Shown here: positions 1-64,000 of the stretch, piece by piece
Layout: each line of letters opens with the position of its first letter
Position numbering within the stretch: the stretch's first letter is position 1
Assembly (NCBI GenBank): GCA_907165135.1
Contig: OU015566.1
Coordinates: 11,098,001 to 11,162,000, forward strand
Direction: 5' to 3'
Origin: Oikopleura dioica
Lineage: Eukaryota; Animalia; Chordata
DNA: 64,000 bases
Made by a program: the position numbers and the translations under genes
The notes under the pieces: generated by a model
The model's database searches: none
The model's input: the letters and a program-made list of their open reading frames with translations, nothing else
What the model was told of the DNA's origin: nothing

Positions 1-2
1 TT

Positions 3-3000
3 GGCCAAGTAGCAGCAACATTTGCCTCTGCTGCCGTCTATTTCCAAGCTGATGACCAGCAGCTATCTCAAGAGCTATTTAATCGGTCGGTTATCATGAC
101 TAGAAGCTGTTTCGAGAACCATGGCTATCTGCACAATGCGATTCCAGAGCTGAAAGAATACTACAAAAGCTGGCATATTGCAGACGAACATGTTTATGCA
201 GCTCTTTGGGTCCATAAAGCGGCCGTTGTTCTAGGCAACGAATCAATTGCGGAAGAAATGAAGGCCTTGGCGTTTTCATGGGAAGAACGAGCAATCAACG
301 GGGATATCGAATACAACACAATTTGGTGGGAAGGCGAATCCTTCAACTGGGACTCTAAACATCCCGCGATTCATTATCTCTTCAGTAATTTATTCGACAA
401 CGAGCCGAGCAAAGAAAGGTTCGAAAAATTCAAGACCTCGATTTTTAGACGGGAAAGGACAGAAAAGGGATACATTTGGATCTCAAAATGGGGCTCGACA
501 AGGCACAATGCGAATGCAATGTTTTTGCTCGCTTTGGATGCAAGAGATCAAGAAGACTTTGGTTTAATTCAGGAAGTCAAAGGGCAGATATATTATCTTC
601 TGAATGGACCTGTCATTGATGGAAAAACTGGGTCGTATTTGATAGGATACGGCGATGTCTATCCATCGGAGCCCCATCATCGGGGCTCATCGTGCAACGG
701 TGCTGAAGACTTCTGCGTTGAGGGAAATAATACAGAAGCTGTTTGGACACTCTACGGTGCTCTCGTTGGTGGAGCAGACACAGTCACAGATGTATTTATC
801 AATGACAGAAAAAACTGGATAACAAACGAAGTGGCACTTGATTACAACGCTGGTTTCCAATCAACTCTCGCGGGCCTGATTGCGCTCGAAGACAAACTTA
901 CGACCACAACTACCACAACAACGACTTCAGCTACTCTTTCAACGACCGAAGCGCCAAGACCAACACAAGAACTTGGCTTTCAAACACTCACGTTTGTATC
1001 TTACGGTAAGCGATTCGACGAAACTCAAGACATGCAAAAACGAACGCTAGAAGAAGGAAAGTACTTCAGAACTCTCATCGGTGATTTTTCGGACGAGTAC
1101 AGCAATCCTTGGCCACTAGAGAGATTTGAAGAACTTGAGCGGACAGAAATGCGCTGGTGCTTCAAACTTTTTGGGGAGCGTTTATTAGTTGGCCATAAAA
1201 GTGGAGTTTGGATTCACGACGGAAGTGAATCAAATTGGACGTCTTTGACTGATGGCCTCATCCTCGATCCTCTTGATTTCTTTGACGGCTCATCAATCGA
1301 TCAGGAATATCTTGATTACGTCGGCGTTGAAAGCTTCTTTCCGACGGTTGACTGGCCCTTTCTGACAAAAGAGCTCAAGAGAAGCTTATCATGCGAAGTT
1401 CATATGGGCAAAATCTTCTTTTGCGGGCTTCATGAAGGGAAAACATGCGTAGTTTTCAATGAAGATCTTGAATTCGAGACATTTTTTGAAACGAAAATTG
1501 AGCGTGATGGCGGCGCTCTTGTTTCCTACAAGGATAAGCTACTCTTCATTGGTGGTCAAAAGCAAGAAAACACCCTAGGAGCACGTGGAATTACTGAAAA
1601 TCGAAAAAGAAGGCAAGTTGGAATGCAAAATTTCCTATCCGGACTTAGCACTTTCCTCGGAACCAAGGAAGCAGAGCGACAAAATTCACCACTCAAGGAT
1701 GTCCTCGATCTCTATGGTGATGTAGAAGTCATAACTTTTCACCATAACGATATCAACAACAAGACAATAACATTTGGACCGGATCTTCCCCCACAGTTTC
1801 AACCTTCAACACCGCATGATGCTGTTTGTGTTTTCAACGAAAATATCTTTATCGTCACAAAAACTCGTAATGACGACGATCCTCTTCAATATGAAACTCA
1901 TCTTCTGTCAATTGACAATTTGAGTATTGACACAAGCTGGCAGTCCTACAGAAACTTGTTTCTTGAGAAAAGGGAAAATATGACGATGGTTCCTTATCAG
2001 GGAAAGCTGATGATTCTTGGAGGTGCTTATATTAAACCGTTTAACAAATTAGCCCCGCCTTCTCCACCACCAAATGAGTTTATTCTATTTGATGAGAAAA
2101 CAAAGCTGCCAAGCAAGGTAGAAAAAGAGCCTCAACTCATGATATTAGCGGGATCATTTGGAGTTGTGAGGTATCCTCCGGGTGAATTCGGAGAGTGGAA
2201 CTCTTGGAGTGAATGTTCCATCACTTGTGGGACTGGCATTGTCACCCGGGAAAGATATTGTTACTCGAAACTCGTCAAACTCGTAGGAGACGCCAGGAAA
2301 GGGTTTTTTATTGAAAACAACAGACAGACATAACTGAATAGTTCAGCATGAATCAATTTGTTATGCTCATATAAATACATGGAATGTAGAATAAATTTTT
2401 AAGGATGAAATAATAAATATTTTTATTCTGATTTTTGCTATTTTGTTATTTTTTTGTCTTCTTTTTTTGTATCATAATGATCTCGTATTTTTTCATGTTT
2501 TTGCTATGGAGTTCTCATGCATTTCTTTTCATCTTTTTTTCAGTCAATAACGGCACTTCTCATCTTTCGATGGAAGATAGAAGTCATTTCTTCCGACAAT
2601 ATCTGACGATTCTCCTTAATTTTCAATCTTCATTAAATCTCAAATTTTCAAGTTGCCTTCTTCAATGTTCAATTTCGTGACGTTTTTGATTGCAGGAGCA
2701 AAATAGTTCATGCTACCCATAAAGTTCTGAAATCTTGGGATAAATTCCGCAACTTGTGCTTCTGTTTCTCAAACCGAGTAACGATCAGTCCTTATATCTT
2801 TTAGACTTTTCGTTACTCACAGTCCTAAATAAGCTTTTTCATTCTTCAAAATATTTGCAATGACTTCGGCAACAACAGCCATATCTAAGTAAATAGACGA
2901 TACAATATTTTAGAAAATTTTAAATATTACCCTGAAATTGATTACTAACATCTGTATCTAAAAATTGTTGAACACTTTCAACATTTGCGATCTCATTTCG

Positions 3001-6000
3001 AAGATGAAACTCTGCATCAGCCAGTGTATATTTCGACCTGTCTCTTGGGTGTTGCCCTGTTCTTGATGCTGATAAAGCGGCTGTTGTGTTCCATATTTGT
3101 ACTCTTGAATCTCGTAAAATTTTATTGACTTCATTTATGTCATACACTGAGCTCATTTTCGCAACTCACTTTTAGACTTAAACTTGTAGTATTCTGACTG
3201 ACTGAATAGCAACGACCCGTAATATTTACTCATGGCCATAAAAAAGACCGTTATTTGCAAACTCAACAACACACGCCTCTCAATTTAAATTTATCATGTC
3301 TTTATATAATGCTATAGGAAATTTTTGAAAATTTTTCATATAGTTCATGCTTCCATTATCAAAGAAAAAATCTTCCCAAGATTCGAGTGTGGGAAAGATC
3401 CAGAGGAGAGCAAGCCTTGCAACACTCAAAAATGTCCTTCTTGGTCGAAATGGTCAGAATGGGATACATGTTCGTCTTCATGTGGTTTTAAAGGAATGCA
3501 GACTCGGACAAGACGCTGTAAACAAGGTGAAATTGGCGAGATCGGCTGTCACGAGGAAGATCAAGACATTCCAAAGTTCGCCCAGAATATCAACTCAACT
3601 TTTCAAAGAGGAGAATGTAATCGTGAGTTTTGTCCGATCATTCCAACGACCCAACTGTGGACTGAATGGTCTGAGTGCACAAGACAATGTGATGGAGGGG
3701 AAAGGATGAGAGCTGCACTAAAATGCACAGAACAAGCTAGCGAAAATAAACCTAAAGACAAATCCAAAAAGGATAAAAAGAAAAAGAATAAAGGCAGACG
3801 AGAAGCTGAAGAGTTAGATTTGCTCGAGTTTCTTGATGATCTCGAGGCGGAAAACGAAACTGTTCCAGAACCTCCTTGCTTGCCACCTGCAAAGCTTGTC
3901 AACTTCAACGAAACAGAAAGATGCAACGCTCAACCTTGTTCAAGATGGGCGCTTTGGAGCCCTTATACCCCGTGTTCTGCTACATGTGGCGATGCAACAA
4001 AATCTCGACAGAGATTTTGTCGACATGGGGAAATTGGAGAAGCAGATAATTGTCCATCGGAAGGTGCAAAGGAGATCATTGCTTGTGATCTTGATGAGTG
4101 CCCTTACCTCGGTGAATGGGAAAATTGGAGTGATTGTAGCAGAACATGTGGCTCAGGCGCTAGAATAAGGAAAAAACCATGTATAAATGGAAACATTGGA
4201 GAGATCGGTTGTGATTCAGCGGAAGCAACAGAGCAAATCTCTTGTGCGACGCATTATTGCCCGATTTATTGGGGTGAGTGGTCGGACTACTCAGAATGCA
4301 GTAATTCTTGTGGGAAAGGAGTCAGAGTAAAAACACGCGCATGTCAAAATGAGCTCGAAGATGTCACCTGCCCCGGCGCAGGAAATATCACAGAGGAGTG
4401 TTTTGACGGTTATTGCTCTGGTGGATCATTTTCCCCTGAATGGGCAAGCTGGGGTGAATGGGGAGAGTGCTCAACAACGTGTGGCCCGGGGCTGCAATCA
4501 AGGTTGAGAAACTGCACTGGGGACGCCGTTGGATCAGTATCTTGCCCATACGATGATGAACAACAGACTGGCAAATGCGAAGTACACGGATGCCCTCAAT
4601 GGTCACTCTGGAACTCTTGGCAGCCATGCGATCTTGACTGTGAGGATCCGGAAGTCAGTTCACGGTTCCTTATTGGCTCTAGAATTAGGAGACGAGGCTG
4701 TGTTGAGTGCCCGATGGATACTTTCGTTTGCATCAAGCCTTCAAATGCCACTGTTTGTGCTGATTTTTGGGCGGAAAATAATGCAACATCGATCGAAACA
4801 GAAGAATGCAGATGTGAAAACATTCAAGAGGGGTCCTCAGAAGGTTCTGGAAGTGGAGATGAGGAATATGAAATTTCCATGGAAATCGATACAACCACAC
4901 GCCCTTCAGTTACTACACAGTCTCTTGCTTCTTATCTGTCAAATATTCAGAGCTTTTTCAGTAGCGAAGATGAAAGCCAACGAATTCGATCACTGGCCCC
5001 TTCTTGGGGAACCTGGATGGAATGGACAAAGTGCTCAAAAACTTGTGACCTTGGAGAACGAACACGATATCGCCCCTGTTCAAATGGAAATATCGGTGAT
5101 ACTGATTGTCCTCTCGCAGAATCATTCGAACAGGAAAGTTGTCAACTTAATGTTTGCCGGGGTGAGTGGCTCAGCTGGGGTAATTGGGGAAGATGCTCCG
5201 CAAGTTGCGACGATGGTGTTAGAAGTCGCACAAGAATGTGCAAGGATAAGAATAAATTCGGCTTGCCAGGTTGCCAAAAACGAGCTGCAATAGAAATGGA
5301 AAAATGTTCCGATCGCCCTTGTAGCTACTGGAACAACTGGACTGAGTGGTCGCGTTGCAGTTCATCTTGCGGAAGTGGGGTTTCAACAAGAATGAGAAAT
5401 TGTGATGCGACTGAAAATATACAAGAAAATTGTATTGGAAATAGTCTTGAAAGTAAAACTTGTTTTATCCCAGAAGAAGATTGCCTTGCGGATATCGAAG
5501 AAGTAAGTTGGATGCCTAAGCAAATGCTTGCTTTTGGCCCTGCAGAATTTAGCCCCATTACGTTTACAAGCACCACCACCAAAGCAACTACTTCCACAAC
5601 AACTACTTCGACAACACAGTCAAAAACTCAAACAACGACTTCAACTTCAACTTCGTTGTAAACTACAGTGGCAACATGGACATGGGATGAGTGGACAAGT
5701 TGGAGTCAGTGCACACTTCCATGTGATGATACATTTTCTAGGTCTTTTAGAACTCGCTCTTGTTTTACTGGAGAGTGCCCAAAACAAGCTTCGGTCGAGT
5801 CAAGAATTTGCACAGATCGAGAGTTTTGTGACTACATGGACGCAGATTCTTCACTTTCTGACATGGGGATCGACTATTCATTCGATGATGACGAAGAAAA
5901 CCCCCTATCTACAGAAATCACTGCTGCTCCAACAAGACAGAGAATAATTTGGGAAGAATGGGGCCAGTGGACTCCTTGTGATCGAACATGCGACGAAGGG

Positions 6001-8370
6001 CATCGAGAGCGATTCCGAACTTGCCAAGATCGTGATCTCTGTCCGACTGGAAGCTATGAAACTGAAGAATGCGACCTTGGCTACTGCGCTAGAATGACTG
6101 GTTGGTCCCTTTGGACTCCTTGTTCGGCATCATGTGGAAAGGGAAATGTTCGAACGAGGAAAAACTACTGCGATCGAATTGGAAACTATGGAAAGGTCTG
6201 CCCAGAGGTGAAAAATATGACTGACGTTCTTATCGAGAAAGAACCGTGCCTTGCCTCTGAATGCCCCTATTTTGCTCAATGGTCTGTTTGGTCTAGCTGC
6301 GAATTTGATGGTCCTTGTCCTTTTACTGGTGGAAGAAATCGAACAAGAAAATGCAACTTCGGCTCTGTTGGCGACGAAGGGTGTATTGGAGATTTGATAG
6401 AGCTAGAGATCTGCCACCATGACGATTGCGGATACTGGTCGGAATGGGAGCCCTGGTCAAAATGCACGGCAACATGTGATGCTGGAAAGCGAGCTAGGCA
6501 AAGGATCTGCATCAACGGCAAAATTGGTGATGTAGGATGCCCTTACGACGAAGAAACTGATTTAGAACGATGTAATGATCAGGCTTGTCCTAAATGGTCA
6601 GTTTGGAGCTCATGGTCAGAATGCGAATCAGAATGTGGCCCTTCTCTGACATCAAAGAGTCGAGTTTGCCTTGGTGCTCCTTTTGGATCAAATGAATGTC
6701 CAGGGATTTCTGAAAAGACAAAAATCTGTGAATCAAAATGTCTTTCAAGCCAGAAATGCGAGGAAAATGTCTGCGTGTGCAATGAAGGAGCTGGCTGGGT
6801 ACTCGATACTGATCTAGACGAATGCGTTCGCCCGCAACCTTGTCTAGAATGCCACGACAACGCTGTCTGTAATGTTGATATGGCGACATGTCACTGTAAC
6901 AATGGCTATGAAGGCGATGGATACAGATGTTTCGACTACAACGAGTGTGCTCTTAAACTTCATAACTGTGACGAACTGGCAAAATGCAAGAATACAGAGG
7001 GAGGTTATGAATGTATTTGTCCAAATGGGTTCGAATCTGATTCTACGGGCAACAAATGTCTTGATATCAATGAGTGCTCTAGAGGAACTCATAATTGCCA
7101 CGCCCCGGAAGATTGGGCCGCGACGGGAGAAGAAACAAGGGTCAAATACGGACTCTACAGTTCCACTTGTACGAACAAAATCGGTGGGTTTGAATGCGAG
7201 TGCCTTGCGCCAGAGTTTTACGGAAACGGAACTCACTGCGAACAAGCGGCTCCGTCAATTATGGCAGCAGCCGTTTATCAATTAGGAAAGAAACTGGTTG
7301 TAGAGGACAATGCTCGTAGAACGATTGATATCGACACGTGTGGCGCAATTGACGGAACAATCGAAGTATCTGTTCTGCTCGCTGGCAAGGCTCCGTTCAA
7401 TATAGAAGTAGATACTATTGCCAATCCATATGCTGTGACTGCTCTGAATAACGTCATTTTTGATTCTCCCTTTGAAATGCGTCTGAGAATAGAAGGCATC
7501 ACCTCCGAGCCACTGCATGTTGACGATGAAATTTATTTGGTGAATGTTTCCGACTATCAGTACAGTACCGAATTCAAAGGAAGCGATCTGCCTATCAAAG
7601 CAAACACAACGACTCAGTTCCAACTTCGAATTGGAAATCGAAAATGCCTTCAGCTTTCCAAATTTTCAACAGCAAAGTCGGTTAACTCAGATTCCTTGCT
7701 TTACCAAAAATTTGTCATTACAATCGACAAGCCTTCATCATCGCCCATCTTTGGACATATTATCAAGAAACTGCATCTTTTGAGCGAAAGCTTCTTTCAG
7801 AGCGACTTTAGATTTCTCGCGACCGAGACGATTGGAATCAGAAGTATTGGAAATGCAACTTCAATAGACAGTGTTTTCATATTTGAATCTGACGATGCAG
7901 CGACAAACGCAAAGTCTGTCCCTGAAATAACAAAAGACTTTGTGGCAATTTTCTTGGATTACGTTGTCGAAGAATTTGCGCTCAATCGAGAGTCTGTAAA
8001 AATCGAGCTTCTTGGTGAAGCAAAATCGCCTTCTGGAGTATTTTTGATTCTTCTCACCGCTGTATTTGGCATCATAATAATAAGCGCGTCGAGTTTTATT
8101 TCCTTCTGCACTTGGCCGACGAATTTCACAGTCTTGAACGAATCTGGAAGAACGGAAGCAGACAGTCAATCTGTGATCTCTTTCTTGTCCGGGCCGCTCA
8201 TTTTACTACTCGAGGCTACAGTGACAAGTTGGGTTTGGGTCGACTACTCCTCTTTTGGAGCGCCATTTTTGACCAAATCTGAAGCACTCAGCACTTGTTT
8301 ACTCATAAGGAACAGGTTCAATCTTTATCGAGTTTTATTCTCTCTCTTATTTAGAGAAACAGTTAATTGA
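3..8370 (+). CDS. Giant mosaic type I membrane protein (5' part outside window): GH9 endoglucanase C-terminal half, Thr-rich linker, kelch-like repeats, 17 TSP1 repeats, EGF/EGF-Ca repeats, uncharacterised (possibly SEA-like) region, TM helix. Interrupted by a ~1.1 kb intron (~2267-3380) and an in-frame TAA at 5659-5661
   Basis: Frame open from position 3 (GQVAATFASAAVYF). GH9 motifs PHHRGSSC and NEVALDYNAGF are present, as are GG-containing kelch-like segments (LLFIGG, LMILGG). WxxWxxC-type TSP1 starts run across ORFs 96-2333, 3325-5661 and 5668-8370 (the last two in the same frame). EGF-Ca starts DYNEC and DINEC; hydrophobic GVFLILLTAVFGIIII; AATAAA at 8376 just after the stop. Confidence 0.85.
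2820..3156 (-). CDS. Nested antisense gene of unknown function inside the GH9-TSP1 intron (first two exons supported; 3' end unresolved)
   Basis: ATG at 3156. ORF MSSVYDINE...SNQFQ joins in frame across a 46-nt GT-AG intron (2930-2885) to DMAVVAEVIANILKNEKAYLG, followed by a GTGAGT donor at 2820. Confidence 0.55.
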
Positions 8371-8518
8371 GCCTGAATAAAGCGCTGTTTTTGGCTTGGT
8401 TTTCTTGATATTTTTCTGCATTTGTAATGTTATCCGAGCGAGATATGCAGCGGAACTTGTCAATTTGCATTTCACTTTTGAAGTGACGATTTATTTAGTA
8501 ATATTAATTCTTTTCCAG

Positions 8519-9229
8519 GTGAGAAAATTTTGTCATTAAATGAGCTTCATAAAACTTTCAAGCTTCCTTCAAATTTCTTCGTCTACTTCTACTCCGTCCG
8601 TTTCAAAAACCCTGCTTCACCAATGCCTACTTCCTACATCATCAAGCCGCTGCCGATGTTCATTTCTTGGCTCTTACTCATCACGACCACAGTCCCGAAA
8701 TTCGTCGACTACCTCCACATTTCTCGCAGTTTCTGTACGAAAATGCATCTTTCGGCGATGGTTTTCATGATGCTCCTTTTTTCTCCCGTCGGCTCCCTTG
8801 TTCAACTTATCAGTACTGTCTTCACCTCCCAGACAGTAACGATCGCCGAGAGTTTCAACCATAAAAGGACAGTAGTCGACGGACTGAAGCTTCAAAATGC
8901 ACTGAGTTTGCTTGACTCAATGGAAAATATTCAAAATCATTATGGAGAAGACCCTCGGCTTGTTCGACCAACCGGTAGATCTAAAAACTTTACTTCATCT
9001 GAATTCTAAAATTTAAGATTATTTGATGGAGTGGTACTCAAATCGGCATTACAATTGCGTCTATCAATCAAATATGAACATCTACGGGATGCCTTTTTCC
9101 AATGACTGCCTCAATCCTTTCGACTGGATGATTTTGATAACTTCAATTGGCCAAATCTGTGCAGTTTATGCATTCTGTTATTTTTTCAATCGCCTGCTCA
9201 ATGTCATTCAGCAAATTCGAAATGTATAA
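8519..9229 (+). CDS. Multi-pass membrane protein with distant ionotropic glutamate receptor / IR-like layout (5' end unresolved)
   Basis: ORF 8530-9009 joins ORF 9023-9229 in frame via a 43-nt GT-AG intron (8975-9017). Motif echoes: IIKPLPMFISWLLL (M1-like P...W), LISTVFTSQ (M3-like), LMEWYSNRHYNC...YGMPF (S2-like), and a final hydrophobic helix. Confidence 0.4.
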
Positions 9230-9338
9230 AACTAATTTAGAGCGAGAAAAAATAAGATAAATTGTAAATAAAAATAGCACAATTTTATTATATATTCTTG
9301 ATCGATTTATTTTACAGAAATTATCAGGTCAAAAGCAT

Positions 9339-11401
9339 TTATGCTTTATTTTTTCTTCGAATAAATTGAAGGCGAATATCATCTTTTGGAATTCTGAGGC
9401 CAGGATGGTCAGCAATATCCATATTTCCAGCAATCCTTAAAATATAAAAAGCAATTAAAATTGACAATATAAATAATTTCAACCTCTTAATCTCGAAATT
9501 CTCCACCATACTTGTCCCAAAAGCAAAGTACTCCTCGATCGCCAACGATTTACCGATGCAATTTCGAAGACCGACAGAGAAGCCGCAGACTTTTGGGTCA
9601 TTGACGAATTCTCCGTTCTCATCAATAAAACGATCTGGAATGAATTTTGAAGGCTCTGGGAAGTTTTTCGGATCATGCATCACCGCCGCAAGAGACCCTA
9701 GAATTAATTAAGAATGTTATAAAAACAGTAAATCACCGATGATTTGCGAGTTGTTCGGAAAAGTAAACCCTTTGACTTGCGTGTCCTCCGAGGCAACATG
9801 AACGAGCGTTTCTGCGATCGGATTCAACCTTCTGCTTTCCAACAAAACGGATCTCGTAAAAGGACAGTTCTCTTTTATCAGGTCATTGTCTTTTTCACGG
9901 GCAGACTTTAACTCTTCGTAAATTTTTTCCTGCACTTCTGGGTGGTCAGCAAGAACCAACGATAGCCAAGTCAGAGTGTTTCTTATGATTAATCATTATT
10001 AATAAATTATGATGAATGATTGCTTGCAAAGCGGCTTACGCTAAAGTATCGGTAGCAGCCAAGTAAAGCGCTACGATTGTAGCAGCAAGAGTGAAATATC
10101 CCCATTCAGGATCTCTTGATGCTTCGATTAGAAGGGTATCTAAACTCATATTTTAGTTGTAGCTCGGAAAAAAAATGAACAATACCTAGAAGATTTCTGG
10201 GATTTGCAGGGTCTAGGGTTTTTTGCTGCTCCTTGATAATCTAAAAAAGGACTTTACTTCAAATTTATTGCATCTAAAACATACTTTGAAAACATAACTG
10301 TGAAAAAGCGGCAAAGCATCTTCAAAGTGTTTTAGTGGCGTTTTCAGCCAAAGTTTGTTGTAGAAGTCACTTTGGCTGATCTTTTCATGGTTTTCATGGT
10401 TTTTTTTTATCTAATTTAGAGAATTACTCATCATCATTATTTTCGTTTTTAAGAGTTAATTGCACAACCAATGTCCAAAGGGGAAGAGCATTGTTGCAAA
10501 TGCACTTCAAGATAAAGTGCAAAACTCCGACGAAAAAACTATCAACGTAGTCAGCAATTTTCAAAAATTCGGGATCTTCGAAGTCGTAATTTATTCCAAA
10601 GGCAAGTCCAGAAGTAACATTGATGCTTCCGTTCATGAAAATTCTTCTTGGGTCTATTCCCGAAGGATCTGATCCTAGTCGCTCGAGATGAAGACATACA
10701 TTTTCCGTCGACGCTTGAATGATTTCTGCGAGCTTATTTTTCCCGACAAGACGCTATAAAATCCATTCAAAATAAAAGCCCCAACTCAGAAAACTACCTT
10801 CATCGTATCATGCCATTGAGCCCTGATTTTCTTGTGGAACTGATCATAACGTCCTTCAGCGATTCCGGCCAAATTTCCAACGCCATTCTTGAGCAGCTGG
10901 TCATTTTCATCCAATATAGATTTTGCAATCTCGTGGTAGTCTTTTCTCCGCAGCATATTTTTGATGGTACATTCAAATCTCTCTGAAAACTGACGGTTCG
11001 ACATTGAACGTTTTGAGAAGGCTTCTTTCATGATTTCAAAATCGGTGATGACGTAAAAATTACTTAGAAAAGTTATCTGGGAAATGTTCTGTTAGGCACT
11101 AAAATAGGCCGCTAAATAGGAGCTTCCTAACTTGTTTCCTGAAAGTCGATCCAGGAAAAAAATGCGGCCTGAAAATCTTCGGCAATGTTCCTTCTTCAAG
11201 TGCATTTTTGATAACCTTAAAATTCTCATCCCTCGTTTGTGGATACGGAAAAGTCGGAATCGGATGAAACACTGTATTCTTCAAAATTATATAAGCGATC
11301 TTGTATATTCCATACGCCACGGCTACTGCTCCGATTTCGTAGAGCAAATCTCCATCTCTGTCGAATAAAAAATAATGGAGCTGTTCTCTCAGATTATCCA
11401 T
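9339..11401 (-). CDS. Cytochrome P450 (CYP2-clan-like), multi-exon
   Basis: Heme motif FSVGLRNCIG, ExxR (LLESRR), PERF-like FIPDRF, I-helix LYLAATDT, and an N-terminal membrane anchor followed by a Pro-rich hinge. Confidence 0.93.
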
Positions 11402-13517
11402 TTTTCATAATGAAAAATAATGAGTCGTAAAATTACTTTTTGAATCTAAAAAACACTCATTAAATTTGGCTAAGACCGACTTTCTTTTGACCACCAATTG
11501 CGGCCTAGTCTGACTATGGACTCCATTCTGATGGTTAAAAACGGTTCAATCGGTAGGTCACTATTTTGGGGCAATGGCTAGGGTTAGAGATGCTACAATT
11601 CTGGTTCTTCCATGATTCCCAAAGAGCTTAAAATTCTGTTGATTCAGAATTTTTCGCTTCATAAGTGCCCAGTCACTTCCAAATAAACTCGCCCAGCAAG
11701 CACCTTTCTGAAGAGCTACTAGGCGAGAGGGAAATGTTTTTTCGCGGAAGGGCGATCTCAAGAGACTTCAAGTAATTGAGCGCCCAATCAGAGATTTTGT
11801 TTTCCCTGCTGGTAACTCTTTCGCCATGGAAAAGTGATAGTAGGTAATGAACTGGCTGCTAATTTCAAAACTAAAAAGACTAATAAGGCGGTGAAAAGAG
11901 CGACGCTTTTACTCAGGGAAGCTCTGGGGAAATAAAACATGCTGACGATAATACTTGACTTTCAGAATAATATTCGACTTTTAAATAATCTGAAAAGTGA
12001 AAGAGAAGGTAAATAAGGCTGAAAACAGAATAGTCGATTTTGATTTCGAAGTTGATCTCCTTTTTCGAGCAAATCTTTCACAGAAATAACCATTTTATCT
12101 AATGATGGTCATCATCAGGTAGTATTACTGGTATAGTAAACTAAGGGACACTTGATAAGGGTGTTTCTGAAGGGTTTTTGATAAACCCTGGATTTTTTGA
12201 AGCTTTTGAGCTATTTCTTTTGGCTTTTTTGGTCTTTATTTTCTCGAAAAATGCTTAATTCTTAAGAATTCAGAATATTTTATTAATCAAATTTTCAAAT
12301 ATAAGGAAAACAGCATGAAAATTGGATAAATCACTGCATGGCGCTGCTGAGCGTGAGCGCGCGCGATCGTGTATGTGTGTGTGTTCGCACGGTGTCGTGT
12401 GGTGGAAGCGCCCGAACCGGTGATGTCCGACTAACTAGTAGTCATAGTCGGCTCTGCTGAGTGACGGGTGCTGTGTGTGCACGCGCGCCGCGCGCTCAAG
12501 CCACCCAAAGCCCGCCTCTAATCGGAGCGCCGTTCTTTCTGCACCCCAGAGTGTGGTGCCAGCACTCATTGACGTCACCAGACTCAGGCCGAGGACTTTG
12601 GTGCATTCTCCTCCTGCGTACAATGGCCAGATCAAATTTCGACTACTAGTAGCTCTAAGATTATTTATCGAATAATAAACATAGTCAGAAAAAACACCGA
12701 AAATAATATTATTTCAGGCGCAAAATTATTTGTAAAATTTTTTTTTGAAATTAAAATTTTATTTTTGCTTTTTTTTTCTGATTTTTTTTTCTCGAAGAAT
12801 CTTCAACCCTTTTTCAGATGTGAGTAATAACTACTGACACTGCCTCTGATCTTGCTTTTGCTCCTGTGTGTCCCCTTTCTTTCGATTTTTTCTGTTCGTA
12901 TCACATGACTCTCCTGGCTCCCTGAGGCGGCGTCGTTAATGCTCAGTCACAAGGGATGAGTGAGCGGCGAAAAGGAAAAGGGGGAGTGATGGCGCGGTTG
13001 GTTAGTTAGTTAGTTTGGTGGTGCTGTGCTTGAAGACCCGCGGCTCGCGCAGTGGCTGGAACTGACACCAGCCCTCTCTCTCTCTCTTTCTCAGCGCAGG
13101 CCAGAGCTAGCCACCACCGCGCCACCACCACCAGAATCACCCTATTGCCACCAACAACACACACACTCACAAAAACACATTTTCAGAGGCACATTTCAGC
13201 CTTTTTTAGACTTGTTTTTTTAATAAAAAATCTTTTCTAATTTTTATCTTTCCTGTTCCTAGGAAAAGAAAAATCGATAAAAAGTGAAAACGCCGAACAT
13301 CGAAAACGAAAGAGAGAAAGAGAAAGAAAAATTCGAAAGGAGAAGATAGAGAGAAGGACTTTGTGAAAAAGTGTCACGTGGAGATTGACCAGAGAGATAA
13401 AAATTAGAAGATAAGAGCGCCGAGAAGGGAACACGTTGGATTTGAACCAACAAGAGTCGGAAGGTAGGTCGTTTTTAGACGGTTTTCAGCTGTTTGGGCT
13501 TTTTTCTGGCATTTTGG

Positions 13518-13625
13518 ATTAGGGTTACGGTTAGTGGGTAGGACAAAGAATAATTCTTTTGTAGAAAGGTTTAAGGCAGGTTTTACTAGGCAAGGGTTAG
13601 GGTTAGGAGCCTAACCGTTAGGGCT
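13518..13625 (+). repeat. Degenerate telomere-like (TTAGGG) hexamers
   Basis: ttagggttacggttag at ~13518 and agggttagggttagg at ~13594. Confidence 0.5.
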
Positions 13626-13896
13626 AAATTTAATAGAGGTCATCATAAATGAATCAAAACTGAGAGGGAATATTTGGTCTTAATTTTAGTAGTAGATTTA
13701 TAATTATCAGCCGGCTGCTAGACAAAATTAGAGTTAGAAGTACAGACAATAAGTAGAAGCTTGTATAAGACGACGTTGATTATTGCCAATTACTGTCAAT
13801 TTTCAATCCCTGCGCAGAGAGAAAAAGGTCTATTCTGAAACTAAGAAATAATGCTCGAGGGTGAATGTTAAGCTGTACCCTCGGCTGCACGGCGAG

Positions 13897-14558
13897 GGAT
13901 ACACGACGTTTAGCACAAAGCGACGTTTGGAACAAGTACGTTTAGAACAAAGCGACGATTAGAACACTATTCCGAACGTCGTTTTATTCCAGGCGTCGTT
14001 TTATTCTAAACGTCGCTTTTCGCTAAGAATCGCGTAGGCGCTCTCAAAAATTTGATTTAGTCTAGAATCAGTTTGAAAAACGACGTTTTCCACAAACCGA
14101 CGTTTAGAACAAATACGAACTCTTGAAAAATGCCAGAGTATAAGTTATTTTGTTAGATTCAAATAGTAAAAAATACTCTTCTGAGTCATGTTAATATCAT
14201 TCAATATTATTTGAGGTTTTTTTTTCAGATTTTTTCGGGTTTTTGAATAAGTTACATATTTAAATCACATACATATATGTTTAATAATATATTTATTCCT
14301 TAAAACATATCATAAGATAATCATTATTGTTATTCTATCGAATTTATACTGTTTATCAAATTAATATTTTGAGGCAAATAACTTGTTCTCGTTAAAATCT
14401 AATTCGTTCTGAGCGCCCACGCGTTTCAGACCAAAAAGCGACATTTAGAATAAAACGACGCCTGGAATATAACGACGTTTAGAACAGTGTTCCAGACGTC
14501 GCTTTGTTCCAAACGTCGTTTGTTCCAAACGTCGCTTTGTGCTAAACGTCGTGTATCC
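13897..14558. mobile_element. Non-autonomous foldback/Mutator-like DNA transposon, 662 bp
   Basis: Long (~130 bp) terminal inverted repeats GGATACACGACGTTTAGCACAAAGCGACG... built from ACGACGTTT(A/G)GAACAAA subrepeats; exact 9-bp target-site duplication CACGGCGAG at 13888-13896 and 14559-14567; AT-rich non-coding core. Confidence 0.9.
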
Positions 14559-15983
14559 CACGGCGAGGCGCAAATAATTTGATTATCCAGCAGAACATTA
14601 TTCAGTCAAAAAAAACGAGCTCGTTCGCAGGAAAAGAAGCTCACGTGCATACTCTTTGCCCTTTTTAAGAACTTTTTCTTATTTTTGCGTTTTACTGCTG
14701 AAAGTTCTTTTATTCGCCTTTTTTCGCTGCTCCGCGAAAAAACATGACTTGGAGCCAGAGCGTGTTTTTGAGAATTTTTTTTTCTGAACGCTAGAATTCG
14801 GGAGATTCTTCGAAACGGGCGATAAGGAGGATTTAGAAACGGCCGGGAACTTCAGACGGGAATGATAGGCGAAGGGCTTCCTAGACGGGGTTAAGAAATG
14901 AATTGAGTTATCGCTAATTGACAATTTTAAATAAATTTGTGGCGATTTTAAATTAATTTTTCGTCCAAAGCGCGAAATTTAACAGTTTTTGAAGCAAAGT
15001 AATTACGTGAAATTTGATGATGAATTAGATAACTGATGTCATATTTATTCGTTGAGCATAATTTCCCTCATTTCTATTCTTTTTTTCAATAAAAGATGAA
15101 TTTAAGTTTCTCTGAAAGGGATATAACTTGGAACGTGATTGGCATGAGATTTTGAGGATTTCAGAATTCCAAATTCCAAAATTCCATTTCATCCCTTTTT
15201 ATAATTCTTTGCCGCCTGAGAAATTTTAGAATTTCCGAAATCGTGAGAATTTAATCCTAAAGTGTGGAACTTTCTGTTCGTATTTGACATTTTTTTGTGT
15301 CTTTGGCTGATTTTCTCACTAAATTTTGTCATTTTCGAACTTTCGAATTTTTAGGAAGATTTGGCGATTGATATTTTTACAGGAAATTTTTTATTATTAA
15401 ATTTTCTGATAGCAAATAATGGGATCGAAAAGAAACGTAAACGTAAAAATGCCGGTCCATTGAAAGGCGAGCCAGCGGTTTGGCAAGAAGCTAAGGACCT
15501 AGAGGAAGCGCCGAGCGAATTCATCCCTTTTTAATCACCAGTTTTTGGAGCTGAGCGGCAGTGACTGCGATCCGATCCCCCTCCACCCTGGGCGGAATTT
15601 ACATCAATTTGATTTGTAATAAGGAAGCCGATATTAACCCGGCACATTTGGAATGCTCAGGGGTTGAGAGAAAAAAGCGCTCTCTCTTTCTCGGCCGCTG
15701 AAAAAAGTTAAGCCTTTGTTTATAGATAAGTTTAGAAAGGTGTTATGCTCAATTTCCGAAAGAAAGGAAGGCTCGCTTTGCATAATCAACTCGGAAAATT
15801 AATTCCGGTAGAAAGCCGCAGAGGAAAATGTTTATCCTTTCCGTTTCTAATTGTAAACTTTTTATAACAGATCTTTTACTTTGCCACAAGTCGGATGCTG
15901 AGAGGCATTTTATGGAGAAAATAGGAGTTTAAAAGTTATTTGCCCGTCCAACTGGGGCATTTAAAACCTGACTGGGCAACCTG

Positions 15984-16111
15984 TGTAGAAAACCTGAGTC
16001 AGGGTTCTGAAAAATCTTTGGCAAAAAGCCCGCTGCGGCTTTTTCAAGAACGAAGCCGCAAAGCGGCTTCGCCGAAAAAAGTTTTAAAAACCCTGACTCA
16101 GGTTTTCTACA
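15984..16111. repeat. 128-bp inverted-repeat element (MITE-like or structured)
   Basis: Perfect 23-bp inverted repeat TGTAGAAAACCTGAGTCAGGGTT (15984-16006 / 16089-16111) enclosing the hairpins AAAAAGCC-N6-GGCTTTTT and CGAAGCCGC-AAA-GCGGCTTCG. Confidence 0.7.
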
Positions 16112-17582
16112 GAAGTCTTGAAAATTTAAAATTGGCGAAGCGGGGGTTGACAGCGTGATAGAGGGATTTTTATACGAGGCGATTTTTTTTCTTCCAAATT
16201 TGATTTGCGCTGGAACGAGTTACGCTTCGCACTATCTAAATATACTCTTTGACAAAGAACTATAAATACGCTCGCTTTTCGATTTGAGAAGAGATTTGGT
16301 TTTTGGATTTTGACATGATGATTAACAGATTGAAACAAGGAAGAATCCTGCGCTCCTCTTTAGAAGGCAGTCTCGGTAATTGAACGTTAGGTCAGTGAAT
16401 TTGAAATCAATTGAAGGTCATTATTTCGGCGCTATTCGAAAGATAAATCACCTAACATACCAATTTATCAAATAGTTTATTATGAAATTATGAAACAGAA
16501 GTTAATTAAATAAATAAATTAATAAATTATTTTTTTATAAATAATTTAATAAAATTATTAAATAAATAAATTCTTCACTATCAATGTAAAATAAATCAAC
16601 TCTAATAAATTTAATTAATAAAAATGATCGACGATTCCTAGAATAGGAACCGCTGAAGTCATGAATTACTTTCAAACTTTCTCAACTTTCTTTGAAGTGG
16701 CTTTAGTGTGATGTAAAAAAATCCGTGTGGACGTATGTAGGAATTATGATCGAGCGATTTACGACTGGGCGATTAACTAAACTTCTGCGTTTCGAGATTG
16801 ATTGCAGGAAATATTTAGACTCTCTAAAATTACACCCGTGTTTTGTCAAAAGAGAAAGCAATAAATTTGATTGAAAGATTTACTCTGCTTTGATTCAGTA
16901 GTCGAATACACAAGTGAAAATTGAGGAATCGAAACAGAAAGTCACGAAAAAGGGCGAATCGCAGCGGGGTGAATGGAGATTTTCAGCGGGAGTATATCGA
17001 TGACCGCTTTTTCAATATTTTTGGGACAAGAGAAATTTCCTATCTTTTTTACAATTTTGGTCTAGAACGTTTTATTTTAGCGCGATGTTTACATCAAAAG
17101 CCACGCCATCTGCTATTTGCCAAAAAATATCTTTTTTATAAAACATTCCTTGTTTAACTCTGTTGTCATCGAATAACAGTTGATACAACGAACTAAAGTC
17201 TATAAACCTTGGATTTTACAGTAAGCCATGGATAAGGTCTATAAATCTTTGCCCATCTTACCGACTGCATCTAAAAGAGACTCATTCTCCAAACCTAACT
17301 TACATAAAAAAGCTATTCATTGCCTTGTAAACTTGACGTTATTTGGTCTTTTACAACATTAGTGTTTTGGGCTTCCTATTCTCTGGCGCCAGGATCAGAA
17401 TGAGATCATCAGCTTCCCTGACTCGTAAACCCACTCGATTTACTTTCGACAGCGAAATTAAAGCAAAATTAACATTTTTACAATTCTTCAGACTCCAGAC
17501 TTGTGACCAGCAGCTGGTCACATCCAATCGCCTGAAGATGGACTGAAGCTCAAGAAAAAACAGAGAAACAGCAAGAAGAAAG

Positions 17583-20500
17583 ATGAAAGTCGCGATTCGA
17601 ATGTGGTTACTCGCACTCGTCGGGGCGAGTTTTCCTAATTTAATCCCACCAAAATACCTCCACTTCAAAGGCAATACTTGGCAATGGGCCATTAAGGTTA
17701 GCTCGATTGTTTCGACCCTTTTCAGAACTCTAAAAATGCGCTTAGTTGCGAGCAAGCGATATCAACTCAACCCGTATCCTCTTCGACGAGCTGGCGGAGC
17801 AGATTGCCCGCGAGCACGATCTCCTCAATCACGGACAAGTTGGCGAGCTCATCGGTCACTACCTCTTTACTCGAAGGCCGGACGAAGAATCGACTGATCT
17901 GAGGGAGTTCCAGGCACGCGCTATAAAATTATCTTGTATTAGTCAGTTCAAGTTGTTCTTTCAAATCTTATTTATGAGATCAAAAACAAGAAACGTTTCC
18001 TAAATTTGATAGCGTGGGAATAAGTTGGAGCAAAAGCTCAAGCGGCATCCTCATGTCGAATACTACTCGCCACAGGTGCTCTTAAACCGGAAGAAACGAT
18101 ACTATGTTCCAAAGGCGCATGAGGTAATTTTCCTTTTAAAATTTAAGGACTGCCCTAACCGTAATTATCATAAATGTCGTCATCAAAATGTAGGTCAATA
18201 AAATCATCAAATTAAGCAACGCATATTTTGAGCAAAGACATTTGTTAACTGATTCTAGCGCTTCATCGAAATGTCAATCGAAGAGCGTGTCCCAAAACGC
18301 GCACTGCAAAACATCAGCATCTCAACAAAGCCCCGCGCTCATAAACTAACGGACAAGCAGTTCAAAACGCTGACAAGTCTCGTGCCAAAGTTCGAAGACC
18401 CGGAGTTCGCAAATCAATGGCATCTGTTCAACCGGCGATTTCCCGGAAACGACTGCAACGTCACGGGCGTATGGGAACGGGTTGCAAATCGAAAAGGGCG
18501 ATTCAAAGTTATGATTTCTTGACATTTGAGCGTTATGTCAAAGCGGCAGTTTTTATGATTAAAACTGAGAAAGATAGATTACAATTTTCAATTGCCTAAA
18601 GTTCAATTGTAGGAAAATCTTCTGTAGTAAAGATCATCAATTCGTATTTTCCCATTTTACGAGAAATTTTAAGCTAATAATAAGGGACATTCTTAGTTCA
18701 TCTGAGCGCGAGATCGTTAAATGACCAGTAAATGAACCCTTAAAACATATTCTGATAGTTTATCTCCTTTAATTATCTCGGAATTTGCTCTGCTCTTTCA
18801 AGCGCCCGAGCAGCGGTCTCCAAAAATGCTGTTTTTCGGTCTTTAACAATGCGCAAATTTTTCGGGCGCTGTCTGTTTCAGGCTGATGTCGAATTTTCCG
18901 CAATTAGGGTTAATTTCCTTCGCAGGAGGATTATCAGATTTCCAACCTTAATGAACAGGCGATGAACGTGACCGGAAGTGGCGTTACTGTCGCTGTGGTA
19001 GATGACGGCGTCCAGTGGGATCATCCAGATCTACTGGCCAATTACAATCCCAAGGGCTCCTTCGACCTCAACTCAAACGACGACAATCCGATGCCGCAAT
19101 ACGACGAAAACGAGGAAAACAAGCACGGCACGCGATGCGCTGGCGAAATCGCCGCCGTGCCCAACGACGTCTGCGGCGTTGGAGTTTCCTTTGGAGCCAA
19201 GTTCTCCGGAATCAGAGTTCTAGATGGTCCCATCACCGATTCGATGGAAGCCACGGCGTTTAACAAACATCTAGGTTAGATTTAATCTCGCCATTGCCGA
19301 GCAAAACGGATCGGTTCCGGCTATCTATCTATTTACGCTTATGTTGAAGATTTTAGAAGCTCAAACTTAGGTTATAAAATATGACTCTAAAGAACATTCT
19401 TTCTTCTTTCATTTTTAAAGTAAATTTAGATGTGAACGACATTTACTCATGTTCTTGGGGCCCGGAAGATGATGCAAAGACCCTTGACGGGCCGCATCCA
19501 CTCGCCCAAGCAGCACTCATTCACGGCGTAACCGCTGGTCGACGTGGCTTCGGTTCAATCTACATTGTTGCAAGCGGAAACGGCGGCAACGAAGGAGATA
19601 ATTGCAACTTTGATGGATATGCCAACTCAATCTACACGATCACCATTGGTGCCGTTGACGAACGAGGTGATATGCCTTACTATGCCGAGGAATGTGCGTC
19701 TATGCTGGCATCGACGTTTTCTTCGGGCAATCCGAGCGGCAGGGACACTAGAAAAATCGTCACCACTGATTGGACAATGGGCAGATCTGGCTCTGGAGTT
19801 GCTGGAGCGGGTTGTACCAGCTCTCACACTGGTACTTCTGCAGCTACTCCCTTAGCTGCTGGAATGGTCGCCCTTATGCTCCAGGTTTGTACTACGAGGT
19901 TCTTTGTTTAATGTTTTTATTGTCACGTAAAGTTGTTCCGGAATGAACCTATAAGATCAAACGCGCAGAACTTGTATTGACGCCAAACAAGATCGCAGAA
20001 AATCCTCGCAAAAATTTTGCATTGCAGATTTCTTAATAAAATTTGTTGCGGTCGATTAAAGCAGCTGTACCTTCGGCGCTCTAAAGACTGATGAGCCGAC
20101 AAGTAGACGTGGCTTTTTGAAAAAGATATTAAGGTGCGACCCTGTCTGACCTGGCGCGATGTGCAGCATATAATTGTTTATACGGCGCGGCACACGAAGG
20201 GATCCCATAAGCCGAAGAACGTGCGCTCCTGGTTCACTAATGCGGCCGGGCTGCAACACTCGGCACAGTACGGCTTTGGACTATTGGACGCCTGGCGACT
20301 TGTCAACGCGGCGAAGGTTTGGAGGACAACGCCCATGCTCACTTCGTTCTCTCCTCCGGAAGGGATTTATTTTTCACAAAAATACAAAAAGGAAAAGAAC
20401 CCATCCTCAAATATGCGTTCGCCAAATATAACGGCTAATGTTAGGCAATACAGTGGTTACTTGGAAAATAGTAATTGCATTAACAAAATTTCGATCGAAG

Positions 20501-21506
20501 AAAATCGTTGAAAATTAACCTTCAGCTCAAGCTCATAAATAAATCCCTTGAAGACAATCGGGTACAACGAAAAAATACGAACAAACGATTTCCTCCGACT
20601 TCATGCTTCTGTTAGCGAGCGGGATGCTGCCTTACACCGCGTTATCACTCTCGAGCATGTGCAAGTGACATTAACGATCGAGCATCGAAAACGTGGTGAC
20701 ATAGAAGTCTCGATTGTTTGTCCGAGCGGGACTGAGTCGCTTGTCGGCCCTAATCGCGCGAAGGATACAAGGTAACAAACAATGCCGATCTCCATAAATA
20801 ACACGCGATATTTTTCAGCCCACTTGGTTTCAAAGATTGGACGTTTTCGACTGTGCGCTGCTGGGGCGAATCCTCAGTTGGAAATTATTATCTTATTGTT
20901 CGCGACCGCGGAGTCATCGATCATGGAATTCTTCGCTATTGGAAACTAACCCTGTACGGCTCTTCTATAACCTCGGAAGATGTTCAAGAACGACGCCGAG
21001 AAGTAGAAGAATCCTACAGCGGTGAAAAACTCGACCCCGCGTCGAATTTTTCTATTCCTTGTCCGCCAGGAGAATCAGTTCCGTTTGACATTACCGAAGC
21101 GATTTCAGGTGAGTAATTGCTTCATAAACTTATCATCTTTATTATCGTTTCGTGACGAAATAAACCACGGTACTCTCTTCTTTCTCCATAAAACTTTAGT
21201 TGTGGGCGTGGGAAGTTGAGCTAAAATAAGCATTTTTTTCTAAACAAGGATTAACAATTTCAACTTTCAGATCGGACGCTGAAGCTTCTTGCGCTCATGA
21301 GCGGACTCTTTGTCTTCTGGTCGATCTACTTTACGATCGAGATGGCATTTTGCAACACAGACGAGAAAGTGCTCCTGGCAGATCCAGACGAGGACGATCT
21401 TGAGAATTCGGATTCATTCGTCGATCCCGCAAGGGCTCCGCAGCTTGGATCAACGACTGGACATATTTCTTGTATAGATTCTGTTCTACAAAACAATGCA
21501 AAGTGA
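17583..21506 (+). CDS. PCSK7: Proprotein convertase subtilisin/kexin type 7 (PC7)
   Basis: Signal peptide, prodomain with RKKR cleavage site, catalytic motifs [19 protein letters not shown] and GTSAATP, the PC7-typical [14 protein letters not shown], a P-domain, and TM segment [10 protein letters not shown]. Confidence 0.92.
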
Positions 21507-22049
21507 AAGAAGCTATCAGTTCAACAAAGTCGCTTTTGAATTCTTTTGGATTCTAATTATGCTGTCAATTGCTTTCTCCACTTTTTTCAATTCTTCTTCA
21601 GACAGGAGAACATTTTTTAATTCTTTAAATTTCAATTGAATAGTTCAAACTCTCACCGATTGAATTCCTCAAAACGGATAATTGAGGACCATTGCTCCCC
21701 TTAAAACTCTAAATGCCCTTCAAAAAGAACCTAATGTAGGCGTTTCTCTGACTGTTGTTTTTTTATTTTTCCAAGGTGTCATAATTTTCAAAAAACCAAC
21801 CCGACAAAGTAATATGAATGCTGTAAATACTCACATACGATACTTTCTTCCATGTTCGATTGATAAATGAAATAAAGCAAAAACAAAATACATAAAGTTC
21901 TTGTCTTCAATTCTAGTGAAGTTCGCCTACTCCTCCTTGTTTTCAGCGGTTTATAAAAGCTTATTCTTCTTCACTTTCTAAATAATGTTTATTCTGTAGA
22001 ACGGATTTAGTAAATAAGGAGTATTTCGCGTCATTGTTCACCGATCACC

Positions 22050-22966
22050 ATGGAGAGGGTGTCCCTGTCGATTTCTGGCAAGATTCGTTTATTTTTAAAT
22101 TCAATTACTCCTTTTCATCATGTTCAGAGATCCGTTCCCAATTGAAAAGTTCGAGAACGACAACACTTTCGGCAACCGAGAAAGTATCTTTCTGGTACAT
22201 TAATTTATTAATATAAACTCTTAGAACACCGTCACGTGGTAGGGAAAGAAGATCCGTTTCAAAGATTGGCATATACTCACACGTTACAGAGCCAAAGGTG
22301 ATTTTCAGTGTATCCCTTCTTGAGAAAGGGCATAATCTTATGATTGAACCTGCCTTTCTGTTGCCAAAATTAATTATATTGTGTATTTTATTGCTTTAGT
22401 TCCTCCTTGATTTCAATTCTATCGATCATAAAATCCTAATATTTTATTCAATTTAGGCGAACACGAGACTATCATGATCCTCAAGCTCCTCGGGACTCCC
22501 TTGACTTTGTAATTAAAACTACTCATGTTCCATGGAAATTCAACGCGAGCAAAAATGAGGTTCTTGTCCAGGTAAGGATCGCTGAGAACCTCCGTTTTTA
22601 AAATATTTTTGTAGCGAGAAACGTTGGGAATTGACACTGGACGAAAGCTGAAGAACCGCACTGTTGAAGAAAAACTGGCCTTCGATCCTGCTGACCCGCC
22701 GATAAGGAACGCGATCTGCAAATAGAAATAAAAATTACTGCCCGACAAATACTGATGCGCGAGATTCGCTCCTCCTTGTTTGTTGAGCACTTGGTGAAAC
22801 TTCAAATGCCGAAATAAGACATATTGAGATCGCGATAAGGGTTACTGTTCATGAAAAACAAGTGGCAAACAGCAAGGATGGAAATCAACTCATCCGGGGT
22901 CATCATGGAGCAAATACGAACAGGGGATACGTGCGAAAAGTTGACGGAGGCTTTTACAGTCTTTAA
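22050..22966 (+). CDS. CFAP276: Cilia/flagella-associated protein CFAP276 (C1orf194)-like, multi-exon; not visible as a single ORF in the track
   Basis: Manually spliced exons give MERDPFP..., EDPFQRLAYTHTL, YHDPQAPRDSLDF, KNEVLVQ and terminal HHGANTNRGYVRKVDGGFYSL, matching the recalled family motifs RDPF, DxLDF and TNxGYxRKxDGGF. Confidence 0.75.
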
Positions 22967-23110
22967 ACATGATTTAAGCAATAAAATCAGATAGATTATG
23001 GCTCGATATTTGTTTTTGTTTGGGTTTTCTTTGAATTTATTGCAATCATTTTCACTTTTATTGAATGTTTTCATATGAACTGCACCAGATGATGATATCA
23101 TTAAAATATT

Positions 23111-25126
23111 CTACGCTTTACAAATTGTTTTCGGTGGCTTCTTTGAATGAAATGGGCTTTTCATAGTTAAAAAATCTCCCAATTTTTTATAGATATAGTT
23201 TTTAGAACTTTTCCTACTTGCTGAAGGCTCGGAGTTTATGTATTTCATCGTTTTTCCGAGGGAAGTTGCTTCTTGGAATCTTATGGAGGTTACCGTAATA
23301 TTTCTTGTGCTCGATATTAGAATTCCCTTCAACCTCTCCTGCAGCTGAGGATATGAAAAAGATCGGTTCGGAACTCATTGCTCAGGAAGCAATAAATAAT
23401 CGGATCGACGCAGCCAGCCACTTCGAGAAAATATGCAAATCGCTTTCTATGTTTTAGACAAACCTTGACCCATCAACTGGAAAACTACTTGAACCATATT
23501 CAGAAATCTACTGCAGCTCCATTCGGTCTTCCAAGCTGTCAAATGGGATCATTAAAATTCTAATCATTTGGCATAAAGTTGAGAAAAGTAGATCCCTGTC
23601 TAGCATAAAGACGATCTTTGACGTGTGATATGGCATCCATGCGATAATATAACTGACCATCAGAGCTTTTAACGGGCTATATAATTGAATTATTAAAATA
23701 GTCGATTATTCCTGTTTTATGAACTTTGAACGGCCTTGCCTATGAGCAGCTTTAAAATACCCTGTTGAGCGGTTGCAGATTTCAAGTTGACTTTTTTCAT
23801 ATGCCTCGTTATTTTCAAATACACTTCGAAAAAAGCTCAATCGTGAAGTCTATTGGCCGAATATACCTGTTGAATATGAAGTGATGATAATTAAAAGAGG
23901 GACAAAGAAAAGAAAGACGCTTCTTGCTATTCTCCATTCTAGCACCCAATCCTCGGGCCCACAGAATGATAGCGTTGTGAAAGGCTCTCCATTTGTTGAT
24001 AGCTTCATGTTCGGCACATCGAGTTCTATTTGTTTGACTCCAATGGCTGTCGGTAAGGCACTTGCAATTGACAACATCCAGCTTTTTAATGGTTCGAATG
24101 TTGTAGTTTATATTCGAAGTACCAACATTTTTACAGAAGAATCTCACAATTACAGACGATGTCACATCGACAATTTGCTTCAAAGCGAATCAATATTGAA
24201 TTGAGATTTGAACCCTTCCTAAGTGCGATAAATGCTCTGTGATGCGGTAGTCTTTGAGTCTATAAACCGCAAGGTAAATGGGTCAGTTACATTTGAGCTC
24301 TAAAGAGTCGGATCTAACCTTGTTTTTGAAGCCAACTACAGTCATAAAGCGATCGATTCCTAAAAGGCACAGGAGCAAAGAAGTTTCACTTGACGCCATG
24401 TCTTCCATGTAAAAGGATAATTTACACATTAACCGTCTTGAAGATAAAGTCAAGGCTTATATAAAATGCAGTCAACTTACCCGTGCTGCCAGTAGGGTGT
24501 CGAGTGAATGGAAATCTGACAAAAGGGTGAAAGAAATAAGTTTAAAGGCAATCAAGGAACCCGTGTGTGACGTGAATAGCTATTGGAATCAAGGAAGAGT
24601 AATAAGATAGCTTCTCAAAGTTATAACTTATAAGGGTCAGGTCAATCATTGTCCATTGATGAACTTAATTTTCCAATAAGTTCACCAGCCAGTCTCAAAA
24701 ACCTGTCTAATATTGATTCATTTTTTGGTTTTAAATATCAGACCATCCTAATTATGTCGACAAAGCGAGGCATTTAACATTGATTGAATCCTTCTCTGAA
24801 TGAAGGAATCGTTTAATGATGAATATAAACCCTCTTCCCTGAGCAGGCAGGACAATCAGCTGAAATAAAATATTCGATATGCTCATGCAAAGAAGCAACG
24901 ATGCTGTCGGGTTCGCTTTCTTCTTCGATCGCCCGACGAAAAGGACGATGATGACCAAAGTGTTTCCAATAATCCCTTGAGTTAACTTTTAGGTCTCATG
25001 CTAGATAAATACGACGCAAACGATGATTTTCTCTTATTGTGAGATAATATTGACTAACATCAATATATACCAGCCATTACAGATCTACCTTGAATAAATG
25101 CGATTGACAAGACGGTTATTATCCAT
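23111..25126 (-). CDS. Rhodopsin-class (class A) peptide-type GPCR; N- and C-terminal exon boundaries approximate
   Basis: TM1 GIIGNTLVII, TM2 CMSISNILFQLIVLP, TM3 CKLSFYME...GIDRF (DRY-like), TM5 FLFFVPLLII, TM6 IAWMPYH, TM7 GCVDPIIY followed by helix 8 SNEFR. Confidence 0.88.
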
Positions 25127-25325
25127 CTGGAATCGTTTCCCGTATCTTCGTCTTTTTATTATTGAAAAATGATGATTTTCTCTGAGAAAAACTTCTTGTC
25201 AGTCTCTTTGTTGTTTTCAATTTTTCCTTCTGAAATAAGCGTGGAATTCGCGCAGGGATTTTGAAATACTCCGTCGCCATTTCCGGACATGGAAAAAAGG
25301 CCCGAAATGTGTTGCTAAAAAAGGG

Positions 25326-25624
25326 ATGATCTTTCTTCTACCGCTGGTTTATCTGGCATTTGCTGTAACACAACAAGTCAGTTCGGTACAAGAGCGCCGC
25401 TATATTTCTATTCTTTTTAATCGCAAAAAAGGCCAGCTGACACCCAGCCTCTATCTTTTTTCGTTTTATATATCTACCGTCGACAGGATTCAGGGCGGGT
25501 TCACTGACAAATAGGAACACGTGGAGGTCTATTTATACCACGGAACATTCATTACAAATGCTATAGGCTCAATTCACTGGATAGTGACCTCGACAGCAGA
25601 CTGTCGACAGAAGACAAATGGTGA
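25326..25624 (+). CDS. Putative small secreted protein, divergent from the GPCR; may extend via further small exons to ~26.6 kb
   Basis: Signal-peptide-like MIFLLPLVYLAFA at ATG 25326. Candidate introns 25432-25486 (GC-AG) and 25527-25566 (GT-AG) keep the frame open. Confidence 0.35.
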
Positions 25625-27200
25625 TGAGCATCTATTTTAGCTGGTGCTTACGGTATTAGAGATCCGATGTTAAACAGAATGAAAAATTAGCATTTAGCGA
25701 ATCTTTTTCAGAAATATATCCGCTTTATACTCGAAAGTGAATCTGGCAAGTACAATACTAGTGACAGCACTTTGCAGGCATTCATTTTTTACTGTGTAGC
25801 TCATCATGTATTTCGATAATTTCTTGTCATCGTTATGTCAAATAGGTTCTCTTTGAGTATCGTTGTCTCACCTCAAACGTATGAATATTCATCTTATACA
25901 GTTATACTCGGCGCAAAAACGTATAAAAATGCGTATTAGACTATTTGTTTTTACTCTATGGCATAGAGTCTCTATGCAAAGGTTATAGAAGGTGGGGAGT
26001 AGTAGGAGGGGTTTAATTAAAATCTCGCGGTTAAAATTATTGACGAGTAATGGAGTTACCGATAGATCCACTTCAAAGCATCTAGGATTAATTAACTAAA
26101 CTCGAGGATAAATTCCATTAAAAATTCAAAAGACGATTTAATTGCATGAAAACTTTTGAGGCGATCCTTCGAGAAAAAAAAATAAGAGAAATGAATGCAA
26201 TTAAAATGCATTAATTCTCGCAGCTTCTCATTTCTAAAAGGCACATAAAATTTGCATCAAATATTGAAATGATCATCCTTCCTTCATTTGATTTATTTCC
26301 TCCTGTCTGTTTATAAATTTAAGTCTCAGTCTGAAAAAAGAAAAAGCAACTAAAATCTCTTACTTTTCATTCTCACAGAAAAAAAATGATTTTTCTCTGG
26401 AGTGACAAGCAAGATCTTGTGTTTAAATCCAGGATAATTGAACGCTTCAACGAGTAATCTTCTCTATGCACTGACTGTGGTAAATGTCTTGCGTACGTCT
26501 TGCAGGCTGTGACAGCAAATTTAGAAGTGATGAGTCGGAAAATTGAAAACGAAATCTAAGAAAATGAAGACTTCAAGATATGAATGACATATCCAAGGAT
26601 TTGAAGATTCGCCAAAATGGCACTTTTGTTGTAATTTTGATGATTTTTGTGATTTGAGATTATGTCTCTACTATTGGCACTTTTAATAGCTAAAAATACG
26701 GCAGTGCGCTTAATATTGTAAACTTATATATTTAATTTGCAAGAGTGGTATATAGACGAATACAAACCTACTGCAAATATATTCTCCTCGTTGATCGCAA
26801 ATCGGTTTTGCTTTGCAGACTGAAGATTCCCGTTGACGTGCCCTGTCATACTTATTCTGCCAACTTGACAAAATAATATGGATATTTTTATAAGGCATCA
26901 ATTCTGAATTACTAAATATGAACTTATAAAGCTACTATCATTTTTATGAAAACCACGTGAAAGTTACGCCCTGGTTTTATGTGGCTAGGAATGGTAATAA
27001 ATTGATAAAGGCTGTGTTGCAACCGGCTTGTATCGTGTGAGAATCAACCAACTCCCCAGCAACGGCGGTTGTAAATAAAGTTTACAGTAATTTTTATACG
27101 GTCAGCACTCGTGAGAGTCTCAGCATCTGGTATATAACCGACAGCCTGTCGGCTACAGTTATACTTTACAAAAAGTATCATTCTGAGCAAGAATAAAATT

Positions 27201-28770
27201 ATGAAGCTTTTTGTCCCTCTTTTAGTATCGCTCTCATCAGCGGAAACCGATTGTAATAAAGTTCGCCGATACCTGTACCCTGATGAAGGGGACTGTCCGA
27301 AAGAGATGAAATGCTCCGAGGAGTTCGCTTGTGCTGTAGACAAGGACGATTGCGACTTGTATCAGTGCGTCAGTGCCACTGGTTGCCCCCCTGGCACGAC
27401 TTATTCCGTCTTCAATCCACAAGCAAGTGCTGACGATGGCGCTGATCACGAGATCAACGGCTTGGAAGGCTACTACTGCAATCCTGAAGGAGCTTTAACT
27501 TGCTCATACGACACCGATGGAAATTTTTACATCGATGTGGTCGTCGATAACAAGAAACCCTGGATCGGTGCGCCTCAAGATGACGACGAAAAGCGAAAAG
27601 TTACGCTTATTTCCAAGACCAAACACGATCAACACGTTGAGGGAACAGCGTTCAAACAATTCCACGACAGCGAATGCGTCGGAGAGGAGATCGAGGATGG
27701 AACAAAAGTCCATTTTCGCAAAAGTGCAAACGATCCAAATTGCCAAGATGAATTCGACTTTGGCCACATCTACAGTGAAATCAACGGCTTCACTTACGTT
27801 GTCGACTTCTTCATCGGTAATTAAAGCTTTAATGATTTATCTTACTGCTCATTTTTAGGATTCGATGATTACTGGCACATTAACGAGTTTGGAGAGGAAC
27901 GAATCCTTAAAGGCGGTGTTTCGAACCAATTTCAGTGCCGATTGAAAGCTTCTGACCACGGCTGGGTCGACCCGAATCCTTCATCGAATAGAACCTACAA
28001 TTATGTCGAGTATAACGGTCAGATCCCGTTCACCTTCAAAGCATACGTCGATCGAGACTTTTCGGAGGAGTACGACGGAAGTGTTATCGAACTAGGTGAC
28101 GAGTACGAAAATGATGGTATCTTTGTCGAAGCTAAGCATGGGGCCGGTGATGGCTTGGAGGAACACATTATGCATCTCAGGTAAAATTCAATAATGGTTA
28201 CTTCAAATTTTTTATCTACGTTGCCAGAGAATGCACAAGCCACAACTATCTCAAAATCGGTGAAAGCGACGATGGCACTCCGATCTTCGAAGACACTCCC
28301 TCAGGAACTTTCGCCTTTTTGAATGATGGCTGCATGGACAACAACATAGTCACCTACTCCCAAAAGAATGACAGAACCGAATGGACAAATGATGTAAAGA
28401 CTTTTGTGAAGGATCAATTCAAGTTGCAAGTCGATGCAGCTGCAGGAGGAAACGGCGCCAAGGTTAATTCTGAAAAAATCTCATAATTTATCCTTTTTAG
28501 ATCACATACTCATGTGAGATGGTTCTCTGTCCGCTCGATATTTTCAAAGGTTCCACGTCTCCCGGAGAACCTTGCCATTTGAACACCAAATGTTCAAACC
28601 GATACGACAATCTCTTCTCCGCTCGACATGCTAGAACCTCCCCCGCCAAGAACGACGATGTTCTGATCAAAACAGTTTATGAAGAAGGAGTCATCATCAC
28701 AAATAGCGCCGAAATCGGGAATTTTGCTCTTGGCCTTGCCGTGGCGAGTCTTCTACTTCTTGCGCTCTGA
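27201..28770 (+). CDS. ZP-domain secreted / GPI-anchor-type protein, paralog A
   Basis: Signal peptide, Cys-rich N-terminal module, ZP-N cysteines (LTCSYD, FQC), ZP-C motifs AYVDRDF, HLREC, FLNDGC and YSCEMVLC, basic site RHAR, and a hydrophobic C-terminal tail. Confidence 0.8.
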
Positions 28771-29671
28771 AAAAACACTTATTTACGTGGACTTTACAAA
28801 GTTTATTCGATATTTTTTTTCTGGAAAGTCAGCTACTTATCCTTCCAAATATAATCATCAAGCACAAATCTTATTTTAAATATACAATCAATCGATAAAC
28901 AAAAGGCACATCTTGCTGTCACATTTAGTTAGATATTATGAGTAAATTGCGCGAGCTTCCGCTTTTGTCTGAATAACAGTTTGATTTGCCACTCCTTCGA
29001 AGTCAAGTATGCGTAGCATAATTCTTTGTCTTTGTCAAACATACATATGACAAGATTTTGTTGCTTTGGTGACTCTGCGAGAACGAATTGATGAGTAAGT
29101 GCACTTTTATTGATAGTTTTCACACAACAAAGAAACGTTAGCTACAATGTTTTGTTTGAACTTTTCAAAAAGATTGTGAATTGTGGAGTTGCGAAGATAT
29201 ATTTGGAGCAGCGACGAAAGATTGTGAGGTGGGGAATTCCGTCGAAAGGGAATCAGGAATTGTCTGCGAAGTTAAGATCTAAACGTGGACTTGTTGTAGC
29301 CGGGAGTGAAGACGGTGTAGAAGCCGTTGTTTTCGTATTTTCCCGACGATGCCCATCTTAAAACGAAGATTTAGGGTTGATGATCTTTTTTAACCGACAG
29401 GATTAAATCAACAATCTGCTGAAAATAGCGAGCGATCTAAAAATAGGCGTTGTTCAAATTTGTATGGGGCCATATTTTTCTTTCACACTACCAAAGCTTG
29501 GGAGCTGCGATAACTCGAGGTCTGAGACAGATCTGAGTTCTCTATTTTTTCAACTTTCAACAACTGTCTAGTTTTGCTGAGACCGGCTGAATTTGAACTT
29601 GGTGATAAAATTTAATTTACAAGATCGAAGGCCAAAAATTGATTAATTAACGCAGTAGACCGCTGTCCAAC

Positions 29672-29714
29672 TCTAACCCTAAACCCTAACCCAACCCTAA
29701 CCCAACCCTAACCC
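29672..29714 (-). repeat. Interstitial telomere-like repeat (CCCTAA/CCCAA)n
   Basis: ctctaaccctaaaccctaacccaaccctaacccaaccctaaccc. Confidence 0.7.
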
Positions 29715-30226
29715 ATTGGGATTGATTTGTACTTACGGTATATTTTTGAGTACGAGCTCTTCTAAGGACTGAGTTTGATTATCTTCTCTTTCCATTATTC
29801 TGTTGTAGAAAAAAAAATCTATCTGTTTCTTCGTTTGATTTTTCAAAAGGGTAGATTTTTTAAAAGCTTGAAAACTATCTTTTCAAGGGTGGTGGAGATG
29901 AGGGTGACTGCCGCTACAGCTAGTCGCGTCGCGCCCTTTTATTCCATCGCCCGTGGGGCGCTCGATCACGCTCGCGCCATTTTAGGCAGCAAGCGAGATC
30001 TGCGTTAGTTACGAAATATTCGTTAAATAAAAACATTGCTATTACATCGAACCGCCAGGTCGACCCAATTTTTGAAATTTTGTCTTTTGGAGATTTTTCA
30101 AAAATATTTATTTTTCTGAATTTCAATAACAAAAATTGGCTACTGTTATTGAAACACCGGAAATAAAATCTACTCAAGCTAGTTTATGAAAATATACTCC
30201 GCATGAAAGCTTCATATCTACAATTT

Positions 30227-33200
30227 TTATTTATGAAATGATGCATCAGAAACAGAAGACATTCTTTTGGTAATTTTCTTATTCTTCCTCTTTTCCGAAA
30301 CCATGATCCAGACCAATGTTCCAGAGCAGCCAAGAAGCATCACGGACGCAATGAGAATAAAAAAGATTATCACCTTTGCAGTCTCTTTAGTGATTTTGTG
30401 ACGGACGTAGGGATCGATGCCCCTCATGATGTTCTTTATGGGGTCACTAAGTTCTCGTTACTCATACAGTGAGGTGCTGACTGTACTACCCGAATCTCCA
30501 GTCGCCAATCGTTCTGTTTCTAAAGTATCCATTTGGGGATAAATGAAGGGAAGCAAGGATTTTTTCCTGATACGTTCGCGAAACAAGAATTTCTTGAGCC
30601 TTTTTTCTTGAGACAACAGTTTTCTCCGTAGGTCGGGGCTTTTCCGTCGTCGACTTTTTTGTTGGATTTGTAAGAAATATTACCGTCCTATGTCCTATTC
30701 ATTTGCTCGGATTCTTAGCGGATCATTAGCTCGTAAAATGATCATGGAAATCCAAATCCTGTGACGCTGCCTCCAGTTTGCGAGTAGTCGTTAAATGAGT
30801 AACGCTGGTTGGCAACACAGTTCCTCTTCCTATTCTAGTGGAAAAGTGGACAGGTTTATCGTTATGCACTTCTTTCATTTGAATAGTTGAGCTCGGCAAA
30901 TTTGTATTGGCAGCGATTTCACCCCCGTTGACAGAACTTTCGATGGTAGGAGTATTCGTAGGAGTTGGAACGTCTTAAGAAGCTTTGGGAAGAAGACATT
31001 ATTGTTCGTTGTTTTTAAATGAAGCTTTCCTTTAGCTGATATTGGAATAACATGCTGGGCAAATACGGTCTCGTTTTTCGCCATCATCTTCGTTTGTCTA
31101 AAGTGATAAGTTCAACTGGTCGATATAGGTCAGTCCAGTACACGCCCTTATAACAAAGGCTTGTAAATTCATTAATAGCTCATAAAGATCTTTCTGCGGA
31201 GGATTTTCCCGTGGGTTCTTTTTGGCACGATTAACTCGATTGTTTTTGGACCCAACAGAACGCTAGGCTGTTTTCATGCTTTTCTTGCTTGTCGAAAGTT
31301 TTAAGGGCATGTTATTTTCGTCATTTCAAAGCACATGCATGGGATGGGTTGGGCTGCTGACGCAAATTTAAGCGAAGTGTTTTTGGCTATTCGTTGACTA
31401 ATTACGTAAGTATCATAAACATGAAAACTTTTCTTTTTCCTTGAAACTGATATGAGCATAATAGATGCCTATCTTTAGTCAATAATCCGTCTAAAAATAG
31501 CGTCATAAAACCGGTACCTCAATCCAATTCGGGAAGGCATGAGAGTATCTGGTGTTATCCACGTAAGAAGTCGTCCTTGAGGATCGAATTTGATGAGGAT
31601 GCATCTTTTCGATAAAACTTCTAAAAGAACACTCGTTCAGAAAGTATATATCAGCAATCACGTGGCTCAACAGCTGCGTATTTGCTTTTAATGATTAGCT
31701 TGGACTGCAGCCAAGTCTATCTGGCCCTTGTGGGCCAGGTTATTGAGCACATGCATCTCGCCATCGCTGAAATCCCTCTGGACTACATCACCTGAGACAT
31801 CAGTGGTCAGACAAATCTCTTCGTGGCTTGACCCAGCGACATTTTCCGCCACGCAGAGTATATTCAACGTGCCTAATCATAATTTAAACGAGACAGGAAG
31901 TGATTGTTTACCCTCGAAGAAATCAATTTTAGCGAAGCTCGCAATTGAATCATTTCGTTTATCAAACATTGTAGATTCTAGCGTTTTCCATCCGGACGTC
32001 GAGTTTCCACTCAATTTGCCGTACCATTTGATGGAGGGAAGCGGGATACCCACGGCGGATGTCTGAAGGACTAGAATTTGCTCACGATTAAAGAGCACCA
32101 CATCGAGGACAGCTGGAAAAGCGCATTTATCGCCCGTATCATCCTAAATACAAGTTAATTAGAGAAAAACAGCAAGAAATCAACCTGAAGAGTGTCTTCG
32201 ATTTCCAAGTCTACCATCGAGACTCCGCGAATTATGTCAGGTGTCCAGCATTTTACATCTTTAAAAATAGTTTTTTTTTAGAAAAAAGGTCCTTCGAGTT
32301 GACCAGACTTGAGTTCAATCGAGTAACTATTGCGTAAGCAAGTGTTTTGATAATGTCGGGTTAGAAGTCAAGAGAGGTCAGTAATCTGGCGATTATTCAA
32401 GTCAAGCAAGTTCAAAATAATAATTTCGACAAACTAAGCTTGAAATCCTTCTATATCCATAAACCACTTGTTTCGATTCCGCCAGGCTCTGAAGGAAATC
32501 ATGCTGCAAGCGCAGCTCCAAGGATTGCCAGAGAGGTCGATGTAAGGTCGAAATTTGGACTTGTAGTAAAAAGCACTTTATTGGCTTCATAAAACGCATC
32601 GAATCATCTGGAAGCGACGTTTTAGAATTCGCTTTTTATGAAACCGGCACCGGAACCAGCTTGAATGGGCCACCGTTAGTTCGTTGTCACGGAGAAACAT
32701 CTGAGTCAGCTTCGGACAGGACAGAAATACCTGACGTCGAGTTCATCAATCATGTGGCCATAAAACACTTTACCTCGGGAGAAAGAGTCGTGATTTGATT
32801 CAAGGACAGATCCAGGAATGCCAGGTTCTGATTGTTAGCAAACAAGTTTGTAGGGATCGTTTTGATTCGATTATTGCTTAGATCTTTGGGGGATATTTTT
32901 AGAGTGAAAGATAAAAATAACAATTTACCAAGTGATGAAAGCAGAGTATTATCTCGGAAAATAGTAACGGGGAGTGAATGAAGATTCATATTCGCCATTT
33001 GAATCGAAGTGATTTCAGTGAGATTCCTGAAGAGATCTTCGTCCACGTCGCCGATCCAGTTTTGCGAAAGCGATACTTATCGAAAGTCTGAAAGAAGAAC
33101 CCTTTGAAAGGGGTCTTTTGAGTGCAGATTTGCTTTGACTCTATCCTGAAATCAAATGAGCCATGCAAGTCAGGTCGCCAGGCTCGATGTATTTCAAGTC

Positions 33201-33546
33201 GTTGGAAGATAGGTCGACCTCTGTAATACTACAGAGATTCGAAATATCAGACAAGTTCTGTAGATCGTTTTTTGATGCATACAATCTGTCCAAATTCAGT
33301 GGGAGATGCTTGAAAAATGAAGATTTTAGGCCCATATCTTTCGAAGATACCGATAATTTTACACGCGAAACAATTATATTTCGACATCATTCCTGTAACG
33401 TCCAGAGCTCTTATCCACTCTGGAAAAGGTTTCTCTACTTGATCATAGGCCGTACAATTGACGAGGCCATTTTCTTCATCATAATCGCAGCATTTTGACG
33501 AAGAGATTAAAATAAAGAGAAAAAACGAAAAATCTTTCTTTTTCAT
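30227..33546 (-). CDS. LRR + LRRCT + Ig-domain type I membrane protein (LRRN/LINGO/LRFN-like architecture)
   Basis: Signal peptide at ATG 33546; LRRs such as ITEVDLSSNDL, LDLSNNRIKTIP, LDLSLNQITTL and LFLRDNEL-like; LRRCT VKCWTPDIIRG; Ig AVGIPLPSIKW...LCVAENVAG; Thr/Pro-rich stalk; TM VIIFFILIASVMLLGCSGTLVWI followed by a basic stop-transfer. Confidence 0.8.
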
Positions 33547-33789
33547 TTTGAGTGTATGGAATAATCCTGGAATGAAAAAAAATAAGAATGAGAAGAAATT
33601 TCCTCCTGCTGTGCGGGATATCACTTCACTATGCCTTAACCTTTCGTAATCGGCGATTTGTCAAATTCTGTCAAATCTGACTGTAGACCTTGTCGTCTGA
33701 GAGAATCTCTTGCGAATGACCTTATTTAACAAAAAAGAAGTGACAAGAGAATTTGATTTAGCGTTCTTTTTTTATTTTTCTTATACAGA

Positions 33790-34862
33790 TTATTGTCCTA
33801 AAGTGTTGAAGAGAAGTAGGCTAGATTTTTCCTTTATCAGTTTCGGGATTTATGTGACTGAAAAATCCTCGGATTGCTCTGACTTTATTTGATTCTAAAA
33901 ATTTCCTTTGATAGAAAAGATATTTTTAGGAACCAATTCTTGTAAGAAAACGACGAGCACCATCACTCCAACTTGAAACAAACTCCAATTTGTTATCATG
34001 TCTGATTGATGCTCTTGCGAAATTTCGTCCCCGTGATGGAAGATTTTCATCTGAAAGAAAGCTAGAAAACGCTCCTAAAAAAATGAAAACCTGTTGGATA
34101 GTTCGCCAGGCGCTGAACATTTTGACTCGCAGTCCTGCCACCAGATCGTCGAATTTTCTTACAAGTTCGAGGAGTTCCATTTCTTCTTCGGCGTTTTCGC
34201 TTGCGCTTTCCATGACTTCTGCGTTTGGAAGCGTCATTTTCTTACCAAACGGTGACTTAACAGAAATAAGATGATAAAATTAGCACCATGCTCACTTTTC
34301 CAGGAGTAAATACTATCATAATTTCAACGCCGATTTCCGCTGCTGCGAAGCCTCCATTGACGTTGAAGAGACACATGTTTACGTAACCGTCTCGAGGGAG
34401 CGCTTCCAGTTTCATGTCACCTCTGGATTTATCGCCAGTTGGGTTTATTTTGCCAATGATTCTGTTCTCGTCGTCTTTAATAATCGCAGAGGGATGAATG
34501 TCGTCGTCGAGGGAGCTAATTTTGATCACGGAGGTATAGTTCTGCTCCATGTAAAAATTGAAACAGTTCAAGCTTCGATGTCGAACTTCGAGCCAAAAGT
34601 TGTGAAAAATGAACTGTCGGTCTTCCGTAAGAATATCGAACTCCTCGATAGGCACCGCTTTAGGTGGACCTTTCGCTAATTTTAAGCTCTTATGGACGAC
34701 TATTTTACCTTTGAATGCGCTATCAACAAGACTCGTTGCTCCGAATTTCTGTCCCATCTTCTGATTCTTAATCGCCTGTTTTTGTTGCTCTTTGCGGTGT
34801 CTTTTCGCATCAAACATGCCTTGAGAAGCAATCATGCTTATGAAACACAAGAAAATCTTCAT
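33790..34862 (-). CDS. p24/TMED (GOLD-domain)-like protein, divergent
   Basis: GOLD-like NCFNFYM...IKDDENRIIG...GYVNMCLFN, a coiled-coil exon and a C-terminal IRGFF. 3' exon structure is uncertain. Confidence 0.55.
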
Positions 34863-34998
34863 TTTGGGATTTTTTGCAAAGAAAAAATTTCAGGTAGTGG
34901 GAAAAATTTCTTGATCGGACATCTGCAATGACTCTCATATTGAATTTTGTTCGATTGATGATGTTTATTAACAGTGAAATAGAAGAAAAGATGGATTT

Positions 34999-36047
34999 TC
35001 ATTGATGTAAATTTTGCATGTTGCTGTTTGTAGACATTGCCACCGAAAACCTACTGTCGGCGATACGCTCTCCTGGAACCAAAAGACTGTTCGTCGAATT
35101 TAGAAATCCATCGTTATTGGAGCGATCCGTGATTGTCCGTGTACGAGTTCGTCGTTCCGGAACAGGCGTCTTCTGCAATCTTTCCACGAAACCTAGATTT
35201 CCCTGCGATTCCAAAATTGAAGTCCCATCAGCTTGAACTTCGATGATCCCGGTAGATTCAATAAAGCTCGGTGGCTCTCCTTCCGATTGAATGTAATTCG
35301 GAGGCTTGTAATCATCATTCACGGGAATACCGATTCGAAGACCTGAACAAATATTGTCAGCACGTAGCGCATGCTCACCCATTTATTCTTCATGAAAGAT
35401 GCGTAACTTGCAACATGCCAAGAGAGGGTACATATTTTCGAGTTCACTAACTGACTGAAAAAAGCTGCCCTTGATCAACTGGATGATACAAATATTTGAC
35501 TGAAATTATTGCTGAATAATTGAATAATTTTATGGAAGTTAACATGCGTTTTATGGGAGAAAGAGCGCAAATTCGTAAAGATAAAGAAAGTAATAACCGA
35601 TAAAAAACTTTTTTTGTTAAATCCTGAAATAAAATTCGAGCAAATTACCGGTTCCAATCGTCGGAGGCGGCGCTTCAGGGTCATCGATCGCCATCCTCTT
35701 GAAAACTTCTGCATTCGATTCTAGGATGTTCTCATACGTCGGAGGCTTTGGCCCTGTATCTTCTCGGCCTTCCGTATTTGTTTCTTCATCCCATAGACCT
35801 GGGCTGAATTTTGCTCGTACGTAAAGGAGGGAAAGAAGTGTGAGTCCAAGGCTCACGAGGAAGATGCCTTTTCGTAGGCTTTTGTTATCTTCTAAAGCTT
35901 TTATTGGTGAAAGACTTTATAATTCTCCGCCTTACCTGTTTCTGTTAGCTCAAAAGCGGCGATCAGTATGAAAATTACAGAAACATGGAGGGAGTAGACG
36001 AAAGATTTGATTCGCGGCGAGGTCTCTGCGCTCAAGCTCAAGCACAT
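34999..36047 (-). CDS. Small membrane protein with a PPxY-rich cytoplasmic tail
   Basis: Spliced exons give two hydrophobic segments (VSVIFILIAAF; GIFLVSLGLTLLSLLYV) followed by PPTY, PPNY and PPSF motifs; GTAAGG donor after exon 1. Confidence 0.6.
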
Positions 36048-36623
36048 TCACAAAAATAATTTTTTCTAGCTAAAGAAAATTTCTGCTTTTCGTTCGCTTT
36101 TCTCGATATTTACTCTAATTCGGAAGAGTGGATTTGAATTTTTTCTTTTTTCACTGGGAGGAAAACACGACTTGACGTCATGCGCAAACAATAGTCGAGC
36201 TTTTGGGAAATTTCCAGCGTTTCTCATTTTATTGTGCGATGTGGTCTTTACGAGAATTGTGGGTGGGTAAAGTTGAACTCAGCAGTCTAGGTCTGATTTT
36301 ACGAGACATTATTTGTCAATTAGTATTCTTCTTATCAAACTTGCAAAAGTTAATCGGATACTGAGCAAACTTGAAAGACAGGTGCACGATGCACCAGTCC
36401 GTAAACGCCGTTCCAGATGAGCATAAACATGTCTTATCGACCGATCTTTTACGACCGGCACGGTAACTGGAGCGGAATTCGAACCAACTGGTCAGCCACT
36501 TGAGGGCTAGCAAAACCTTCATAAGCGAGCTCGATTCTGCTTTCCTCATCAAATCATCAACTTCCTCTACTACAACAAGCAAAAACAGAGAGTAAAACAG
36601 AAAAAAAACACAAAAACTCCAAA

Positions 36624-37532
36624 ATGAATATCTTCGGCCTCTTTTTCACTTGCGCCTATGCTCTCGACGACATGCTCCTTGTCATGATGATGCAACAGCA
36701 ACAACAAGTTGCTCCTCATCAGTCAAACCAGATGAACAATCTTCTCCCGCTTTTGCTCCTCGATTCTGGCAACTCGACTGACAACTCTCTCGCCCTTATG
36801 ATGATGATGATGCAAGGCGGTAGCACTAGCGACATGAACTCGATCCTTCCTCTTCTCCTTCTCTCCGACGACGATGGAAGTAGCGACGGAATCGACTTCA
36901 CCAGCTTCTTCCTTTACTCGTCGATGCTCCAAACTGACTGCGAGACCTCAACTGATGACCAGTTTGCTTCCATGCTCCCTCTTATGCTTCTCGGTGGCGA
37001 CGATGACTCCTCTTCTGACCTCATGCTCATGCTTATGATGCAATCTATGGGCAACTCACCAGTTGGCATGGACAACATTCTTCCCATGATGTTCCTCTTC
37101 GACGATGACAACAACTCTACTGACTCTGTTCTCCTCATGGTTCTTCTCAACTCGATGACTGGCGGCCTCAACACCCAGCAAGGATTCGACAACAACTTCA
37201 ACATGATGCTTCCTCTCCTTCTCATGGACGATTCCGATGATGACAGTTCCATTGACATGCTCGTTCTCATGATGGCCATGCAGTCCCAAGCTCCTGGTTC
37301 TGCTTTTGGCACTGATATGATGCTCCCTCTCCTCCTCATGGACGACGACAGCGACAACGAGACTCTCCTCTTCTTCATGATGATGAACCAGGGCAAAACC
37401 GTCTGCGAGCCCGCTTACGTTGAACCTGTCTACGTCGAACCCGTTGTTCCTGAGCCACAAGTCCAGACCGTTTACCGAACCTGGCGAGTCAACGCTGACG
37501 GCACGCGAGAACTCATCGACGAAACCTCCTAA
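36624..37532 (+). CDS. Intronless secreted Met/Leu/Asp-rich repeat protein (302 aa)
   Basis: Uninterrupted ORF with strongly biased C-ending codons, signal peptide MNIFGLFFTCAYA, six LP(L/M)(L/M)(L/F) repeats each followed by an Asp cluster, and AATAAA downstream (~37660). Confidence 0.88.
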   Translation: MNIFGLFFTCAYALDDMLLVMMMQQQQQVAPHQSNQMNNLLPLLLLDSGNSTDNSLALMMMMMQGGSTSDMNSILPLLLLSDDDGSSDGIDFTSFFLYSSMLQTDCETSTDDQFASMLPLMLLGGDDDSSSDLMLMLMMQSMGNSPVGMDNILPMMFLFDDDNNSTDSVLLMVLLNSMTGGLNTQQGFDNNFNMMLPLLLMDDSDDDSSIDMLVLMMAMQSQAPGSAFGTDMMLPLLLMDDDSDNETLLFFMMMNQGKTVCEPAYVEPVYVEPVVPEPQVQTVYRTWRVNADGTRELIDETS

Positions 37533-37765
37533 GCAACCTTACTTTCGAATTTCATTTTCATTCACTGATGAAGTCAACTGTTCGACTTTATTTATTTCTT
37601 TATTTCTTCTTTGTTTTCCTATTGCCACTTCATTCGATACTTTCACCATACAATTCAGAATAAATAAAAACATAAAAAATCATTTTCAGATTAATTTATT
37701 TTGCATGCTTTTCCAATAGAATATGTACAGAATTATGAGAAATAGATGATTGTTCAGAGATGAAC

Positions 37766-39345
37766 TCAAAAAGTAAACATCAGGAGGCTTACCAAGCTGA
37801 ATCCAAGCGCAAATGTTCCACTTCCGGTGTCGGCTGCATCGGAGAAGAGAATGACTCCCTCCTCTTGGAACGTTTTGATCGGAACCTTATCGTCATTTCT
37901 TGCGAGAGACTTTTTCGCGTATCTGCTGTGGAAGAGATTGTCGTATCGATTCGGGCACACTTCGGACAAGTGACAGGGTGATCCAGGGTTAGTTTTCCCG
38001 AAGACATCAAGAGGGCAGAGGACCATGTCGCAGGAGTATTTGATCTATAAAGTTATGAGCTCTTTATCGACTCTGAGAGACTTTACCTTCCATGCGCCGT
38101 TGAGATCCATCACTTTCAAATTGAATTGATCATTCACGTATGTGTTGGCCTTTGATGTCCACTCACTTCGTGAGGATTTTTGTGAGTAGTAAAAGATTTC
38201 GTTGTCGATGCAGCCATCATTTAAAAAGGCGAAGGTTCCAGAGGGAGTGTCCTCGAAGATGGGATTGCCAGCATCGTCTTCGCCGATTTTTTGAAAGTTG
38301 TTGCTTGTGCATTCTCTAGAATCAAATGAAAATTAAAACCAAACTGGAATTGAATTTTACCTGAGATGCATGATGTGAGACTCGAGCTCGCTTACATCGC
38401 TAGCGTAGTGTTTAGCTTCCACAAAGAGTCCGTTGTTTCTGCTATCATCGTCAAGTTCGATAATTCCTCCTTTGTACTCTTCCGAAAATTCTTGATCGAC
38501 GAATGCGGTTAATGAGAAGGGGATGTCACCATCATATTCAAACCAATCGTAATCTCTGCTGGATTCTGGATTTGGATCAATCCAGCCATTGTCAGACGCT
38601 TTCAAGCGGCACTGGAATTGGTTGGAAACGCCGCCTCGAAGAATTCCTTCGTAACCAAACTCGTTTACAACCCAGTAATCGTCAAATCCTAATAAATTTG
38701 GTAAAATTTTCAACGACTCGTCAAGTAATTACCGATGTAAAAGTCGACAATGTAGGTCAAGCCATTAATTTCACTGAAAATGTGGCTGAAGTCGAATTCA
38801 TCCTTGCACAATGGATCGTTGACATGTTTCGTGAATCGGACTTTACTTCCACCTTGGATCTCTTCGCCGACACATGTGCTGTCGTGGAATTGTTTGAAAG
38901 GAGTGTTGGGTACGTGCAGATCGTGTTTAGTTTTAGAGATGAGTGTAACTTTGCGTTTTTCATCGTCATCGTCAGGTCCGTCGATCCATGGTTGCCTGTT
39001 TTTGACGACAGCATCGATGTAGAAGTTTCCATCGTTGTCGAAACCGCAGGTGAGTCCATCAGGGTCGCAAAAATAGCCTTCAACATCGTTCGATTCGTGT
39101 CCAGATCCACTACCAGTGCTTCCTTGAGGATTGAAGACAGCGTAGGTAGTGCCAGTTGGACAATTACTAGCAGAAACGCATTTGTACAAGTCACAAGAGT
39201 CCTTGTCCACAGAGCAAGCGTATTCGCCTGAACATTTCATCTCATTTGGGCAGTCGGCTGCATCTGGGTATAGGAAGCGTCGGACTTTGTTGCAGTCGGT
39301 TTCAGCTGAGGAAAGTGTCGCAAGAAGCGGAATAAAAAGCTTCAT
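37766..39345 (-). CDS. ZP-domain protein, paralog B (inverted duplicate of 27201-28770)
   Basis: MKLFIPLLATLSSAETDCNKVRR... is colinear with paralog A, with the same intron positions and C-terminal MVLCPLD...RYDNLF...hydrophobic tail. Confidence 0.85.
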
Positions 39346-39754
39346 TTTATTTTTGTTCTGTTCTCTTTCAGAATGAGAAACTGAGGGCTCACCGTCGTTT
39401 ATATTCACTTTGTTAGTGTTTATTCTCTCCTTATCACCTCCGGTGGTGCATCAAAAAAGGGAAAACATTATTTGTTTTAATAATTCCAGCGGTCATAGGA
39501 AATGTTGAAAATGCAGTCAATTAGTAGCCTGTTGCAATTCTCAGTAGATTTCGAACCATGAACTCTCCTAGCGCTATCCTATTAGCCCCGAAACGTGCAA
39601 AAACTGCGGAATGTCAGAAAAAAAATAAACATTACTAGCGTCATTTGTGAGCTTTACGATGACGATCTACTTGTAGCAAGACGGTTCCGATAAATCTGGA
39701 TTTTTGCGATTTCCGTAAAAGAATAATCATCACAAAGAATTTGTGCACTAAGAT

Positions 39755-41571
39755 TTATTTCATCAGGCTTTCATGTGCTTCTCGCAGCATGCCTTCTATA
39801 GAACCAGAACTGTAGCTCAAATTATATCTTTTCGAAAGAAATCTCATATCATCAAGATGTTGGCACATCAGAGGTCCGTTTTTGAGTGCATTAGGCGGTG
39901 CTCTATTCGTTTTCTTTCGTAAAATACCACTGAAGGACAATATAAAATAGATCAGTTGATTCTTCTCTCACTAACGGTTAGTGACTAACCTGATGTATTT
40001 CTGAGGCTGGTAAAAGTATCGAGTTTGAGGTATCATTTCAACAATATCTTTGACCACATCTCTCGATAGACCAAAACAGCCAGCTTGGCAATAGGTTGGA
40101 TAAAACTCCATCGGATACATTTCTTCTGAAGCTCCAAATTTTCCTTTTCGTTGAACTTCGTCGTAGAATCGCACTTGGGAACAGACCGACCAGTCGCGTT
40201 TATTATCTCCAAGACCTTCAATGTTTAAATATTATTTTCTTTCTTCTCCGAGGCTTACCGACAGTCTCCGACCACTGCGACATATCAATGTAAGTCCTTG
40301 AGTCGGACAAAACAACGACAGGCGTGTTATCTGATAGAACCTTATCAAACCATTTCAAGGACATCAGTGATACAAGTGTCTTGTTATACGCATTCTCCTT
40401 GATATCGTATTGCACGATGTCGTTGTTTTCTTCGGCCTCGATTTGAATTTCGATATTATTTACTGGCTGCTCTGCGCGTCCCAGATGGAAAATTACTGTA
40501 GCTCCCACTTCTTTCATCTGCAAAAATATTTATCTTATATGATATAAGTTATATCAATCTCTCAACTACCTTGCTTCCGTATGTTTCTCTTATAGCACGC
40601 CTTTTGGCAACTTCTAAAAGCTCAGAATAGACCATCACAGCGAAACCGAAGTCATCCTTGTGAATCTTCGGCTGAATAAGGATGTCGAAATTTCGAAAAC
40701 TCGAAACATCTTCAGACGTGGCATATTTTTCTGGTAGCTCCCAATCTTTCAGTTCTGGTTGTATCCCGACTTCATCTTCTGCCGGTTCTCTGGATTCTTT
40801 TTTGAAATGCCGGCCAGGCTCGATTGACTGTTTGCTGATAGAAATTTCTCTTCCTTGATTTCATTAATGATGTCTATCAACTATCCTCTGGAGGAATTTC
40901 TTCAAGGAAGTCAGGAGTTCCAGCAGAAAGTTCTTTTTGTTCCTTCACAACGTGGACATTATCAACTGTACTTCTGACAGTTGGAACATGGTCAATTTGA
41001 CTATCCTCAAACTCCGGAATCTGTGTAGTTCCCAAATGTGGCTCTGGTGCGTCAGGAATTGAATCAGCAAATTGTTTCAACATCTCACGTTCTTCTTTCG
41101 GTGATTGGGACTTCTTCACCGGTGCCTTTTGTATCGGCTCTTTTACTGGAGGCTTATTGCCCGCTAATGACGGGAGATTGAGCGGAGAAGAGTCAGCGGA
41201 AGCGGGCCTTTGTGAACGGTCTACGAGCGGAGCAGGTGCAGGTAGTCTTTCTGAATGAACTCGGTTTTATTCATTTTTATGGGTTCTCAAATGTTACGAA
41301 TTCTTCCCACAGTTAGATTATGGTCTAATTTTGGACATGAGAGCTTCTTACCCTGATTTTTAGCCACATTCCTGTGACTGGGAACATGCAAAGAATCTGT
41401 AAAATCATTCGATATCCTCCTTTGAAAATATCCCTCAAGTTCAAACTCCAACTCCGCCACCACTCGATCGCAGCTTCTCTTTTGTTCAAAGATCACGTAC
41501 AAAAAGCCAATGTTTAGGCAGATGCATAAAAACGTGCACGTAAGAATGCAGCCGATAAAACTCGACGTCAT
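39755..41571 (-). CDS. GT31 (beta-1,3-galactosyltransferase family)-like type II membrane protein with degenerate catalytic motifs
   Basis: N-terminal TM (FIGCILTCTFLCICLNIGFLYV), acidic/Pro-rich stem, AKRRAIRETYG, EAEENNDIVQYD..ENAYNKTL..LKW and YPTYCQAG. Start codon uncertain. Confidence 0.78.
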
Positions 41572-41942
41572 TATTTTCTCGCTGAACCTTGAGTGAGATA
41601 ATATTCTGCTTCGGAGATTCGATAACGGTGATGGAACATATCCAGGGGCCGGAATTCGACGGCGCAAATGTTATTCATTGAACTTTTCATAAACAAAGAT
41701 TTTTTAAATTTCACATTTTCTGAATTAGTGGCTCGTAACAAGTCTTACAATAAAAAATTTTAAATGGTGAACGAGAGGTCATGATTTAATCAAAATGAAA
41801 CGTGTCTTCGAGTCTTTTTTGAAATGTTAAATCTATAAATTCACAATCCTTCAAAGCGGCGGCCTGACGGCTATCTTGAAAATGGCTAAATTTATTACGA
41901 ACATGTCCCAGTGAAAAATTGGTTAACCAGAAGAATATTTTC

Positions 41943-42917
41943 TCATTGTGTGTTGTTTACAATCTGTCGAGTGGCACCATATGCGGACATGCCTTTTTGA
42001 CTGGCGACCTGGTTGGATCCCATCTAAAAGAAAAAATAAACGTAAAAATGAGTAAAAACGCATTTATAAAACCTGGAGGCCGATGATATTCTGGCCAGAT
42101 TTGAGTTGCTCCTCGGAGAACTCTCGCTTGTTCTCTGAACCCTGTTTGATGCCGATAGTAGGACCGGAGTAGCCTTGCTTCTGAGCCTGTCCGCCGAGTT
42201 TGTAAAGAGTGGATTGAACCTGAGCAAGGTTGGTTCCATCAACAAGATCGACAGTCTTTCAAAAAAATTAGCGAATGTATCATTAAATCGTTGACTACCT
42301 GGAAAAGATCGGCCTTGTTGCATCCGTATGCTTCAGCAGCAGAAAGGAAAAATGAAATATTTTCGTTTTCTTTGTTCTGTCGCAGAGCCTAAACAACGAT
42401 TTAATCTCAAGCTCACGGAGCACTTTCAACAAAGCACGATTTGAAATGAACAAGCTTCAACTTACAGCGAGCTTTGTCTTGGAAGTATCGTGTGGCTTTC
42501 GGCAGGAGCCCTCTTTCAGACTGTTCATGAGGGTGCAGAGGACGACGCCGCTTCTGAGGAAGTCCTTGAATGCATCTGGTCCCTGAGCAGAGGGAGCAGG
42601 AACACTGGTAACATCGCAGATCCACTGGACGATTTCTACCTAAAGAAATTATTGACGTACATATTTTCGTCTTTTGCTGGTAGTTTCTGGCAAATATTTG
42701 CACAGATTGTGTGGACACAGCTCTTTTCTTTTGAATTCTTGCGAGAATTGAGTATCCATGAAGATTCTTCAATAACGCGAAATCAATCATTTTCATTTAT
42801 GATTTCAAGTTAGGTTGAATATCAAAACAAAAGTACCTCGTCCTCGACAGAGTATTTTGCAGCATTCTTCTCAGCGAGTTCTCGGGTAAGTCCGTATCCC
42901 TGTGGTCGAGTGGTCAT
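41943..42917 (-). CDS. TAGLN: Transgelin/calponin/myophilin family CH-domain protein
   Basis: Spliced product MTTRPQGYGLTREL...IVQWI...FLRSGVVLCTLMNSL...ENISFFL.AAEAYG...DLFQTVDL...GQNIIGLQMGSNQVASQKGM (CH domain plus calponin repeat). Confidence 0.9.
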
Positions 42918-43390
42918 CTTTAAAAAAGTCTATTTGCAGCTGGTGGCCTGGTGAATGTAAAATTCAGAATTTTATTCTGCGGTAAGTGTGCCGTGTCAGC
43001 GCCGGTTAAATGTTGCTCGACTGAAGGGCGCCACCTGAAAAGCTTGTCCATCAGCAAAGTCGAGCGCTGCGTGGAGTCACATCCTCTCGTCGACAACCTG
43101 CCCTATTTAAAAGTTTACTGATAATATGCCGGCTAAAAGGGTCGTCTAATTATCGAGGCGTCATGGTCTAGGAATGTGCTAGGAAAACTGCCTGGAATGC
43201 CTTGCAAAATATCCTGCTTGAATGAAGAGAAAGAAGACTCTGATGCATTTTTTTGAACAATGAAATTTATTGAATATGAATGGAACTTAAGGAAAAGTCG
43301 GAAGTATGACACGGATAAAATATGCGATTATGTTTCTTTTAGTATTTTGTTGTGTTTCAGGAGAGGTCGTAAGAGAAGAAGGAATGATTT

Positions 43391-44457
43391 TCACCACCAC
43401 TGGATGATTATTGTATAGAGGCTTCTGCGACAGTAACCGAAATCTTTCTCAAGAAGTGGTTCATCACAGATTCCAACGCAATGTGCTTCTGTATTGGTGT
43501 AGCCAAGGCTTCTGAGGTCTTCCATAAGGCAGTGGATCTTTCAAACGGTTTTTATTTAGAGTTATTTTTAAGATATTTAGGATGATAAAACCGTGTCAAA
43601 TCTGGCACATTGGGATCGCCTTGCCATGGTCCGAACTCGAGATCCACATCGCACCTATGTTCAGTCATGTTTTCGGCTTTGTCTTTGAAAACCGCAATTT
43701 TCATCTTTGACTTCCTGGCACCACCCTGTGCAAGGGCCATTTCTTTTGCAAGTCGGATGAGCTCGTCAAACTTTTGGCTGTATTTCAAAGATCCTAAGAA
43801 TACGATGATACCAGACATATTCGAGTACAGAGAGGTGAAATAGAATGATATTGAATCGAACGTCAAGATCATAACTTACACAACACCAGTCTGTACACTA
43901 CCTGTACCTCGCAGAAAACAATCACGGACTAGTTTTCCAGCTACTGGCTGCGTAACTGACAATTTTTCTAAAAGAATATTAAAATCCTTCTCCAAAAGGC
44001 AAACCATACCAATGAGGTAGTCGAATGAGAGGTAGAGGGCTTCATTATACACTTTCAGGAAATGGCATCTGGGAGGTAAAGCATCGGAGCGCATGAAGTC
44101 GAGAATATGGCAAAAAACTTTTGCAAGAGGGTAAATGCTTCCGAATTTCTCAAGCATCGGGTGTGTTTTTATCTCTTTCCTTCTGGATCTCGGTCGATAA
44201 AATATCGCCCATTTGCGTCTTTTACGACTTCGAATTTCCCACTAAACATGGAGGAAAACATGCTCTTATATTTCCGCATTGTCGACAACCTAGAAACATT
44301 TTTATGCTCAAAACTGCTTTAATAGATCTTACGATGTTGTGAAATTGCTCCCACCGACGTTGAGTTCGAGGATCGCTGGGAAAGAAAACTCCTCCAGCTG
44401 TTGAGGAATGTGCTTCATTTCGTCTTCGGCAAATGATATCGTCTTGATCTCCTCCAT
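43391..44457 (-). CDS. KCTD7: BTB/POZ-domain protein KCTD7/KCTD14-like
   Basis: LNVGGSNFTTSRLST...SMFSGKF...GRYFIDRD..FCHILDFMRSDALPPR, HRCDVDLEFGPW and terminal IQWW. KCTD7 versus KCTD14 cannot be resolved. Confidence 0.82.
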
Positions 44458-44644
44458 ATTTTCATCTAATGCAGTCGCGATAACTGTCTAAAAGAAATCA
44501 CGTCTAATCTGAGCAAATATGTATTATGCAAATATTTCCTAGCGTTATTTAGTACAAATGATATCATAATCTCTCCAGTAGCATAAAATAAAAACTTTGT
44601 ACAGAAAAATTTCGCTACAGGGTAAATGATTGGTGAACTTTAAA

Positions 44645-47600
44645 TTAGTGAGCTCCGCCACGTCCTCGGAATGGTGGCCGACCTCGGAAACCTCCTCGGC
44701 CTCGGAAGCCTCCATTGTCGAAGCCACCGTGGAATCCGCCGCCACGGAATCCGCCTCGTCCTCGGAATCCGCCACGGCCCCGGAAACCATTGTCGAAGCC
44801 ACCTCCTCTCGGAGGGCCGTTAAATCCTCCTCGTTGATGGCCCATGTCATGCATTGGCGGACCATTGTCGTGGTGATAACCAGGCCGTTCTGGCTGCTTC
44901 GTAGCCTGAAATATTCTCTCACTAAATATGGACGACCATTATCGCTAATAATATCAATTTATTGCACTTGGAAACTATTCTCGGCGCGAATTGGCAAATA
45001 ATCGTAAAGTTAACTTTCAAAAGATCTCACCTCTTGCACGACGAGCTCTGGTGGTAAATGGGCTGGCATGTTTTTCGCGCGTTCTTGGGCGGCACGTGGC
45101 AGTGTGGAAATGATGTCGTCGTAAGAATCGTTGTTTGAGAGCTGAGGCGGCGGCTGGTTTCCGCCAAAGACGCGTCCTGGAGAATCGTGGTAGTTCGAAG
45201 ATTGAGGTGGAGATCGAGAACGAGGAGGCGAATGCGCGCGACGTTTACTTGGCGGAGGAACACCGCTGGCACTCGTTTGGACGGACGGATTTTCGAAAAG
45301 TTTCGCTTTGAGATCAGCGAAGACCTCATCTTTCGTCATATTCGACTAAATTGTTTGCTTTACTTTTAAATTCCTTGGCGACGAACTACCTTCATGAATT
45401 TATCAACAGTGGAAGGAATATATTCGGTTTCTTCATTTGCCCGTTTTTGGGCTTTTCGTGGGTCTTCCTGGAATCGAGGGGGAGGTGGACGATCGTACGG
45501 ATTCGAACTAGAAATTGTACTAAGCCCTCTTTTTATTCTAATCAATCATTACCTGTACGGAATTTTAGGGATAGGAGATTCGTACGAGGCATTATTTTGG
45601 TCCCCATTTCTTCGTTCATTCGTCTAAAATATCTCTTGAATAATTGCACGAAAGATAACGACACGTTGATAATTTTATGATCTGATGGTTATTATTGGCA
45701 ATACAGTATTGCCAATACTCCAATAATATGAACATACCGGTGTTCGATTGTATGGATTGTCCCTGTATGGGTTCGAGTTGCCTTGGTCAGCCGAGTTGCG
45801 ACCAGAAGAGTATGAGTTTGTGCTTCGGTCGTTTGAAGAATATGGATTCGATGCGTAGGGATTGGAATCTCTTTGTGAGTCATGAGAGCTCTTTGATTCT
45901 TGAGACGCCCCGTATGATTGATTGCTCCGCTGAGAGTCATTGTAAGGATCCTTGTTGTATGAAGAATTGAAAGAACTGTTTTGAGTAGGCTCTGACGGAT
46001 CGTATTTATCATAACCGGAGCTGGATCTTGGTGTAGGTTTGTTCCCTCCATTTCCATAAGTTGCTTCTTGAGATCGTCGAGGATCGCCTCGAGGATCATT
46101 TCGAGATTTGTTCGATCGATCATCACGAGGATCATCACGAGGATCATTTCTTGAGTTATTTCGAGGATCGTTTCTTGAACCCATTCTGGAATCGTTTTGA
46201 GGAGCGTTCCAGCCGTCATTTCCAGAGTCATTACGAGGAGCGGTCCGAGGGTCATATTGGGAATTATTCCTTGGATCGCTTCTAGGATCGTTTCGTTGAT
46301 CTACGCGAGAATCATTTCTGGGGGCGTTTCTTGGATCATTTCGAGGGTCACCCATTGCTCCTCGTTGATCTCCTCTTTGGTCATTTTCCCTGTTTGGATA
46401 AGAGTTGTCTGATCGACCAAACTTCTGATTATCAATCGGGGGCCTGGAAGACTGATTAAAATTCGATGAAGGAGGTCCTTCTCGTGACGATTGCTGATAG
46501 CTGCCTGCACTGCGTCTAGGATCTCCCTGATTTCGGGACATGTTAGTTTGAGAAGAGGGCTCATCCCGATATCCGCGATTGTTGCGATCATGGTCCAAAC
46601 TTTTGCGAGCATATTCGCTGCGTGGCTCAGCACTTGATCGAGAATCAGACCTTCGATCATCACGACGAGGATCCCACGCTTGATCAGAACTCGCTTCACT
46701 TCGCCGTTTATAATTTGACTGAGAGTCGTTGGATCGATTTAATGAGAGGCGATCCATGCTTCGAGTTGCGGAGACGGGAGCTACTGACTTCATATTCTTG
46801 GCATACATATCCAGCGCTGCAATCGCCCGTTCTTGAACTTGAACTACGAATTTCAAGCCTCGTGGAATGCGGACTCCTCTGAGACACGCGGGAGGTCCGT
46901 CAGCTCGTGGAGGTCCTCGATCAGTGGGCCTTCCTCCGCGACCATAATCATTACTTTGGTCTCTGCGTCGATCATCCCTTCGTGGCGAAGAACGTCTACG
47001 GCGATCATCCCTGGGCGAACGAGAACGGCGTCGACGTCTTTCGCGACTTCGATCTCGACTACGATCCCGACTTCGATCTCGTCGACGTGAACGATCTCGA
47101 CTGCGCGATCGTGTTCGCGTTCGACGTCTACGAGCTGGAGACTTAGATCTAGAGCGTTTTCGGTCAACTGGAGGAGTAACTCGTTTAGTCAAATCAACGA
47201 CTGGTTCTTTTGGTTTCAGGAATTCTTTGAACTCCTTGTTGTATTCCTCCACAAGCTTTGTCGCTTCTTCTTGCTCAAGTTCAAGAAACTTTACTTTATT
47301 GAAGACACCGTCATTTCCTTCAGGCGCGAAAAACTCTGCTTTCATTCTCTTCAGCTCAGCTTCTGGAAACTCAAGCTCTCCAGCTGCGACTTTCAATGCC
47401 ATTCTTTCAACGCGTACCTCCTCTTTCGGGACAACAATCATAGCCTGACAGTAGTAACCAGCTTTTTGAAAGGGAGCAAAGACAGTGCGTCGCTGAACCG
47501 GAAGGGTATTACAATCATCGACAATTACATCACGACCAGCGGCGATGGCTTTCTTCAGTATCACTTGAAGGGCTTCAATGGCTTTCTCCTTCTTGAATTT

Positions 47601-48830
47601 CGCGACATCTTCAGTACTGTGAGTGGTTCCGGGACCAGAGATTTTCATCTGTTCTGCAAGGTACTGTGTTCCAGTGATGACGGGGCGAGGTCGGCCCTAA
47701 TTTTGTAATAAGACTTGATTTCAGTAAAAAAACACTGAGATCGACATTGATTTTTTGAACCTCACCTCTATGATTTCAGGCAGCATTTTTTCCATCCAAG
47801 TTGTTTTACCAGCACCAGGAAGACCGACGAAAGCAGTCAACAAATTAATAGTTGGAGAAGCAGTCTTGATTTCCTCGCATTCGATACCCTCCTCGTTGAA
47901 GAGACAGAAATTCTCCGGAATCGTGGAGAATGGCTTGTCGCACTGACCGAAGTTCAATTCAAGAGAGCAGTTTTTTATGAAGACGTGGGGAACAAAGGTC
48001 AAATGTTCTTCCATGCGCATCGACTAGAGCTCATCGTTAGGACTCGATTTCGTAAAAGAATGACTTACCCAAGCAGATCCTTTGTCCTCTCCATTCACAG
48101 TAAATTTCATCGTAACAGTAGTCCCATTCTTGCTTATCCAGCATCCAACAACATCCCCAGCCTTGTAACCTTCACTAACGTAATCAGCTGATTGACCATT
48201 CTCGAGCTTCTTTCCAGAAGCACAAAAACCGAACGAGTTTTCATTTTCGCCAAGGGGAAGAAAGTAGCTTTTTGCGTCGGACTGCATTGGAATTGAAAAG
48301 AAAAAATGGTCAAAAGACGGGCTCAACCGGGATTTGAACCCGGGACCTCTCGCACCCAAAGCGAGAATCATACCCCTAGACCATTGAGCCGTGGGGAGGG
48401 CCCTCAAAAAGTCATTTATCAAAGAACTTTTTTTAATACAGAAGGGAACACGGTAGTACAACGGGCCACTAAATCGGGCCTCTGTAAAATTTTTCAAGAC
48501 AACTAAAATCTTAATTCCATTCCTTGACAGTCCAACCGACTCGACAATGAAGAGCTTCTTCTCCAGAATCGACGATCTTTACTTCAAACCCTCCGTTTCC
48601 CACTTTCAACGAGTGGTCAGCTTTAGCACCTCCCCAAAGTTGTGATACAGCGCTAAAAATATACGTTCTCACATGGAAAATGCAAGTTTAGTCCTTGAAA
48701 GAGTGAATTTCATGCAATTGAGTATAAAATTGAAGTTCCTTCCATCCTATCGGTCAGAAATAGATCGCTTACTCAACATTTACTTTATTTTCGTCGATAA
48801 CTCTGACGTTACTCAGCATTTATAGGCAGT
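44645..48830 (-). CDS. hnRNP U / hnRNPUL-like protein (SPRY + P-loop AAA_33 + RS/DPR low-complexity region + RGG tail); N-terminal exon(s) probably extend to 50433
   Basis: SPRY segments LWGGAKA...HCRVGW and ENSFGFCASGKK...GDVVGCW...FTVNG, Walker A VGLPGAGKTTW, IVDDCN..PVQRR, and a C-terminal RGG box (44645-44854). Confidence 0.88.
48319..48390 (-). tRNA. tRNA-Pro (anticodon TGG), intronic
   Basis: GGCTCAATGGTCTAGGGGTATGATTCTCGCTTTGGGTGCGAGAGGTCCCGGGTTCAAATCCCGGTTGAGCCC: perfect 7-bp acceptor stem, A and B boxes, T-run terminator downstream. Confidence 0.97.
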
Positions 48831-48902
48831 ACCAGCTTTTTGATGATTTCCGGGCCCGCAAAAAATTTTCTGAAATCATCCTAATAGTACAGCTTAAGAA
48901 AG

Positions 48903-49211
48903 CCCGGAAGCTTTACTTTTATTTGGGCACCATATCAATAGATCTGAATTAAGCCCTGAGGCAATTAATAAGACCGGAAGTTCCGAAATTGGCACTAGAA
49001 GTGTTTAATCGTTTTTATTAGCCTTTAGAAAGCTCAGACTGAAGCCTTCCGGACGCACCTACTCAAGAGCCATTTCTAGTGAGCCCGGGCAACCAAAAAA
49101 TCGATTTAACAGTTCTAGTGGTCGTTTCGGAATTTCTGGTCCCATTAATTGCCTTTTGCGAGTGACCCAGATCTCTTGATATGGTGCCCAAATGAAAGCA
49201 AGGCTTCTGGG
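48903..49211. mobile_element. Degenerate ~310-bp palindromic (MITE/foldback-like) element
   Basis: Arms pair imperfectly, e.g. ATTTGGGCACCATATCAATAGATCTG vs CAGATCTCTTGATATGGTGCCCAAAT, and GGCAATTAAT...CACTAGAA vs TTCTAGTG...ATTAATTGCC. Confidence 0.65.
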
Positions 49212-50091
49212 ATATCTAAAATTGTGTCATCAGACGGTCTGATGATCAGACCACTAAATTTTAGTGAGTAGCAAAGCTAGAAAATTAGGTAGATTTTTAT
49301 CTAAAAAGCCTTAGTATTCCGATCTCATCTTTTAAAAGATTCAGGAAAACTTTCAGTCACATAATGCTTGTGATACTTTGATATTAGTCGAAGGCAGATG
49401 TCTACCTCTCAAGTAATTTGTGCAAGATAGTAAATGGATGGAAGCATTTATTAAAAGACCCTTCGTAAAGTTCATATTCCTCGTTGTGCTGCCGAAACTT
49501 GGACAATTTGCAAGGTTTTTCAAGGAAAACTGTGGACATTTTCCGAAATATTTGGATTTTTCTCGGTGATAAACTGTGTCAACGACTTTCGCCCGTAAGT
49601 TACGGGCCGTAACCTTTGACCAACATTGTGTTCTTGTTCTCAGGAACACTTTCAGTCTCATTGATAATCTCCTGCAAACATCATTTAATGCCAAGATATT
49701 CCAAAGGGGATTGCAATACTTTCGACGAAGAGTCATCAAAGTTCATGCTGCGGAAGTACTACAATACTAGATCAAAGAAAAAGGCAGAACTTTAGGACTC
49801 AATTCCCCGACAAGATATTTCGTCAACAGAAGGTCAAAAAGAACAACGACTTGCTACCAACAATTCAATGCGTGAATCGAACTCTGGCCTTCTGTGTTTT
49901 TTCCTTGTTCTTTTTCGGGCAATTTAAAGACTTTCATATCTTCCTTCCATTTTTAACGGACCGATAGGATGTTCAGGATTATTATTGCTACATTGATCAT
50001 CGATAGTTTCTAGCGATTCTGTTGTAAAAAAAGACAACTTCGATTATTCAGCCCCTTCACCAGCAAAAAAGCTTTCTTTGGTACAATGTAA

Positions 50092-50433
50092 TCAAAAAAC
50101 TTCACACTCGAATAGTTGAAAATTTTCACTCGGTAAATGATGATAATTGAATCTGTGATAAATGAATAAAACGATTAATAACCTCTCATTGACGGACTTG
50201 ACTTCGTTTTGGCGTATCTCAAGGTTCAAATCGGCGGTCTTAGAAGAAACGCGAACTTGGCGAACCTGCGCTGGTCTTGGCTCAACTTCCTCCTCCGTTA
50301 TCTCCTCTTTTTTAGGAGACTCGGCCTCTTCATTCTCATTTGGAAGCTCTGACTGCAGTTCCAAATCATTCATTTCAGAATCAGTCGTGGGGATAGTCTC
50401 CTCTGTATTAGCTTCTCCGTCTTCTGCACTCAT
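50092..50433 (-). CDS. Acidic N-terminal exon, probably the first coding exon of the hnRNPU-like gene or of a separate upstream gene
   Basis: MSAEDGEANTEETIP... Glu-rich ORF; hnRNPU proteins have acidic N-terminal regions, but exon connectivity through 49350-50050 could not be resolved. Confidence 0.5.
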   Translation of the reverse strand: MSAEDGEANTEETIPTTDSEMNDLELQSELPNENEEAESPKKEEITEEEVEPRPAQVRQVRVSSKTADLNLEIRQNEVKSVNERLLIVLFIYHRFNYHHLPSENFQLFECEVF

Positions 50434-50879
50434 TTTGACAAGTCAAAGAACAGTAATAAGTTACAAAGCAAGAATCTCGCGAATCGGCTAGAATAAAAAG
50501 TTCCTCTCAATTATGAAAATCTGAAAATTTGATGATTCTTCAAGACGAAAACATACGAATCTGGAAAAAGTAGCGAAAAAAAGCTGAATTCGAAGATAAC
50601 TGGCCAATAGAAACACGATGTTTTCGATTAGAACACCCACGAAAATGCTACTCAAGATAATTTTAAAGTGTTCGTCCTAGTAAATAGTTTTTATCTGAAT
50701 TTTTTTAGTTTGTTATTTCTTTTTGCTTTGATTTTTTCAGTAAAATCTAATATAAAATATTTTTTTCAAAATAATAATTTCTGAGTTTCAATAATTTCTC
50801 CTTCGTCCTTTCATCCTCTTTTCGTATCTCAAATGTTTCTTCTTACCTAATTCCTCTCAGAAAATAATCTTCCTTTATC

Positions 50880-51213
50880 ACTTTTCTACTCGTAAAACTC
50901 GATAGAACTCGACTTTCGAGTCGACGACTGGCGGCGTGTGAGTTTTCTTTTTGGTCTCGCGCGCGTCCCGAGCGATGACGTAATCGTCTTTGACTAACCA
51001 ATCAGCGCGCCGAGCTGGGTCCGGTTGCAGCGCCAGGAGACTCTGGCTGGGTGATTTATTTTTCCGTCGGGCGCTCGCCATTGGTCAATTTTGACGCAGT
51101 GAGATAGAGAAATCCGACACTGACGAAACTGGTTCGGAAGCATGCGCGCTGGAATCACCTCCAACTTCGTTCAATCGCTTTGAGCTTCAGTCAAGTTTGA
51201 CGATTATCTGGCC
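50880..51213. promoter_or_regulatory. Probable bidirectional promoter between the minus-strand hnRNPU cluster and the plus-strand operon
   Basis: GC/CpG-rich island between divergent genes, with CCAAT/ATTGG boxes at ~50998 and ~51080. Confidence 0.45.
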
Positions 51214-53905
51214 ATGGCGGTCGCCACGCTGGCATTTGAGCTGGCTGGGGCGTTTCTACTCGCTGCTGGAATGCTTTGGAAATATGGCAATTTGAGGAAA
51301 TCTACTCCAGGTGTTGTTTTAGGCAGGTTTTTTCAATCACAAAGAGCCCAAACTATTCAAAAGGATCTTACCAATTTTTTCATTTTCTTGAAAAATCGTA
51401 AAAATGATTAAAAAAACCGATCAAAAGCTGTATTTATTGCTTGGTACTTCTCTCTATGTATCGTTACTGTTCTTCCAAACGACGTTTCCGCAACCTTCTA
51501 CCGCCAATGTCTATCAGACGCCGAGCCCACCACGACTACCGCGCCGGTGATCAACGCGACCGACTCTCCAGTCGATTTTCCCGAAATTCCAAACAGCCAA
51601 AATGGCCAAGTTCTCGACGAAGAGCGACCTTATTCAAGATATGGACCCTTAGATGATTATGGAAAAGTTCGAAAGAAGCGAGAACTCGTCCCAATCCTCG
51701 AAGAATCCAGCGCAAGTACTTCAACCGTCGATCCTTCTTCGCAATGCATCAAGCCAGTTTCTTACGTAGATGGAACTGTGATCCCTCGACTGTACAAAGT
51801 GGTGTACTGGACGACGCAACTATTCACCTGGCTGCTGATCCCGTTTTTGTCTGCTTACGTCCAGGCGGGTGAATTTTCCGTGCTCGCGAAAGCTCGAACC
51901 GCGCTGATCGACAATGCGATTTACTACGGAACATATGTGGTGATTATTCTCATCCTATTGATTTACGCCCTGGCGGCGCATCTCTTCCAGGACCAGGGAG
52001 TATCAGCCCTCAAACAAATGGCCATTCAAGCGGCGAATACTTGGGGTCTCTTTCTCTTAGGTAACTTTGCATCGCTAAATTTCCTCCGATAATTTTAAAA
52101 TAGTCCTTCTTCTCGGCTACGGACTCGTAGAACTGCCGCGCTCCTGTTGGTACCGTTCGAATATTCAGCATCAGCTCGAGTGGGAATACTTCAGCCTCGC
52201 AAAAGTCACAGAAGACAAGCATGAGGCGACAGAAGAGCTTGATCAAATCCTACTAGAGGTGAAAAAGGCATCGAAGGGAGTTCCATTTGGCCATATGCTC
52301 AGGGAGCACGTGAACACAATCCTAAAAAAGTGTCCTGGACATTTTCAAGAAGAAGTGGCAAGAGAGGAATCGCAAAACGGACCGGATGAAGATCTTATGC
52401 CCAGCGAACGGTAGGTCATTTTCTTCCGCCAAAATTATCAAACTAACCTCTCAGTACTCTCATCCGTCTTCATAAAAAGCTCAACAAAGCGCTCCAGCGC
52501 GAAAACAGAACTCAAACACAATTCAAACTCTTTCTTCAACGAGCTTTGTACAGCGAAGATGTAATTAAAAATCGCCTCTCAGCGGATCGTACTTGGAAAA
52601 GTCACTACTCAATGTAAGAAAGCATCCAATTATCCATCAACTAACCTTTTCAACAAGAGATGAAAGCTCTTTATTGCCATCTTCTTTGAAATGGTGGTGG
52701 CGTTGCATCTTCCGCTCGCACGTGATGAAGCTCCTTTCGATCCTCTTCGGCCTCTTTTCGGCGATGGTCATTTGGTCGGAATGTACATTTTCGATGCAAA
52801 ACCCGACTCTCAGTATTTTCGCCATTCTAGTGCGGCACTGGGCTTCAGTCAAAAACTACTTCAACTTGGAGCTGTTTTGTTTCATCACGATTGCTTACTT
52901 GTGTCTTTGTGCGTACTGGACTCTTTTCCAGATCAAGGTTTGTCGATTTCAGCGATTCTCGATAATTGAGAATGTTTATAGCTTTTTAATATTTATTACA
53001 TCGCGCCAAATCACCAAACTGACGACTACTCGTTGCTCTTTATCGGCATGTTTCTTTGCCGGCTCACTCCTCCACTGTGTCTCAACTTTCTCTGTCTAAT
53101 CCATATGGATTCCGGCGTCACCGATGGCGAGGAACTCGTTGACGTCGCCTACACCGACCTGATGGGTCATCTTAGTTTAAGTAAGAGCTTCATGACTCGA
53201 CCAATATCTAGCTGTTTCTAGTAAGCGATCGCTTCTTTATTTATTTCCCCATTCTGATCGTCCTCCTCTGCACTGGAACGTACTTCAAACTCGGCACTCG
53301 CTGCCTCTCTTCTATCGGTTTCGCGCAGTTTCTCCAATCCGACGAGCTCACCACTGATCTTATGGAAGAGGGAAAGGCATTTGTCAACCGAGGTAAGATC
53401 TTTTCCTCCTCTCCCGTTGGATTAATAAAATTTGAAGAGAAAAGACGGATCGAGCGCGAGACAAAAAAGGATGAGCGCAATTACACAGAGCGTGCATCTT
53501 CATCTACCGCTCATAACGAGTCCTTCTCCTCGGCGAACTGGGACCGGGTGAATGAGGAACGCGTTTCACTTTTGAAAGGTATAAAGTTCGGTCATACCCA
53601 TTTACTCCATTTATCTCTGGTGCATGTGGTGAAATTCAATGGGGAAATATTATCAGCTTATTTTTGCTTTGAAAATAAGCTTTGTGGGGCTTACATTTAC
53701 TACCATTATTATCATCCTTGATTTTTTTAACTCGGTGGAAAATCAGTGTTGAATTTTCCAATCTTTCGCTGTAGCTAACACTAAATGTGAAACGCTTCTC
53801 AAGAATTATAAATTAGATAACGACTCCGGCGACGAACACTGGGACTCTGGGGCGAAAGGGTCCTCTTCCAGCAGACCTAATCGTTCTTTATTTGACGATG
53901 TTTAA
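51214..53905 (+). CDS. LMBRD2: LMBR1 domain-containing protein 2
   Basis: N-terminus (ELAGAFLLAAGMLWKYGN...AWYFS...VLPNDVS), LYKVVYWTTQLFTWLLIPF, DNAIYYG, AANTWGLFLL, RLTPPLCLNFL and terminal LFDDV. Confidence 0.9.
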
Positions 53906-54207
53906 AACACCTAATTACACCATTTCCAAGTTTTTTTTTAAACCAAATATCTTCAACTTTAACTCCTCACCATTTATTTCTGTCAACCCGTTATTTCTTC
54001 AGGCTATTTTCCAGTAACAATTCTTTAAAAAATTCTTTCTATCAACATTCTAACTTATTGGAAAATATTGCCCATTTATAAAAGACAATTTTTTGGTCAA
54101 GCGCAATCCATTTCAAAGTTTTATCTCCTGTATGGTACAGTAAAATTCATTTAATTCAGTATTTAATCACTAAAAAGAGGCAAGTTTATTGATTTCTTCA
54201 CGCTAGA

Positions 54208-55016
54208 ATGGTTTCGGAAGAGCAGGAGGAGGAATACGAAGCTCTAGAATCCATTTATCCCGAAATCGAGCGCCATGACGGCGACCTACTTTCATTTAGC
54301 ATCAAGTTAGAATCTGAAACAGAGGAGAATCAACTACAGTAAGTTTACTTTCTTCCATCACAGTTCTATTATGCTCAGATAAGGGTTGAACTCCGCCTCC
54401 AGTTACCAGAAGAGTACCCCAACGCTGTGCTAGAATGCGATGTTCTTGACTTTGAAAACATCGATCCAGAAGATTGCGTTGGCATCGAAAAGTTTATCCG
54501 CGAAACTTGCCAGGAAGAACTTGGCGAGCAGATTTGTTTTACTGTCATCAGGTACAGATTCTTTTTCGAAAGCGATTCTTACAAAAAATTCTAGCGGTGT
54601 TCAGGACTATCTCAATGACCTCGTTGATACCATGGAAAAACGGAAAAAGGAAGAAGAAGAAAGGAAAAAGCGGGAGGAAGAGGAAGCTGCTCGAAAGAAA
54701 TTCGAGGGTACCAGAGTTACAGTCGAATCTTTCTTGAAATGGAAGGAAAAGTTTGACGCTGAACTCGAATCGCTCAAATCAGCCGAACAGAAAAAGCGGG
54801 AGGCAGAATTAAAAGGGCGAATGACCGGTGAGCGAGGAAGGTTCTCTGCCCAGCAGTAACGGTTCTGTAGGTAAACAACTCTTCCTTTCAAAGAAAGCAG
54901 GAGGCGATGAAGACGTCAAGCTCGCTATCGCCAACCAAGTCGAAGTCGACGAGTCCCTTTTCGAGGACTTGGGCGATCTCGATCTTGATGAAGAGCTCGA
55001 CATCCCAGACGAGTAA
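54208..55016 (+). CDS. RWDD1: RWD domain-containing protein 1
   Basis: EQEEEYEALESIYP, LPEEYP, FEGTRVTVESFLKWKEKFDAE, TG.QLF and VEVDESLFEDL. Confidence 0.9.
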
Positions 55017-55121
55017 ACCTCCAAGCAACCTGCCTGTATCTATCTGTTCTAGCACAATACCAGTTCAAAGAAACTCTTCAGAAAAATAAGAATTTTCACC
55101 CTGGTTCGTTTAGAAAGAAAC

Positions 55122-56410
55122 GATGAAGCTCTTGACTCACAACATGATGCAAAGCCACGTTAAGGGAATTACCCGACGATTTCCTCTTCTCATCAAACCC
55201 GAGAATGTCCGAGTTGTGGAGCAGGTAAAATGCCAACGACTGACGGCGTCCTTATCGTTATTCTAGGAATTCAACCCGGATTTTATCCGACGAATGCTTG
55301 GACGAATTGAGTACGAGGCTCTTCGTAAGTTTCTCCTCCCCTCGCACTAGGTTCAACAAATCGAAATCCGATGCCCGGAAAACCCGATATCGGATCGGAT
55401 ATTTATCGGGTTTTGTCGGGTTTTTTTTCACCCTACAAAACCCGATCCTGAAAATTTCAAAACCCGACGTAGGATCGGGTTTTTGTCGGATTTTGTCGGA
55501 ATTTCGTCGGGTTTTTCTTGCCTTTTCAGCCAATCACAGTCGGTCTGAAAAGCCTCCCTTGCCCTTTTTTACTCAAAATGCACTCGAAATAGATGAGAAC
55601 TGCCTCCGAAACCGGTAAAAGGTAGAGAACGAGCTCTAGAGGACATTCACATCAATCTTACCAAAGATAATCTTCTGGCAAGAGAATGAAATTCGGCGAT
55701 GTCCCTGGCAATCGGCGATCCATTTCGAGGACAGAATTTCAGAGACCGCCTGAGCTTGAAGGCTTTAGTAGAACAGTCTTTTAGGTTGACTCCCACTATT
55801 TTCAAGCCCATGGCATATTTGACCGTATTAGACCAGGCGTTTTTATTGTATAAGGAGATGTACAATGGGAAAATGTACAAAAATCTAAATATTATTAGAA
55901 ATGATACTCGAAAATTGTCGTTGACCAAAGAAAAACCGCCCAAGACAAGTTTTTGACCTTCTTTTGACTTGATTTTTTAAATTTTTGCTCGTTGGAAACC
56001 CGACAAAAATCCGACAAAAACCCGATAAAAACCCGATTTCGGACCCGACAAAAACCCGATGAAATCCAACAAAACCCGATCCAACAAAACCCGATCTCCT
56101 AAAAAACCCGATAAAACCCGATCTTGGTTTCGGGCGATTTTGTTGAACCTAGCCCTCGCATTTCTCTTTAAGAACTCTTGTAATACACATTTTACTAGAG
56201 CAGGCAATGGCCTGGCTTGGCCACGACGGTAAGCTTCCCAAAGACTGCCCAAGTGAAGATGAAAACAACGAAGACATCCTGAAGGCGATCCATCACGCTC
56301 TGATTGAAGTTGAATTGGTTGAAGGCAAACTTGTTTGTCCCGAATCCGGCCGAGAGTTTCCGGTAAAGAATGGCATCCCAAACATGCTCTTGAATGAAGA
56401 TGAAGTTTGA
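55122..56410 (+). CDS. TRMT112: Methyltransferase activator TRMT112
   Basis: MKLLTHNMMQSHVKG..FPL and HHALIEVELVEGKLVCPESGREFPVKNGIPNMLLNEDEV; an enlarged intron carries a transposon. Confidence 0.93.
55347..56152. mobile_element. Non-autonomous DNA transposon (8-bp TSD; hAT/P/Merlin-type), 806 bp, inside a TRMT112 intron
   Basis: TIR CTAGGTTCAACAAA / TTTGTTGAACCTAG; exact TSD CCCTCGCA at 55339-55346 and 56153-56160; arrays of AAAACCCGA(C/T) subterminal repeats at both ends. Confidence 0.88.
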
Positions 56411-56511
56411 TTTTGCTCCTGAATTGCCCTGTATGTGAAAAAATGCTTATGAGAAGGATAAATTGCCCGGACTGAATTCTTCGAGGAGGTTGACAACATT
56501 TACCTTTCAGA

Positions 56512-57080
56512 ATGAAAAATGTACGAAAAGATTCAACAAGTAGCTCCTCCGACACAAGTTCAGATAGCGACGATGAAATGAGAGCTAAACTCCTTGCCGC
56601 CTGCGTAACCTCCGAGATGATCAAAGAGAGCAATAAAAAGATGTCCAAAATCAAGACCCAAATCATCAAGGTAAATCATCGGCAACTTTCTAGCGCGTCC
56701 AATCTCCACTTAGGTCGGTCCATATGAAGACATCGAGCTCAGTCCACAGCAGTACAAGCGATTGGCAGAACTTCTCCAACAGTTGAGCGAGAATACCTTC
56801 GAGTTCCGAGAGCCCAAGAAGAAAACCAACAAAAGGCTGGCAGATCAAGAAAGGCTTTTCGATGAGTGCCCCAGCCTACGGATGAGTAAGTTATTGACTC
56901 ACATGTGAACGCGGTTCCTGAACATTACTTTCAGTTTCTTCCGGAGCTCTGATAAATTTGAATGAAGAGCCTTCAAGAAAAAAGAAGCGAAAGAAAATAA
57001 CGAAGGAGGAAGAGGATGAAAAACTCGCAGCCATTGCAAGCATGGCCGTTACTTTTGACCAGATTAAAACGATGGTTTAA
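56512..57080 (+). CDS. CUSTOS (C12orf43)-like protein
   Basis: SSDSDDE..AKLLAACVT N-terminus, ELSPQQYKRLAELL, a basic RKKKRKK stretch and terminal AIASMAVTFDQI resemble the recalled CUSTOS layout. Confidence 0.5.
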
Positions 57081-57115
57081 TTGAGGAAACTAACTTTCTG
57101 ACTTTTCAGATAAGA

Positions 57116-58805
57116 ATGAGCGCGTACGACCGTTATGACGATCGTCGACATGACGACCGATATGACGATCGACGATATGATGACCGATCGCGATACGACG
57201 ATCGCCGAGACGACAGAGATAGATATGATGACAGAAGATACGAAGAATCCCGACGAGATGATCGACGAGAGGAGGAACCCCGAGAAGAGCGAGGTAGCTT
57301 TCTTTCCCGGAAAATAGTTACTTATCTTCTTCGTTAGAAATGAAAGTCGTCTCCAACGATGGCGGTGCTGAGGGCATGAACCCAGACGGTTTGATTGAGT
57401 CCAACTGGGACGAAGTCTGCGAATCTTTCGATGACATGTCCCTCGACCAGCAGCTTCTCCGAGGTATCTACTCGTATGGTTTCGAGAAGCCGTCCGCCAT
57501 CCAGATGCGAGCTATTGTCCCTTGCACCAAAGGATACGATGTCATCGCTCAGGCCCAGTCCGGTACTGGTAAAACTGCCACCTTTGCTATCTCTTGTCTC
57601 CAGCAGATCGATGTTAACCGAGCTTGCACTCAGGCCCTCATCCTTGGCCCCACCCGTGAATTGGCCCAGCAGATCCAGAAGGTAGCTTATCAGTATAAAT
57701 AAGGAATCATAGAAGATAATTTCAGGTCGTTCTCTCCCTTGGTGACTACATGGGCGCCTCCTGTTACGCTTGTGTTGGTGGCAACAACATGAAAGTCGAA
57801 ATCCAGAGACTCCAGTCCGAGCCTCAGCAGATCATTGTCGGTACCCCCGGTCGAGTGTTCGATATGATCACTAGAAAGGTACTCGATGAAGATCCGTATT
57901 ATCTGATAACACTCTCAGGTCATCGATCCCCGAGACATCAAGATTTTCGTTCTCGATGAGGCCGATGAAATGCTTTCGCGAGGTTTCAAGGACCAAATTT
58001 ACGATATCTTCCGAACACTTCCCGGAAACATCCAGGTACTCATCCCTATTCTTATCGGATTTTCATTGTGCCTAGGTCGTGCTTCTGTCCGCCACCATGC
58101 CCACTGAAATTCTCGATGTCACCAAGCGATTCATGAGAGAGCCCATCAGAATTTTGGTCAAGAAAGAAGAACTTACCCTTGAAGGTATTAAACAGTATTA
58201 CGTCAATGTTGAAAAGGAAGACTGGAAGGTAATCAACGGCATTATTGAATTGTTTAATCCGTGAATTAGCTCGAAACTCTCTGCGATCTTTACGAGACCG
58301 TCACCATCACCCAGTGTGTCATCTTCTTGAACACTCGAAAGAAGGTCGAATGGCTCACCCAGCAGCTCAACAGACGTGATTTCACTGTCTCCTGCATGCA
58401 CGGAGACATGGACCAGAAGAACCGAGAACAGGTGCAGTTTGACTCCTTTTTGAGATGACTAACTATCCATTCAGGTCATGAGAGAGTTCCGAACTGGTTC
58501 ATCCCGAGTCCTCATCACCACCGATCTTTTGGCTCGAGGTATCGGTAAGTTGCTCGTGTCTTATCTTATTAAAATGCTGACGAATGAATTCAGATGTCCA
58601 GCAGGTCTCCCTTGTCATCAACTACGATCTCCCAACCAACCGAGAAAACTACATCCATCGTATCGGTCGAGGTGGTCGATTCGGTCGTAAGGGTGCTGCC
58701 ATCAACTTTGTCACTGAGGAGGACAAGCGAACTCTCCAGGACATTGAGCAGTTCTACAACACCACTATTGAAGAGATGCCAATGAACATCGCCGATCTTC
58801 TCTAA
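57116..58805 (+). CDS. EIF4A: Eukaryotic initiation factor 4A (DEAD-box helicase) with an N-terminal YDDR-repeat exon
   Basis: [70 protein letters not shown] and terminal MPMNIADLL. Exon 1 joins in frame via a 44-nt intron (57294-57337). Confidence 0.96.
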
Positions 58806-59991
58806 GTTTTTATGTCAAAAGCTTCATGCTTTTTAGGAAAGGGGTTCAAAAATGTTTCACCGTACTCTTCCTTGATTTCAATGTTTTATTTTCCCATTTT
58901 GATCCCTCCAAAGCCTAAAATGCAATATCTATAACATTTTCGATAATTATTTCCCCTGAAATCCCATTGTCGCGACATCCTGTACCCTCCTCCTCGCCCC
59001 CTTGCGTTCTCCTAGAATTTTCCCATTTCCTATGTAGTCTTATTAATAGTTCAAAGTTGGTAACCGTTGTTCAAACATCTTATGCGCTCTTTCGCCTCAA
59101 CTGTTCACTATTCCTGTTATTTAACGCTTGTAAAATCTAACGTATCAAAATCCGAACCCCTCTACCCTCCTGCCCGTCCTCGGCTGAATGTCGTGCATTA
59201 GCACCCAATCGGTGGACCTTATTGAGTGTATCGGGCCCGATCACAGACGATGGAAAACTGAATGAAACGCGTTCTGTTCTGGCTCACCCTTTTTGTATAT
59301 TATATACTGCCGGAACAGAAACCAATTGTGATCGCCCAGGACGAGCGCAGGCATAACCCAAAATTTTGTTTCGATTTCAAAAAAATCCTAGAGATTATTA
59401 TTTAGGCCAAAGGTTTTTCCGATCAGTAACGTGGCTACTAGCCTCGACTCTGGTTAAGGTTTTTTCCTTTTCCAAAAATTAACACCATACTAAGTCGATT
59501 GACCCGGCGCCTACTGGTAAAATCAGTATGGTATCCTCTTCTTTTTGAGTTCCCAGAGCTCTAGCAGTGTTCATCTCCTGACAAAATACCTGTCATTCTC
59601 ATGTCAACCTTTAGGGAAATTATGTTCATCTTTGTCATTTCAAGGAGTTCTTGCTCTGACATTCTTGAAATCACAAAACTCAGCTGCTACAATTGGTGAC
59701 TCCCTCAAACTTTAGTTTTTTTGTTAGTTCTCGACCAACTCGCCCCGGGCACTGTGTCAGAACCGAGAGGACATGTCCCTTTTGTAGCTTCTTCATTATC
59801 CAGTTAAACCCTCATCGGACCCCCTATCGCTTTTATTCACAAAAGTCTTTGAAACTAAAACTCTCGTGCGTGGCAAAGAATTCAACTTGCGTGACACATG
59901 CAAATCAAAATTATCACCCACCGCATTCTTCATCGAATAAATATTGGGTTCATGAAACTTTCAAAATTGAAACCGGTCTATCTTTTAGAAA

Positions 59992-60483
59992 ATGTTACCG
60001 CTCTCTCTGCTGAAAACAGCAGTTAATCACCCTATGTTGGTGGAGCTGAAAAATGGTGAAACATACAATGGACACTTGGTCAATTGTGATAACTGGATGA
60101 ACCTCCAACTCAGGGTAAGGGACTCACTGAAATTAAGGAAGACTAACCGAATCTTTTTAGGAAGTTATCTGCACATCTCGAGACGGTGATCATTTCTGGA
60201 GGATGAACGAATGCTACGTTAGAGGATCCACTATCAAGTACCTCAGAATTCCCGACGAAGTTATCGATATGGTTAAAGAGGAAAATACTGCAAGAATGAA
60301 GGCCGCCAAGGTAGAAAAAACGCATGAAGCCTCAATTTTACTATTATTTAGAACCGAAATCGCGACCAGAACAACCGAAACAACCGAGGCGGCGGCCGTG
60401 GCGGCAACCGAGGAGGTGGCCGCGGTGGTAACCGTGGAGGTGGTCGTGGTGGCGGCCGAGGCGGCTACAACAACCAAAGATAA
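59992..60483 (+). CDS. LSM4: U6 snRNA-associated Sm-like protein LSm4
   Basis: [46 protein letters not shown] and an RGG tail after the last intron. Confidence 0.96.
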
Positions 60484-60723
60484 AAACCTCAACAAACCAC
60501 TCGGGTCCTCTTATATCGAAACGTATTGCACAGTAATCGCCTACTGTTCAATATTAACTTCGCCAACTGCCCTCCTCCCTTTATTTTTCAACACTCTGTC
60601 ATTTTTCTCTTTCGTGTAATGTTATCTGCTCAAAAGAGTTTTTTTCCTTCAGCTCAATTCAAGCTCGAGCAAGTTCATTAACCTCTTAAAATACTTAATT
60701 TCAGACCGTAACAGGACTAGAAA

Positions 60724-61058
60724 ATGACCAAAGGTACCACCTCCCGCGGTACTCGCAATGATAAGACCCATATCATCTCCCGAATCACCGGTCGACGAGC
60801 CTACCATCTCCAGAAGAAGCGAGACTCTCGAGTAAGTCTACTTTGAAGCGATCAAATTTTGACGTCTTATCTTAGCGAGGCCGATTCAACTGGTCCACCA
60901 AGGCCAAGAGACGAACTGCTCCCGGAACCGGTCGAGCAAAGCACCTGAAGGATGTCAACCGACGATTCCAGTAAGGTTGCCCCCTCCTAACTCAACTAAC
61001 GTTTTCTTTTAGCAACGGATTCCGAGAGGGACAGACCGCCAAGAAAGTCTCCAAGTAA
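60724..61058 (+). CDS. RPL37: 60S ribosomal protein eL37 lacking the zinc-finger cysteines
   Basis: MTKGTTS.G.R..KTH...AYHLQK...[10 protein letters not shown]...GTGR.KHLK...NGFREG, with two canonical short introns. Confidence 0.93.
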
Positions 61059-61148
61059 ATTGCAGTTCTCGTGAACCATTCTTCTCTCTGTACAGAATAA
61101 ACCGCTGAGAACAAAAAAAACACATAAAAACGGGTGTAGAACTTCAGA

Positions 61149-61401
<253 letters not shown>

Positions 61402-61552
61402 GCCCCGTTTTTCCCATCTCCCGTGTTCCCCCTCTCCCTGTGACTCAAGCTATACAGAAACTGCTCCAGCTACAACAATTCGTCTGTACAAAATAATGCA
61501 GAGACTCATGTTTGAAATTTTCAGAAGGAGTAAGGATTGAAAGAACGACGAG

Positions 61553-61811
61553 ATGTTTCCAGGAGGCATGAACCCATTTATGCAGCAGCAGCCACAGAAG
61601 AAGGTCAGTTTCTTGCTCTAACAGCTCATTTGACTTCTTCTTTCAGATCTCAAAGACAGAAAAGATAACCCGAAACGTGGCAATCGGTGGAGTGTGCCTT
61701 TTCTTGGGCTGCCTCTTCTGGGATACCAAAGGTGCCCCAGTCGCATCCATTCCTTACACACGCGAAATCCTCGGCACCTTCGGCTACGTCAACCACCATT
61801 TCTTCGGATAA
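61553..61811 (+). CDS. ~71-aa single-pass membrane microprotein (possibly Tom5-like)
   Basis: Two exons joined by a canonical GTCAGT...TTTCAG intron give MFPGGMNPFMQQQPQKKISKTEKITRNVAIGGVCLFLGCLFWDTKG...HFFG; acceptor upstream and AATAAA downstream. Confidence 0.65.
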
Positions 61812-62216
61812 ACTGTTCATAGAATATAATAAATTATTGATTGACCATATAAACGTGTCTCCGTGTATGCCAAATAAATATGATTAAAAATATAAATCCG
61901 CAAGTGTCTCTGTTCATCCGCGTACATATTTGGTCCAGTTATAATAAACATGAGCTAAAGCTGTCTAAAACAAGGCGATGTCCTTCACGCAATCTTATCC
62001 TTCTAAGTTGAAGAAGGCCCGATTTCGAAGTCTATAAATTGATTATTCCGAGATCATCCTCTTTCTTTTCTCTCCCTCTTTTGTCCACGGAGTCAATTTG
62101 GTATGCGCACAAAACTGACCCGTCTTCATTTCAGAAGCAAATGCAGCATTAGAATTTTCATCGACTCGAATTCGGTTACCACTGTAAGACGTTTTGGAAG
62201 CTAATAAGCCTGAACG

Positions 62217-63750
62217 ATGTTTGCCGAAATGACCTTGGCAGAGCTAAATGCTCTCGCCGATCGACAGAGGCGACAAATTGAGGAGCAAGAGAAGACACTC
62301 ACGGCGAAGCAACAGAGGTTGAGCTTCTTGACTCAACAATCTCAACAGTTAGGGATGACTTCGTGTTTATATTATTTGAAAAGCTATCATTCCTCATGAA
62401 AAGTGGGAGTAGTTCAAAAATAGCAGATTTTAGTCGTCAATAATGAAATATAATAAATATTATATTTAGAATTCTTAATTTGTAATAAAACATAAATATA
62501 TATAAATGTTACGTTGTTTTTCCTAACTAATTTGCGAGCAGGGCTGGATAATTTGAAATCAACACAAATCTCAACACCCATATTTCGGGAATTCGGCCAT
62601 CCTGATTGGTCAATAGGGCCGTTTTGGGGTGTTAAAATTTGTGTTGATTTCAAATTATCCAGCCCTGGTTGCGAGCACTAATCATCCCGTCTAAGCAAAG
62701 TAAAGATGCGGATCATCTGCGAAAATTGCGCGAAAAAGTAGGTGAACAAGAAGATCGACTTAGAATGCTGCGTGTTGGGCCTGAGCAAAACACGGCTTTA
62801 TTATCAGCTGAGCTAGACTCAGTCCGAAATCTGCTTGAAGCAAAACAGCGTGAACTCAACATGTCGATGCAGAAAGTAGAGCAACTAACAAGTGTGCTTG
62901 GCGATTTGCGCAAAACATCGACAGCGACAAACGGGGCGGAAGAAGTGAACAAGCTAAACAGAGAATTGAATGCTCTTCACAACTTGAATAATGATCAATC
63001 CCAGCGGCTTCAAGCGCAGCGGGATCTTCTTCGAAAGAAACAAGAAGAGTCCCAAGAATTAGACATGAAAATCCTCGAACTTGCAGATAGAATCAACAAA
63101 AAACGAGCAGCTCAAACGAAGGGAAGCCAGAATCAGCAAAAATACACGAATGTAGCTGCAGTTGAGCCCCTCGTCAATTCAACGCAAAATAAAATCGGTT
63201 CAAAAATTGACGGATTGCCGCAAAAGGCGCAAGTGCTGAATAATATCACTTCAAGGACGGAAATTGCGCCTGATGATGCTGATCGGAAGAAGCGAGGGCA
63301 GAGGCCTATCAGTGAAATTCTCACGCGTCAAGGTAAGGAAAAAATTACAAGCCCTTGGAACTGTCATCTTCTTTAAACAGAAAGCTCTAGGAGTCAGAAG
63401 TGACAACGAGTCCCTCGTAGATCAAAAAAAGTTTACATCAATGAATCAATAAACGTAACCTTTCATAAAGAAACGTGACTTGTGAAGGCGCATCAAAGTT
63501 GATTTTTTTATTTAAATTTATTATTCAAGACCAAAAAGACTCCAAATCAAAATCATCGTCTTTGGCACCGGGCAACTCGCTTTTCCAGTACCGTAATCCT
63601 TCCGAAGAAAAGCCTCGTCCACCGCCACCAAGCTACACTGAAGCTCTATCCAGGCGCTCCCTGCCTGGACAAGCGTCACGAGGAAAACTAGGCATAAAAA
63701 AGCCCGGTAAGTGTATTTTATTTTTGGCAGCAAAAACATTCGTCCCGTGC
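62217..63750 (+). CDS. ASPP family (TP53BP2/PPP1R13B)-like protein, N-terminal coiled-coil part; continues beyond the window and may start further upstream
   Basis: MTLAELNALADRQRRQIEEQEKTLTAKQQRLSFL matches the ASPP LTL.EL..MA.RQ..QI..Q...L.AKEQRL..L motif; also KQRELN..V.KVEQL and VAAVEP. Confidence 0.8.
62539..62667. mobile_element. hAT-type MITE, 129 bp, in an ASPP-like intron
   Basis: Perfect 31-bp TIR CAGGGCTGGATAATTTGAAATCAACACAAAT; 8-bp TSD TTTGCGAG / GTTGCGAG (7 of 8 match). Confidence 0.88.
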
Positions 63751-64000
63751 ACACATTCATCGAAAAACGCAAATTTACGCATATATCCGTGGCTTTTTCA
63801 ACTCTGTATTAGAGAAACAGGCAATTGAATTGCAAACAATAAAATGAATAGGATTGTCCAGCGCAGAGTGCCACAAGGAGGCGCTTGCTTTAAATTTATT
63901 CAACGCAGACTGAAACACAGACCATTCATGAATTGAAGCATATTTTTAATATCTAGAGAAAATATGGCGACAGTATTCCAAGCAATATGCGAGATAAGCA

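What the first reader, a model, noticed from the sequence alone, without database searches (positions are those of the whole stretch)
3..8370. Membrane-tethered cellulase on a 17x TSP1/EGF stalk
Seen: one reading frame (after one intron and one in-frame stop) links a GH9 domain that keeps its HHR and NEVALDYNAG motifs to kelch-like repeats, 17 TSP1 repeats, EGF repeats and a TM helix, over 2,500 aa within the window alone. Established: tunicates make cellulose, appendicularians secrete a cellulose-based house, and animals have GH9 enzymes. Inference: a GH9 held far from the cell surface on a long adhesive stalk could trim or anchor cellulose fibrils during house or tunic assembly and release, much as plant KORRIGAN-type membrane GH9 works alongside cellulose synthase. 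I do not know of a described animal GH9 with this architecture.
Basis: partly seen in the sequence, partly recalled or inferred. Interest (0 to 1): 0.78.

Follow-up and report, generated by a model that had tools for sequence, protein, structure and literature searches.

The report
Giant membrane-anchored cellulase of Oikopleura
In the larvacean Oikopleura dioica, a cellulase already catalogued as GH9-5 is very probably only the tip of a roughly 2,960-residue cell-surface protein on a long stalk, which both public annotations cut into three or four false genes; this still needs transcript proof.

Summary
The window is Oikopleura dioica OKI2018_I69, chromosome OU015566.1.

**Observation.** It holds. 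One + strand reading line carries the C-terminal two-thirds of a GH9 domain, a Thr-rich linker, a weakly kelch-like region, 17 TSP1-like repeats, 3-4 EGF modules and a transmembrane helix. It is broken by one 1.08-kb gap and one in-frame TAA (5659-5661).

**Upstream.** The same ORF continues outside the window. It supplies a signal-peptide-like start, MAM, LDLa, mucin and the GH9 N-half with the DAGD aspartates.

**One gene, by comparison only.**
- The gap splits one TSP1 repeat into complementary halves in Okinawa, Bergen and a distant Tara Oceans relative, where the gap is about 66 nt.
- A GA-AG intron keeps the frame in both O. dioica lineages.
- The downstream part has no start codon or signal peptide of its own.
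- Every segment is under strong purifying selection.

**Weaknesses.**
- No RNA junction was seen; the available RNA runs were from a diverged lineage.
- The TAA is absent in Bergen, but Bergen has its own 1-nt frameshift.

**What was known.** The GH9 head is listed as GH9-5 in a 2026 preprint, and other GH9 mosaics were noted by this scan elsewhere in this genome. The stalk-and-anchor architecture is not described, and I found it nowhere else.

**Function.** Trimming or holding house cellulose is inference.

The parts
3..866 (+). C-terminal two-thirds of the GH9 catalytic domain. The N-third, with DAGD, lies upstream of the window in the same ORF (P0001 residues 395-539).
   Evidence: PF00759 E 6e-41 on the window piece and E 5.5e-90 over profile positions 4-443 of 444 on P0001. 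The alignment to termite endoglucanase 1ks8 shows the DAGD pair, HHR and the Glu of NEVALDYNAG conserved.
891..968 (+). Thr/Ser-rich mucin-like linker after GH9.
   Evidence: Translation. A Thr run is also present in Bergen and in the distant relative P0269.
978..2186 (+). About 400-residue beta-rich region, probably a divergent kelch-type propeller.
   Evidence: Kelch_6 E 8.8e-4, below Pfam's cutoff. Atlas feature hits are all kelch-like at 0.82. The profile against PDB gave five weak hits, all Kelch domains. The AlphaFold model is unusable at pLDDT 37. pN 0.14 against pS 0.71-0.77 versus Bergen.
2187..2296 (+). N-terminal half of TSP1 repeat 1, at the end of exon 1.
   Evidence: PF00090 positions 1-27 of 49. 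It matches positions 1-26 of an HMM built from this locus's own repeats, in Okinawa, Bergen and L003. Conservation with Bergen ends exactly after ...SKLVKLVGDAR.
2297..3380 (+). Proposed 1,084-nt GA-AG intron. An alternative GT donor at 2303 is in frame only in the Okinawa sequence.
   Evidence: The frame is preserved in both lineages only for GA-AG (window 2297-3380; L002 13944-15890), by my reading. The donor context AG|GAA fits the O. dioica GA-AG consensus (PMC7072748). The 24 codons before the acceptor are not conserved. No RNA joint was seen.
2544..3156 (-). Small gene nested in the intron on the opposite strand, annotated as 155 aa.
   Evidence: Gene call in L001. RNA reads pile up on nt 2692-2757 in runs X11 and X12. 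Its exons are conserved inside the Bergen intron.
3381..5560 (+). C-terminal half of TSP1 repeat 1, then TSP1 repeats 2-11 with Lys/Glu-rich and Ser/Thr-rich spacers.
   Evidence: PF00090 E 9.8e-63 with 9 stretches. The start matches HMM positions 32-50. 75% amino-acid identity to Bergen, pN 0.145 against pS 0.717. The first Met lies inside repeat 2 and there is no signal peptide.
5659..5661 (+). In-frame TAA inside a Thr/Ser-rich linker (about nt 5560-5680).
   Evidence: The Bergen ORF L002:15793-20829 is open across the equivalent linker. No in-frame G-N...AG intron can remove the TAA, by my reading. Contigs of other individuals break or diverge at 5581-5615.
5680..6750 (+). TSP1 repeats 12-17.
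   Evidence: PF00090 E 2.2e-29 with 5 stretches. Motif count. 83% identity to Bergen, pN 0.092 against pS 0.845.
6751..7260 (+). Three to four EGF-like modules, two of them calcium-binding type. The last has a conserved 16-residue insertion.
   Evidence: PF07645 at 37.2 bits (cutoff 27) and PF12947. The insertion is identical in protein and differs at synonymous sites in Bergen, so it is coding and not an intron.
7261..8034 (+). Juxtamembrane region with no Pfam match. Its last 110 residues (about nt 7693-8022) model as a SEA-like alpha/beta sandwich.
   Evidence: No Pfam or PDB sequence hit. AlphaFold pLDDT is 53-82 for residues 172-281 only. The top Foldseek hit is a MUC16 SEA domain (8vm1_A, E 2.3e-4); 1ivz and 7sa9 give TM 0.43-0.44. 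88% identity to Bergen.
8035..8110 (+). Transmembrane helix.
   Evidence: Kyte-Doolittle 19-residue mean up to 2.55. Nearly invariant between lineages.
8111..8382 (+). Conserved 86-residue tail with a second, weaker hydrophobic stretch (about nt 8170-8230), the stop at 8368-8370 and AATAAA at 8377-8382.
   Evidence: pN 0.111 against pS 0.645. The Bergen ORF ends at the equivalent place.

Best explanation
Window 3-8370 is the larger part of one O. dioica gene of about 12.3 kb. It has two exons and encodes a type I membrane glycoprotein of about 2,965 residues.

Domain order: signal-peptide-like start, MAM, LDLa, mucin linker, catalytically intact GH9 endoglucanase, mucin linker, kelch-like propeller, 17 TSP1 repeats, 3-4 EGF modules, a SEA-like juxtamembrane module, one transmembrane helix, and a conserved 86-residue tail.

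The two exons are joined across a 1,084-nt GA-AG intron that holds a nested antisense gene. Gene predictors miss this intron, which would explain why both public annotations break the locus into 3-4 models.

Inferred mechanism: the protein sits in the apical membrane of house-secreting epidermal cells and holds an active beta-1,4-glucanase far out in the nascent cellulose and oikosin layer. From published repeat sizes, recalled rather than tested here, the reach is of the order of 100 nm. There it would trim, edit or release cellulose fibrils made by CesA2. The TSP1/EGF rod may also bind matrix.

The TAA in the Okinawa assembly is most likely an allele of the sequenced, highly heterozygous individual, or an error. 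That copy would give a secreted, anchorless 2,063-residue form.
For: **Shown by sequence.**
- One uninterrupted 3.9-kb ORF (P0001, 1,315 aa) carries MAM/LDLa/GH9, the kelch-like region and the first half of a TSP1 repeat.
- Exon-1 ends match positions 1-26, and exon-2 starts match positions 32-50, of a TSP1 HMM built from the locus itself. This holds in Okinawa, Bergen and the Tara contig L003.
- In L003 only about 66 nt and one in-frame TGA separate the two halves, which is too little for a separate gene.
- Amino-acid conservation stops at ...GDAR and resumes at FECG.
- GA-AG keeps the frame in both lineages. GA-AG introns are frequent in O. dioica, with an AG|GAA context.
- The nested gene is conserved in the Bergen intron.
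- The downstream models start inside a TSP1 repeat with no signal peptide.
- Bergen has one open 1,670-codon ORF from the acceptor to the tail.
- pN is 0.07-0.18 against pS 0.65-0.85 in every segment.
- GH9 catalytic residues are intact.
- A transmembrane helix and a polyadenylation signal are present.

**From the literature.** The O. dioica GH9 family is expanded, and members are expressed in cesA2-positive house-producing cells (bioRxiv 10.64898/2026.03.31.715263).
Against: - No RNA read crossing the junction was obtained. The two RNA runs laid were under 90% alike to the window and gave no joints.
- Both public annotations keep the parts apart.
- The Okinawa sequence has an in-frame TAA that no plausible intron removes. 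The run that may be the assembly's source holds 1.00 of the sampled words, so the TAA is probably real in that animal.
- Bergen has a 1-nt frameshift in the kelch-like region.
- The splice phase inferred for L003 (GG-AG, phase 1) differs from that in O. dioica (GA-AG, phase 2).
- An AATAAA lies about 60 nt after the exon-1 read-through stop, so a short secreted isoform cannot be excluded.
- Enzyme activity, cell type and membrane location are untested.
Confidence: 0.62

Rival explanations
1. The annotations are right in substance. A secreted MAM-LDLa-GH9-kelch protein ends at the stop at 2331-2333, and the TSP1/EGF/TM part is a separate neighbouring gene, possibly a downstream operon member.
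For: Separate gene models in both the OKI2018_I69 and Bergen annotations. No splice joint in the laid reads. AATAAA at about nt 2391, shortly after the stop.
Against: Exon 1 would end in half a TSP1 repeat and the next gene would begin with the missing half, in three taxa. The downstream ORF has no initiator Met before the inside of repeat 2 and no signal peptide, although it is made only of extracellular modules. In L003 the two parts are about 66 nt apart. The residues after GDAR are not conserved.
Confidence: 0.12
2. In the Okinawa lineage the TAA is real and fixed. The gene then makes a secreted, anchorless GH9-kelch-11xTSP1 protein, and the downstream TSP1/EGF/TM part is a recently stranded relic. 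More broadly, the locus is decaying in both lineages.
For: TAA at 5659-5661 with no removable intron. The likely source run holds all sampled words. Bergen carries a different lesion, a 1-nt frameshift.
Against: The part after the TAA is the best conserved of the whole gene: 83-88% identity, pN 0.07-0.11 against pS 0.65-0.85. Bergen is open across the linker. The sequenced animal has about 3.6% heterozygosity and the assembly a 1.3% estimated error rate (PMC8008620). Another individual's contig shows a different linker sequence from 5615 onward; its 30 shown letters read Thr/Ser-rich and stop-free in the gene's frame.
Confidence: 0.15
3. The architecture is as described, but the GH9 head works mainly as a cellulose-gripping module that anchors the house rudiment to the epithelium until release, not as a cutting enzyme.
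For: There is no separate carbohydrate-binding module in the protein.
Against: Both catalytic aspartates, the catalytic Glu, HHR and the aligned aromatic residues are kept in both lineages. The GH9 part has pN 0.10.
Confidence: 0.1

Closest known systems
O. dioica GH9-5 (GSOIDG00008975001), one of 17 or more GH9 genes listed in bioRxiv 10.64898/2026.03.31.715263, SI2
   Same: It is the Bergen ortholog of the head: 79% identity to the window piece. P0002 begins with the residues printed for GH9-5 in SI2 as far as SI2 shows them, and has the same MAM-LDLa-mucin-GH9 order.
   Different: The catalogued model stops at 1,040 aa, at a 1-nt frameshift. It lacks the rest of the kelch-like region, all TSP1 and EGF repeats, the transmembrane helix and the tail.
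Plant KORRIGAN-type (class A) membrane-bound GH9 endoglucanases
   Same: A GH9 catalytic domain without a cellulose-binding module, tethered to the plasma membrane of a cellulose-synthesising cell. It is proposed to edit nascent fibrils. The comparison is made in PMC10986139 and from my own knowledge.
   Different: KORRIGAN is a type II protein with an N-terminal anchor next to the enzyme. Here there is a signal-peptide-like start, and the anchor is C-terminal, about 2,000 residues and more than 20 modules away. The GH9 is of animal type: the closest solved structure is termite 1ks8.
Animal secreted GH9 endoglucanases (termite NtEgl 1ks8; mollusc, crustacean and Ciona GH9 with CBM2 or CUB)
   Same: The catalytic domain aligns end to end (E 2.2e-75 to 1ks8) with the catalytic residues conserved. 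Other animals also add one or two modules.
   Different: None of the best 120 hits of the word search except the window's own model carries TSP1 by precomputed Pfam, and the six long hits of the exhaustive search that I scanned carry none. The long GH9 proteins found are bacterial.
THSD7A/B-like type I membrane proteins (long TSP1 arrays, one TM, short tail) and SEA-bearing membrane mucins
   Same: A rod of many TSP1 repeats ending in a single transmembrane helix, and a SEA-like module next to the membrane as in MUC16. The THSD7 comparison is from my own knowledge.
   Different: Homology of the stalk to THSD7 was not tested. The SEA match is weak and the G/SVVV cleavage motif is absent. None of these proteins carries an enzyme at its tip.

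Membership tests
Glycoside hydrolase family 9 (PF00759) | Full-length match to the family profile above the curated cutoff. | tested here: met
   P0001: 303 bits (cutoff 27.7), profile positions 4-443 of 444. Window part: 141.6 bits.
Glycoside hydrolase family 9 (PF00759) | Catalytic base pair in the DAGD motif and catalytic acid Glu in the NEVA-DYNAG motif. | tested here: met
   GGFFDAGDSVKF and NEVALDYNAG align to the same motifs of 1ks8. They are also present in Bergen.
Glycoside hydrolase family 9 (PF00759) | Beta-1,4-glucanase activity. | not testable with these tools
   Needs a recombinant enzyme assay.
KORRIGAN-type membrane GH9 (plant class A) | Type II topology: an N-terminal transmembrane anchor directly before the GH9 domain. 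| tested here: not met
   The N-terminus is signal-peptide-like. The only strong hydrophobic helix is at nt 8035-8110, C-terminal to everything else.
KORRIGAN-type membrane GH9 (plant class A) | Physical or functional association with the cellulose synthase complex. | not testable with these tools
   Only an analogy. cesA2-positive cells express GH9 genes according to the preprint.
Thrombospondin type 1 repeat (PF00090) | Repeated profile matches above cutoff, with W-x-x-W and C-S-x-[ST]-C-G motifs. | tested here: met
   208.6 and 101.8 bits, with 9 and 5 stretches. 17 motif-bearing units.
Calcium-binding EGF (PF07645) | Profile match above cutoff. | tested here: met
   37.2 bits against a cutoff of 27.
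Kelch beta-propeller | Four to seven kelch blades recognised by a profile or by fold. | tested here: inconclusive
   Kelch_6 at 19.7 bits is below the cutoff of 25.3. Five weak PDB hits are all Kelch, E 0.02-0.85. The model has pLDDT 37.
SEA domain | Alpha/beta sandwich next to the membrane; G/SVVV autocleavage motif in cleaving members. | tested here: inconclusive
   Foldseek top hit is MUC16 SEA, E 2.3e-4, TM 0.34-0.44, on a model part with pLDDT 53-82. There is no Pfam hit, and I saw no G/SVVV motif in the translation.
MAM domain (PF00629) | Profile match above cutoff. | tested here: inconclusive
   Okinawa: 22.4 bits, below the cutoff of 26.4. Bergen ortholog: 30.7 bits, above it.
Oikosins (house structural proteins) | Detected in the house proteome, or expressed in defined oikoplastic fields. 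| not tested
   No cellulase or hydrolase is mentioned in the main text of the house proteome paper PMC3390340. Its protein lists were not searched by sequence.

The most novel reading that the evidence does not exclude
Larvaceans build their cellulose house with an animal-invented counterpart of KORRIGAN. This would be an active GH9 held about 100 nm above the apical membrane on a TSP1/EGF rod. Its almost invariant membrane-proximal tail couples it to the cellulose synthase or cytoskeletal template, and cutting or shedding it (SEA-like module, or anchorless alleles such as the TAA form) times release of the house rudiment.
Probability: 0.2. Interest if true: 0.8.

Novelty: new variant of a known kind. 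Interest (0 to 1): 0.55.

Why it matters
**Biology.** Tunicates are the only animals that make cellulose, and how larvaceans shape and shed a cellulose-scaffolded house every few hours is unresolved. A cell-surface-anchored, catalytically intact GH9 would be a concrete candidate for editing or releasing fibrils at the secreting membrane. It would be the animal analogue of the cellulases that work beside cellulose synthase in plants and bacteria.

**Annotation and expression atlases.** The result exposes an annotation problem: a GA-AG intron holding a nested gene splits one gene into 3-4 models in both reference annotations. In 3'-biased single-cell data, reads would then be credited to the anonymous downstream model and not to gh9-5. 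GH9-5 expression in published atlases may therefore be underestimated. Other O. dioica mosaic genes may be broken in the same way.

Tried and rejected
- **RNA evidence.** The single read-laying run used two oligo-dT RNA runs with the same species label. Nearly all reads were under 90% alike, so they come from a diverged lineage. They covered mainly the nested gene's exon and gave no joints. The run is uninformative about splicing, not negative evidence.
- **A short intron removing the TAA.** The annotated 50-nt GT-AG intron (5619-5668) breaks the frame and ends at TGA 5688-5690. No G-N...AG intron ending at 5668 is in frame. Rejected.
- **The long insertion in the fourth EGF as a hidden intron.** It is identical in protein and differs at synonymous sites in Bergen, so it is coding. 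Rejected.
- **AlphaFold of the kelch-like region** (6-row alignment): pLDDT 37, not used for fold search.
- **AlphaFold of the C-terminal 396 residues:** only residues 172-281 are usable.
- **Word searches.** The linker-flanking piece found nothing. The C-terminal region found only a Bergen-type metagenome contig. The TAA therefore could not be genotyped in other animals.
- **P0137,** a 3,420-aa GH9 protein, looked like a possible parallel but is a bacterial multi-domain cellulase.
- **L004,** from the distant relative, does not reach a GH9 domain, so the GH9-to-kelch link is shown only for O. dioica.
- **Pfam on 23-residue exon-2 starts** gave nothing. It was replaced by an HMM built from the locus itself.

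Full report
**Where the window comes from.** The first ORF piece retrieved a 100% identical 1,315-aa protein (P0001) on a 14.5-Mb record. That record is OU015566.1 of assembly GCA_907165135.1, Oikopleura dioica OKI2018_I69. Window position equals L001 position minus 11,615. The best foreign hit is P0002 at 79% identity, the O. dioica Bergen reference protein on FN653017.1 (locus L002).

**Checking the observation.**
- Translating the + strand gives an open frame from nt 3 to 2333. After a gap, a second open frame runs 3325-5661 and a third 5668-8370. The second and third share one frame and are separated by a single TAA at 5659-5661.
- Pfam finds GH9 (profile positions 154-443 of 444, E 6e-41) and the first 27 positions of a TSP1 repeat in piece 1.
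- It finds nine TSP1 stretches in piece 2, and five TSP1 stretches plus EGF_CA, EGF_3 and cEGF in piece 3.
- A motif scan finds 16 W-x-x-W/C-x-x-C units. One more degenerate unit (near nt 6260) I read by eye from the translation, giving 17. The strongest hydrophobic helix is at nt 8035-8110.
- The stop at 8368-8370 is followed by AATAAA at 8377.
Two corrections apply: the spliced reading gives 2,427 codons in the window, not over 2,500, and the kelch assignment is weak.

**The missing N-terminus.**
I tested this on P0001.
- P0001 has a short hydrophobic start, MAM (22.4 bits in Okinawa, 30.7 bits in Bergen), LDLa (31.4 bits), a Thr/Ser-rich stretch, and a complete GH9 domain (303 bits, positions 4-443 of 444).
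- The domain aligns end to end with termite endoglucanase 1ks8 (E 2.2e-75). The DAGD aspartates, HHR, the WG-x-x-R segment and the Glu of NEVALDYNAG are in place.

**One gene or several?** Both public annotations split the locus.
- Okinawa models: 1,315 aa, a 155-aa minus-strand gene, 714 aa and 1,077 aa.
- Bergen models: 1,040, 142 and 1,597 aa.

Several observations argue that this split is an artefact.
1. Exon 1 ends in half a TSP1 repeat and the next frame begins with the other half. An HMM built from ten complete repeats of this locus matches the exon-1 ends at positions 1-26 and the exon-2 starts at positions 32-50. This holds in Okinawa, in Bergen, and in a 2.6-kb Tara Oceans contig (L003) from a relative only 31-40% identical.
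2. Amino-acid conservation between Okinawa and Bergen runs to ...SKLVKLVGDAR, vanishes, and resumes at FECG. The 24 codons before the acceptor are not conserved.
3. An intron from GA (window 2297; L002 13944) to AG (window 3380; L002 15890) keeps the frame in both lineages. The GT at 2303 works only in Okinawa (my reading).
4. GA-AG introns are unusually common in O. dioica and have an AG|GA-A context, which the Okinawa donor (AG|GAA) fits (PMC7072748). Eleven per cent of OKI2018_I69 introns are non-canonical (PMC8008620).
5. In L003 the two halves are separated by about 66 nt with a single in-frame TGA, which leaves no room for a second gene.
6. The downstream frame has no Met until inside TSP1 repeat 2 and no signal peptide, although it consists only of extracellular modules. 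The annotated 714-aa model starts at that internal Met.
7. The intron's nested minus-strand gene is conserved in the Bergen intron.

I could not obtain RNA proof. The one read-laying run used RNA runs that turned out to be from a diverged lineage and gave no joints.

**The in-frame stop.**
- Bergen has one uninterrupted 1,670-codon ORF from the acceptor to the tail, so the linker is open there.
- In Okinawa, no in-frame G-N...AG intron can remove the TAA. The annotated 50-nt GT-AG intron (5619-5668) breaks the frame instead (my reading).
- The run flagged as the possible source of the assembly holds 1.00 of the sampled words, so the TAA is probably real in that animal.
- That animal had about 3.6% heterozygosity, and the assembly has a 1.3% estimated error rate.
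- Contigs from other individuals break or diverge within 5581-5615. For one of them, the 30 shown letters read Thr/Ser-rich and stop-free in the gene's frame.
- Bergen has its own lesion, a 1-nt frameshift in the kelch-like region, which is why its GH9-5 model ends at 1,040 aa.
- Against decay: every segment shows pN 0.07-0.18 with saturated pS 0.65-0.85, and the part after the TAA is the most conserved at 83-88% identity.

**The unnamed parts.**
- The roughly 400-residue region after GH9 gets only sub-threshold kelch signals: Kelch_6 E 8.8e-4, atlas features 0.82, and five weak PDB profile hits that are all Kelch domains. Its AlphaFold model is unusable.
- The 260 residues before the membrane have no sequence match, and no homolog outside O. 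dioica turned up in the word search, which saw only proteins of 218-693 residues.
- The last 110 of those residues model at pLDDT 53-82 as a beta-alpha-beta-beta-alpha-beta sandwich. Its best structural match is the MUC16 SEA domain. This is tentative, and I saw no G/SVVV cleavage motif.
- The 86-residue tail is almost invariant in protein but not at synonymous sites.

**What is already known.**
- P0002 begins with the residues printed for GSOIDG00008975001 (GH9-5) in SI2 of bioRxiv 10.64898/2026.03.31.715263, as far as SI2 shows them.
- That preprint reports that GH9 genes are expanded in O. dioica. It places some of them (GH9-10, GH9-15, a GH9-expansin) in house-producing cell fields.
- It says nothing about a TSP1/EGF stalk or a membrane anchor for GH9-5.
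- The house proteome paper does not mention a cellulase in its main text.
- Other notes of this scan, unchecked by me, describe several further GH9 mosaics in this genome, including a GH9 head on an EGF rod (s1-331741). A GH9 on a long extracellular protein may therefore be a recurring theme here, which tempers the surprise.

**Search for the same architecture elsewhere.**
- Among the best 120 word-search hits, only the window's own model combines GH9 and TSP1 by precomputed Pfam.
- In the exhaustive search of 1.84 billion representatives, the long GH9 proteins I checked are bacterial multi-domain cellulases. The multi-stretch hits on the query's TSP1 half were not domain-scanned, and none was reported with a GH9-region match.
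- These checks cover the best 150 hits only.

**Mechanism.**
- Shown: an intact GH9 active site, an N-terminal secretory-type start, a long array of extracellular modules, one C-terminal transmembrane helix, and purifying selection throughout.
- Inferred: a type I orientation with the enzyme at the distal end. From published sizes of TSP1 and EGF modules (my knowledge, not tested), the stalk would be of the order of 100 nm. Action would be on nascent house cellulose beside CesA2.
- The comparison with KORRIGAN is functional only, because the defining type II N-terminal anchor is not present.

I did not build, search or fold the joined, stop-bridged full-length protein.

Noticed in passing
window 2544-3156 (-), exon at 2692-2757: A small gene (annotated 155 aa, no Pfam family) is nested antisense in the intron. 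It is clearly transcribed: over 100 reads in run X11, from a diverged lineage. Its exons are conserved inside the orthologous Bergen intron.
   Followed up: partly
L002 13380-13417 (Bergen FN653017.1): A 1-nt frameshift in the kelch-like region truncates the catalogued GH9-5 model at 1,040 aa. The reading frame resumes immediately in another frame and stays conserved. It is either a sequencing error or a real lesion.
   Followed up: partly
L003 900-1000 (Tara Oceans contig, ERZ908079): In a distant relative, the same TSP1 repeat is split by only about 66 nt containing one in-frame TGA. The only in-frame G-N...AG solution I found is GG-AG (923-988), at a slightly different phase from that in O. 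dioica. The organism is unidentified, presumably another larvacean.
   Followed up: partly
window 5619-5690: The OKI2018_I69 annotation uses a 50-nt GT-AG intron here that shifts the frame and ends its 714-aa model at TGA 5688-5690. The next model starts at an internal Met (5836) and runs on to 9229, past the conserved stop and the AATAAA. Both look like predictor artefacts.
   Followed up: partly
window 8111-8367: The tail after the transmembrane helix is nearly invariant between lineages at the protein level despite many synonymous changes. It contains a second, weaker hydrophobic stretch (about 8170-8230). No known motif was recognised.
   Followed up: no
window 9339-11401 (-): A cytochrome P450 gene (PF00067 in the annotation) lies just downstream on the opposite strand. 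In Bergen the downstream neighbour is a lipase gene instead, so synteny breaks right after this gene.
   Followed up: no
window 18271-19911 (+): ORF pieces with subtilisin/kexin-type motifs (D-D-G, H-G-T-R-C, G-T-S), probably a proprotein convertase gene with short introns.
   Followed up: no
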